Assembly (NCBI GenBank): GCA_951406725.2
Contig: OX597833.1
Location: forward strand, 67,766,001 to 67,830,000
DNA from: Octopus vulgaris
Taxonomy: Eukaryota
Length of the DNA stretch: 64,000 nt
Reading direction: 5' to 3'
The first letter of the stretch is position 1; the number at the start of each line of letters is the position of its first letter. A program made the position numbers and the translations under genes. The notes under the pieces were generated by a model. That model made no database searches. It was not told the DNA's origin and worked only from the letters and a program-made list of their open reading frames with translations. Shown one piece after another: positions 1 to 64,000 of the stretch.

Positions 1-1300
1 CATTTCCATTAGCAGCAGCATCACCACCATCACCGCTGCCGCCACCACCACCACCACACCTGCAACTACATCACCGCCTTCACCACCTCCACCACCACCA
101 GCACCACCACCACAGCCATTTCTGCGACTACGTCAACCTCCCACCCCTCCCCGACCCCGGCCCGCCACCATCGTCACTAGCAGCACCAGCATCACCAATA
201 ACATCGTCATAAGCACAACACCGACAACACCACCAACAACAACAACAACACAACTACCGCCACCACACCACGCCGCCACAACACCCGCCAATACCATCAT
301 CGCCTTCCCCACCACCACCACCACCACCCTGATTCCACCTCCGCCAGCAGGACCACCACAACCGCTCCTGCGACTTTACCACCACCACCACCACCACCAC
401 CAACTACAACAACAATAACAACAACACTAGGGACACCACCACCACCACCACTAGTAATATCGGCATCACCAATAGCAACACCACCACGCCACTACTAGCT
501 CCCCCACACCCACCATCGTCTCATCCTCACCATCATCTCACCACCACCATCACTATCATCATCGCTGTAAACACTAACCATACCACGCTGCTACCGGCAC
601 CATACACACTACCACCGCAACCACCACATTTGGCTATTACCACTAACACCACAGCTACCATCGATAGTTATATACTACCACCACCACCAGCACCCTTAGC
701 AGTGCCACAACCGCTACCACAATTACCAGCACTACCACCACTACCACCATCAGATGTACTACTGCCTATACTATTAACGCCACCACCACCACCATCACCA
801 CCAACACATATACTAATACTCGTATTACTACTAGCACCGGTGCCGCTACCAATATTAACACCAACAGCATCTAGTACTACTACTATTACTACTACTGCTG
901 CTATCGCATCAGAGACACCACCAAAACTGCCACCCATACTATTTATACTGCCACCCATACTATTTATACTGCCACACTACTATTCATTTCAACACAACCA
1001 AGAACAAAGCCGTCACTACTATTACTATTAGTACTACGACTACTACTACCTAAACTGTCACAATCGCTATAGCCACAACCCTCAGCGCTGCTACTACTAC
1101 TACTTCTACTACTACATGTAGTATCAACAAGAGTAGTACTATCAATATAAACAATAACAACGCCACCACCACCACCAACATTATCGTCAGTTCCACTACT
1201 ACGTATACTATCACAATCACCCCCACCACCACCACCACTACTACTACTACAACTACTATTTCTACTAGTACTACTACTACTACTACTACTAACAGCTGTA
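1..1300. repeat. Low-complexity (CAC)n/(CAA)n/(CTA)n trinucleotide-rich tract
   Basis: Degenerate CACCAC, AACAAC and CTACTA runs throughout; overlapping ORFs are poly-T/P/V/G/S artefacts. Confidence 0.9.
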
Positions 1301-1829
1301 ACAGTTAGATGAATATCAACATTTCTGCTACTAAGTTGAATCGAAACACACCATAAACACAAACAGGCAGGTCCACACGTGTTAGCGCATACCTATACAT
1401 ACATACATATATACATACACATATACATATATACATACATATATATATATATATATACACATACACACATACATACATATATACATATACATACATATAT
1501 ATATGTATGTATATATACACACACACAAATTACAATACATGTAAACATATACAAGTAGCTTACATACTACAGTTACCTCATGTAAAGTAGGAAAAATATA
1601 CACATCGCCATATATATATCGCCATATATATATATATATACATACATACACACACACACACACGCTTATCCATTTCTCTCTCTCTCACTATATATATATA
1701 TATATATATACACATACATATATATATATATATATATATTGGTGATGCCAACGGGGAAATAGAACTCAAAATTTGAGTATATGTATGCTTTCGGACCTTG
1801 AGTCAGCCTGTTTCCTCTGCTAAATATAC

Positions 1830-1901
<72 letters not shown>

Positions 1902-2629
1902 ATGTCTTAAGCTTCACTCTCTCTCTCCCTCTCTGTCATACCCATGCACACACATATATTCATATATTCATGTATAATAAAATTCTAGAAAGATAAATAA
2001 ATAAAATAAATAAAATAAAATATATCGATGTGCATATATAAAAATCTGGCTGCATATATATCCATGTTATGTCATATGCATCATACATACGGGTATATAC
2101 TCTTGTTTTCTTTTCTTTCCTACACCCATTCACACATACGTGTACTGTGAAACTATAAATCGCACTCTTGTCCCTTAGCATACATATACGCACACATATA
2201 CGCACACATATATGCACACACCACATAAGCATACACAGATGCAAACATATACACACACAGAGTGAAGTTTATACACAATTGCATACTCACATATGCGCAC
2301 TCGCATACTTTCAATTATAACAACTACCCGTATTCTCTTACCTGTTGCACATCTCTTTCTGTCTGTCTCTGTCTGTCTCTTCGTACACACACACATACAC
2401 ACACACAGATATATACACACATCCCAAAAGTATAGCAGTACTCCCTGTATAAGAGGAGACCATCAAATATACACACATTTTTCTCTCTTGCTTTCCCGGT
2501 CCATCTCACACAATCTGCCTCTCTCTCTCACACACACACTTTCTCTATCACTTTTTTCCCCTCTGTCTTTCTCTCGGTCGGTCACTCTCTCTGTCTCTCT
2601 GTCTCTCCCTCTCTATATGTATATATACA

Positions 2630-2743
2630 TACACACACACCTCAATATATATATATCACCAACTCATTAGGACCTACAAGCTACCCACACACGCACTCAC
2701 ACACACATATATACACACACACACTTTCTCTATCACTTTCTCC

Positions 2744-2774
<31 letters not shown>

Positions 2775-2791
2775 GTCCATCTACCTATCTA

Positions 2792-2833
<42 letters not shown>

Positions 2834-2838
2834 ACTCT

Positions 2839-2884
<46 letters not shown>

Positions 2885-2950
2885 CACCAACTCATTAGAA
2901 CCTACAAGCTACCCCACACACACACGTACTCACACACACATATACAAACA
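2630..2950. repeat. Local tandem duplication embedded in microsatellites
   Basis: atcaccaactcattag(g/a)acctacaagctaccc occurs at ~2655 and ~2883 with the same flanking (TA)n/(CA)n context. Confidence 0.8.
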
Positions 2951-2966
2951 CGCACACACACACACA

Positions 2967-2997
<31 letters not shown>

Positions 2998-3081
2998 CGG
3001 TAACAATCGCTTCTCGCATCTGCTCTCTGCCAGTTTCCCTCGCGTCTATTCCTCTCTGCTCCGCTAGATTCTCTCTCTCAG

Positions 3082-3120
<39 letters not shown>

Positions 3121-3290
3121 TTCTCTCTCTCTCTCTCTCTCTGTGTGCGCTGATCTCTGCCGTTCTACCGATTCCTCTTCCATTCTCACTTTCAACAGGC
3201 AGCACCAACTAAACACACATCAACAAATATAAAATCATACACTCGCAACAGACACAGAAACACCATACCATATATACACCATTATACACT

Positions 3291-3328
<38 letters not shown>

Positions 3329-3811
3329 ATATACAAGTATATATACTGTTTTTTTTTTTGCTTTTGTCTTTGGATTCTCATTAACCGTTTCCAAAAACCA
3401 CACCTTATATTCTCTATCTGCTCCGTCTCAGCCTCCGACTTCATCACCCAGCATCTTCTTCCACCGACTCTTCTTCTTCCTCCTCCATCTCCTCCTCGTT
3501 TCTCCTCATCATCATCATCGCCCTCCTCCTCCACCTCCTCCTCCTCCTACTCCCGTTGCTACCACATGACAGTCACATGACCTACCTACCTACCTACTGT
3601 GTGAGTTTCTGTGCTTTTTAACGGTTTTGTAAAAGAAAGTTTTCACGACTAACAAAATTCTAAAACGATCAACAAACATGACGGGCTTGTTAAAAGTTGG
3701 ACAAATTGTAATAATCCTGCTATTGAGCCAATTCAACGTTTTTTCGGGTGAGTTAAAAATACATATTAAACAAATTCCTTCAATTTTTTTTTTTTTTTGC
3801 AAATTAATAAC

Positions 3812-3852
<41 letters not shown>

Positions 3853-3857
<5 letters not shown>

Positions 3858-4046
3858 GCGGTGCCCCAGCATGGCCGCAGACCAATGTCAAAAAGAAATT
3901 TAAAATGTAGTAAAAAGTGTTTAAAATCTATAAAAATCTCTCTCTCTCTCTTTTTTTTTGCGGTGCCCCAGCATGGCCGGCCGCAGACCAATATCAAAAG
4001 AAATTAAAAAATGTAGTAAAAAGTGTTTTAAAAATCTATAAAAAAA
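3853..4046 (+). repeat. Tandem ~105-bp duplication containing a SINE/LINE 3'-tail motif (GCGGTGCCCCAGCATGGCCGCAG)
   Basis: Two near-identical units at ~3853 and ~3955. The motif matches the tail of SINE family 1 and an inverted copy at ~5120-5160. Confidence 0.7.
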
Positions 4047-4099
4047 TTTTTTCTTCTTTAAAATTTTGTTTGCATTACTTTTAAGTAACTTCATCATTA

Positions 4100-4424
4100 A
4101 AATTTGTGAGTTCAAATTCCGCCTTGGTCAACTCCACCGTTCATCCTTTCGGGGGGTCGATAAAATAAGAATCTATTGAGTATTAGGGGTCGATCTACTC
4201 GTCCATCCCCTACCCATCAGTTGCAGGTATGGTGCCTATTGCACAAAAGAACATTCTTCGTTTTCTTCATATTATTATTATTATTATTATTATCCCGCCG
4301 AATCCGACTTTGCATTTCGGGGTCGATAAATTAAGTACCAGTTGAATACTGGTGTCGATGCAATCGACTAGTCCACTTCCACCCACCCCCACCAATTTCT
4401 GGCCTTCTGCTTTTAGTAGAATGG

Positions 4425-4455
<31 letters not shown>

Positions 4456-4590
4456 CACTGAGGCCGACTTTGCCTTTCACCTTTTCTGGGGTCAATAAAA
4501 TAAGTACCAGTTGATCGCTGGGGTCGATGTAATCGACTTAACCCCCCTCTCCCCGAAATTGCTGGCCTCGTGCCAAAATTTGAAACTATT
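4100..4590 (+). mobile_element. Cluster of truncated SINE family 2 copies separated by (ATT)n
   Basis: Repeated gactttgcctttcatcctttcggggtcgataaattaagtaccagtt-like core. Confidence 0.8.
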
Positions 4591-5292
4591 GTTCTTTTTT
4601 TGATGTAATAAGTCTTTTTTATCATCTTTTGTGTATTTTTTTTGTTAGGTAGTGAGGTGGGGGTGTGGGGATATCAGTAAAGGGGGTGGGTGGGTGGGTG
4701 GGTGGGGTGTGGATGGGGGTTGTTATTGTTAAGCGGTGGTGGGGGGTAGGTAGAGGGTAATGCAACCTATATCCATCTACTTCCGCCTCTCCACACCCAC
4801 CCACCCACCCACCCCCACCCGTCACTATCCAAGCGATATTTAGGAATATTGAAAAAAAAAACAAAAACAAACAAACAAAGCAAAAACAATATAAAATGAA
4901 AACAAAAATAAAAAATAAAAAAAAACGCAATGACAGTCACCCCCCCCCTTTCAATTAAAAGCAAAAGAACTGATTTAATTAGTGTTGACAATTAAAAACA
5001 TAATCCTATATATATATATATATATATAATACACACATATATATACACACATATATATACACACACATATATATTTATATATGTATACACACAGAGTTTC
5101 ATCGTTTTATTCCATTATATGCGCCTCAGCCCAAAAGCTGCGGCCATGCTGGGGCACCGACAGTATCGTTATATGTTGAATGGCCATTCTCATGTGGGTT
5201 GCTTATAGTGAAAGAGGGATTTTTGATATTACAGCCCTCGTTTTTATTTGCTTACATTTCTTTGTTTTCCTTTGGTATTATTCCTTGCAGTT

Positions 5293-5330
<38 letters not shown>

Positions 5331-7089
5331 GCATTTACTGTTGTTTCAAATATTGAATTTTCAAGGAAATTTTAAACATTTCCCAGTTCTTTAAATTTAA
5401 TATAATTTTTCTTACAATTCTCGTATATCCCCAAATTTCTCTCTCTCTCTCTCTCTTCCTTCATCTATATCTGATGCGTTTCGGCCTGTTTCCAAGTACA
5501 CACACACTCACACACACTATGTATGTATATTTGATCATACCTGTATCTACCTACACCTGTATGCATTCTATAAGAACCTCTTTCTCTGTATATATTCGAT
5601 CATATCTTCAACTAAACGCATCTTTGATCGCATATATATATACCAATATATATATATATACATACAACCATTAATAACACACATACATACAAACACAAAC
5701 AACCCAATAATATATAACAGCAACACATACACACACACATACATATTTATATATGTATATATATATAGATGTATATATATATATATATATATATATGTAA
5801 CCGATAAGACTTAACGTGACTTGAGTTCTCTCGCAACAATGGGTAGCACCATTGTGAAACGCTACAACAGGTTTTCTCTCCAAAATATTCTAAGCTTCTA
5901 TTTTATATACGACTCTTATTTCTTCGGATGGTAATCTCTACAACAAATTTAATAAAAAATGTTTTCTAATCTAAGGAAAAACTGGTATATAGCACATACA
6001 CACACACAGACACACGTGTGTGTGTGTGTGTTCTTATGTATATAAAGTCCCAAGAGAAGCACAGACAAAAACACAGATTTCTCTCCATGCATACGTCTGT
6101 ACATATATATATATATATGTATTAAATTATATAAATACATGCTTGTATGTGCGTGTAATTCTCTGTGTGTGTGTGTGTGAGTGAGTATAAGTGCTTGTGT
6201 ATATGTGTGTGTGTATATGTGAGTATATGTGTTTGTGTATATGTGTGTTGTGTACATATGCACGAGTATGTGTGTATGTATGGAACTACATGTGTATATA
6301 CCTATATGATTGTGTGTGCGAGGAATTCTGAGTGCATATATATATGCATGCGTCTGTATATGTTTTAGTATGTGTGTGTGTGTGTGTAATTGCATGTTTA
6401 TATACATGTAATTGTATATATACATGTAATTGTATATATATACATGTAATATATATACATGTAATATATATGCATGTATATATGTAATTGTGTGTATATA
6501 TACATATCTCACTGCATGTGCATGTAATTCTGTCTGCAGACTCATGTATACGTATGTATATGTGAATGTGTGTGTATATATACGTGCGTGTGTCTATGTA
6601 TGTATAAGTGTGTATGTGTGTGAGTATATGTGAATGTGTGTGTATATACGTGCGTGTGTCTATGTACGTATAAGTGTGTATGTGTGTGAGTATATGTGAA
6701 TGTGTGTGTGTGTTTTTGTGTGCAGTAGTGCCCTGCGTCTATGAGAGCGTACGAGCGTGCGTCCGGGTGCGAGGTGGGTGGTGCTTGAGCGCGCGCGCGC
6801 GGTAGTAAGAGTGTGTCGGCATGCTCGCTTCTGTCGCGAGATGCTGGCGCACAGTTGGTAATTCTGGCATTGTCCCGTATTTGTACATATGTGTCTAGGT
6901 ATGTGACTGCGTGGGTGGACGTATTGTATGTGCGTGCTTGTGTGTGTTTGTGCGTTTGCCTGTGTATTTGTATGTGTGTGTGTGTGTGTGTTTGTGTATG
7001 CAGGGTAGGTTTTTTTTTTTTCACGTTTATTGTATTACGTACGATTATTTATCGGTTTATCGATCTATTTCTATCGCTCACTCCTATTG

Positions 7090-7121
<32 letters not shown>

Positions 7122-7146
7122 ATCTCTCACATACACATGCATGCGT

Positions 7147-7193
<47 letters not shown>

Positions 7194-8308
7194 CACACAC
7201 ACACACACTATACACACTCGTAACATTTACATATATCAATATACATATAAGCGTGTATGTTTAACGTGTTTTGTTTATATGTTGTCACTAAATATCTTTC
7301 TATAAACAATTGAATGTATGTATGTATGTATGATTGTATATATGTGTATCTCCTTATACACTAATATTTCGCTGGAATAGTATATATCAATTTCACTGCC
7401 TTGAACTCTGTATGTGCGTGCTTCTACATACACACAACATAAGCCTAGGTAGAAATTGGTATTTCTAAATTTGAATTTACAGGTATTTCGTGTGTGTATA
7501 TGGTTTATATATGGCTCTATGCATTTAGTTCGCAAGTATGTATAGACCATACATGTATGCGTATACTTGTATATGTTCGTGTATATTTGTGTGGCAATAT
7601 AGTGCTTCTACTCTCACGCTCACACACATATGCACGCACACACCACGTGTAACAGTCATACTATTGACTGCGTGATCATATACACACATAACTAACTACC
7701 TGTCCCTCTGTATCATACTACCTACCTATATTTTTATTATTTATCTATGTCTATCTGTCTATCTCCATCCATCCATCCATCCTCTTGTCTCTCTACTCAT
7801 GTTTTGAATCGCTAATAGGATTTTCGTGTTCCCGTCCACCTCAGGTGAGAGAGATCTCAAAACCCGGTACAGACTCACAAACGCTCACAATACCATTATT
7901 TTTATCACCACAGTACTAGCTTCGCTTAAACACAGTCACATCACTACCAAACTATCTCTCTTGTTATCTATGTATGCTTACTTGTTACCTACCACACAAA
8001 CACACATAAACTTGATGTCTTTGCAGTACATCATGACAGTTGCATCGCTGCTGAGTACTGCCTGTTTGGATAGTCTCTTTGTAGCACTTCCTGGTGGCAT
8101 TTAATCTGTTGTTCTCCACTCCCCCCCCTTCCTGGGTCTCTTGTGTTAATTGCTGCGAATCCTCTTTGGATGCAAACCTCAAAGACACTTTTGAGAGACA
8201 CCAAATGTTGAAAAGAACAACGTGCTCATTCCTGTTGGCAGGTGTGTGTCTGCGCTTTTGTATACATGCGAGGAAATCGATGCTCGAATATGCGCCTCTA
8301 TCTCTCAC

Positions 8309-8314
<6 letters not shown>

Positions 8315-8365
<51 letters not shown>

Positions 8366-8862
8366 ATATACGTATATATATATATATATGTGTGTATGTA
8401 TATATGTATGTGCGTGTGTGTGTATGTATGTGTGTGTGTGTGTGTATGTATGTATGTGTGTGTATGTATGTATATATATGTGTATGTATGTGTGTGTGTA
8501 TGTATGTATTTATGTATATGTGTGTGTGTGTATGTATATATGTATGTATGTGTGTATGTATGTATGTATGTGTGTGTATGTATGTATATATGTATGTGTG
8601 TGTATGTATGTATATATGTATGTGTGTATGTATGTATGTGTGTGTATGTATGTATATATGTATATATGTATGTGTGTGTATGTATGTATATATGTATGTA
8701 TGTGTATGTATGTGTATGTATGTATATATGTATGTGTGTGTATGTATATATGTATGTGTGTGTATGTATATATATGTATCTGTGTATGTACGTGTATATA
8801 TATGTGTGCATGTATGTATGTATCTATCTATCTATCTCTCTCTCTGTCTCTCTCTCTCTGTC

Positions 8863-8945
<83 letters not shown>
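8315..8945. repeat. Compound (TA)n/(TG)n/(TATG)n/(TC)n microsatellite
   Basis: Directly visible; explains the 237-298 aa YI/VC ORFs. Confidence 0.95.
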
Positions 8946-8946
<1 letters not shown>

Positions 8947-9589
8947 TCTGTGTAAATATGTATATATGGTGCGTGTGCGAAGTTAATTGACTGTTTATGT
9001 GTGTGTGTGTTTAATATATATGCGTGTGTGTCAGCTTTTGCTAAGGCAGGTACCCTTTTCTGTGTGTGTGTGTATGCGTGTGTATCATTCTTAGAGGTGC
9101 GTGATTAAGAGCGGCGACATTTTAAATTCCTTAAGTTGGCCTATCTTCAAGTACGTACATACATACATACCTACATACATGCATGCATACATATATATTT
9201 ACATTCATATATACACATATACACATCCAAATACCACCTCTCTCTTTCACTCCCTCTCTCTCTCTCCATTTACACAGCTATCTAACTAATATTTCTTAAA
9301 ACTTTCCCTTTTGTGTTTATTTTTATCATCTTTGTTTATTGCATTTATACACACACCACACACACACACGCAGATACACATGTATGTATGTATATATTTA
9401 TATAATCTCAGCAGGTCTATTGTAAACGAAATTTTACACTCTCAACCTATCTTCCTCTTCTCTTCCGCCGTCCGTCCTCATCCGGACCATTTTTAAATTT
9501 AGATACTTTTTTTCTAAAATTTCATCTGTATTGTTTTCAGACTATTATTATTATAATTATTATTATTATTATTATTATTATTATTGTTT

Positions 9590-10215
9590 AGGCGGTGAGT
9601 TGGCCGACTCGATAGCACGCCGGACAAAATTGCTCAGTGGCATTTCGTCCGTCTTTACTTTCTGAGTTCAAGTTCTGAGGTCTCCTTTGCACGGTGTCGA
9701 TAAAATACTAATTAAGCACCGAGGCCAATAAAATGGACAACCCCATCGCTGCAACAAAATGTCGTACCTTGTGCTTATTGTACAAATTATATCATTAGGG
9801 TAGCGAGCTGGCAGAATTGTTAGAACGCCGGGCGAAATGCTTAGCGGTAGTTTGTCTGCCGCTACGTTCCGAGTTCAAATTCCGCCGGGGTCGACTTTTA
9901 ACCTTTCATCCTTTCGGGGGTCGATTAAATAAGTACCAGTTATGCACTGGGGTCGATATAATCGACTTAATCCCTTTGTCTGTCCTTATTTGTCCCCTCT
10001 ATGTTTAGCCCCTTGTGGGTAGTAAAGAAATAGGTATTTCGTCTGCCGCTACATTCTGAGTTCAAATTCCACCGGGGTTGACTTTTACCTTTCATCCTTT
10101 CGGGGGCCGATAAATTAAGCACCAGTTGCGTACTGGGGGTCGATCTAATCGACTGCCCCCCCCCCCCACACTTCCCAAATAGTTCAAGCCTTGTGTCTAG
10201 AGTAGAAAAGAATAT
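9590..10215 (+). mobile_element. Array of tRNA-derived SINE family 2 copies, including a dimer at 9798-10215
   Basis: Head gcgagctggcagaa...gagttcaaattcc (B-box-like GTTCAAAT), conserved central domain cctttcatcctttcggggtcgat, two different 3' tails. Confidence 0.9.
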
Positions 10216-10322
10216 CGTTAGCATGCCGGATTAAGTACTTAGCAGTACTTCTTCCGGCATTAGGTACCAGTTCTGCCAAGTTAGACTTTGTCTTTCATCC
10301 TTTCGATCGAATAAATAGCAGA

Positions 10323-10353
<31 letters not shown>

Positions 10354-10584
10354 CTACATTTGTTGTTTTTCGACACTACTTGCATCTCTTCAAACATTCA
10401 CTCTTCTTTTCTCTGTGTCTGTCTTTCATTCTAATACACTGACCTCTCTATCTCACACTCTCACCTTTCTGTCTCTCTCACACAGTCTTATACTCTCTCA
10501 CTCTGTCTCTTTCTCTCCCTCACTCTCCCTATTTATATCTCTACCTACCTACCTACCTTTTAATCTATATACCTACCGCTGTAC

Positions 10585-10587
10585 TTC

Positions 10588-10636
<49 letters not shown>

Positions 10637-10645
10637 ATGTCTATA

Positions 10646-10676
<31 letters not shown>

Positions 10677-10685
10677 ATGTCTATA

Positions 10686-10716
<31 letters not shown>

Positions 10717-10719
10717 ATG

Positions 10720-10755
<36 letters not shown>

Positions 10756-10796
10756 CCTATCTATCTACCTATCTATCTACCTATCTATCTATCTAC

Positions 10797-10843
<47 letters not shown>

Positions 10844-10925
10844 CCTATCTACCTACCTACCTACCTATCTACCTACCTATCTATCTATCTATCTATCTAT
10901 CTACCTACCTACCTATCTATCCTGT
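10585..10925. repeat. (CTAT)n/(CTAC)n/(CTGT)n tetranucleotide microsatellite
   Basis: Directly visible. Confidence 0.95.
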
Positions 10926-11250
10926 CAGTATTTCTCTCTCTCTCTCCCCTCTGTCACTGTCTCTATTAATCTGTCACTACCCACTCTCTCACAATTACTG
11001 TCTCCATATCTCTCTATCTATCTCTCTCTCTCCCCCACCATCTCTCCTTTACTCTATATTTCCACCGCTCTTCATAAACACACATACCTACATCACTTCA
11101 CCGAACACTGACCCTCGTCCACTCATTCTCTTATTCTCTCCATCCCCTGCCAACGATGCCTCCTGTCTTTTCTCTCTTACACAATACTTAACATACACAT
11201 ACATTGTCGCCGACACATACAGGTACTCTTTCTCTCTCCGTCACTATATA

Positions 11251-11281
<31 letters not shown>

Positions 11282-11849
11282 ACCTATATACCTTCACATA
11301 GTCTGTCTCTTCTACATACCTTCACTGAAACTTCAACACTTTCCTTATCGATCTGCTAGAGACAAATAACCAAACACCTCCGAAATCATAAACCGCCGGT
11401 CCACACACATACACAATAACAACACATTAGATACGGAAAATGTAAGAATAAGGGGTCGCCACGGTTGGGATAGCTTCGATCATGGGTTCCCACTATCTCT
11501 CTACCGACATGTTTGTACATTCGCTCCTTCTAATTCTCTCTCTCTCTCTCTTTCTCTATATAAGCGTATATCTATCTGTATACGCAAACACAAACACACA
11601 CGTGAATTTGTAAGCGTATGTGTGAATATGTCTTCACTTTGTTCTAAAAGATGCGTGTATTGAGTCCTACACTGGCTTACTAATCTCGCAACGCCTATGC
11701 AATACATCAAAACACAAATTATGTGTGTGTGTGTGTATATATATATATGTGTGTGTGTGTATGTGTGTATATATATATATAATTATGTATATATATGTGT
11801 GTGTGTGTATATATGTGTGTATATATATATAATTATGTGTATATATGTA

Positions 11850-11880
<31 letters not shown>

Positions 11881-11901
11881 GTGTGTATATATATAATTAT
11901 G

Positions 11902-11949
<48 letters not shown>

Positions 11950-11976
11950 CTTTATATAATTATGTATATATATATA

Positions 11977-12011
<35 letters not shown>

Positions 12012-12091
12012 GTGTGTGAGTGTGTATATATATATATATATAATTATGTATATATAAATGTGAATGTATATAATGTCTGCCGACCTTTCTT

Positions 12092-12128
<37 letters not shown>

Positions 12129-12953
12129 TTCCCCATCGCCAACCACATTCCTTGCATTACTTTTAATGTTCTTCCCGTCTTTTCTTTCTCTTTTCATCAC
12201 TAGCACAATCAATCAATCAATCAATCAGTCTATCCTTCGATCTGTCTATCTATTCTTCCGTCTCCCTCCCTCCCTCCCTCCCTCTCTCTCTCTCTCTCTC
12301 TCCATCCATCCATCCATCCTTGCACCTCCTGCTCCGTAGATGTACACACACACACACACACACACACAGATATATGGCGGGTACATCTTTAAACATACCC
12401 GTTTTCCCCTTTACCTCTTCATTAGCGTGCCTATACACCCGCAAATACACACACACACACACACACACACACACTTCCTCTCCTCTCTCTCCCAATCTCT
12501 CTCTCTCCTCCTCCTCCCTCTTTCCATTTCTCTGTCTCTTTCCTTCCTCGTTATCACAATCTCATTCTTTACTTCTTCCTTTTCTTTCCTAACCTTTATT
12601 CTTCCGTCCAATCTTCCCTCCATTCGTCCCATCTCTTTGATAATCTCGCTTCCACCTCCAAACCCTTAACCATTATTTTTATATCAAATATTTCAAAATT
12701 ACGTGAGTAAAACCATAACAAAATAAATCTTCCCGTTTCTTTCATTCTTTCACTTCTTCCTTCCATTCTTTCTTTCGCCGTTTCCATTGTTATCATCTAT
12801 TGTTTCTTCCTTCACCTTTTCGCGCCTTCATTCTTCCTGTCCACACACACACACACACAGTGTCAGGAGAATAGCGCGCGCGCGCATGTGTGTGTGTGTG
12901 TGTGTGTATGTGCGCGTGTATGTGTGTGTACTTCCCTACTATGGTTAGTAATA

Positions 12954-13350
12954 CGCAGGAGTGGCTGTGTGGTAAGTAGCTTGCTAACCAACCACATGGT
13001 TCCGGGTTCAATCCCACTGCGTGGCATCTTCGGCAAGTGTCTTCTGCTGTAGCCCCGGGCCGACCAATGCCTTGTGAGTGGATTTGGTAGACGGAAACTG
13101 AAAGAAGCCTGTCGTATATATGTATATATACATATATATATATGTATGTGTGTGTGTTTGTGTGTCTGTGTTTGTTCTCCTAGCTGGTGTGTTTACGTCC
13201 CCGTCACTTAGCGGTTCGGCAAAAAGAGACCGATAGAATAAGTACTGGGCTTACAAAATAAATAAGTCCCGGGGTCGAGTTGCTCGACTAAAGGCGGTGC
13301 TCCAGCATGGCCGCAGTAAAATGACTGAAACAAGTAAAAGAGTAAAAGAG
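12954..13350 (+). mobile_element. Near full-length tRNA-derived SINE family 1 (CORE-like central domain)
   Basis: A-box-like tggctgtgtgg, B-box-like ggttcaatccc, cttcggcaagt core, internal (TA)/(TG) tract, tail ggcggtgctccagcatggccgcag...gtaaaagagtaaaagag; matches copies at 30838, 49127 and 61975. Confidence 0.93.
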
Positions 13351-13626
13351 AGTATATGTGTTTGCGTTTCTGTCTCTGTCTCTCTTTCTCTGTCTCTTTT
13401 TCTTTTTTCTTCCTCTGTCTTTCTCTCACTCGATCGTTCTCTCGTTCTCACTACAACCATATCTCAAATATCGATCGATTTCCTTCAGATACCTGTCGAT
13501 CTATCAGTATAACTAGTTAACCATACCACCATTCATCGCACTACTAACTCAACTCATTCACACTCTCTGGCAAAGCGTATGTATGTATATTTGTGTGACT
13601 ACGTATGTAATATATATATATATATA

Positions 13627-13883
13627 TTTCATCCTTCGAAACGTAGAGTAGATGAAACCTTTAGCGACTGAAGAAGGGGTTTTTCCTTGTGTTAATTGTC
13701 CTGTATTCCATTTTTTTGCTGTTTTTAAATAAATGTCCAGTTCCTTTGGTTTGTGTCTATGCTTTCGTTTCTCATTGTGTTCGACGTCCTTTTTGGTGTC
13801 CTGTACTCATATATGCGTGTATATGTACATGTAGAGGTAGGTACGTACATATATGTTTATATATATGCATATGTTTTATTCTA

Positions 13884-13890
<7 letters not shown>
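13627..13890 (+). mobile_element. Penelope-like pseudo-LTR fragment (family D) starting with a hammerhead 3' half
   Basis: TTTCATC-cttc-GAAAC-gtaga-GTA-GATGAAA (stem I TTTCATC/GATGAAA, CUGANGA missing); flanked by (TA)n on both sides; inverted near-identical copy at 27005-27256. Confidence 0.7.
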
Positions 13891-13938
<48 letters not shown>

Positions 13939-14053
13939 GAAGCCATGTACTATTTACAGGCTAGGTGGATAAACAATCAGGTGGAATAGCAGACAATACG
14001 GTTAGGTAGCGTAGTGGAATTATTTTTAAACCAAAGTTACGTAGACCTTCGTA

Positions 14054-14109
14054 GATTCCTGCTCCAAGTTTCGCTTTGTGATTTCCGTGCCTGACGGAAG
14101 CACCAAAGC
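14054..14109 (-). ncRNA. Truncated/degenerate hammerhead 3' part
   Basis: Minus strand: long stem II GCTTTG..CTTCCGT/ACGGAAA..CAAAGC, then GAAAC-ttgga-GCA-ggaatc; no CUGANGA and a mutated triplet. Confidence 0.4.
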
Positions 14110-14234
14110 TGAAGACGGGTCGGCTCGGCTTTCGGTAGAGCTGCTACAATGAATGAAATTCATACAGACATATGTGTGTCTGTCCACCTGTCTGTATACC
14201 TGCCTGTCTACCTGCCTACCTACCTACCTACCTA

Positions 14235-14732
<498 letters not shown>

Positions 14733-15796
14733 ATATATATGAGAGAAAGAAAGGTGTATATGCACAGCCGTGGTTCAGTGATAAGCTTGCTTCTCAGCCA
14801 CATGGTTCTGAGTTCAGTCCTTGAGCAAGTATCTTTATACATATATATATAATGTACACACACATAGGACGAGCTTTCCTTTGTTTTCCCTCGAGCAAAT
14901 TCAAAACATAAGACTTTGCTCGGCCCAGGGTTATAGTCGAAGACAATTGCCTAAAATGCAACGCAGTAGATTGAAAGTACAACCAAATGGCCGAGAAGTA
15001 AACTTCTTACCACATAGCTATAATGTGCCTGCATGTATGATTGACAACCAGTGTTAGTTTGTTTACGTCCCCGTGTTGTAGCGTTTTCAGAAATAATGTA
15101 TTATCACCAGACTTTGAAAACAAAAAAAATGGAAGTCCTGGGGTCGATGTTTTGGACTAATCTCTTGAAGGCAGTGCTCCAGCGTGGCAGCAGTTCAGTG
15201 TCTGTAACAACGAATAGTTCAGAGATGCGTGGGTGGCAATTTTTCCGCTTTATATTCCTCTCTGCATCGCCAAACGAGTGCGCGCCCCGTGTGTGTGTGT
15301 GTGTGTGTGTGTGCGATTAATAGTTGGAAGAACTTAGAGCGATCCACGGGCCGAGAGTTTGTGTATTTGTAGTCAGCAAATCACGAAACTCTCGGCTCTT
15401 GAACCAATGTGTAACTTCTTCCGATTATAAATAATAGAAAAAGTATGTAGACTTATGCTTTGAGTTCTATTTTCATCACCAAATGTAGACAAACATGTTA
15501 TGTAGAAAGGTGCGTATGTGTGTAAATATCTACATACATATATATACATATATATTTATATTATGTAGTATGTATATATAAAGATATGAGGCTTGTGCGT
15601 TTGGATAAGTTACATCATATTTCGTATGGCAAGGATGGAATGCATCTAATGTTTTTGGCTCGTCCCTTCGTCTATAGTAAAACTTTCCATTTCTAAAATT
15701 AGGCGCGAAAAGTTTTTTTCCTTTTTTTCACTTTCTGCCCGAGCCATACGATCTTTATCAAAGAAGCGAAACACACCCACGTATACATACACACAC

Positions 15797-15829
<33 letters not shown>

Positions 15830-16282
15830 GTTGACTATTATCCAGTTTTAACTTCTACAATCAAAACTAAATTACTTTTATTCTATCGTCTGCTTCTTTC
15901 AGTTACTGCTGCGAAAAAGAAATATATTTTCTTTTACTCTCTCTCTTTCATTTTCCTTCTCTCTTTTACTCTATCTTTTACTCTTTTTCGCTCTCTCTCT
16001 CTCTCTATTTACCTCACTCTGTCTCATAGTTTCTCTCTTACTCATAGTCATGCTGTTTCTCGTTCTCTCTCTCTCTCTTTCTCTCTCTCTCTTATAATAA
16101 ACTTTCTTTTAACTTTTTACTCTCTCCATCTCCATCTTAAGTACTTCTATTATTGTCTCCAACTCGTTTAGGAAAAGTTCGCAGTATTTCGAATTTCTAT
16201 GATCTGTAAATCTTTTTTACTTTATTTTGTTTTAATATTCCGTTCCTTGTCTCTCTCTTTATTTCTTTTTTTACTCTTTTAT

Positions 16283-16363
<81 letters not shown>

Positions 16364-17449
16364 ATCTCTCTCGCCTCTCTTTATCTCTCTCGCCTCTCTT
16401 TATCTCTCTCGCCTCTCTTTATCTTTCTTGCCTCTCTTTATCTCCCCCGCTCCTCCCTCTCTCTCACTAAACAGAACAGGAGATACGTGGGATGGTGTAT
16501 CCATCTCACTATCCCTCAACCTATCCCACATCACTCTCTCCTTATCTTTCTCTCTCTCACTCCATCCATCCATCCAAGTTTGTACTAAAAGTTCGCTACA
16601 TTTCATATTCCCTTACACCACTATTCCCTTATTCTCTCATTCCCTCTAATCTTATTAACTATCTCATCTCCTTCCGAATCCCTTCCCTTCCTTATAAAAT
16701 ACATCCAGGATTCCATCACATAAAAACTACTGTTATTTCTTTTGATAAACTTATGTTGCTGTTGTTGTTGTTGTTGCTGACATTTTCTGTTACAGTAAAT
16801 GTTTTTGTGTTTTTTTTATATATCTTATATTGGTGGTATTTTTGTTGTATTCGGAGTGGTGGTGGTCATTTTTGGCGTCGGTGCCTCGTTGTTGTTGTTG
16901 TTCTTTTAGCCCTAGGTGAGTCCTGATTAGTGAGGCATAGGAACATGGTCGTTTCAACCATAATTAAATCACCTCATATTTAAGACATCGTCTATCAAGG
17001 AATACACTAATCAACATGTTCTTCCTTTAATTTAAAGCAAGTTTTACAATTTGAGGGATATTTGTCTGCTATGTTTGGTTCGTTTACCAACAGGTCCGCC
17101 ACTGATGGAGCGGAATTATGATCAAAGGAATCTGGAAGCCGACCATAGTCATCCGCTCCTTCATCGAGAAATAACGTATCTTGGAGTACATTCTAGAATG
17201 TGCCCTGCCTGTAATAATAAGTAGAATGTGCGGTTTGAGGTTGACCCCGTTGTTATTTCTAGCAGCCGGTGTGACTACGTAGAAGCACACTTTCGTATCT
17301 CATATTCTTTATATGAGGAAGATTGACGTTTATTTTCCCAACACAAAAGAAATCCCCCAATCTCTCTCTCTCTCTTTCAATTTCGCTTTTGTCTCTATGA
17401 TTCTTTATCAACTTATCCTCACATCTTTCTTTGTTCCTCTCTAATTATC

Positions 17450-17485
<36 letters not shown>

Positions 17486-17619
17486 ACTCTCCACGTCTCA
17501 TATATTTCTCTCTAGTTCTGAATTTATATTAACCGCTACAGTATAATTGTGCTAAGCACTACACCAGTCCGTTAAATATGTTACACTTCTAATCTCATTC
17601 TATTCATACCTCAATCAGC

Positions 17620-17884
17620 TTCTCTCTCTTTCTATTTGTATCTCTCTCTCTCTCTGTCTCTCTCTCTCTGTTTGTCTTACGTTGTCTATCAGTCTGTCTT
17701 TCTGTTTCTCTCTCTCTCTCTCTGTATCTCTATTTGTCTCTCTATTTGTCTATGTCTCTCTCTGTCTCTGTGTCTGTCTCTGTGTCTCTCTCTGTGTCTC
17801 TGTCTCTGTCTGTCTGTCTCTCTGTGTCTCTCTCTCTCTGTCTCTCTCTCTGTGTCTCTCTGTGTCTCTCTCTGTGTGTCTCTC

Positions 17885-17923
<39 letters not shown>

Positions 17924-18072
17924 CTCTCTCTGTCTCTCTCTCTCTCTCTCTGTCCCTCTCTGTGTCTCTGTCTCTCTCTGTCTCTCTGTCTCTCTGTCTC
18001 TCTCTCTCTTTGTCTTTATTTGTCTATCGGTCTGTCTCTCTGTCTCTCTCTGTGTCTCTCTCTATCTCTCTG
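17620..18072. repeat. (TC)n/(TG)n compound microsatellite
   Basis: Directly visible. Confidence 0.95.
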
Positions 18073-18398
18073 TAATAAACAAATATATATATCTATATTG
18101 TACAAAGCATCTTTCCATCTCATTCATTCATTCATACCTTGCTAGTGCTCTCCCACCGCACCTCGCCACGCCACCCTCTCTCTCTCTCTATTTCACACTT
18201 ACACCACTCCTTATTGCAATTCACATTCATTGTGCAACAATGCATGATTGCAGGTGCATCTCAACTCTCTCTCTGCCAAAACTAGTATTTCATAAATGTA
18301 CAACACGGCGGAATGCAGCGGCTTGCGTGTTTCTTCGCCGCTTTTCTGCCTTTAACTACAGAGATGCAATTATCGACATCCCTATATATTTGTGTGTC

Positions 18399-18427
<29 letters not shown>

Positions 18428-18429
<2 letters not shown>

Positions 18430-18896
18430 GTGTGTTGTAAGTCATAGATGTGTGTATATATGTGTGTTGTAAGTCATAGGTGTATGTATATATATATATA
18501 TGTGTGTTGTAAGTCATAGATGTGTGTATATATGTGTGTTGTAAGTCATAGGTGTATGTATATATATATATATGTGTGTTGTAAGTCATAGATGTGTGTA
18601 TATATGTGTGTTGTAAGTCATAGATGTGTGTATATATGTGTGTTGTAAGTCATAGATGTGTGTATATATGTGTGTTGTAAGTCATAGATGTGTGTATATA
18701 TGTGTGTTGTAAGTCATAGATGTGTGTATATATGTGTTGTAAGTCATAGATGTGTGTATATATGTGTGTTTTAAGTCATAGGTGTATGTATATATATATA
18801 TATATGTGTGTGCGTGTTGTAAGTCATAGGTGTATGTATATATATATATGTGTGTGTGTGCGTGTTGTAAGTCATAGGTGTGTATATATGTGTATG

Positions 18897-18932
<36 letters not shown>

Positions 18933-18952
18933 CGTGTTGTAAGTCATAGGTG

Positions 18953-18990
<38 letters not shown>

Positions 18991-19047
18991 CGTGTTGTAA
19001 GTCATGGGTGTGCATATATATGTGTGTGTGTGTTGTAAGTCATAGGT
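18428..19047. repeat. Minisatellite: 16 copies of core GTTGTAAGTCATAG with microsatellite spacers
   Basis: 16 cores counted; central units are 32 bp, outer units have longer spacers. Confidence 0.92.
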
Positions 19048-19384
19048 ATGTGTATATGTATATACATGCGTGTGTTTGAATGGTTAGGGTTGTGTTATAT
19101 AGGTATGTAAATGGTGTGAGCGCAAAAGGTGTAGAAAAATGCTAAATGATGTGCGTGATTCGGTGTGTATATATATGTATATATATATATATATTGTATT
19201 GTTAATATCTATTTGTATGCAAGTATAAACGCGAACAAAGAAGACGCACACAAATAGGTATCTTTGTATGCATACACATAGATGTACATACTTATATGCA
19301 CACACATCAATGCGTATCTAAATAGCATGAAGAATAATTTCGTATAACTTAACGTGTATATATTTTTTTTTTTTTTTTTTTTTT

Positions 19385-19599
19385 TTGTACTTGTTTCAGT
19401 CATTTGACTGCGGCCATGCTGGAGCACCGCCTTTAGAGTGGTGAAAGAGTACAGCAGGGATCACCACCATCCCCTGCCGGAGCCTCGTGGAGCTTTTAGG
19501 TGTTTTCGCTCAATAAACACACACAACGCCCGGTCTGGGAATCGAAACCGCGATCCTCCGACCGCAAGTCCGCTGCCCTAACCACTGGGCCATTGCGCC
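19385..19599 (-). mobile_element. Juxtaposed SINE pieces: family 1 tail (19385-19435) and family 3 5' half (19436-19599)
   Basis: Matches 13290-13340 and 47430-47593 respectively. Confidence 0.85.
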
Positions 19600-19729
19600 T
19601 ATATTTGTGAATGTTTTGTCTTAATTACACACATACACGTATACACACACGTTTTCGCGCGCATATGTAGTCTGCGAGTTGGAATTTGAAATATGGCTTC
19701 TTTCAAATATATGGTAACACTACACACAC

Positions 19730-19779
<50 letters not shown>

Positions 19780-19883
19780 ACACACACACACACACAAAAT
19801 GTGCATCAACGCGAGTACCAGAGTATAATGTTTGCATTAGTTTGTCTGTCTTCCTGTCTATAATGTGTCTTCCAGTATCTGTA

Positions 19884-19918
<35 letters not shown>

Positions 19919-20322
19919 ATGTATGTATAATGTGTGTGTGTGTGTGTGTGTATGCAAGGAAGTTTTGGTATCAGCCGGTCGGTACCGGTTCTGCTAAAAG
20001 TATTAAAGGTATCGGCCGCCATTCAAGTGTCGGATAACCAGCCTAACGATCGCTTAGTATGTGCTGTCAGCAACGGGTAGAAAACGGGGTGGAAGTGTTG
20101 AAGAGAAAGATGATGTCTGGGGAGGTGGTGTTCGGCTGTGTTGGCGGGAAAGGCACGTGTAGATCGCTTCATGTTTCTGGGTGTAGGAGGGGGGTATGAT
20201 GTTTATTTGTCTTCTTGTCTTTGTGTCTCTAGTTGTATATCTGCGTTGATTTCCATGTGTCTGTTTATCTGTATACCTGGGTCTCTGTCTATACTTCTCG
20301 CTCTCTTTCTTTCTCTCTCTCC

Positions 20323-20354
<32 letters not shown>

Positions 20355-20356
<2 letters not shown>

Positions 20357-20610
20357 CATCATCATCATCGTTTAGCGTCCGCTTTCCATGCTAGCATGGG
20401 TTGGACGGTTCAAATGGGGTCTGGGAAGCCAGAAGGCTGCACCAGGCCCAGTCTGATCTGGCAATGTTTCTACGGCTGGATGCCCTTCCTAACGCCAACC
20501 ACTCCGTGAGTGTAGTGGGTACTTTTTACGTGCCACCGACACAGGTGCCAGACGCGTCTGGCAAACGACCACGATCGGATGGTGCTTTTTATGTGCCACC
20601 GGCACAAGGG
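20355..20610 (-). mobile_element. 3' portion of a SINE with RTE-type tail ending in (GAT)n
   Basis: Minus strand ggttggcgttaggaagggcatccagccgtagaaac...cccatgctagcatggaaagcggacgctaaacgatgatgatg. Confidence 0.8.
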
Positions 20611-20910
20611 CCAGGCGCGCCGAGATCGACTTTGTCTTTCATCTTTTCGGGGTCGATTGAATAAGTACCGACTTAGTCCGTTTGTCTGTCCTTGTTTGTT
20701 CCCTCTATGTTTAACCCCTTGTGGGCAATAAAGAAATAATATATATATTATTCAAAGGAATTCCAACTCTGTTTTTTTTTTTTATATTCTTTATAATATT
20801 AATGTAGAATATAGAATATATAGTATAAATAATATATACATATATAGTAAAATGAAATGAAGTATTGATTGTCTTATTGAAAAGATGAAATATTGAATAT
20901 CAAATATTAA

Positions 20911-20954
20911 GGGACTAGTATACTTTCTTGCATTTAAGCAGCCTTCGAGGTCCC
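20911..20954 (-). ncRNA. Minimal hammerhead-like motif with variant core
   Basis: Minus: GGGAC-CTCGAAGG-CTGC ttaaat GCAA-GAAAG-TATA-CTA-GTCCC; perfect stem I, palindromic stem III AGTATACT; inside a fragment bounded by (TA)n. Confidence 0.55.
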
Positions 20955-21009
20955 AGGTTGTGACAATGCACACTCTCTTTCTGTGTGTGTATATATATAT
21001 ATATATATA

Positions 21010-21107
21010 TTGTTTTATTTATATTTCCTGAGCGCCATACTAATACAATTGTTCGTTTGTTTTCCACCTGCCTTCGTCTTTTGTTTATTTTCATAAAGCT
21101 TCCCGTT
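21010..21107 (+). mobile_element. Solo 3' piece of pseudo-LTR family B inside (TA)n
   Basis: Reverse complement of ~35294-35391. Confidence 0.85.
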
Positions 21108-21149
21108 ATATATATATATATATATATATACTGTACATATTTAATCTTT

Positions 21150-21312
21150 AAATTGTTTGTCATTTGACTGTGGCCATTCTGGGGCACCACCTTAAAGGGT
21201 TTTTAGTCGAACAATTCACCCCCTGGACCTATTCTCTTAAAGCATAGTACTTTATCGGACCATTTTGCCGAACCGCAATGTTACGGAGACATAAACACAT
21301 TAACATCGGTTG
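21150..21312 (-). mobile_element. SINE family 1 3' part
   Basis: Homologous to the 13200-13340 region in reverse orientation. Confidence 0.8.
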
Positions 21313-21457
21313 AAAAATTTACAATTTGTAAAACAGGATGTTGTGCCTTGAATAGAAAAGAATTTGCAATACGAACGATGACTACCCAAGGTTAATTACG
21401 GAGAACCCCATCGAAAAATACGTTAGAAATGAGAACCCAGGTTCGAAATTTCCGCAA

Positions 21458-21503
21458 GACACCTGATGAAGGCTGGAGAGTATATCAGCCGAAATGTTGT
21501 GTT
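21458..21503 (+). ncRNA. Minimal type I hammerhead with loopless stem III, in a Penelope-like pseudo-LTR (~21313-21582)
   Basis: GACAC-CTGATGA-A-GGCTG gagagtatat CAGCC-GAAAT-GTT-GTGTT; 5-bp stem II, stem I GACAC/GTGTT. Confidence 0.8.
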
Positions 21504-22189
21504 AACAACAAACAAGATGAGGACAAATATCCGTCAAATGTCAATAATGTAAATAATTCCTCATCTCCTTTATATAGAACTATACCAATAATTATTGGTG
21601 AACATGAATATGCGAATAAATACCCAAGTGATAATCAGGAAAAGCTAGGGTTTCAAGAAAATCAAACCAATTAGCTAATTAGCTAATTACTCCAAGTGCA
21701 ATCTGTAAGTGGAACTTTGAAAGTACGCAAGATTTTTTTAGTTCAAAATGTAATATCTATATTCCAGCGATGGACTTTTGTATCGTTGTTAGAAATCATC
21801 TCTTTATTTAGAAGATGACTTCAAATGATTTAGAATAGAAAACGTACAAACATACATACATGGGACCTTCAGTTTCTATACCTAGATTATATACTCACAT
21901 TAGTTCGTGGTTTTAGTTTTGTAAGTAAATGCCCGGATGTTGATCTCCGTCACCTGCGGTTTTCAGAAAAAATGAAATCAAGCAGCGGACATTATAGATA
22001 CACCCTGTCAATGGAATAGTAAGAATATGCAAGACTTTCCTGAAGTTCAACATGACATTGCGTTCGTCACTTCCGTACCAATAATGGGGCTTTGTATTTC
22101 TGTCAGAAACTAAATTCTCCATCAGACGAATAATTTGACTAATTAAAAATAGAAGAGCACGCACGCGCACGCACGCGCACGCACGCGCA

Positions 22190-22231
<42 letters not shown>

Positions 22232-22292
22232 CACAGATCATACAGGCTAATGACGGAAATAGTTGAAAATATAATCTCCAAAATCACGTAGC

Positions 22293-22336
<44 letters not shown>

Positions 22337-22395
22337 GAATGTATGTATGTGTGTGTGTGTGAAAATTAGTTGGTTGTCAATAAAACTCAAGGTTT

Positions 22396-22466
22396 GTCTT
22401 AATAACTGATGAGATGCCGGAGCAGGCTTCAACCCCGTCATCCGAAACAATGAGTTTTATTATGAC
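22396..22466 (+). ncRNA. Type I hammerhead ribozyme in a pseudo-LTR fragment (~22362-22566)
   Basis: GTC-T-TAATAA-CTGATGA-GATG c CGG..CCG t CATC-c-GAAAC-aatga-GTT-TTATTA-T-GAC; stem I 6+3 bp. Confidence 0.75.
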
Positions 22467-23074
22467 AACCAACGAATTGTCACATATTATATTTATAGAT
22501 AAATTCCTCGATTTACATAATATCGAGATCTCATTCATTCTTTTGTTGTCATATTATTACCATTAATATATATATATATATATATATATATTTGCGTGTA
22601 TATATTACGTATGTTGATTATAAGTTTTTCAGTAAACATATGAATCTATTTATGTTTGAGGCTAGATAAAGATGAAAACCTATATTTATGTAGAAGAGTT
22701 TTGGCGGGGAAGGTTTTGAGATAAATAGCATTTAGACGATATAAAATTGAAACATAACACATATGTTGCAGTTGTGTGTGTGTGTGTGTGTGTGTGGAAA
22801 TATGGTATTAATTAGTGTGTGAATGATAGTAAAAACATCTGTATGCCTCCAAGGAATATGCACCGTGTTTGGTGCAAACATAATGCATGGTTAATCCTGT
22901 CTTTGTTTCTATTCTTTTGCTTTTCTTTTCGGGTGGATGGAGAGCGATTAATACTTACCAAACATTTCACACACGCATACACACACAACGAACCTTGAAT
23001 GTCACGTGGGCAATTACAAAAATCTGAAATTTTACACCCTATTCTGGTACGTACATACGTATGTACGTACATGT

Positions 23075-23408
23075 GGAAGCGCAATGGCCCAGTGGTTAGG
23101 GCAGCAGACTCGCGGTCGTAGGATCACGGTTTCGATTCTAAGACCGAGCGTTGTGAGTGTTTATTGAGCGAAAACATTTAAAGCTTCACGAGAGCCCGAC
23201 AGGAGGTGTTGTAACGGTCCCTGCTTGTACTCTTTCACCACAACTTTCTGTTGGCCTGCTAGTTTCTTGTGTTGGCCTGCTAGTTTCTTCTGTTGGCCTG
23301 CTCGCTTAGCCAGCGGGGTGGCGTCATCTGAAGGCTAAAAAACAATGCGAAGCGCATTGTGACCAACGATATATAGCAACATCTGATAGCCTGGTCGGTC
23401 ACGGTGAC
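23075..23408 (+). mobile_element. Full-length tRNA-derived SINE family 3
   Basis: Head ggaagcgcaatggcccagtggttagggc...ggtttcgattc; tail ...ggtcggtcacggtga; inverted copy at 47290-47593. Confidence 0.9.
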
Positions 23409-23439
23409 ATGGTGGCGTACGTACTTACATATAGGCATA

Positions 23440-23661
23440 TACGTGGGAGTACTGAAGAGTTCCTAGCTTTAAGAGTATCGCGAGAGACCTGGCTGGATGT
23501 CCAGCATTCCAAGTTCTTTTACAGTGTTTAGAAAAAACCGAAAGACCACTGCAGTAAGTGTGTGAATCTGAGAGGGAAATATGTTCAATAAAATCTTAAT
23601 TAACTGATTCCTCTGTACTTTCTTTTACCCAGAGCCAAAGCACTTTTCAGCACCCCTCGTA
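23440..23661 (+). mobile_element. mariner-like MITE / deletion derivative
   Basis: Imperfect TIRs TA-cgtgggagtactgaagagt / acttttcagcacccctcg-TA; internal remnant translating KCVNLRGKYVQ*, like mariner transposase C-termini. Confidence 0.8.
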
Positions 23662-23711
23662 TGTATGTATGTATGTATGTATATATATATATGTATGTAT
23701 GTATGTATGTA

Positions 23712-23749
<38 letters not shown>

Positions 23750-24136
23750 CTAGTTTGTCGTGTGTGTATAACTAGTTTGTCATTGGACTGTCGCAATATG
23801 TTGACTAGTTAAGTTGAACACTTTTTCCCTCTCATGTATAGTCGATCGATCACTTCGGCCAAAATCGCCAACTTAGAGGAACCTGAACAAACCAACAATG
23901 GGTCTCTCTCTCTCTCTCTCTCTCTCTCTGACACACACATACAGACCCATGATGAGGTTCCACGGTGCTTCCCTCTACAAGATTCACTCACCAGGTATTG
24001 GTCTGCTTGCGGTTATAGTAGAAAACACTTGCTCGAGCTTCCAGCCTTTTGGAATCCACTCGGAACTTTTGGTTACAAAACCAGCTTCTTAATCTGTCTG
24101 CTATCCTATTTATGTGTATGTTTGTATGAAATATGT

Positions 24137-24179
<43 letters not shown>

Positions 24180-24181
<2 letters not shown>

Positions 24182-24317
24182 GTTAATCGAAACATGAAAA
24201 CACAACAACGCGAGGACGTGGAGCAAATATAGTATTATTGGACGCTCAGGAAGGAAGGGAAGAAGGAGGGTTTAACGTTTCGAGTGGAGCTCTTCATCGG
24301 AAACATAGGAGAAAGAA

Positions 24318-24320
<3 letters not shown>
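24180..24320 (-). mobile_element. Pseudo-LTR family A with hammerhead variant at 24270-24304
   Basis: Minus: GTTT-CCGATGA-A-GAG ctcca CTC-GAAAC-GTT-AAAC; second copy at 27551-27750. Confidence 0.75.
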
Positions 24321-24356
<36 letters not shown>

Positions 24357-24584
24357 TCACAATGTGGATATTACAATATTACAAGCTCTTAAAGGGATAT
24401 TTATATTTATCCAAGATACACTGGTTTAATATATTGAATTTTGGAAAGATAATTCTTCAATGAATATATTATATAGAATATCGGAATATCGTAAGATATC
24501 AAACATTTTTATTGAGTTAGAAAACATTAATTTCTATCCATTAGATCTCTGTTTTCTAACTCATATATTTATATATCTTTCTTT

Positions 24585-24913
24585 GACCCCCTTCGGTCAC
24601 GAATGACCATGGGATTGCACCTAGAGAGTTACCCTCTGAGGCACAAGTCTGGGCAAGGTTGTTTTATGGAAGACCAGCAGTCGCCCATGCATACCAGCCT
24701 CCCCTCTCCACGCCACCAGTGTTATCCAAGGGAAAGACAAAGGTCGATACAGCTTGGCACCAGTGACGTCACAACTCATTTCTACAGCTGAGTGAACTGG
24801 AGCAACGTGAAAATAAAGTGCCTTGCTCGAGAACACAACACGCAGCCCGGTCCGGGATTCGAGCTCACAACCTCACGATCGTAAGCTCGACGCACGCTCT
24901 AACCACTGAGCCA
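24585..24913 (-). mobile_element. Full-length tRNA-derived SINE family 4
   Basis: Minus head tggctcagtggttagagcg...gagctcgaatccc, central gagcaaggcactttatttt...tgctccagttcactcagctgtagaaatgag. Confidence 0.85.
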
Positions 24914-25102
24914 TATACATACATGCATATATTAGGAGCTGATGATTCAGTCATTAGTGTGTTTACCGTTATATGAGATGTTTCAGACGTCCCCGAAGGA
25001 GCAGGCACAGCGAGGAAAAATCTGAGTAACTACAGAGTGACTCATTAGTTTAGAACGAAGAAATAATTTCTCTACACATAAAAACATGTCTGCATGTGTT
25101 TC

Positions 25103-25197
<95 letters not shown>

Positions 25198-25459
25198 CAC
25201 ACATGTGGCAGTGTTTCTGCACTCGGTTCTAAATAATACCAAAGAAGCATCCAATTAATATATGCACACATTTAATACTCTGGTGTATATACCAGTAATT
25301 GTGTGTTTATTTACATGTTATATATATATAAATTGAAAGGGTGCGCATATTGGGATGTATCCATGTGCGCATGCGCTTGTGTATTTATATAGAGTTCTTA
25401 CTGTATCACTCACTCTCGCTGCCTCTTAGTTATTCTCTTTCTCTCTCTAGCTCTCTGTG

Positions 25460-25484
25460 TCTCTTGCTGTCCTGTCCTTCACCG

Positions 25485-25522
<38 letters not shown>

Positions 25523-25879
25523 CTATCTCTCTATCTCTCTATCTCTCTCTTGCTGTCCTCTCCTTCACCTCTCTCTCTATATATCTATCCATCTCTCTCT
25601 CTTGCTGTTCCGTCCTTCACCTCTCTCTATCTTTCCATCTACCTATCTCTCTCTCTCTCTCTTGCTGTTCCGTCCTTCACCTCTCTCTATCTTTCCATCT
25701 ATCCATCTCTCTCTCTCTCTTGCTGTTCCGTCCTTCACCTCTCTCTATCTATCCATCTACCCATCTCTCTCTCTCTTGCTGTCCTATCCTTCACCTCTCT
25801 CTCTCTCTCTGTCCATCTCTCTCTCTCTCTCTGTCCATCTCTCTCTCTCTCTCTCTCTGTCCATCTCTCTCTCTCTCTG

Positions 25880-25953
<74 letters not shown>
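25460..25953. repeat. ~60-bp minisatellite (cttgctgttccgtccttcacc core) decaying into (CT)n
   Basis: About 6 core copies. Confidence 0.85.
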
Positions 25954-25956
<3 letters not shown>

Positions 25957-26957
25957 GTGTTGCTAAGAACTTGGCTACGCTTTGGCAACGGGTTATTTCA
26001 GTCGTGCTGTTTTCTGTATTTGCGTCTGTTCATGCTTTCGATGATGATGATGATGATGATGGCGATGATGAGGGTGGAAGTGGTGGTGGTGATGGTAGAG
26101 ATGCAGATCTTGTTGCTCTTATTCCTATCCTTGTTACTTCTTCTAGTTATTGGTATTATTAATACCCTTGTTGTCTTCTTGACGTATTCACACACACACA
26201 CAAACACACGTGTGTGTGTGTGTGTGTGTGTGGTGTGTGTGTGTAGGTGTGTGTAGGTGTTTCTGAAACACACCCAGATATAATTTCACTTAAAAAAAAT
26301 CATTTATATATATATATGATAAAATAAAATAAAAAAAACAAAAACAAAGTTGGGGGAGAAAAACCTTAAAAAACAGCAGCAACACAGTACAGTGCGTATT
26401 GTATACAGGTTTAGTGACTACACCCGACAGGTGAGAAAAGCATTAACATTACCCACTCGACAATCATCAACCACCGTCTCCGCCAACGCTACCCGTATTT
26501 CTTTCACCACTGCTTCTGATAATCTCCACCGAAGCAACTTGGTACCACAAATAATGAAAAATGCATAGAAACCACCCCGCACCATCACGATTGTCTTACT
26601 CCCAACCACCGGCGCCGCCGCCGCCGCCGACGCCGTCGACACAGCAACCACTGCACGGTGATCATAATTCTTCATCAGTAGTGCCAAACTGCGATCCCCC
26701 ACCATCACCACCATCACTACCACCATCAGCGCACCTGCCTTCCATCATGAATTCCAGTACAACCACCAGCGACGGCAGCCCAGTGGCACCATCGCATCAT
26801 CAGCGCCAACAGCCATCTGTGTTTTATTACTGCGCTGCTGCGTCAACTACCTATCTTTGCTCACCACACACATGTGTTTACGTCCTTGCGTACTTTTGCA
26901 TTCACGCAGGCATGCGTAGGTAAACGTGTATTTCTATATATATATATATATACATAC

Positions 26958-27004
<47 letters not shown>

Positions 27005-27007
<3 letters not shown>

Positions 27008-27256
27008 TAATAAATAAAACATATGCATATATAAACATATGTATGTACCTACCTCTACATGTACATATACACGCATATATGAGTACAGGACACCAAAAAG
27101 ACGTCGAACACAATGAGAAACGAAGACATAGACACAAACCCAAGGAACTGGACATTTTTTTAAACAACAAAAAAATAGAGTACAGGACAATTAACACAAA
27201 GAAAAAAAACCCTTCTTCAATCGCTATGGTTTCATCTACTCTACGTTTCGAAGGTG
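27005..27256 (-). mobile_element. Pseudo-LTR family D copy with hammerhead 3' half (27230-27254)
   Basis: Reverse complement of 13634-13890. Confidence 0.8.
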
Positions 27257-27312
27257 ATATATATATATATATATATATATAAGCTGCAAAGACATCGCAA
27301 AAATTATCACAG

Positions 27313-27356
27313 AAACTGCTACTCAGAATTTCACGTACCCGTTCGTTAGATAGTTT
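27313..27356 (-). ncRNA. Degenerate minimal hammerhead in a ~90-bp fragment between (TA)n tracts
   Basis: Minus: AAACTAT-CTAACGA-ACG ggta CGT-GAAAT-tctga-GTA-GCAGTTT; G5 to A change, probably inactive. Confidence 0.6.
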
Positions 27357-27550
27357 TGAATGAGAATTTATATATATATATGTATAAAATATCATTAAAA
27401 TTCAGTTGAATTAAGTAGTTAAATTGAAGTACCTTGCAGGTTCGGTATAGTCCGCACACCTTCAAGTTAGATGAACAGAATGTAAATAAGAAGGATGTAC
27501 ATCCATAATGTATTGACACTTATACATCCTTGTCACTTATATATATATAT

Positions 27551-27750
27551 AGTTAATCCAAACAAGAAGGCACAAAAAAACACAGCAATGCGAGGATGTG
27601 GAACAAATATAGTATTATTGGACGCTCAGGAAAGAAGGAGGGCTTAACGTTTCGAGCGGAGCTCTTCGTCGGAAACATAGAAGGAAAGATCCAGAGAAGG
27701 GAAGACAGAGGGAAAAAAATCGCCAACGGTACACATGTGGTCACGACACA
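27551..27750 (-). mobile_element. Pseudo-LTR family A with hammerhead variant at 27642-27676
   Basis: Minus: GTTT-CCGACGA-A-GAGC tcc GCTC-GAAAC-GTT-AAGC; abuts (TA)n. Confidence 0.78.
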
Positions 27751-27799
27751 AATTATACGATAATACACATGCACACTATATCTAATTTGTAACCCATAT

Positions 27800-28000
27800 T
27801 TAACACGCTGGGCGAAATGCTTAGCGGCATTTCGTCTGTTTATATATTCTGAGTTCTAATTCTGCCGAGGTCGACTTTGCCTTTGATCCTTTCGGAGTCG
27901 ATAAATTAAGTACCATTTACATACTGGTGTCGATCTAATCGACTGACACCCCCACCCACCATAAACAATTTTGGGTCTTGTGCCTAGAGTAGAAAATAAT
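27800..28000 (+). mobile_element. SINE family 2
   Basis: Family 2 head and central domain. Confidence 0.85.
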
Positions 28001-29072
28001 ATGTAACCTATATGTATATTTAATGAATATATATGCTGCGACATATATGTTTTTTTCACCACCACCGCTTTTCTGGAGATCAAATTCCACCAGTGCAACT
28101 TTGTACAAGAACATGCTTACCACTACCGTATTCACCATCTCCATACACACCATCGCCACCACCACAAGATTCAGCATCACTGTCGCCTTCATCCCTCCAC
28201 ACACATATCACCTGTTCTAATGCGAAGTTAACCAGTTTATTTAAGATGTCTCTGTTAAACAGGTGTATCGTTCTGTTAATAGAAACTGCAGAATAATATA
28301 AACATATTTATCCCACGCACATTTGCGTGATAAATACTGTCAAAGGATTGATATTAGCCATGGATAGGGCGGAATACCGTACGGCTTTGATATGGTTTGA
28401 TGCAGTAGGAAGGAACATATCAAATTGTCAGCTTATGTAACTGTAACCCCCCAAATCTGGTCCCTATAAATCTAACAGGAAACAGAATGGACTCGCCCAA
28501 TAATGTCACCCAAGATCCAGATGGTGGTGGAGGTTTATTATCAGACAGCAGGGTGTCGAAAAGTAGCAGCCAAATCTTCCTCAAATGATATGGTAACGTT
28601 TCAGAGAAGGTGTATTTAATAATGTGGTCCTAGATATATCTTTTACTTGTTTCAGCGGCTACGCTGTGGCGCCACTTGGAGGAAATTTACCCGAATGAAT
28701 CTACCCCAGTACTCTTTCTTACGCCTGATACTTATTCATCAGTTTCTTTCGTCGAAGCGCTAAGTTACAGGGTACGTAACGTTACATGTTGTGTGGCATA
28801 GCTATATCTCCTAATATGAGATACGCAACGAATTGGATGTTGACAAGTATGGGCGCCATATTTTGTGCAAGATTACCAAAATGTATTTATAAATATCATT
28901 TTAACATGGCAAGGTGTGATTAAGGGTCATTTAGCAGCTATTGTTAACATATCAATTATTGGTATTATTTAAAGACGAAGGACTATATAACTTGAATGAT
29001 ATTGAGCTACTGATTTTCGTAGTTAGAAAGACATATTTCATGAGTTCTCTTAGGATTTAGTAATGAACTATG

Positions 29073-29128
<56 letters not shown>

Positions 29129-29132
<4 letters not shown>

Positions 29133-29375
29133 ACAAAGGATCTAATCAATTAATAATCAATTAATTAAGAAGTAATCAATAATTTCACCAAGTAGAATTC
29201 GGCATGAAAAAAAAGGACCATTTCATGGTAAACTTAAGTAATATTTAATAATTAGGGTTCAGCAAAGATTTGCTTTACCGCATACCGAAGTTTAGAAATA
29301 GCAGCCAAAAAACGTTAGCTATTTCTAAACTTCGGTATGTGGTAAGACAAATCTTTGCTGAACCATAATAATTAA

Positions 29376-29423
<48 letters not shown>

Positions 29424-29654
29424 ATAACAAAGGGTAAAATCAATTAATTAAGAAGTAATCAATAATTTCACCAAGTAGAATTCGGCATGAAAAAAAAGGA
29501 CCATTTCATGGTAAACTTAAGTAATATTTAATAATTAGGGTTCAGCAAAGATTTGCTTTACCGCATACCGAAGTTTAGAAATAGCAGCCAAAAAACGTTA
29601 GCTATTTCTAAACTTCGGTAGTTGGTAAGACAAATGCTGAACCCTAATAATTAA

Positions 29655-29657
<3 letters not shown>
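29129..29657. repeat. Two tandem ~240-bp units, each with a long fold-back, separated by (TA)n
   Basis: Units 29129-29377 and 29421-29657; hairpin 29256-29364 with ~47-bp arms and a 15-nt loop; homologous to 29695-29880. Confidence 0.9.
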
Positions 29658-29694
<37 letters not shown>

Positions 29695-29696
<2 letters not shown>

Positions 29697-30591
29697 AATA
29701 ATGAAGGGTGAAATTAATTAATTTGGAATAATTATCAATTACACCAAGTAGTCTTCGGCATGTAAAAAAGCCTCATTTCGAGGAAAATTTAAGTAATACT
29801 AAGCAATAAAGGGTTTAGCAACGAATTGCCTTACCACATACCGAATTTAGAAATAGCAGTCAAAAAGTTATAGCTATTTCTTCTACTAAAAAGGAGATCT
29901 CAGTAAAAAACACAGCAATTGGAAGGCAGACACAAACAGGTAAGAGAGAATGAATTGACGGCAATCTATCATACAATTTTAAGTTATCTACGGACGCACG
30001 TTTCGAAATCAAGTTTTTAGGAAAGCATGAGAATTAAATATTAAATAATTCTACGTTACCCAGACTTCTTTTCTCTTCAGCGTAGAATACTATAATCATA
30101 AGTGATTATATATTGAATTTTGAGATACTAGAAGGGACCAACTCAACTCAGTATCAGAGCGAGCTAGAATCCGCAACTAGTATCACCAAACTCAACGTGT
30201 GAATGAAAGGATTGTGTCACCAGCCCCTTCCCACCCGGGAAAAGAGACTGATAGAATAAATACTAGGCTTACAAAGAATAAGTCCTGGGTCGATTTGCTC
30301 GACTAAAGGCGGTGCTCCAGCATGGCCGCAGTCAAATGACAATGAAACAAGTAAAAGAGTAAAGTGTATTGATTTCGAAACGTGCGTCCGTAGATAACTT
30401 AAAATTGTATGATAGATTGCCGTCAATTCATTCTCTCTTACCTGTTTGTGTCTGCCTTCCAATTGCTGTGTTTTTTACTGAGATCTCCCTTTTTATAGAA
30501 GAAATAGCTATAACTCTTTGACTGCTATTTCTAAATTCGGTATGTGGTAAGGCAATTCGTTTCTAAACCCTTTATTGCTTAGTATTACTTA
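29695..30591 (-). mobile_element. Penelope-like pseudo-LTR (family F) with an inverted partial copy
   Basis: 29790-30012 is the reverse complement of 30369-30591; contains an intact hammerhead; both outer ends lie in (TA)n. Confidence 0.85.
29987..30086 (-). ncRNA. Intact type I hammerhead ribozyme with extended stem II
   Basis: Minus: TCTACG-CTGAAGA-GAAA..~60 nt..TTTC-GAAAC-gtgc-GTC-CGTAGA; 6-bp stem I; predicted cut between 29993 and 29992. Confidence 0.88.
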
Positions 30592-30837
30592 TATATATAT
30601 ATATATATATTGGCCCATCTCCTGAACAATTAAGCTTATGGAACATTTCAGCAGATATATCGTGTTCCACCAAAAGTGAAGATTATGGTAGAGCAGAAGA
30701 CGATATATGTTTTCAATGATGTAACATAAAACTGTTTCATCATACCATGAGACGCACATGCATATATGTATGTATGTGTGTGTGTGTGTGTGTGTGTGTA
30801 AAGGAGTTTTTTTTTTTTTAAATATAAACGAACATTA

Positions 30838-31230
30838 GGCGCAGGAGTGGCTGTGTGGTAAGTAGCTTGCTAACCAACCACATGGTTGCAGGTTCACTCC
30901 CACTGCGTGGCACCTTGGGCAAGTGTCTTCTGCTATAGCCCCGGGCCGACCAATGCCTTGTGAGTGGATTTGGTAGACGGAAACTGAAAGAAGCCTGTCG
31001 TATATATATATGTATGTGTGTGTGTTTGTATCAGTGTTTGTCCCCCTAGCATTGCTTGACAACCGATGCTGATGTGTTTACGTCCCCGTCACTTAGCAGT
31101 TCGGCAAAAGAGACCGATAGAATAAATACTAGGCTTACAAAGAATAAGTCCTGGGTCGATTTGCTCGACTAAAGGCGGTGCTCCAGCATGGCCGCAGTCA
31201 AATGACTGAAACAAGTAAAAGAGTAAAGTG
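30838..31230 (+). mobile_element. Full-length SINE family 1
   Basis: Complete head, ccttgggcaagt core and tail. Confidence 0.93.
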
Positions 31231-31235
31231 TATTA

Positions 31236-31266
<31 letters not shown>

Positions 31267-31936
31267 ATATAGGAGTGCCAAACAAAGATTTTTGCCTAGA
31301 TTTTGAACCCGGTTTTTATTGCTTACTACATGATCATGTTACTGTTTATCTGATAGTCAATTAGCGCTCACCTCGCTCTCTCTCTCTCTCTCTCCCCTCT
31401 CTCTCCCCTTACTCTCTCCCAAATTAGAGACGAATGTCAATGTTACATTTTAGCTGAACTGTTAAACCCCATTGCGCACTCAAACAACAGGTTTGTTGGC
31501 GAGAAGCCATTAAACACTAGCGCCGCGCAACAACGTTCAGGCCTAGGAACATTTAATCTCGGTTTCTATTGATTTTTTTTTTTTTAACCATGACACACGG
31601 ATGAAAGGTAATGTCAGCCTCAGCTCAGCCGAACGAACACTCGACGTTTTAAAGAGATCTGACTTAATACTTACATGTATTTTGACCGTGAGTTCATCGC
31701 TTCAAGATGCGTCATCAAACCTTGTTAACAATAATACAAAAATATAGGAATAAATATAAAGAAAACCAAAAAGACGCAAGTGTGGTGGCTCAGTGGAAAG
31801 ACGTTTGCTGCACAACCACATGACTCCGGGTTCAGTCCCACTACGTGGCATGTTAGGCAGTTGACGTTTCCTGTAGCCTCTGGCCGACCAAAGACTTGTT
31901 AGTGGATTTGGTAAATGGAAACTGAATGAAGCCCGT

Positions 31937-31987
<51 letters not shown>

Positions 31988-32080
31988 TCTACCTCGGATA
32001 TACTTGTTGCTTATTTGATTTATATGAATAATACCATACAAAATTCTGGTGCCTTTGACTTAAGTACCATATTTATCTGA

Positions 32081-32150
<70 letters not shown>

Positions 32151-32744
32151 TTATAAAAAGTGTAGGTGGTTTACGAGATGGTGCTCCAGTATGGCAGTAT
32201 TCTAACGATAAGTAGAAGATAAAAGATACATATTCCGAGATTGCAGAATCGCAAATTGACCTTCCCAAGTGCCCTTCCTTTCATATCTATCTCTGTGTTG
32301 TGTATGTACGTACGCGCGGTCTTTGTTCCAATGCAAAACAGAAGTTCCCTGGCGCTAATATCGCAATCCGTTTTCCATTTACTTCATGTTAAACTCTCCT
32401 TAAAAATGTTAACGCCCTTTGAAAAGGTATTTATTTCTTAAATATTCCCCATATGTGGTAATCCATACCCACGTATATATATATAAATAGTGTCTCTATA
32501 CAAGCCCTCTGTCTATAACGAGGTACTGTGAAAGATATATATATATATATATTGTGTGTGTGAGGTGTGGTGGTTCTATGTCCATTGTGCGTGTGCGCCG
32601 GTGCTGACATAGATTAAAGTATTATCTTTAGAGGACCTTTCCGAAGATTAGGTTTCTCTAGAGATTAACTGGTAAAAAGTCATTCCATTCGTGAATGCTG
32701 AATCAAAATGTAAGCTTATCAGTTATCCATTCCAAAACGGTTCT

Positions 32745-32770
32745 CTGTCTGTCCGTCCGTCCGTCCGTCC

Positions 32771-32824
<54 letters not shown>

Positions 32825-33078
32825 ATCTATCTATCTCTATCTATCTATCCCTATCTATCTATCTTTATCTATCTATCTATCTCTATCTATCTATCTATAT
32901 CTATCTATCTATCTATCTCTACCTATCTATCTATCTCTATCTATCTATCTATCTCTACCCATCTATATCTCTCTCTCTATCTATCTATCTCTACCCATCT
33001 ATATATCTCTCTCTATCTATCTACCTACCTATCTACCTACCCACCCATCCATCCATCTATCCATCCATCCATCCATCT
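32745..33078. repeat. (GTCC)/(GTCT)/(CTAT)/(CCAT) compound microsatellite
   Basis: Directly visible. Confidence 0.92.
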
Positions 33079-34441
33079 TGTTCGCTCGCACACAGACACA
33101 TTTAAGAATGCAAGTAACATTTTAATATAAATCCTTTTTCTTTTATGAGAAACATCTGGAAATACCCTACAATCTTTATCTATGCTACTTTATATGGTTT
33201 GGAATTCTTAAAATTACCGCATGGCCTTGCTTGAATACCAAGGCTCTCGCTGACTCTCTGTCTCACTGAATTCTTCTTTATTATTCATTGTTTGGAAATT
33301 CTTCACTCAGGAAGATATTGTGCACGAGACGAATTCTTTTCCTTCTTGCATAACTATTTGAAACACTTGTATAAAATACGTTCAAAATATTTATATTTGA
33401 TTTGGCTTCATAAGTTATGCATCTCCAAGCCATTACTATCTTACCTGTCCTCGCTTCGTTATCACGAACATTCTAATAAGGATTTGCAACGGTTTGCTCT
33501 ACTGGACTGAAGTCGAAAACTTCTGGCAATGTATCGCTTCTAAACATAACACCACTCTCTCTCTCTCTCACACACACACAGGGAGAAAGGTAGATAAATG
33601 CAAGTAGGTTAATGGATATATTTACATGGGCTACAAAATATAGAGCATGAAATAACCAATACAAAATAAAAGAACACAAAGAAATAAAGTAATACAAAAT
33701 AGACAAGTTACATAATGGTCTTGACAGCTGTTTCGGGTGAACCATAGCTTGTACTCTTGTTCCACATCAACGTTCATTACATGATAAAGCCCTGTAATAC
33801 CGTAATCTACGGAATAATACGAATTCCTAAGGGTCGGTTAGGCAACGCCAAGTCGCTCGCTTTGGAGGAATAGGGCGAAAAGCGTATGTCCTAGCAGTAT
33901 TTACAAATATGTAGGTTTGTGAATGCGTTTGTACTTTGATTCTCAGTCTCTGTTATGTGTGTGGCTTGGGTATGTATGCAAGGGGGCTTTGTCTGTGTAC
34001 CTTTTTAATTTCAATTATTTCTGTGGGCGGTTTTGGAACGTAACGCCCATGATAATCAAAGGATTTCTGCAATATTCCAAAAATACAATAGTTTTTTAAA
34101 CATTGAATGACTATAAGGGGTCACTGGAGTAACATTAGAATCAAAAAGGTCCGTAGGTCAAAAAAGGGCTGAGACACTGCTCTGGATGGAGGTAAAAGAG
34201 GTGAGGCGGCAGAAAAGGAGCGGGAGGGATGCTCTGGTATTTGACCTGTTTTATCACTTTTTCTTTCGTTAATGACTCCCTAATGAAGAAAAGCAAAATT
34301 GACTTCTGTGGGGTTTGAACTCGAAACATGAAGAATCGTGCGAGGTATTTTATCCTGTGCTCTCATCATGATTCTGCCGGATTATCACTTCTCTTTTCCA
34401 CTCCCTCATTCTTTGCGTGTATGTATGTGTGTATGTATGTA

Positions 34442-34487
<46 letters not shown>

Positions 34488-34539
34488 TATATAGATATAT
34501 ATATGCATATATGCAGACACGTATATAAAAGATTAACTG

Positions 34540-34629
<90 letters not shown>

Positions 34630-35263
34630 TATGGGTGTGTATTGGTATGTAGTTTTGGATATACATCTATGTGCATATGTATATATTTCAGATCGTGTGT
34701 GTGTATTTATATGTAGAGAGAGATGTGTGTGTGTGTGTGTGTATATCTCACTACGTATCTCAGATTTCTCTCACTCTACATATCGGTGGCGCCTGTTTTA
34801 AGATAAACTTAGTAACCACACATGTTAGGATTCACAACTGACATTTTCTATATTTCATTACGTTAGTCACATTTTGAAAAGCGGAAACGGTACATATTCT
34901 TGCAAAGTTATTGCATAAATTATCTCGGATTTATATGCCTTACCAATATAGGTAGTGCAGAATATATTTACTTCCACCGTGTTTTTTAAGTTTTCTGCAG
35001 TATCATACAGGTTTCTGCAGTATCAACAAGTACTCCTACGCGTGTATTTTTTCTTCAGTTGCTTGCAACAAAGTCATTTGGGAATGAAGCAGTGTGTTCG
35101 TAAGATCTTCCTTGCGTAGCTAAGTGGTAAGCGTAGGCAGGGCGGTACAAGAACGTGGTCTCGGTTTCAGTCCTACAGTACAGCAATTGTCTTCTAATAT
35201 AACATTTGCCAACCAGTTCCTGCTCTAGCCCGTTGTGCGTATGTGCGTATGTTTGTGTGTGTG

Positions 35264-35293
<30 letters not shown>

Positions 35294-35295
<2 letters not shown>

Positions 35296-35550
35296 ACGGG
35301 AAGGTTTACGAAAATAAACAAAAGACGAAGGCAGGTGGAGTACAAACAAGCAATTGTATTAGTATGGCGCTCAGGAATAGAAATAAAACAAGTCTTTTAC
35401 GTTTCGAGCCTACGCTCTTCGACAGAAAGGTACACAGAAAAGAAACAAGGAGAGAAACAAGAAAAGGAAAAAAAATGCGTGCAGGAGCTAACGATTCAAC
35501 ATGGCGTTCTGATTTCAGCCAGAAGTCAGAGATCAAACGTTAGACGCTAG

Positions 35551-35555
<5 letters not shown>
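35294..35555 (-). mobile_element. Pseudo-LTR family B with hammerhead variant at 35394-35429
   Basis: Minus: CTTT-CTGTCGA-A-GAGC gtag GCTC-GAAAC-GTA-AAAG; bounded by (TA)n on both sides. Confidence 0.78.
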
Positions 35556-35590
<35 letters not shown>

Positions 35591-35593
<3 letters not shown>

Positions 35594-35930
35594 TAGAATT
35601 CACAAAAAAAAAAATTAAAGACGAAGACAGGTGGTGTAAACAACAAACAGATGTATTAGTATAACGCTCGGGAAGTGAAAAAGTATTTAACGTTTCGAGC
35701 CTACGATCTTCCACAGAACGAAACAAGGAGAGAAAATAAAGAATGTGTAGTGGCTAGCGATCTGTCATGGCGAATGCCGGACAGAGAGGTCACACAGGAG
35801 AGCTAGGAAGAAGGACAGATAATAAAATAGTTGTGATCCCGAAACGAAGGTGCACGTGCGTGTGCATAAGAGAGCATGTATGTGCGTGTGGAAGAGGGCT
35901 GGTGATCTTGACGTGTACATGTGTGCAAAA
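35591..35930 (-). mobile_element. Pseudo-LTR family C with degenerate hammerhead variant at 35685-35720
   Basis: Minus: CTGTGGA-A-GATC gtag GCTC-GAAAC-GTT; homologous to 45958-46135. Confidence 0.72.
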
Positions 35931-37014
35931 AACAAAAGCAGGATAGTCGTGGCTGGTATGTCTGTGATATTATTTTATTTGATTAATATTATGCTTAAAT
36001 TAAGCAACTTTATAATGTTATTTCATAAGAATTTATAAACTCTCGAGAGAATGGAACTAATTTAAAAATTTCTTTTTTTTTTTTTTTGAGCAGCGACTGT
36101 CGAGGCATATATAAAGCTTATAAAGCTACAGATAATAGCATGCTATTATAATGTTCTGGCTATTACAGTAGTGACAGAATATGAAAACATATCAAAATTC
36201 AGCGACGAGGTCCGCTGGAGATTCGCTTGTCACAAGAATTTCCATTTTCTTCAAGCTCAAAGAAGCGTCAATCTTCGTTTTGTCAATAAACCTAAATACT
36301 GGTCGACTGGTGAATGTCTTTTCACATTCTCTTCTCTCAGTTCAACATTTCGGATACGCTTAGATGTCAGAGTGTTTGGAATGAGGCAAGACGTGTTGAC
36401 AAGCGCAGTAGGTCTGTGTCAAAGAGAGAGAGAGAGAGAGGAGGAGGAAAGATGGGTGGTGGTGGTGCTGTTAATGTGTTTATCTAAGCTGTGAAAATAT
36501 AGTTTACCTATATTTTCGTTGAGAATATAGGTAAACTATATTTTGAGTGTTAACATAAACAAATTAAAGTAAATGTAAACATCGGCAAAGGACTCTGTAT
36601 GCTCAAAATTTTAGGATTCTCTTCTCCATAAAGCTTTCTAACGAATCAAATTTTCGATTGGAACCAATGTATTTTTTTTCCTATCAAGAAAACTAAAACG
36701 AATGGAAGTGGGGAAATTTTTAAGTCGTCATTGAAGTTGCTAGAAATAGCAAATAAATCTGCTTACTATCAGACAAAATTTCAGTAAACAAAGGACATAT
36801 TGGATAATTTAGACATAGATATATTTTGTCTAACCGAAAGGCGTTGGTTAGAATTCTAGATCAATAAGGCCTGACCTGGGGTTAAACAATAACAGCCCAT
36901 CGTTTCTTCCAGCTTTGGTTTCCATTAAGTTCTTGTTTCGCCAAAGCCATTACTGATAAGTATTTCAATTTGTATTGCCTTCAAAATTGTTAGCGCGTCG
37001 AACAAACTTATATA

Positions 37015-37050
<36 letters not shown>

Positions 37051-38081
37051 TATATATGTATGAGCATTACACAAGTACATTCACAGACGTATTACTCACA
37101 CTAAAAAAAAATATGTATTTAAATACATACTCGCAGATATACACCGTTAAATACATCGGCAAATAACCATATGACGTTCTACCTTAGACATTTATAGAGC
37201 TTCTTACATATTCTAAGAAAAAAAACCCAAAAGACAGACCTATATACATACATACAAACATATGTACCCAAATCCACATATATACACATATATATATATA
37301 TATATATATCTATATATATATATATATATATATATAGTTTATTGCTTAAAACGCCTATCTCATTCACCCTCTCATCTTCTGCATTATTGCACGGATATAA
37401 GGACTCCCAAACACACCTAACACGTAATACACCTGTATTTTCTGTGTTTCTTCTCCCTATCTGTCTCCTAGCTTCTCTTTATTTCACACATATAACACAC
37501 ACTGTCTCTCGCTGTTATACACACGTTTGTTTGTGGCTAGACATTCATACATACAGAGGCTGTCGTACACGTATACACACAAAGAAACACACACAGATGT
37601 TTAAGCGCCTTCGCATAGACGTCGATGCATATATAATCACTCGGCTGCTCCTTTCTCATCTCGCTTCTAAACGTAACGCATAAATAGAATTAAATCCAAT
37701 CACACAGATACACACTTAAGACTCGCTTTACACTCATACACACTAACACACACACATACTTACATATATATATGTGTGTGTATATACTCTACACCCCACA
37801 GGCCAAAACAGAAATTGCTTCACATCTCCACACGTAATATCTTTATCTCCGTTCTGCTCTCTCTCTCTCTGTCTCTCTCTCTCATTCTTTATATCATCTT
37901 CATTTCTCTTCCTGATTCCTCTTATTTCAAACTCTTAATCGACGTAGATATAGACACCGACACACACGGCCAGACACACGCTTATAATACAAATCTTCAT
38001 ACACGTATACACAGACGCATAAAAACAGCAACGCAAACACACACTTATACATATATACGCACTCATAAAACCCTCCTTACA

Positions 38082-38121
<40 letters not shown>

Positions 38122-38397
38122 AATCCCTGCAGATACACGATTAATCTTTCTCATTTCATCATCGTCTCAGTTTCTTTCCAACGCAGAACCGACGGGGGGA
38201 AATACTACCTGGACGATTACTCTGCTAAAAATAGTAGCCGGGCACCTCTCAACGCGTTTTCTCCGTTTAGAGTCATTTGAACAATGCGCACCTGCATTGT
38301 CTGTACAGAAAAAACAGACGAGATGGTCACGGATGACATGCGTTTGATTGCATTTTTATCTAGTCACTGATTACTTTAGGTCTAAATATCACCATAG

Positions 38398-38642
38398 TGG
38401 AGGCGCGTGGTTTAGTGGTTAGGGTGTTGGAACTCATGATCGTAAGGTTATGGTTTCGATTCCTGGACTGGGCAATGCGTTATGTTCTTAAGCAAAACAC
38501 TTCATTTCACGTTGCGTCCAGTCCACTCTGCTGGCAAAAATGCATAATCCTGCGACGGACCGGCGTCCCGTCCAGGTGGGGAATTTCTACGCCACTGAAA
38601 CCGGGAAACCGGCCCTTATGACCCCGGCATGGCTCCAGAAGG
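38398..38642 (+). mobile_element. tRNA-derived SINE (family 5)
   Basis: ggaggcgcgtggtttagtggttaggg...ggtttcgattcc head followed by a cttaagcaaaacacttc domain. Confidence 0.8.
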
Positions 38643-38814
38643 AATATATTAAGTATCACCATCTTCAATGAACAAACAAATAATTAGCGAATGATTATGA
38701 TTACGTTTTCGCTAGTTGCTGCAAGTGCCTCTGCGATTTCGAGCCCCATTGGAGTGAGCGGCACAACGAGAATGTGGTAGCTGGCGGTAAAGAGAATTGT
38801 GCCAGCACCCCGAA

Positions 38815-38997
38815 TACCATATTTTCCTGCATACAAATCCATGTAGGACATAGCGTTAACTTGTTGCGTAAATATCCAAACATCGTCACTGTATTTTAAA
38901 CATCTGCATTTCACATGGATGTTTTGGTCTTCCAAATTCGTGTCGACCCATCCTTTTTTTGCTACAAAATTCGACTTGTACGCCGGAAAATACGCTA
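38815..38997. mobile_element. pogo/Tc1-mariner-superfamily MITE
   Basis: Imperfect TIRs TAccatattttcctgcatacaaatcca / tcgacttgtacgccggaaaatacgcTA, resembling pogo-type CCGTATTTTCCGGCGTATAAG ends; TA at both ends. Confidence 0.75.
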
Positions 38998-39190
38998 GTA
39001 CTCCTTTTCAGCTGAACTAACTGAAAAAAATAAAATCCCTAATATGATGTACCTTTCAGGGTCTACGGCACGAACTCACAACCTAGTGACCATGAACTCA
39101 TGAGCAGAAGCACGATGCACACTTCACCCTTATAGAAATAACATGCAAATCTGAAGACCCCACGTTTTTTATTATATGTATATCGGTACA

Positions 39191-39447
39191 TGCTGAATCT
39201 CCCCGAGAACTACGTTAAGGCGAGCTGGCAGAATCGTTGGCACGCCGGGCAAAGTGCGTAGCCGTATTTCGTCTGCTGTTACGTTCTGAGTTCAAATTCT
39301 GCCGAGGTCGACTTTGCCTTTCATCCTTTCGGGGTCGATAAATAAAGTACCAGTTTCGCACTGGGGCCGATATAATCGACTTAATCCCTTTGTCTGTACT
39401 TGTTTGTCCCCCTCTATGCTTAGCCCCTTGTGGGTAGTAAAGAAATA
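39191..39447 (+). mobile_element. Full-length SINE family 2 with 18-bp TSD and 28 extra 5' nucleotides
   Basis: TATATGTATATCGGTACA at 39173-39190 and 39448-39465. Confidence 0.9.
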
Positions 39448-39669
39448 TATATGTATATCGGTACACATTTTCTCTGGCACTCACATACGCACACACTTAT
39501 TCATAATTACACACACACACACACTCACTCCCGGATTATAAATTTGCATCTGTGACAATAATAATTGGTTGGCTCTTAGGCATGTCCCAAATGCAATATG
39601 GAAAAGCTAGGGTTTTCATAAAAAAAAGAATTAAACTGCTAACACATTAGATATGCAATCTGTAAGTAA

Positions 39670-40040
39670 ATGTGTGGTAAGATTGTTTCCAAATCCCATG
39701 GTTCTGGGTTCAGTTCCACCAGCGCGGCACTTTGGGCAAGTGTCTTCTGCTATAGCCTATGGCCGATTCAATCCTTGTGAGCAGATTTGGTAAATGGAAA
39801 GTGAAAGTAGCTCGCACGCCGTGTGTGTGTGTGTGTGTGTGTGTGTGTCTGCCTGTTTGTTCCTCACTACACCGCTTAGCAACCTGGTTTGTTTACGTCC
39901 TCGTAACTTAGTGGTACGGCAAAAGACACCGATAGCAAAATACCCTGCTTAAATAAAAAGGCCTGGAGTTGATTCGTTTGACTAAAAAATTCAATTTGGT
40001 GCCCTCATCATGGCCGTAATCTAATGACTAAAACAAGTAA
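39670..40040 (+). mobile_element. Older diverged SINE family 1 copy
   Basis: Recognisable head, ttgggcaagtgtcttc core and tail. Confidence 0.8.
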
Positions 40041-40784
40041 CCAGCCCGCTAGAAATAGCAGCCAAAAGTCGTTCAAAACATGTTTCGTAGGATTTAATAC
40101 AAGAAACGAATGATACGTGAGATAATGCATTCTTCGATATACTTGATAACTGTTGGTAGTAAACCGTGTGGCAGACGGAACAAGGAATGTTCACGCCTGG
40201 AATGTTCTAGATCAATGATGTCAGCGTGATCAGGTGGGGGTGAGACAAAAGCAATAACCAGAACAACAACAACAACAACAACATCAACGACAGGCAAGTC
40301 GAAGTCAATAAAAGCAAGTTTAATGCGAACAAACCTGTGTATATCAAGAAGGTTACTCTGCCACTTTTCCCGGCGTCTCTGCTTCCCGCCCCCCTCTCTC
40401 TCTCTCTCTCTCTCTCCCTCATTCTCAATCTGTATCACGCTGTTTCTGTCTGTCTGACTTTTGTCTGTCTTATACTTGGCACCTATAATGGTTTCCTCTT
40501 TCTAACTTTCTCCTTTCACTTATCTATCTGTCTGTCTCTATCTCTCTGCCTGTCTGTCTGTCTCTCTATTTATCTCTCTCTCTCTCTCTATTTATCACTC
40601 TCTCTATATATTTGTCCCTCTCTCTCTCTATTTGTCTCTCTCTCTCTATTTATATATCTCTCTCTATTTATCTCTATCTCTCTATTTATCTCTATCTCTC
40701 TATTTATCTCTCTATCTCTCTATTTATCTCTCTCTCTCTCTATTTATCTCTCTCTCTCTATTTATCTCTCTATCTTTCTATTTA

Positions 40785-40834
<50 letters not shown>

Positions 40835-40961
40835 CACATGTACACGTATATATACATGTTTACATGCATACGTATGTTATATATACATTTTCTAACATTA
40901 TTTCCACTTCACCTACATATCTTCACCCTCTCGTCTCATTACACGTGTGCGTGTGTGTCTT

Positions 40962-40995
<34 letters not shown>

Positions 40996-41135
40996 TGTGT
41001 CTATGTTTGCCTGTGAGTCTGTCTGTCTATCTGAGCGTCGGCTGTATTCCGTTCTATTAAACACAGAATAAATATCCAGAAACACAAACAAATCAAGAAG
41101 CCAAGAAACACGCCTACACACCTATCTATTCTCAT

Positions 41136-41182
<47 letters not shown>

Positions 41183-41212
41183 TATACATACATATATGCA
41201 TACGCATATGCA

Positions 41213-41251
<39 letters not shown>

Positions 41252-41420
41252 CGTGCATATCCACACACGTTCGTAGAATCACACATTAATATACCTGCGA
41301 GCAATCACTCACATTCCATCAAACACACACACTAACCTAAATACACACAAACACGGTCTCAGAAACTGCACCACATCGACATACATACATACGTACATAC
41401 CTATGCTCACACATGCGCAA

Positions 41421-41471
<51 letters not shown>

Positions 41472-42139
41472 AACCCCACATGTGATGGCGCGCCCACATG
41501 CACTCACAGATGCTCCAAACAACGTTAAAGGAAAACAGTTTCGTTGCCAAAGCGTCACTCTTTTCTCTCGTTTTACTGAGCCTCGTTATGAGTTCAGCCA
41601 AGCAGTCGGCCATTGAACAGAACAAATACACTTTCATCACACTATTCAATTCTACCCATTTTCTCCCCCACCTTACCTTTTCCCCCAAACACATTCACCA
41701 ATAATCGATCTGTCCGTCCTCGCATTCCTTTCTATTTCCCTCGTCTTCTTTCTTTCTTTCTCTCTTTTTTTTTCTCCATTCCTTCTTTTCAAATTCCTTG
41801 ATTTTATCACCGTTTTAGCTATGTCTTGTCTCTCTCCGTCTTTCTTATACATCTGAAAACGCCATTCGGCTTTTGCTTTGCTTTGCATTCTTTCATATCT
41901 TTTGTAATTCTATCTTAGCATCGTTCTTCCTTCACCATTTTTATCATTTTTTTTCTTCTCTCTTATTTCGTTCCCGTCTCTTTCTTCATTTCTATACATT
42001 CTTCCATATTTTTCTGTCTTGTTTTATACCATTATTTGCCAGTTTCTCCATCTTTAAAAATTTGTTTTCTGTTTCTAAGCATGTAATTGTATAGAAACAT
42101 ACACATGCATACAAACACACACGCATGCGCTCACTCACG

Positions 42140-42141
42140 TA

Positions 42142-42208
<67 letters not shown>

Positions 42209-42242
42209 GTATATATGTATATATATGTATATGTATGTATAT

Positions 42243-42273
<31 letters not shown>

Positions 42274-42317
42274 TATATGTATATATATGTATATGTATGT
42301 ATATATATATATATATG

Positions 42318-42356
<39 letters not shown>

Positions 42357-42445
42357 GTGTATATATATATATATGTATATATGTGTATATGTATATGTGT
42401 ATATGTATATATATGTATATATGTATATGTATGTATGTATATATA
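42140..42445. repeat. (TA)n/(TATG)n microsatellite
   Basis: Directly visible. Confidence 0.95.
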
Positions 42446-43551
42446 ATTTACAACCAATTCAAAGACAGAATCAGTAGAATGTCGAAATATTAGAATTGCG
42501 TCGAACATTTTTACATGCTGATAAAGCATGGCCCTATGGTTGTGTTTCGCCTCGTAAGAACGCTGTATGAATTCGATCCCACAGTGGAGCATTTGGGGGG
42601 TGAATTACACTTTCTATAGTATGAATAGTCACATTTCTTCTGAATAAAGTTTGGGTGGAAGGAAACTGCTTTAAAGCCTCTCTTGTGGTTTGCTTCTTTT
42701 GTTCAAAGAAATATCCTTGTTTCACGATCTGTGCTATTGTTTCTATCTCATGCACTTCAAAGGTACGAGGAATACACAGCCAGTTTCTATTTATTCAAGT
42801 GCAGATAATTCAGGTGTTTGAGCAACTAAACTTAATTCTCGTCGTCGAACGACGGAAAACCAACTATTAAAAAAATATTTTGAATAATAGCTGAGTTACT
42901 ACAATACTACAGACGCCAACGTACACTTTGTTCATAGGAATGAAATTTCAAAAATTAAGAAATTACAATAAAATTGAAGAAACAAATGTTTCATTTGCAT
43001 AAATCCTTCCATAACTACTGTCATTTACACATTCTCTTCTCCACTACGTCTGGGTTAGTTTCTCACTCAGTAGCATTACTCATTGCCTGCCATCAATCCT
43101 AGTATGTGCAAGCGTCCAGTTCCACTTACACTAACTCTATGTCTCTCTTTACTGTATCCCCACACGCCACTTACACGATGTAAAGCATGACCAACCAACA
43201 AACATTAATATCAGCTATTTTTTCATAAAGCTCTCTGTCCCTACAATCTGCGTAATATCCATATCAAATTTAATCTAGAAACTGCCAGAGTACAGAATGT
43301 GTTAAATGTCAATTAAGTGGTGTGACGTCATTTTGTTCAGTAGCTTGTAATGTTTGAGCTGACCTGATTACAAAATCTCTCGGACCCTAAATACTTTCAA
43401 AATGGTCGCAGCTCTTGTTGTTGCTGTTTGCCGATAGTTAGCCCTGGATTAACTCTGGTAGGGCAGACATATAACCAAAAGGTATTCCAACAGTGACTTC
43501 ATCATTTAAATGAATATTATGTAATAATTTTTATTTCAGACAGTAAAGGCT

Positions 43552-43614
<63 letters not shown>

Positions 43615-43659
43615 ATTTACATATTTGCTAATAATGTCATCGAGGGAAGCATCGTGAGA

Positions 43660-43846
43660 GCAAACACACACGCACACATATATATATACATATATACGAC
43701 AGGCTTCTTTCAGTTTCCGTCTACCAAATCCACTCACAAGGCATTGGTCGGCCCGGGGCTATAGCAGAAGACACTTGCCCAAGGTGCTGAACCCGGAACC
43801 ATGTGGCTGGTTAGCAAACTACTTACCACACAGCCACCCCTGCGCC
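43660..43846 (-). mobile_element. SINE family 1 5' half with internal deletion
   Basis: Reverse complement of 30838-31020. Confidence 0.85.
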
Positions 43847-45957
43847 TGGTCGTTAACTTCCTGTAAATATGAAAGCGTGCGAATTCAATGGACCTTGGTT
43901 GCTATTTTTAGCAGACCATATGACCGAATAGGGGGGTTCATCCATTGGTTCTTCCATTCCCCCAGTCTAAATTTGGTTAGTGTCCGTTGAATCGACCATT
44001 CCGCTCCATGATCGCTTTTGATCATAAGGATATTCGATGAAGTTGGAACTGATCGATCAGTGCTGAGATCGATCAGTCTTGAACGGATGGTTGGTCTAAA
44101 CAATAACGGCGACAACAAGAATAACAAGAGCAATATTAAAAAAAAAAAGAAAACGATAAAAACAAAAACATCGTAAACGATGACAACACCAACAACAACA
44201 ACAGCAGTCATTGACCGTTCAGTCTGAATATTTAGACTATATTACTCATATCCGGCAGACGTTTGAATGGCGGTTGTTACTCACACTGTTGACTCTGCAA
44301 AACCATTAAAATGTCAACCACCGAATCTATGGAGACAAACAACTGTGTGGCTTAACACGTTTCTTACAAAAGGACGAGGTTCCTCCTTAAATCCCTGTGT
44401 TTACCCAAAGCTGTGTAGTTTGTATGTGACACACGGAAGCCGTGGTAGAAGCTCTAAGTGAATGTGTGTGTGTGTTTGTGTTGTTCAATGCTCGAAATGG
44501 GGACTACATAGACAGCCGACAAATGATGAAGGGTCATTCTTTGTGTTACCTGTCCTGTTTTCCATTTTTTTCTCTCGTTGTTTGCGTATTTAACTCATTT
44601 GTTTTCGTATTTCACGTTTGCTGTTGGTAACGTCCTGTACCTATATATATATATATATATATATATTGTATTATAAGTTGGTAAGTACGATCCAGGGATC
44701 CAAGTGTAGGGAGTTTGTAAGCTTCGAGGATTTATGCAACTAGTACAGATGACGAAAGGTGGACAATGTAGGATAAAATGAGTTTATTAATATCGTTGTT
44801 CACACACTTCGTCCTATATTGAAATTTTAAAACAAATTGATAAGCTGACTGTCACCATACGATTGTTTGAGTTCTACATTGTTTCAATCCCTTCATTTAG
44901 TTGTTAAGATGCGAATAAAAATCCAAAAATGTGAGGAATGGAACAAGAAAACAATAACCCATTCCACTCCAGACTCTCTCTCTCTCACACACACACAGAC
45001 ACACACACACACACACGCACACATTTATTTGCATTTATGCACTGTCGATCGCAAGAGCGTGGCTTTTATTTCCGCACCGGGTGGTGCCTTATGTTTTTGA
45101 GCGAAACACTTCGTCTTAAAATCCTTCTGCAATCACTTCGGACTCGGACAAAGTGATTGCCCACTCCAGGCACCTGTACAGGTAATATTGATTTAAAGTA
45201 GGGAATGAAACAATGAACAAACAAACAAATATTTGAGCGCTGTAAACAAATCATTTTTGCTGGCTGTTTACCAAAGAAATGAGCAATCCTCGTCTGTCGT
45301 ACAGAACAGGAGTCCGCCGTTGGTATATAAAAAGACTGAAATATTAAAGAGAAACAAAGCTATGCTGTTCACTAGAGTAACGTTTGTTTAGAAGCAAGTT
45401 TGTCAATCAATTTGAAGGTTAAACAGTGGAATATTAAACATAATTGTCAGCCTTTTTGTTTTTGTAGAAATGTTATGCACACATAGAGCTACACAGATAC
45501 ACACGTGCAGTAAATAGTCCGAGAGAGCAAGCAGTACCGGTGCAAGAATTTTTTAGAGTGGATAATGTGTTGCACCGAACTGAACTCTCGTTTCAGCGCA
45601 AACGGCAATAAAATCAGTGGCATAACAGAGATCAAACCACCAGAGATCAAATGTACTCCAGATTCTTTTTTTTTCATACGAGTTTACCTTCTCTTCGTCT
45701 AACGAGAATTAGGGGTCTTTCACTGCCAGTTGTCCACATGATAGTTAACCTGTAGATGGGGGCCTAACAGGTGCCACTACTGCAGGCCAGAGGAGGCCTG
45801 GAACAACAGTGGTTAAGAAGGGATTATATACTCCGCAAAACACTAGATCTCCTGAACCACGACCCAGTTGCCGGTTGTAAGTATTGTAGGTATGTGTGTG
45901 TGTGTACATATATATACGACGCAGAGTAGATATACGGAAAACTTTAAATAGCTAAAT

Positions 45958-46135
45958 TTATCGCTAGCCACTAAACCTTTATTTTCTTACCCTGTTTATT
46001 TCTGCGTTCCTTTTCTGTTGAAGAGCGTAGGCTCGAAACGTAAAAGACTTTCTCACTTCCAAAGCGTTAAACTAACACATCTGTTTATTGTTTAATCGCC
46101 CGTTTTCGCCTTTTTGTTTTTATAAATTCCAACTA
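45958..46135 (+). mobile_element. Pseudo-LTR family C with hammerhead variant at 46011-46046
   Basis: TTTT-CTGTTGA-A-GAGC gtag GCTC-GAAAC-GTA-AAAG. Confidence 0.75.
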
Positions 46136-46157
46136 AATTGACGAAACTGGACCGTAA

Positions 46158-46243
46158 ATACCCTGACGAAACTGGACCGATAGTTTAGGTGGGTTGCAAT
46201 TGCAACGGTTACAAATCGGTGTAGGTGAAACATGTGTAGGTAT
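46158..46243 (+). ncRNA. Intact type I hammerhead ribozyme with extended stem II
   Basis: ATACC-CTGACGA-A-ACT gg ACCGAT..GTTGC aatt GCAAC..ATCGGT gta GGT-GAAAC-ATGT-GTA-GGTAT; palindromic ACATGT; predicted cut after 46238. Confidence 0.82.
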
Positions 46244-46284
46244 GTGCGTGTATGTATGTATGTATGTATGTATGTACATACATA

Positions 46285-46384
46285 CAGCGGGGTGGCGTCA
46301 TTTGAAGGCTAAAACAATGCGAAGCGCATTGTGACCAGCGATGTGTAGCAACATCTGATAGCCTGGTCGGCCACGGTGATCACG

Positions 46385-46389
<5 letters not shown>
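46285..46389 (+). mobile_element. SINE family 3 3' part
   Basis: Matches 23311-23408. Confidence 0.85.
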
Positions 46390-46442
<53 letters not shown>

Positions 46443-47098
46443 TATATGTAAGTATGTAATGTATGTATGTATGTACACACGCAGACTACACAGAGCACAG
46501 TGTTTCAGGGCTTTTGACGATTAGAGTAACCGGAGAGAGACAGTGTTTGAGTACTCCGCAGATTTGATATACTGTATGGCGTGGCCTGACCGAAGACTAC
46601 GGAAAAATATTCATTTGCCAAGAGAATCTTCGCAATGAAATCGAACCCGCTGTCCTCACGAGTTCAAATCGAACTTCGTTACCATTTCGTTTGACTTGGA
46701 ATTTCCCTATATTTTTTTCGTTCCAGTTTCGTTTCTGTAACAAAATGAATTATTTTCTATTTACTTCTTTTATTCCATATTTAAAAAAAAAAAAAAAATT
46801 ACTTTTCCTTTTTTTCTTTTTTTTTTCTTTTTTTTTTCGTTTCCCGAATTATTGCAATCACTTATAATTGATTGATCTAATTATCTTTTGATTTATTTAA
46901 TATACATGTCTCAGGCATTTATCGATTATCTTTTGGTAACGTTTATATTATTTATGTCGTTGCTGTTATTGTTATTGTAGTTCTGGGTGTGTGCGCGTGC
47001 GCTGTTGCTTTCTCTCCATTTTCGTCCTTCTGTTGCTGTATTCTGTTCAATCTTTCCTTGTCGCTTTTCAGCTCTGACCCACAAGTGCTCTCTCTCTA

Positions 47099-47177
<79 letters not shown>

Positions 47178-47289
47178 CTCTCTTTCACTCACATTTTTTG
47201 TTCTTTAATATCATCAACTCAGATATTAGATGTGGTTCAGTTAGGGATCTATCTCTCGATCAAGCTGTGTATATGTGTGTATATGTGAC

Positions 47290-47593
47290 CACGTGACCGA
47301 CCAGACCATCAGATGTTGTTACACATCGCTGGTCACAATGCGTTCGCATTGTTTTAGCCTTTGAATGACGCCACCCCCGCTGGCTAAGCGAGCAGGCCAA
47401 CAGAAGAAAGAGTGAGAGAAAGAGTGATGAAAGAGTACAGCAGGGATCACCCCCCCCCCCCCCCCTGCCGGAGCATCGTGGAGGTTTTAGGTGTTTTCGC
47501 TCAATAAACACTCACAACGCTCGGTCTGGGAATCGAAACCGCGATCCTACGACCGCGAGTCCGCTGCCCTAACCACTGGGCCATTCCGCCTCC
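47290..47593 (-). mobile_element. Full-length SINE family 3
   Basis: Reverse complement of 23075-23408. Confidence 0.92.
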
Positions 47594-47769
47594 ATATGTG
47601 TGTATATGTATTTCAGTAAATATATGTATTTCAGTATATGTATCCTTGGTGCCAACTGTTCACATGATTGATGAGAGAGCATCAAAAATATAAGCGTTGA
47701 TAGATGGGTCCCTGACAATAAATAAAACGTTACACACTCCTGGTATGCAAATGAGTAGCTCCAGTTTTC

Positions 47770-47945
47770 TGCAGCTACTGGATTTGTTTAGCATATAAAC
47801 ACTTTGGCAGCTCGTCTCCCTGGGATTGGTCAGAGACATAGACACCTGATGAGATCCCAATAAGGTTCGAAAACCGAATGACACTGTTCACCATTTCTTC
47901 ACTTTGCTGAGAGATAGCTAAATTTGCCGTATCTTTGTATCTACT
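47770..47945 (+). mobile_element. Old pseudo-LTR family E with decayed hammerhead (47841-47889)
   Basis: CTGATGA-GATCC caataa GGTTC-GAAA; homologous to 61580-61750. Confidence 0.6.
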
Positions 47946-49126
47946 ATATAGGTTACACATAAGTGTGTGTATGCACACATACACACATATATTTATATAT
48001 ATATATAAATATATATAAGAAGCGCATCTTGATATAATTAGCTAACAGTACATTGAAATCTGATGCAAAACTGAGTTGAAAAGTGCGTCGCATTCTCATC
48101 TTTACAAAAGATGCCAACAATTATCAGGTTAGACTACTTATGTTATCGAGTCTGTGGGGTGAGACAGAAACAAAGACAAGGAGGAGAAGAGTGCGGGAGA
48201 GAAAGAGAGAGAGAGAGTGGAAGATAATGAAAAGTAAATTTATACCCGCTGGCAAACGTCATGATGATGATAATAATGCTGTCTTTCCAATAAGAACAGT
48301 ATTTTTGGCAGGAGTTAATAGGTATGGGGAAAACATGAAACGGAACAAGTGTTTTACTGGCATTTTTATAGTTTAATAATTTCCGCAACGATGAAAAGGG
48401 AAAAAGTAAAAAATCGATTTGGTTATGTTTTGCGGTAAACACTGAGGTGAAAAAAAAAAAAAGAGGGACCTGGAGACTAAAAAAAAAAAAAAAAAAAAAA
48501 AAAAAGTACCAATGGTATATTTGGCTCTTTAGCTCTATATATTGAACACACGCGCATACACACGTAACAAATTGATATCGATGTATATATATATATATAT
48601 ATCGATCGATATATAAATCGATATATACACATGAAAATTGTTTGTGTGTGTAGATGTGTGTTTGCGTAAGTGTGTATGCGTACATATATGGCAATATAAA
48701 TAAATATGTATATATATGTGTATATATATGTGTATATGTATGTATATGTGTATATGTGTGTGTATATGTGTGTGTATATGTGTGTGTATATGTGTGTGTG
48801 TGTATGTATGTGTGTGTATATATGTGTATATATATGCATATATTTAAGTAGAGATTTATTCGTATATATACATACACACACATTTTGTTTCAAATATTGG
48901 CACAAGGCCAGCATGTTTTTTTAAGGATAGGATAGGGTTGGTTGTTACTCGATTTTACTGTCTTTCCTCATTCGGGGTCGATGAAGTAAAGTCGACTTCC
49001 ACTTTATTTAAACTCAGAATGCAGAAAGAAGCGAAAAAGATGTCACAAACCATTCTGTCCGATGCTCTACATACGTACACAAACGCACGCATTCGCATAC
49101 ATGCAGGCGTATGAAGTACACACACA

Positions 49127-49714
49127 TTCTCTTTTACTCTCTTTTACTTGTTTCAGTCATTTGACTGCGGCCATACTAGAGCACCGCCTTTTATTCGAGC
49201 AAATCGACCCCGGGACTTATTCTTTTGTAAGCCCAGTACTTATTCTATCGGTCTGTTTTGCCGAACCGCTAAGTGACGGGGACGTAAACACACCAGCATC
49301 GGTTGTCAAGCAATGCTAGGGGGGGACAGACACACAAACACACACGCACACACATATATATATACATATATACGACAGGCTTCTTTCAGTTTCCGTCTAC
49401 CAAATCCACTCACAAGGCATTGGTCGGCCCGGGGCTATAGCAGAAGACACTTGCCCAAGATGCCACGCAGTGGGGCTGAAACCGGAACCATGTGGTTGGT
49501 TAGCAAGCTACTTACTACACAGCCACTCCTGCGCCTATATATACATATATACGACAGGCTTCTTTCAGTTTCCGTCTACCAAATCCACTCACAAGGCATT
49601 GGTCGGCCCGGGGCTATAGCAGAAGACACTTGCCCAAGATGCCACGCAGTGGGACTGAACCCAGAACCATGTGGTTGATTAGCAAGCTACTTACCACACA
49701 GCCACTCCTACGCC
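49127..49714 (-). mobile_element. Full-length SINE family 1 (49127-49535) with a tandem repeat of its 5' half (49538-49714)
   Basis: Two near-identical head+core segments in the same orientation. Confidence 0.92.
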
Positions 49715-50514
49715 TATATCTCTACATGCGTACACGCGCACGCTCTTCGCAGAACATCAGACGCGCCGCACAGATTCGCATGCCTACGCACGCAAACGTA
49801 GAGCGACGCGTGTTCGCGCACACAAACACAAAAATATTCGCGCACCGCGATAAACAAAAATAAGTACACGCATTAAACTTCCCTACCACCACATTCACTC
49901 CCCACACGCATTCCTCCCCCACCGACCCCTTAATCCCCACCGCGCAGCCACAGCCACAGCCTATCCCCGATCCCCCCACCCTCACCCCACCAAAAAGCAC
50001 TCAGAAATCCTGAAACACATTCTTTCAAAAAAAAAAAAAAAAAAAAAACCAACAAAATCTCATTCAATCATTTTGTGAATTCCTCTGTCAATCTTTTCGC
50101 GCCATTGATCATTTTCATCATTTCATCGACTCTCCTTTTTATTTCTCTTCTCTCCATCCATACATTCATAAACCCATTATATATTTCAAATATTTCTTTT
50201 GTTCACTTACTGCCTTTCATATTTACTCTTTCCTCTCCTTCTTTTACACATCAGCCAGCGACTTACTACTCCTAATCGCGACAGCCACGATACCTCTAGG
50301 TGGCCGTTGGATATGCAAGAAATAGCAACCAAATCGTCTCCCTAAACTCCAACGCCGTCTACTTAAAGACAGCAAATATAAATAATGTTCGATATTAGAT
50401 CCTTCGTTTATCCAGTTCGAACTGCATGATTAAATTTATTTTAAATTCTTTAAATTGTGTCATCTTTAAAGCTGCGTCCATACTGGAGCACCACTGTTGC
50501 TGTAAAGAAAATAA

Positions 50515-50895
50515 TTATGGCTGTGTGGTGAGAAGTTTGTTTCCCAGTTACATGAATCCAGGTTCAGTCCTACTGCGTGACACCTTGGGCAAGTATCTTT
50601 TACAATAGCCTCACGCTAGCCAGTTTTTTTCAGTGGATTGCATAAATGGAAACTCAAAGAAGCTCTCCCTGTGTGTCTGTGTTTGGCCACCCACCCCCCC
50701 TACCACCACCACCACTTGACAACAGATGTTGGTGTATTTATACTCCCGTAACTTAGCAGTTCGGTATCACAGGCCGATAGAATAAGTACATGACTTAGAA
50801 GGAATATGTCTTGGTGTCGATTTCTTCGACTAAAAGGCGATGCTCCAACATGGCCGCAGTCGAATGAATGAATGAAACAAGTACAAGAATAAAAG
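50515..50895 (+). mobile_element. Diverged SINE family 1 copy
   Basis: tggctgtgtggtgagaag...ccttgggcaagt...ctccaacatggccgcagtc. Confidence 0.8.
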
Positions 50896-51199
50896 ATTGT
50901 AAATATGTGTGCGCGCAGCAATATTTGTCTGGTTCCCAAAGCATCAAATGCCGAAAATGAACTTTCTTATCTTCCATTTTAAAGGGTTACAAAATTAACA
51001 CAAGATATAGGATCATAAACCTTCTTCCACGAAAAGATAGCTTAAACTGTGCTCTAAATGGAGGTGTAGTCAAATCCTATTTTATGGACTCAACCATGTT
51101 CTAAAATAAGTCGAAAGGTAAGCTACTATAAATCGGCACGAACTTTCCGGACAAACCAATAGTTTCATCTTTAGGCACAAGGCTAGAAATTATTATTGT

Positions 51200-51380
51200 T
51201 ACGAAGATGGGCTGGCAGAATGGTTAGCACACTCGGCAAAATACCTAGCGGCATTTCGTCTTTCCTTACGTTCTGAGTTCAAATTTCGCCGGGGTCAACT
51301 TCGCCTTTCATCTTTTCGGGGTTGAAAAAAAAAAGAAGCACCAGTGAGTCCTGGGATTGATATAATCGATTAGCCCCCTC
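51200..51380 (+). mobile_element. SINE family 2
   Basis: Family 2 head and central domain. Confidence 0.8.
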
Positions 51381-51424
51381 TATTATACCTCATACCTCAT
51401 ACCAAAATAATAAGTATCATTATG

Positions 51425-52048
51425 GGATCTTTTCCTTTTGAACGGCAGATGTCAACACAATTTCTAGTTAACTAAACACTTTTAAACTTCGTATACTGGT
51501 AGAATGTGTTTATAAAACATCATTTTCTCTTGGTTTTATTGAGAAAATTCTATAGTTTGTAAGATATTTCGTCTGAAAATCCGAGCATTTCGGCAATTTT
51601 AACCAATCGATTACCTCCATTCAACTAAAATCATTTGCTGCGTCTAAAACTGAGACAACATCCTGTTACTAACCCTAACCCTAAATTTTTTTTCTTAATT
51701 GTTAAATTAATTTAATTCCATTGCTTTAGTTTTGTTTTACATGCGTAACAATTAAATTAATTTAACAATTAAGAAGAAAAAAATTTAGGGTTAGGTTTAG
51801 GGGGGAGGTTTAGGGTTAGTTACAGGATGTCTCAGTTTTAGACGCAGCAAATGATTTTAGCTCAAAAGAGAGCATAGGATTGGTTAAAATTCGAAAAATT
51901 AAACTACGTTAAACAAACAAATTACAATTTTCTCAAGAAAGCCAAGAGAAAAAAATGTTTTATTTTGACACATTCTACCAGTATACGAAGTTTTAAAGTG
52001 TTCATTTAGTTAACTAGAAATTGTCTGCCGTTCAAAAGGAAAATATCC
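51425..52048. mobile_element. Merlin-like non-autonomous fold-back DNA transposon
   Basis: Begins GG and ends CC; perfect 8-bp TSD TCATTATG (51417-51424, 52049-52056); ~285-bp imperfect inverted arms with internal TTAGGG-like repeats. Confidence 0.85.
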
Positions 52049-52322
52049 TCATTATGTTCTAAAATAAGTCGAAAGGTAAGCTACTATAAATCGGCACGAA
52101 CTTTCCGGACAACCCAATATTTCCCCCATTCTATCTGTCATTCTCTCTCTCTCTCTATATATATATATTGTTATATAGATACGTACAGTATGTTTTTCAA
52201 ACAGTTCCAGATTTTGACACTGCGTCTGACCTCATCTCTGTATATTTGGCTTTGTATCTAAATATCTTGCAAACAACTTGCACATGCAAGTGCTACCAGT
52301 TAAAAGCTCCGTATATCGGAAG

Positions 52323-52434
52323 CTAGCAAGTGTATGGGGTCATCAGGAGAGAATGCGCGCCGTTTCGGGGCCTACCTCTCGACGGCATCAATGCGCACCG
52401 GCCCCCCTCACTGATATGAGGCCCCGCTTGCTAG
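52323..52434 (-). ncRNA. Structured 3' UTR RNA: rearranged (non-circularly permuted) hammerhead-like fold
   Basis: GTC, GAAAC and CTGATGA each flanked by perfectly complementary arms (see findings). Confidence 0.72.
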
Positions 52435-52454
52435 ATCAGCTGGTTATGATGAAC

Positions 52455-54005
52455 TCAATATACTTCTAGCCATCGCTCATCGTCTCTTTTTAACCATATC
52501 CAGTGGCTAGCCTTCTCCACTGTAGATTGGATATCAGTCATGGTGGTATTGACTTTACGATGAGTTAGGCCTAACGATAACAACAGTCGTCTCACGCTGT
52601 GTCCTACAAACCCTCTACATCCGACTTCGATAGGAAAATGTTCCGCTTTCCAGCCTGCGTCTTCATATTCCTCGAGGAGGTTTTCATAACGGTTTAATTT
52701 TCGAGCTCGAGCGGCGTCCATATTATCTTCGTGAGGAACCGTTAGCTCGACTATATTTAAAACTTTCTTTCTTTCACACCACATCAAAATATCTGGTTTT
52801 TTCGAAACTGGGATGGGAAAGAAAACCTGGCACCCAGGTAAATCTGCAGTTACCTCCCAATAGTCGTTCCACTTTTCATTTTTCTCAGGAAGTTTCTTGG
52901 TCTTCTTCTTGAAACGGATCTGCTGACCTGGTCGCACGAAGGTAATGAATTCTCTTGATGGTACTTTTAACGATTTTTCCTCAGTGTTGTTGAGATGAAT
53001 TTGATTCTTTATAGCATTGAAGATAACCTTAAGGACCAAGTTGTGCCTCCATGTGTACCTGTTCAATGCTAACGAACAGTTGGAAAGAATATGTTTTAGT
53101 GTACCGACTTTTCCACATTTGCAGACGTCATTCTCTAAGACGTTCCATCTTACTAGATTCGTAGGTGATGGCAAAACATCATAAGATGAACGAATCAGGA
53201 AACTCAGCCGAGATGTTGTCCACTTCCACATCTCATCCCAACTTATCTTCCTCTCAACAACATGTTCTTCCCATCTCGTCATCTGACCTTGATGAACACA
53301 TCGGATCAAATGAAGCTCTCTTCTCTCTGCTTCTCTTGTTTTGACGCTGTTGCTAACAACAGATCTGCGTTCACACGGCATCATGCTTGCAAACGGTCTG
53401 AACTGATCCGCGCCAAAACCAAATCCTTTCCGATGGTTCTGCGTTGCTCCCACCATATCTCTGTGTGTAAGAGAAGACAAGATGTTGTCAGTTTCTGCTT
53501 CTGCTTTCCACTTCCTGGCTGTTTTCACCTCTGGTGGGTTACGCCTGATTTCCATATCCTTCGATTCTCTCAGCATCATGACCGTCCGTATCTTCCCCAA
53601 CTTATATATTTCGACTATTGATGCTATTGGTAACTGCAACGAACCTCTTTACGATAAAGAGCTGAGCTGTTCAACATACGAGGTAGACCTAGCCACTTTC
53701 TAATGAACACATTACATTTTTGTTCGATCTTTTCAACTCGTGACAATGCTACTTCGTATATTAAAAGTGGCCACGCAAGTCGCGGGTACAGGCCGAACTG
53801 CAAGCACCAAATTTTATATTTACCTGGTAACTTCGAAACATCAATCGCTGATAACCCAGCCTCGGCCTGTTTCATAATTTCAATCCCACGACTTCTATCT
53901 GACAATGTTCCAGCGTATACTCGTCCCAAGCTCTTGACGGGCTCTTCCTTGACTGTTGGAATGCTTTCTTCCGATATTCGAAATTGCTTGTTGATATCTT
54001 TCTTT
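52455..54005 (-). pseudogene. HERO-type ORF C-terminal half (RT end/thumb, zinc knuckle, RLE) with one frameshift near 53647
   Basis: Frame 53624-53929 joins frame 52455-53639 at ALYRK/GSLQLP; CKCGKVGTLKHILSNC, YTWRHNLVL, KPDI..ELTVP..KLNRY, PIEVGCRGF, WIWLKR. Confidence 0.9.
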
Positions 54006-54160
54006 GCCTCGTTATCGCACGTATAGCTTCACATTGCGGCATGATATGTTGTGATACCAAGATATTTCAACAAACGCACGAAACCAAATGGTGAAGGCGT
54101 ATGTTATATAAGGACACATGGATACACATGCTCATACATTACACGCACATACACATGCAC

Positions 54161-54193
<33 letters not shown>

Positions 54194-54398
54194 AAGGCAC
54201 ACACGCATATAATGTTAACTTAACATATTATCATTATTAGTAGTATTAGTATTGACGGAACTTGTACTGATGGTAATCGTATACAACTGTCTATCTAAAT
54301 TTCTGTGTGACTACCTACTTGCCTGCCCGTGCCTGCCTGCTTCTGTGTTTTAACTGTCTGTATGACTGTCTGCCTGTCTATCCTGTCTGTCTGTCTGC

Positions 54399-54472
<74 letters not shown>

Positions 54473-54527
54473 GCCTATGTATTTGTCTGCCTCTCTCTCT
54501 CTCTCTCTATCTCTCTGTCTGTCTGTC

Positions 54528-54596
<69 letters not shown>

Positions 54597-54689
54597 CTAT
54601 CTGCCTATGTATGTATTTATCTATCTGTCATCAGTCAAATAATTCCTTATTAAAATCCAAGTATATCCAATCTTAGATGGCACAGAATT

Positions 54690-55000
54690 ATCTCCCAAAG
54701 ACGTTCCAATAGTGATCCTCCAGTCTTTATTCCTTCAACGTATTGACGACTAATTTCAATATAGCATTCCATTTTCTTTCCATTTCCATTTCTTTTCTCT
54801 TCGAAATCATATCTTAAATTCTGCGAGGCATCTTTTCTGACAGCTCTAAGCAACCACTTTGAAACACCTTATTTCGCAGCTTAGTAATTCTTCATACATG
54901 TTTCTGGCACGAAGTCTGCTTTAGCTGCCAACGTGATTGATAGCTTGCTCAGTTTTCAAGTCGCCAAGGGGCCTTTTTTGATGAGACTGTTGAAAGCATT
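54690..55000 (-). mobile_element. Possible highly decayed L1/Tx1-type ORF2 C-terminal remnant
   Basis: Stop-interrupted reading ..LSITLAAK..WLLRAVRK..NLRYDF.. loosely resembles L1/Tx1 C-termini; weak. Confidence 0.25.
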
Positions 55001-55549
55001 CTTCCAAGGGCGTGAAGTGTAGGTTGCTGTTGTTGGCCTGATCGAGCACAATTATCTCAAAATACCGCTCCACTGTTCAGCAACAAATCGTATAATTATG
55101 TGGAAGGGAAAGGGAGGGTCTCCCCTGGGGCAAAGATTTTATTGTTGGGGGCACTTTTAGATGTGTTGGGGACCCAGGTGGGGAGTTACTACACAACTCA
55201 AGAGCTAACACGGGCGGCACATAATCTATTTACGCCACTGTCTACAGCTGAACTTTTATTCAAGCATAGTCTATCTTGGACTCCATTCTACATTGTGTAC
55301 TTTCTTTAAAGTCTTTCCATGTAAGATATCTTTTTAGATTTAACTGTTATTTAACAGAACAAACGGCCACGTCGTATCTCCATGGTTCGCTCGTTACTCT
55401 CGTTCCAGTTATTTTTATTGTGGTTGGTGTTTTTCTTCTTCTTCTTCCTCTCCTTCTCCTTCTCTTCTTCTTCTTCTTCTTCTCTTTCTTCTTTTTCTTC
55501 CTTCTTCTCTTCCTTCTTCTCTTTCTTCTTCTTCTTCTTCTTCTCCTTC

Positions 55550-56050
55550 TTTGCTTTTCATCATTTCGAGGTCGATAAATCAAGTACCAATTGAACACTG
55601 GAATCGGTGTAATCGATTCATCCCGACCTCCTAAATGGCTGCCCTTGTGACAAAATTTGAAACCATTATTATTATCTTTACGTTCTGAGTTCAAATTCCG
55701 CCGAGTGTGACTTTCGTCCTTTCGGGATAGATAAATTAAGTACCAGTTGTGTAATGGGTCGTGTAATCGTCTATCCCCCACCCCTAAATGTCAGGCCTTG
55801 TGCCTATAGCCGAAAGGATTATCATTATTAGGGTGGTAGACTGGCAAAATCGTTGAAGTGCTAGGAAAAATGCCTTGCGGTAATGATTTCGGATCTTTAC
55901 ATTCTAAGTTCACATTTCACCGAAGTCGATTTTGCCTTTCATCCTTTCGAGGTCGATACTTGAAGCACCATTTGTGCATTAGCGCCGATGGAATCGATTA
56001 TGCCTCTTCCTTAAAAGTGCTGGCCTTATACCAAAATTTGAAACCGTTAA
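55550..56050 (+). mobile_element. Cluster of diverged SINE family 2 copies
   Basis: Three repeats of the family 2 central domain and tail. Confidence 0.8.
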
Positions 56051-57285
56051 TTCCGCCCTCCAGCCCTCACCTCCCATGAGGATTTGAAATATTTTGTTTT
56101 TGCTAATTATTCTATTGCTTACAAGCTTCTACGTTAATCCCCTCCTGGGTTTTGCAGCATCTGAAGTGTTTTTGCGGCCCTTGTGGCCAATAAAAGAAGA
56201 ATTATGGGTATCATTACCATTTTTCTTTTTTTTTCTGTCTGTAAAAAGAAATTTCCATTTCTTTACAATTTCCGAGGGGATGGGCGTGGGATGTTTTCCA
56301 AACGCACATCGTAGTGAAAGTTAAACACTCTCTACTACTACTACTACTGCTGCTGCTTCTACTACTACTACTACTACTACTTCTACTACTACATTTCCTC
56401 TGTAGTAAATTTAAGTTAACCGAACACACACTGCTCTGCGTATCAATAAGTAATTAAAATTGTTATAATTATAACGTGATTGTTTAATTAAGAACAATGA
56501 TTTCATTCGATGGCTACAAAGGCCTAAACATGGGTGGTGGGAGGCGGGGTAGAGGAGATAGAAAGCAAAACAACAGACATGAAACAGCGGTGGGGAAGTT
56601 TCCATGAGTAAAACGTGGATATTCACTCTAACAATGAAGTTATATTCGAGAATAGGTAACAGTAATCGTACGTTAAGGAATAACAATGCAATTATTTATT
56701 AAATATTAATGGTATCATTATAAACAATGCGAATAATCATTATGATATTGCTAATCTCTATAAAGGAATATGGCGGCGAACTAGCTGCGTCTTTTACAGA
56801 GTAGGATAAAATGTCTTCTGATATATAGTCGATTGCTGCGCTCTGAGAAGAAATCTTGACAGACATATTTGCGTCTCATTTAGAAGGTGATGGGCGTGGA
56901 TGGCGAAATCGTTTGAGCGTTGAAGAAAATGTTAAGTGACATTTTTTACAATCTTTTTATATTCGGAGTTAGTATTTCTCCTCGGTCGATTTTCACTTTC
57001 ATTCTTTTTTTTTTTTGGTGGGGGTGGAGGTCGATAAAATAAATATCACTTGAGCAGTCGAAGTCAATTACATCGATCTATACTTCTTTTAAAATTGCTG
57101 GCGTTGGGCCAAAATTTGAAACCATTATGGTTGCTGCTTGCTATTAAAGCGTAGAGCTAAGTGAATCGTTAGCATGGCAGACGAGTGCTGGTGTCGAATT
57201 AATTGATTTACCCCTCACCTCAAAATTACTGGGCCTGCGCCAAAATGTTTTGAAAGGATTGTCATTATTAGGAAAGCCAAAAGAA

Positions 57286-57680
57286 GGCGACGAGTTGGCA
57301 GAATCGTTAGAACGCCGGGCAAAATGCTTAGCGGTATTTCGTCTGCCGCTACGTCGTGAGTTCAAATTCCGCCGAGGTCGACTTTGCCTTTCATCCTTTT
57401 GGGGTCGATTAAATAAGGACCAGTTACGCACTGGGGTCGATATAATCCACTTAATCCGTTTGTCCTTGTTTGTTCCCTCTGTGTTTAGCCCCTTGTGGGT
57501 AGTAAAGAAATATGTATTTCACCTGTCGCTACATTCCGAGTTCAAATTCCGCCGAGGTCAACTTTATCTTTCTTTTCGGAGTCGGTAAATTAAGTACCAG
57601 TGAAATGCTGGGGGCGATGTAATCGACTAGTATCCTCCCCCAACATTTGAGGCCTTGTGCCTCTCGCAGAAAGAAGTATT
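57286..57680 (+). mobile_element. SINE family 2 dimer
   Basis: Same two-unit architecture and junction as 9798-10215. Confidence 0.88.
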
Positions 57681-57814
57681 ATAAGTTGTGGTAGGCTTAT
57701 CCTGTTCACTTTTACTGAGAAAGTTTGTACCAATCGGCGACGATAATAATGAAGACAGCGATGAAAACGATGACGATGAACAAGATGGCGACGACGATGG
57801 AGATAATACTGGTT

Positions 57815-58028
57815 TCATAAATTTTGGCACAGGGGCAGCACTTTTGGGGGATGGTTAAGTCGATTCCACCGACCACAGTGCTCCATCATTAGTTATTTAA
57901 TTAACCTCATCAAGATAAATGCTAAACTCGACCTCGGCGGAATTTGAACTCGCAAGGTAAAGAAGAGCGAAATGCTGCTAAGCCTCTTACCCAGCGTGCT
58001 AACAATTCTGTCAGCGCGCCGCCTTAAG
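57815..58028 (-). mobile_element. Diverged SINE family 2 copy
   Basis: cgacctcggcggaatttgaactc...aattctgtcagcgcgccgcc is the reverse complement of the head. Confidence 0.75.
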
Positions 58029-58844
58029 GACGATGATAGCATCAATCGTAAATCTTGCTCAGCCCCAGTTCAAACCTGAAATGATCTTGCCTGTGGTCAC
58101 AGGGAATCCAACCACGACCAGCACATATTTAGTCTATATCTTTTTCTTACCTTTATTTAACACGGTTCGATGATACTCACAAGAGTCCCGCTTGCTATTT
58201 CTAGCAAGACAAGACACCACGTTGTGACATCTTTTGATAGCTGATATATATATATAAAAGCCGTAACAGTAGTAGCGGTGGTAATAGTTGTCTGTATTAT
58301 GTGATGGAGACCGAACAACCATGATCACATTCAACGATTCTGTACGAAAAAAAGATACGTATTTTATATATTTTTTTGGCAATACCTGAAGCATGACAAT
58401 TTATTAATGCGGCATTGCTTTAGACTTTTCCTGGTTTTTATTTTATATATTTTATATATGTTTTATTTTCGTACTTTTATCATTTCTTTAGACTCAATAA
58501 AATGACTAGCAGTGTCATGTTAGTAACGATTCAATTGTCCATAGTTTTACGTATGATATATACATACATACATATATACATGTATATATATATATATATA
58601 TCGATGTGTGTATATACGCAGCTGTGTATATATGTGTGGGTGCACGTATATATATATATATGTGTGTGTGAATATGCAGCTGTGTGCGTGCGCGAGTAAC
58701 TTTTTCTATATATTTTTTAATCATTTTTTATATCCTTTTATCCTTAGAAAAGTGTTCCCCATACTGAATATTTTAAGCTACATAGTAAATTTCGTGCTTC
58801 AAGTTGTTGATTAGAAATTCGAGTTGGATTCTTGTCTCTTGCTT

Positions 58845-58903
<59 letters not shown>

Positions 58904-60255
58904 TTGCTATTGTTGTCACTTGTTTTTTGCTTTCTTTCCATCTTTAAAAAAAATGTGTGATTGAATTTATCTTCAGTTCAAAACTGAACTGATCTAACAT
59001 AACTAATATAACAAACTTGTGTTGTTACTTCGATTGATCGATCACTCAATCTTCGTTTCTCATTCACTCCAGCCATGAGTTGCAAACGTGGTCGTGAGAA
59101 TGATAAAAAAAAAAAAAGTTCGATTCGCTTCGTCTCGCTTCTTCTCTTTTGAACGTGTTTCGATTCCGGTGAGAGTCTACGATACCAAAACATCCGACAA
59201 AACTTATTCAAGTGTCTGCCATAAACGTTGGGTTCTTCATTTTTCTTCTTTCTTCATCTTCGTTCTTCCATTTTGCTCTGCAATTTTTTCTCTGTATTTT
59301 TAGTTTCACTTTCTTTTCTCCGCTCCTACTTTTTACAATTTGCATAACTTCGGATCGACCCTAGTTTGTTCTAAGGGGAAAAAAATTAGTGACCATGAAA
59401 TTTTACAGAAATCCATCGGGCACAACAAAAACAGATATATAATGGTTCGGAACAAAAATGGGGCCCGGTAGAAATATTAGGTTTTAAAACATCTACTGGG
59501 GTCGATTCATTCATGTACAAATTCTTCCAGGTGGTGCCCCAACATGGCCGCAGTCTAATGATTTAAACGCGTAAGTGAAAGATAAAAGTTAATTAAACAG
59601 CTGACTCCGTAGTAGTCAATATATTTCACGAGTTCGAATTTCACTTGATCGGACAGATAGAAGCTCCGCATCGAAGCAAACGGAATATCCACCATTTTAC
59701 TTCCAGAAGAACGTAAAGAGAAAAAAAATCTCACTGAGACAACGAATGTAATGTTTGGTTTTCTGTTTGATTTTGATGTGATTTGAAACCCAAATCGGAA
59801 CATTCGATAGTCGACCTATTAACTCAGTATTAGTGCCGATTATATGTTGGCACACCATAAAACTCTGCTCAATCAGTCCCTTCGCCCGTCCGTCATCGCT
59901 CTATTCATCTCTTTCTTCCACTCAGAATTACTGCGAGGGTCGTGAGGATGAATAAATAAATAAATAAATAATAAAAAAAAAGAACAATCATAAAATATAA
60001 ATAAAATGGCGTAGTAGATATATTAAGGAACGGGGATGGGGAGAGACAGAAAAGACTAAAAGTGTATTGAAAGTAATAATAATAATAATGATAATAATAT
60101 AAAATTGTGGGAGTCGGATAACCCCCATCCTAATAAAAATAGTCACACTGACTCTTGAACTAATCCTGCAGTTTATTTACCTTGAGAATCGCGTTTTATC
60201 TCTGTATATTTAAGCTATTTGTTATTGTATATATAAACCTGCCGGTGACCCCTCG

Positions 60256-60304
<49 letters not shown>

Positions 60305-60353
60305 GTGTGTGTGCGTGTAAGAGTGAAGATATATTGGTGTTTTATATATATTT

Positions 60354-60415
<62 letters not shown>

Positions 60416-60924
60416 GTGCCTGTGTGTGTGTGTCCTACTGAGGAAAGAGGCCATTCGTTAGGAAGTCAGCCGATACGTCAAAAAAAAAAAGAAATTCACT
60501 TTCTGTCATGTGTCAAACACAAACATTTGCAATTAAAGACGGTTTTTACTCCAGTACTAGTGAACTAGTTAATCTAATCTAGCCTTCCCCTCTTTTTAAC
60601 CCCGAAATATTTAGAGTAGGTCTTGATATAAGGGACCACCCGTCTTACACGGGATCAAGTGAGACAAACGATCTTTATCAAATGAGGAAGATGTCTCGGC
60701 ATTCATCAGGTTTCAAAATGGCGAACATAAAGTAAATAAACACAGTGTCTATAAGTAGAATGTCGCTCTGTCTATCTGCGCATGTGTGTGTGTCTGTCTG
60801 CGTGTGTATATATGTGGATATGATCTTTCTACCCTTACATGTTTCAGTCAATGGACTATTGCTGTATGTATGTATCTGTGTGTATGTTTATATGTATGTA
60901 CAGCAATGCGCACTTATGTGTATG

Positions 60925-60979
<55 letters not shown>

Positions 60980-61579
60980 AGAGCTGGAGGAAATGGAGAG
61001 AAGAGGGAGCCAAGTAGTTGTTTAAAAAGTCTCCTGAGGAGATGCAATCTGCATCTGTCATGCAAGAAAATTAATTATACAGCACGTCACCAGTGAGGTA
61101 CAGATGCAGGATGAGACGAAACAAGTGTAGTGGTTTAGTATAATGAATCTCGCGAACTCCATGTGCTCTCTCTGATATATATATATATATATATATTTGA
61201 AACGAACAACTGGTTTGGCTTTTTAGCGTGTGAGTACCAATCCTGAAAATGTTTCAACTACCGTAGGTATATTTGTAATTAATTCTGAGTTTATATAAAC
61301 AGTAAATCATCGAAATGAAACACAAAGAGCATGAAGCTATTTCCACCACACCTGCGTTGCTCGAGAATTCGTACCGTTATATTCGCACTCGTGGAAGTAC
61401 ACGTGCACGTCAGTACCTGTGTCTCACGTTGCACAATTCTATTTGCCTGTTTACCTACCTACTTACCTACCTTCCTTGATACTGTTTGGACTAAGATACC
61501 CGTTAACAAGCCGAAGGTATTTATAGAGTGTTAAACAATTTCGGTATGCAAATTAAGAACTCCTTCTTATATAGATTAA

Positions 61580-61750
61580 CTGCTGCATTCGTTGAGTATA
61601 TAAACAGTTTGGCTGCTAGTTTCTCTGGAGACTGTCAGAATGATGTGGACGGCTCTGATGAGACCCCAATAAGGTTCGAGACTCGATTAAGGTTGTTCCT
61701 TTATTAAGTCTGCAGGGAAATCGCTAAAATTTGCGCTGTTTATAATTATA
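61580..61750 (+). mobile_element. Old pseudo-LTR family E with decayed hammerhead (61647-61699)
   Basis: GGACGGCT-CTGATGA-GACCC caataa GGTTC-GAGAC-TCGA-TTA-AGGTTGTTCC. Confidence 0.62.
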
Positions 61751-61974
61751 CCATTTCTATCTCGTAGATTAAATTATCTACGTAAATTATTTATATACGT
61801 ACGTAATTTAAATGTCCACTGTATTTAAAATAAGAGCTATTTGTTTCTTACCATTAGAAGATCTTATTTCTATTTAGTGTACATTAAATGGTATTTATGT
61901 CTCGCTGGATGGATTATTTTTGTTGCTGATTTTACCTGAACAGAACAGTAACATATTTAAAATTTTTTATTTTT

Positions 61975-62393
61975 ATTTTACTTGTTTCAGTCATTTGACT
62001 GCGGCTATGCTGGAGCACCGCCTTTAGTCGAGTAAATCGACCCCGGGACTTATTCTTTTGTAAGCCTAGTACTTATTCTATCGGTCTCTTTTTGCCGAAC
62101 CGTTAAGTGACGGGGACGTAAACACACCAGCATCGGTTGTCAAGCAATGCTAGGGGGACAAACACACACACAAACAAACATACATATATATATATATATA
62201 CACACACATATATATATATATACGTATATACGACAGGCTTCTTTCAGTTTCCGTCTACCAAATCCACTCACAAGGCATTGGTTGGCCTGGGGCTATAGTA
62301 GAAGACACTTTCCCAAGATGCCACGCAGTGGGACTGAACCCGGAACCATGTGGTTGGTTAGCAAGCAACTTACCACACAGCCACTCCTGCGCC
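61975..62393 (-). mobile_element. Full-length SINE family 1
   Basis: Reverse complement of 30838-31230. Confidence 0.93.
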
Positions 62394-63509
62394 TATGAAC
62401 ACACACACACACACACACATATATATATGTGTTTATATATATAGGCAAGTGTCTTCTTCTATGGCCTCGGGCCGACCAAAGCCTTGTAAGTGGAATTGGA
62501 AGATGAAACTGGAAGAAACCCGTCGTGTATGTAACAGCTTTTGTTATATTTCTGCTGCTTTTAAATAAAGCATATTACTCTACCTCTGGTATTTGAGTAC
62601 TATTTTTCCCACCTTGTTTCGCATTTATGTGCTTTTTCCGGTATAAATCTGAACTTTCAATTCAGTCGGAAGAAACGCCACCGAGATCTTGTTCAACGTA
62701 CTAGCGATTAAGTGTATGTGTGTGTATATATAAGTATGGGTGACTTACATGCACTTATGCAGAGTGAGCATTTCTCATTCATGACGAGAAATATAAGAGG
62801 GAGATTTTCGCTGCTATCTTTTGACAGTGTATGCCGTCATGTTGACCTAGATTCTCTGTTGGAACATTTAGCTGCTCTTTCTAACACGTCAAACAAGCGT
62901 GCAATCCATCTTCCCGATTTGGTGCGTTTTTTCTTTCTTTTTTTTGTTCTTGACTTGACTTGCCGAAAGAATTGCGAGTCAGAAAGTCAAATTCCGAAAA
63001 TTCACCAAGAGGGATTTGTTTCAATGTCTGCCCATTGACATTAGTTCTTGACATTTATATCGGATGCTGGAAAGATTTTTGTATTATAGCGTCACTCATT
63101 TCAACCAAGCAAAAATGTTGCATCTCCTTCTTTGTATATAATGCTGAATGGATTTCGTTTATCGATTAGCGAACATTTTCTATTGAATGCTCGCTGTTGA
63201 ACTACGATGTCTATTAAATGTCACTTGTACTTGACTAAACTTTCTTGCAATGGTCTTTCCGTAGTTTTAGCTGTCGGAGTCGACGGCGCATTGTAGCTGT
63301 TGTCAATGGTGGGTTGTTACTAAGACGTTGATGCTTTGGTGCTGCTAACAGTTGATGGTAGTTGTTGACGATGTGCAAAAGGAACTATTGTTTAAGATAA
63401 TACCAATGCTAGAATCTTTTGTGTTTATTAGTAAAAGAATGAAAATAAACTGGAATGCTTTCATCTTCCTCCACTTCAAACCGAATTCAAGAATACCTGG
63501 CTCAGTCTG

Positions 63510-63995
63510 TGGATGTGTGGTAAGAAGCTTGATTCACAACCACAAGGTTCCGGGATGAGTCCCAGTGTATGGCAAGTTGGGCAAGTGTCTTGTACAATAG
63601 CCTCGAGTCGACTAAACCCTGGTGAGTGAATTTGGTAGATGAAAACAAAGAAGCCCATCGTGTGTGTGTGTATGTGTGTGTTGTTGTATCTGTCTTGTTT
63701 GTGTTTGTCAGCCAGTCTTTTGTAAGTGGATTGGGTAGATGGAAACAGAAAGAAGCTCTGTGTGTGTGTGTGTGTCTCTGTGTTTGTGTCGGTGTTTTGT
63801 TCCCACCGACATCGCTTGACACCGACGTTAGTGTGTTTACGTTCCTGTAACTTAGCAGTCTGTCAAAACAGACCGAGAGAATAAGTACCAGTCTTGAAGG
63901 AAAGCACTGGGGTCGATTCATTCGAGTAAAATTCGTCATAGTGCTGCCCCAGCATGGTCGCTCTCTAATGACTGAAACAAGGAAAAGATAAAAAA
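63510..63995 (+). mobile_element. Diverged SINE family 1 copy with internal partial duplication
   Basis: Head, core and tail recognisable; the gtggatt..gatggaaac..aagaagc segment is repeated. Confidence 0.78.
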
Positions 63996-64000
63996 TAGGA

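Follow-up and report, generated by a model that had tools for sequence, protein, structure and literature searches.

The window (the whole 64,000-nt stretch of Octopus vulgaris DNA analyzed here) carries a young, 5'-truncated copy of a HERO-like retrotransposon, whose 3' untranslated region (UTR) holds a hammerhead motif (Table 1). The copy is 99.77% identical to the unit of locus L034, and the ends of the unit were defined from 30 other copies. There are 2,391 first-look candidate copies of the repeat, the best 40 at 98 to 100% identity. Full units contain one frame of about 1,110 amino acids with a zinc finger, a reverse transcriptase (RT), a CCHC knuckle, and a restriction-like nuclease. 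In L034 this frame is 1,112 amino acids long, with a Pfam match to RVT_1 (E value, 5e-19) and a weak one to the zinc finger (E value, 0.22); the nuclease motif was recognized by eye, with no match in Pfam, and Pfam found nothing in the window's own open reading frame (ORF) pieces. Copies stop at one 3' site, 118 nt beyond the predicted cut, without a poly(A) tail, and their 71 distinct AT-rich 3' flanks show no strict target site.

The original prediction named a HERO-type host, and the element is indeed HERO-like. It has the single-ORF layout of the HERO clade (N-terminal zinc finger, RT, CCHC, and restriction-like endonuclease), its RT segments clearly resemble by eye those of HEROTn and HERO-1_BF (supplement of PMC7650587), and it shares with this clade the nonspecific insertion described in PMC4640811. 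Named protein relatives, at 34 to 39% identity, come from fishes and lancelet. The best structural relatives of the protein are R2 and LINE-1 proteins, the nearest solved structures being those of R2, and a GIY-YIG domain has no Pfam match in it. Hero elements have been inventoried by Fell et al. 2025, as cited in PMC13580325.

Two features of the unit outside the motif deserve mention. The 5' UTR of L034 (about positions 3920 to 4050) contains series of small hairpins that have a GGAAAGAC loop; they also occur in L084, L088, L095, L098, L107, and L129, are conserved in both clades of the tree described below, and are candidates for protein binding or cap-independent translation. Six copies (L054, L055, L056, L064, L067, and L072) have internal deletions, yet retain the 5' UTR and the ribozyme-bearing 3' end, and are possible nonautonomous derivatives.

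Table 1. Features of the retrotransposon copy and its hammerhead motif in the window, and of a second motif in related loci
Feature	Positions	Strand	Remarks
5'-truncated young HERO-like retrotransposon copy	52262..53985	-	Unit positions 2013-3737 of the 3737-nt unit; no poly(A) tail
3' part of single ORF (end of RT region, CCHC knuckle, restriction-like endonuclease)	52455..53985	-	One-base frameshift near 53648
Whole hammerhead domain	52323..52434	-	Outer 8-bp extension of P0, 52434-52427 with 52330-52323; varies among relatives
P0, 5' strand	52422..52425	-	Pairs with 52339-52336, directly 3' of A9; double changes in 4/4 pairs
Inserted hairpin H	52406..52421	-	52421-52417 with 52410-52406; runs directly into G10.1
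Stem II, 5' strand	52400..52405	-	G10.1 = 52405; double changes in 4/6 pairs
Linker helix, 5' strand	52393..52398	-	Pairs with 52358-52353; double changes in 5/5 counted pairs
Block S: stem III 5' strand, GUC triplet, stem I 5' strand	52376..52386	-	Predicted cut between 52381 and 52380
Block G: stem II 3' strand, GAAA (52366-52363), stem III 3' strand	52359..52372	-	
Stem I 3' strand, CUGAUGA (52346-52340), P0 3' strand	52336..52351	-	
3' terminal segment with two small hairpins	52262..52322	-	Ends at the fixed site, the presumed start of reverse transcription
GGCA...GCTCAAC motif	L107:4232-4318; L118:4130-4215; L119, L122, L136, L141, and four more		Sister-clade 3' UTRs

Wiring of the hammerhead motif

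The 112-nt domain agrees with the original description of its sequence and begins 20 nt past the ORF stop at 52455. It has the complete set of hammerhead core bases and six helices; core positions carry the customary hammerhead numbers (A9, G10.1, C11.1, and so on). Along the RNA the order is P0, hairpin H, the stem II 5' strand, the linker helix, the site block, the GAAA block, the linker helix again, stem I with CUGANGA, and P0. As had been proposed, A9 is joined to G10.1 neither directly nor through 1 to 2 nt: the strand runs from A9 through P0 and H to G10.1, and from C11.1 to G12. The bases 3' of CUGAUGA are unable to pair with those 5' of GAAA and instead covary with P0. The inferred arrangement is a four-way junction, with stem II still stacked on the core and P0 stacked on H.

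The noncircular order of site, GAAA, and CUGANGA, which the original prediction set apart from types I to III, is that of the validated type SGC hammerhead (HRIMA-1; Eckert et al. 2023, PMC10085705), described there from metatranscriptome contigs and as found in no known organism's genome. The two share the S-G-C block order, the full core, a stem I-to-stem II link of about 3 nt, and an extra helix that connects the far sides of these stems and abuts stem III; our linker helix is the equivalent of this stem I-II interaction helix. In type SGC, as published, CUGANGA continues straight into stem II, leaving block C uninterrupted, whereas here the stem II-side strand and the partner of the extra helix lie at the 5' end, P0 and H bridge A9 and G10.1, and the motif resides in retrotransposons. 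With the CUGANGA/stem II block opened at A9/G10.1 and closed by a four-way junction, the present wiring is a circular permutation of SGC. What is new, then, is the broken block and the retrotransposon setting. Departures of a lesser kind are on record, namely, one base bulging out on the 5' side of stem II (PMC4209133) and small core insertions (PMC3088659). We found no report of a HERO ribozyme, of HERO partial tandems, or of the present wiring in the full-text literature searched, which covers few subscription papers or Repbase Reports.

Rfam returns no hammerhead match in the window, nor in 17 motif-bearing loci. Published permutation searches took CUGANGA and its flanking stems as inseparable (PMC10085705), an assumption that makes the present wiring invisible to such searches and to Rfam. 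The folding energy of the window motif is not significant by itself (z score, -1.70; 12 of 200 shuffles equally good), and stems I and II receive no weight in a nested fold because they are pseudoknotted. Elsewhere in the window, a near-perfect palindrome of 230 nt with long inverted arms (51627 to 51859), probably a MITE, gives rise to spurious microRNA matches in the Rfam search.

Conservation and covariation in relatives

Relatives were collected from metagenome contigs by protein similarity, with no regard to the RNA motif; 368 were confirmed, of which the best 80 were used. For 77 of these (the other three loci have no sequence beyond the protein match), a descriptor of the full architecture was applied, and 19 match it within 450 nt of the ORF end with scores of 28 to 46; 467,861 nt of control sequence gave two matches, with scores of 24 and 22. 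When the core was held fixed and the remainder shuffled, 147 of 150 shuffles had no parse, and the best score was 24. A covariance model built from seven sequences added L106, L114, L077, and L093 (E values, 9e-9 to 3e-4) and found nothing in 80 loci among the loose core-pattern matches in IMG/VR (at least 123 stretches).

Across the same seven sequences, 96.1% of cells are paired, compared with 45 to 55% for slid partners, a comparison that favors the proposed structure in that it was derived from these sequences. Double changes occur in 18 of 30 pairs and in every one of the six helices, including 2/5 pairs in each of stems I and III (Table 1 gives stem II), and none of 500 shuffles reaches the observed covariation. 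The pair counts are limited to seven close relatives plus the descriptor parse because automatic alignment of 24 diverse motifs misregistered upstream of GAAA.

The parse set comprised the window and 25 relatives, whose rows are related rather than independent; L079 (a near-duplicate), L096 (at a contig end), and L094 and L101 (decayed cores) were omitted, and the core of L083 is also decayed. Twenty-five of the 26 regions parse. With position 17 left free, the cleavage triplet is GUC in 12, GUA in 10, and GUU in 3, and never GUG. CUGANGA, GAAA, G16.2/C15.2, and a non-G at position 17 are present in 25/25, and the G10.1-C11.1 pair is present in 24/25, the exception being L099, which is mismatched there and probably misparsed. 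No unpaired bases occur at the three crossovers in 20/25, a count to be read with the parser's preference for zero on ties; the registers of L078 and L099 are probably wrong. A quick tree restricts the motif to a clade of 41 rows (SH-aLRT, 96), with none among the other 40 rows. Within the clade, 30 rows have the motif (four labeled by eye), 7 have 3' UTRs of 127 nt or less, and 4 have a long 3' UTR with no motif match.

These results uphold the core of the original prediction: the fold is a noncircularly ordered hammerhead with a full core, the anticipated covariation and invariant core are found in the 3' UTRs of relatives, and the descriptor and shuffle controls bear out the claim that such helices are unlikely by chance. 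All seven helices described for the window map to it, but the outer 8-bp clamp is not a conserved helix of its own; in relatives it lengthens the closing helix P0 to a variable degree. We conclude that the motif is a conserved hammerhead fold, strongly supported as a structure, and we regard catalytic activity as very probable.

Partial tandems and 3' ends

The motif occurs twice, one unit apart, in 4 of 12 stretches fetched for long copies. The tandem counts cover the best 30 loci with a 5' UTR among 68 candidates (40 scored); L060 and L063 appear to be a single locus that was duplicated. Twenty-five of the 30 run upstream into the exactly joined 3' end of a partial copy, 18 reach upstream past the cut site, the upstream halves extend to as much as 1.67 kb, and no copy has its start at +1 or at the cut. 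In all 12 distinct contexts the two copies are joined in register. In full-length insertions the motif is also found shortly before the 5' UTR of the following unit.

Some variants are private to both halves of their own tandem (four in L156, three in L155, two in L157, and one in L159), as judged against roughly 50 to 70 other aligned segments, and could instead reflect unsampled subfamilies. In L032, L034, and L035 the same G run has five G in the upstream half and six in the downstream half. This asymmetry fits a shared linear tandem source; the same run, a homopolymer and hence error prone, also differs in two other tandems. At L033 we observed two inverted copies with a common variant, an arrangement resembling the 5' copies in inverted orientation known from Penelope elements.

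Among 71 distinct 3' ends, the flanking sequence agrees with base 1 of the next unit in 38 (background, 15%), with base 2 in 49, and with base 3 in 47; there is no match beyond, and the matches at bases 2 and 3 also fit AT repeats. The fixed 3' end without poly(A) and the match of 1 to 3 nt suit a template that continues into the next unit; an endonuclease or target preference alone could also produce them.

Among relatives, the 3' UTR continues into an ORF start in L084, L088, and L098, and terminal repeats are present in the assembled L082 and L083, so the tandem arrangement is common to them. Contigs of the hammerhead-less relatives L107, L119, L133, L136, L142, and L149 also have terminal repeats, and the tandem habit may therefore span the whole group.

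Three accounts of these structures were rejected. Self-targeting, in which new copies insert before old ones, disagrees with the lack of +1 starts, the loose targets, and the private variants common to tandem halves. A ribozyme that makes the DNA 5' end, as in R2, disagrees with the 18 of 30 copies that extend past the cut. Finally, the ribozyme does not make the 3' end, which lies 118 nt beyond the cut. Two of the original suggestions for the main role, processing of the 3' end and a silent fold for recognition, accordingly find no support; the motif also precedes the next unit's 5' UTR, as in Penelope pseudo-LTRs.

Truncations at the predicted cut

5' truncations were sought with a pattern of even sensitivity over 17 positions around the cut. 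The 13 matches in this 17-nt interval comprise 10 truncations and 3 deletions or ambiguous cases, and 6 of the 10 truncations start precisely at the first base past the predicted cut; 496 copies cross the site intact. Other search patterns yielded three further mini-copies starting at the cut, all with unrelated flanks, for nine such loci overall. Neighboring intervals, with matched strings read by hand, contain 13 truncations in 42 matches and 11 in 18, with a maximum of 3 to 4 per position. In a ribozyme-free interval 240 nt from the end, 7 truncations (of 28) fall at one position, a T that is inflated by chance matches to AT-rich flanks and where the local rate is about threefold higher. 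As hot spots can arise without a ribozyme, Poisson P values for the cut-site pile-up (1e-4 to 1e-5) are too small, and the pile-up is suggestive, but only suggestive, of cleavage in vivo. Among public sequencing runs, none with a match is recorded as RNA, and four that were compared, available as contigs only, show no pile-up of ends; these data carry no weight either way.

Two local peculiarities accompany these counts. Between unit positions -244 and -232 (about 52506 to 52494 in the window), 5' truncation points reach about three times the density found near the ribozyme, and the hot spot at -240 lies among them. A recurrent deletion of 12 to 13 nt (28 of 42 matches; about 52409 to 52397 in the window), with variable junctions, removes the 3' side of H and the 5' strand of stem II; it is probably an RT skip between short repeats and would be expected to disable the ribozyme.

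A proposed life cycle and its alternatives

Penelope-like elements, in the published descriptions (PMC4209133, PMC8557442, PMC11167929), also place a full unit after a partial copy with a ribozyme in the repeat and insert into AT-rich targets; their internal start of reverse transcription and their proposed circular template may have counterparts here. They differ in their enzymes, a telomerase-like RT with a GIY-YIG nuclease, and in their hammerheads, which are of type I and often depend on dimers; the HERO element combines a LINE RT and a restriction-like nuclease with a complete, monomeric, pseudoknotted ribozyme. The element has the Penelope-type partial tandem with a ribozyme in the repeat and lacks the Penelope-type enzymes.

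We somewhat favor the reading that an active hammerhead of the new wiring drives a Penelope-like life cycle in this retrotransposon. A partial-tandem locus would be transcribed through two ribozymes 3.74 kb apart, both would cut after GUC to release a unit-length RNA, and the ribozyme or a host ligase would rejoin the ends into a circle. The element protein would then nick an AT-rich target and prime internally, 118 nt downstream of the joint, aided by the 1- to 3-nt match between target and template. RT would cross the joint, mostly stop early, and sometimes exceed one turn, which would rebuild the partial tandem, and the few RNAs left unjoined could yield the 118-nt mini-copies seen at nine loci. 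A circular template was already proposed for Penelope elements (PMC4209133, PMC6765202). Cutting, rejoining, internal priming, and rolling would together explain the exact junctions, the variable upstream halves, the variants common to both halves, the missing poly(A), and the mini-copies. The caution in the original prediction that cleavage cannot be obligatory before reverse transcription does not follow if cut ends are rejoined. Against this reading stand the truncation hot spot that arises without a ribozyme, the 5G/6G asymmetry, the other possible origins of the private variants and of the 3' match, the four clade rows without the motif, and a study of a Penelope element reporting that insertion in vitro survived mutation of the ribozyme, that the template was mainly unprocessed RNA, and that no reads ended at the site (PMC11167929).

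The most serious alternative, which we nevertheless regard as unlikely, is that the ribozyme cuts to free an uncapped 5' end before the 5' UTR for cap-independent translation, while uncut tandem read-through RNA serves as the insertion template and template jumps renew the tandems. The copies that cross the site intact, the G-run asymmetry in three tandems, and the conserved repeated hairpins of the 5' UTR are as it would have them, as are the predominance of unprocessed template in the Penelope study (PMC11167929) and a virus in which hammerhead cleavage is described as promoting cap-independent translation (PMC13725137). Read-through templates, though, could only shorten the upstream half in each round, and halves of 1.67 kb, together with private variants shared with the tandem's own downstream unit (also at position 2625 of L032), imply that renewal from a single unit is frequent.

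A decidedly less probable variant holds that the RNA is cut and never ligated, stems I and III keeping the ends of the linear monomer together while RT jumps the nick. Template jumps usually add or lose bases, whereas the joint is crossed base-exactly in nearly all copies, and on its way to the nick RT would presumably strip stems I and III of their 3' strands. The existence of mini-copies ending at the cut speaks for this variant, as does the ability of R2-type RT to copy noncontinuous templates, given in the title of reference 106 in PMC6765202.

Very improbable is a role as a hammerhead-like fold without catalytic activity, to which the element protein would bind in order to select its RNA. 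Such a role would suit the unlinked A9 and G10.1, the decayed cores of L094, L101, and L083, and the slow rates reported for type SGC ribozymes (0.007 to 0.13 per min; PMC10085705). It leaves unexplained why position 17 is C, A, or U and never G in 25 regions while the stems turn over freely, why truncations pile up at the scissile bond, and why a sister lineage has an RNA of a different ribozyme class at the same place. A view of the helices as accidental pairing within a GC-rich UTR, which the folding z score of only -1.70 and the silence of Rfam might suggest, can be dismissed, as it is contradicted by the covariation in relatives and the descriptor controls, on which, rather than on folding energy, the case against chance stands.

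Returning to the circular template, we tentatively extend it, at somewhat less than an even chance, to HERO-like elements in general, as LINEs that would move via ribozyme-made circular RNA, cut by a hammerhead or, in sister lineages, by a twister or other ribozyme. If this is true, the circle must serve as both uncapped message and template. Until now, partial tandems along with internal priming and a possibly circular template counted as traits of Penelope elements; a restriction-like-endonuclease LINE with signs of the same traits provides a second system for the long-open circular-template model. An RT priming internally and able to copy across a joint in its RNA would be of interest for RNA-templated gene insertion, and for RNA biochemistry the motif offers a natural hammerhead core put together across a four-way junction in a widespread family.

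Two further systems invite comparison. R2 with its 5' HDV-like ribozyme (PMC6765202) is likewise a single-ORF restriction-like-endonuclease retrotransposon with a self-cleaving RNA (predicted in HERO), but it is described as cutting once, at its own 5' end, from an rRNA cotranscript. Non-LTR retrozymes (bioRxiv 10.64898/2026.07.22.740005) share tandem units, one hammerhead per unit, and a rolling-circle model; as described, they are short and noncoding with type I hammerheads, unlike the autonomous 3.7-kb HERO element. Because the HERO ribozyme lies wholly within the 3' terminal 175 nt, every copy carries it, even when truncated, and short dead copies that keep the whole ribozyme leave hundreds of potential cut sites dispersed across the host genome.

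Other structured RNAs in sister-clade 3' UTRs

Elements of the sister clade, which lack the hammerhead, have other RNAs in their 3' UTRs. A type-P5 twister-like RNA lies at L116:4014-4070 (E value, 3.5e-4; 28.3 bits, below the family cutoff of 37.6). It also appears in L115, L120, L125, L145, and L151, being weak in L120 and giving no match in L145. Ten loci have a second motif (GGCA...GCTCAAC; Table 1) with covarying stems and a likely pseudoknot. It has no match in Rfam, resembles the twister-sister core, and may be an undescribed ribozyme.
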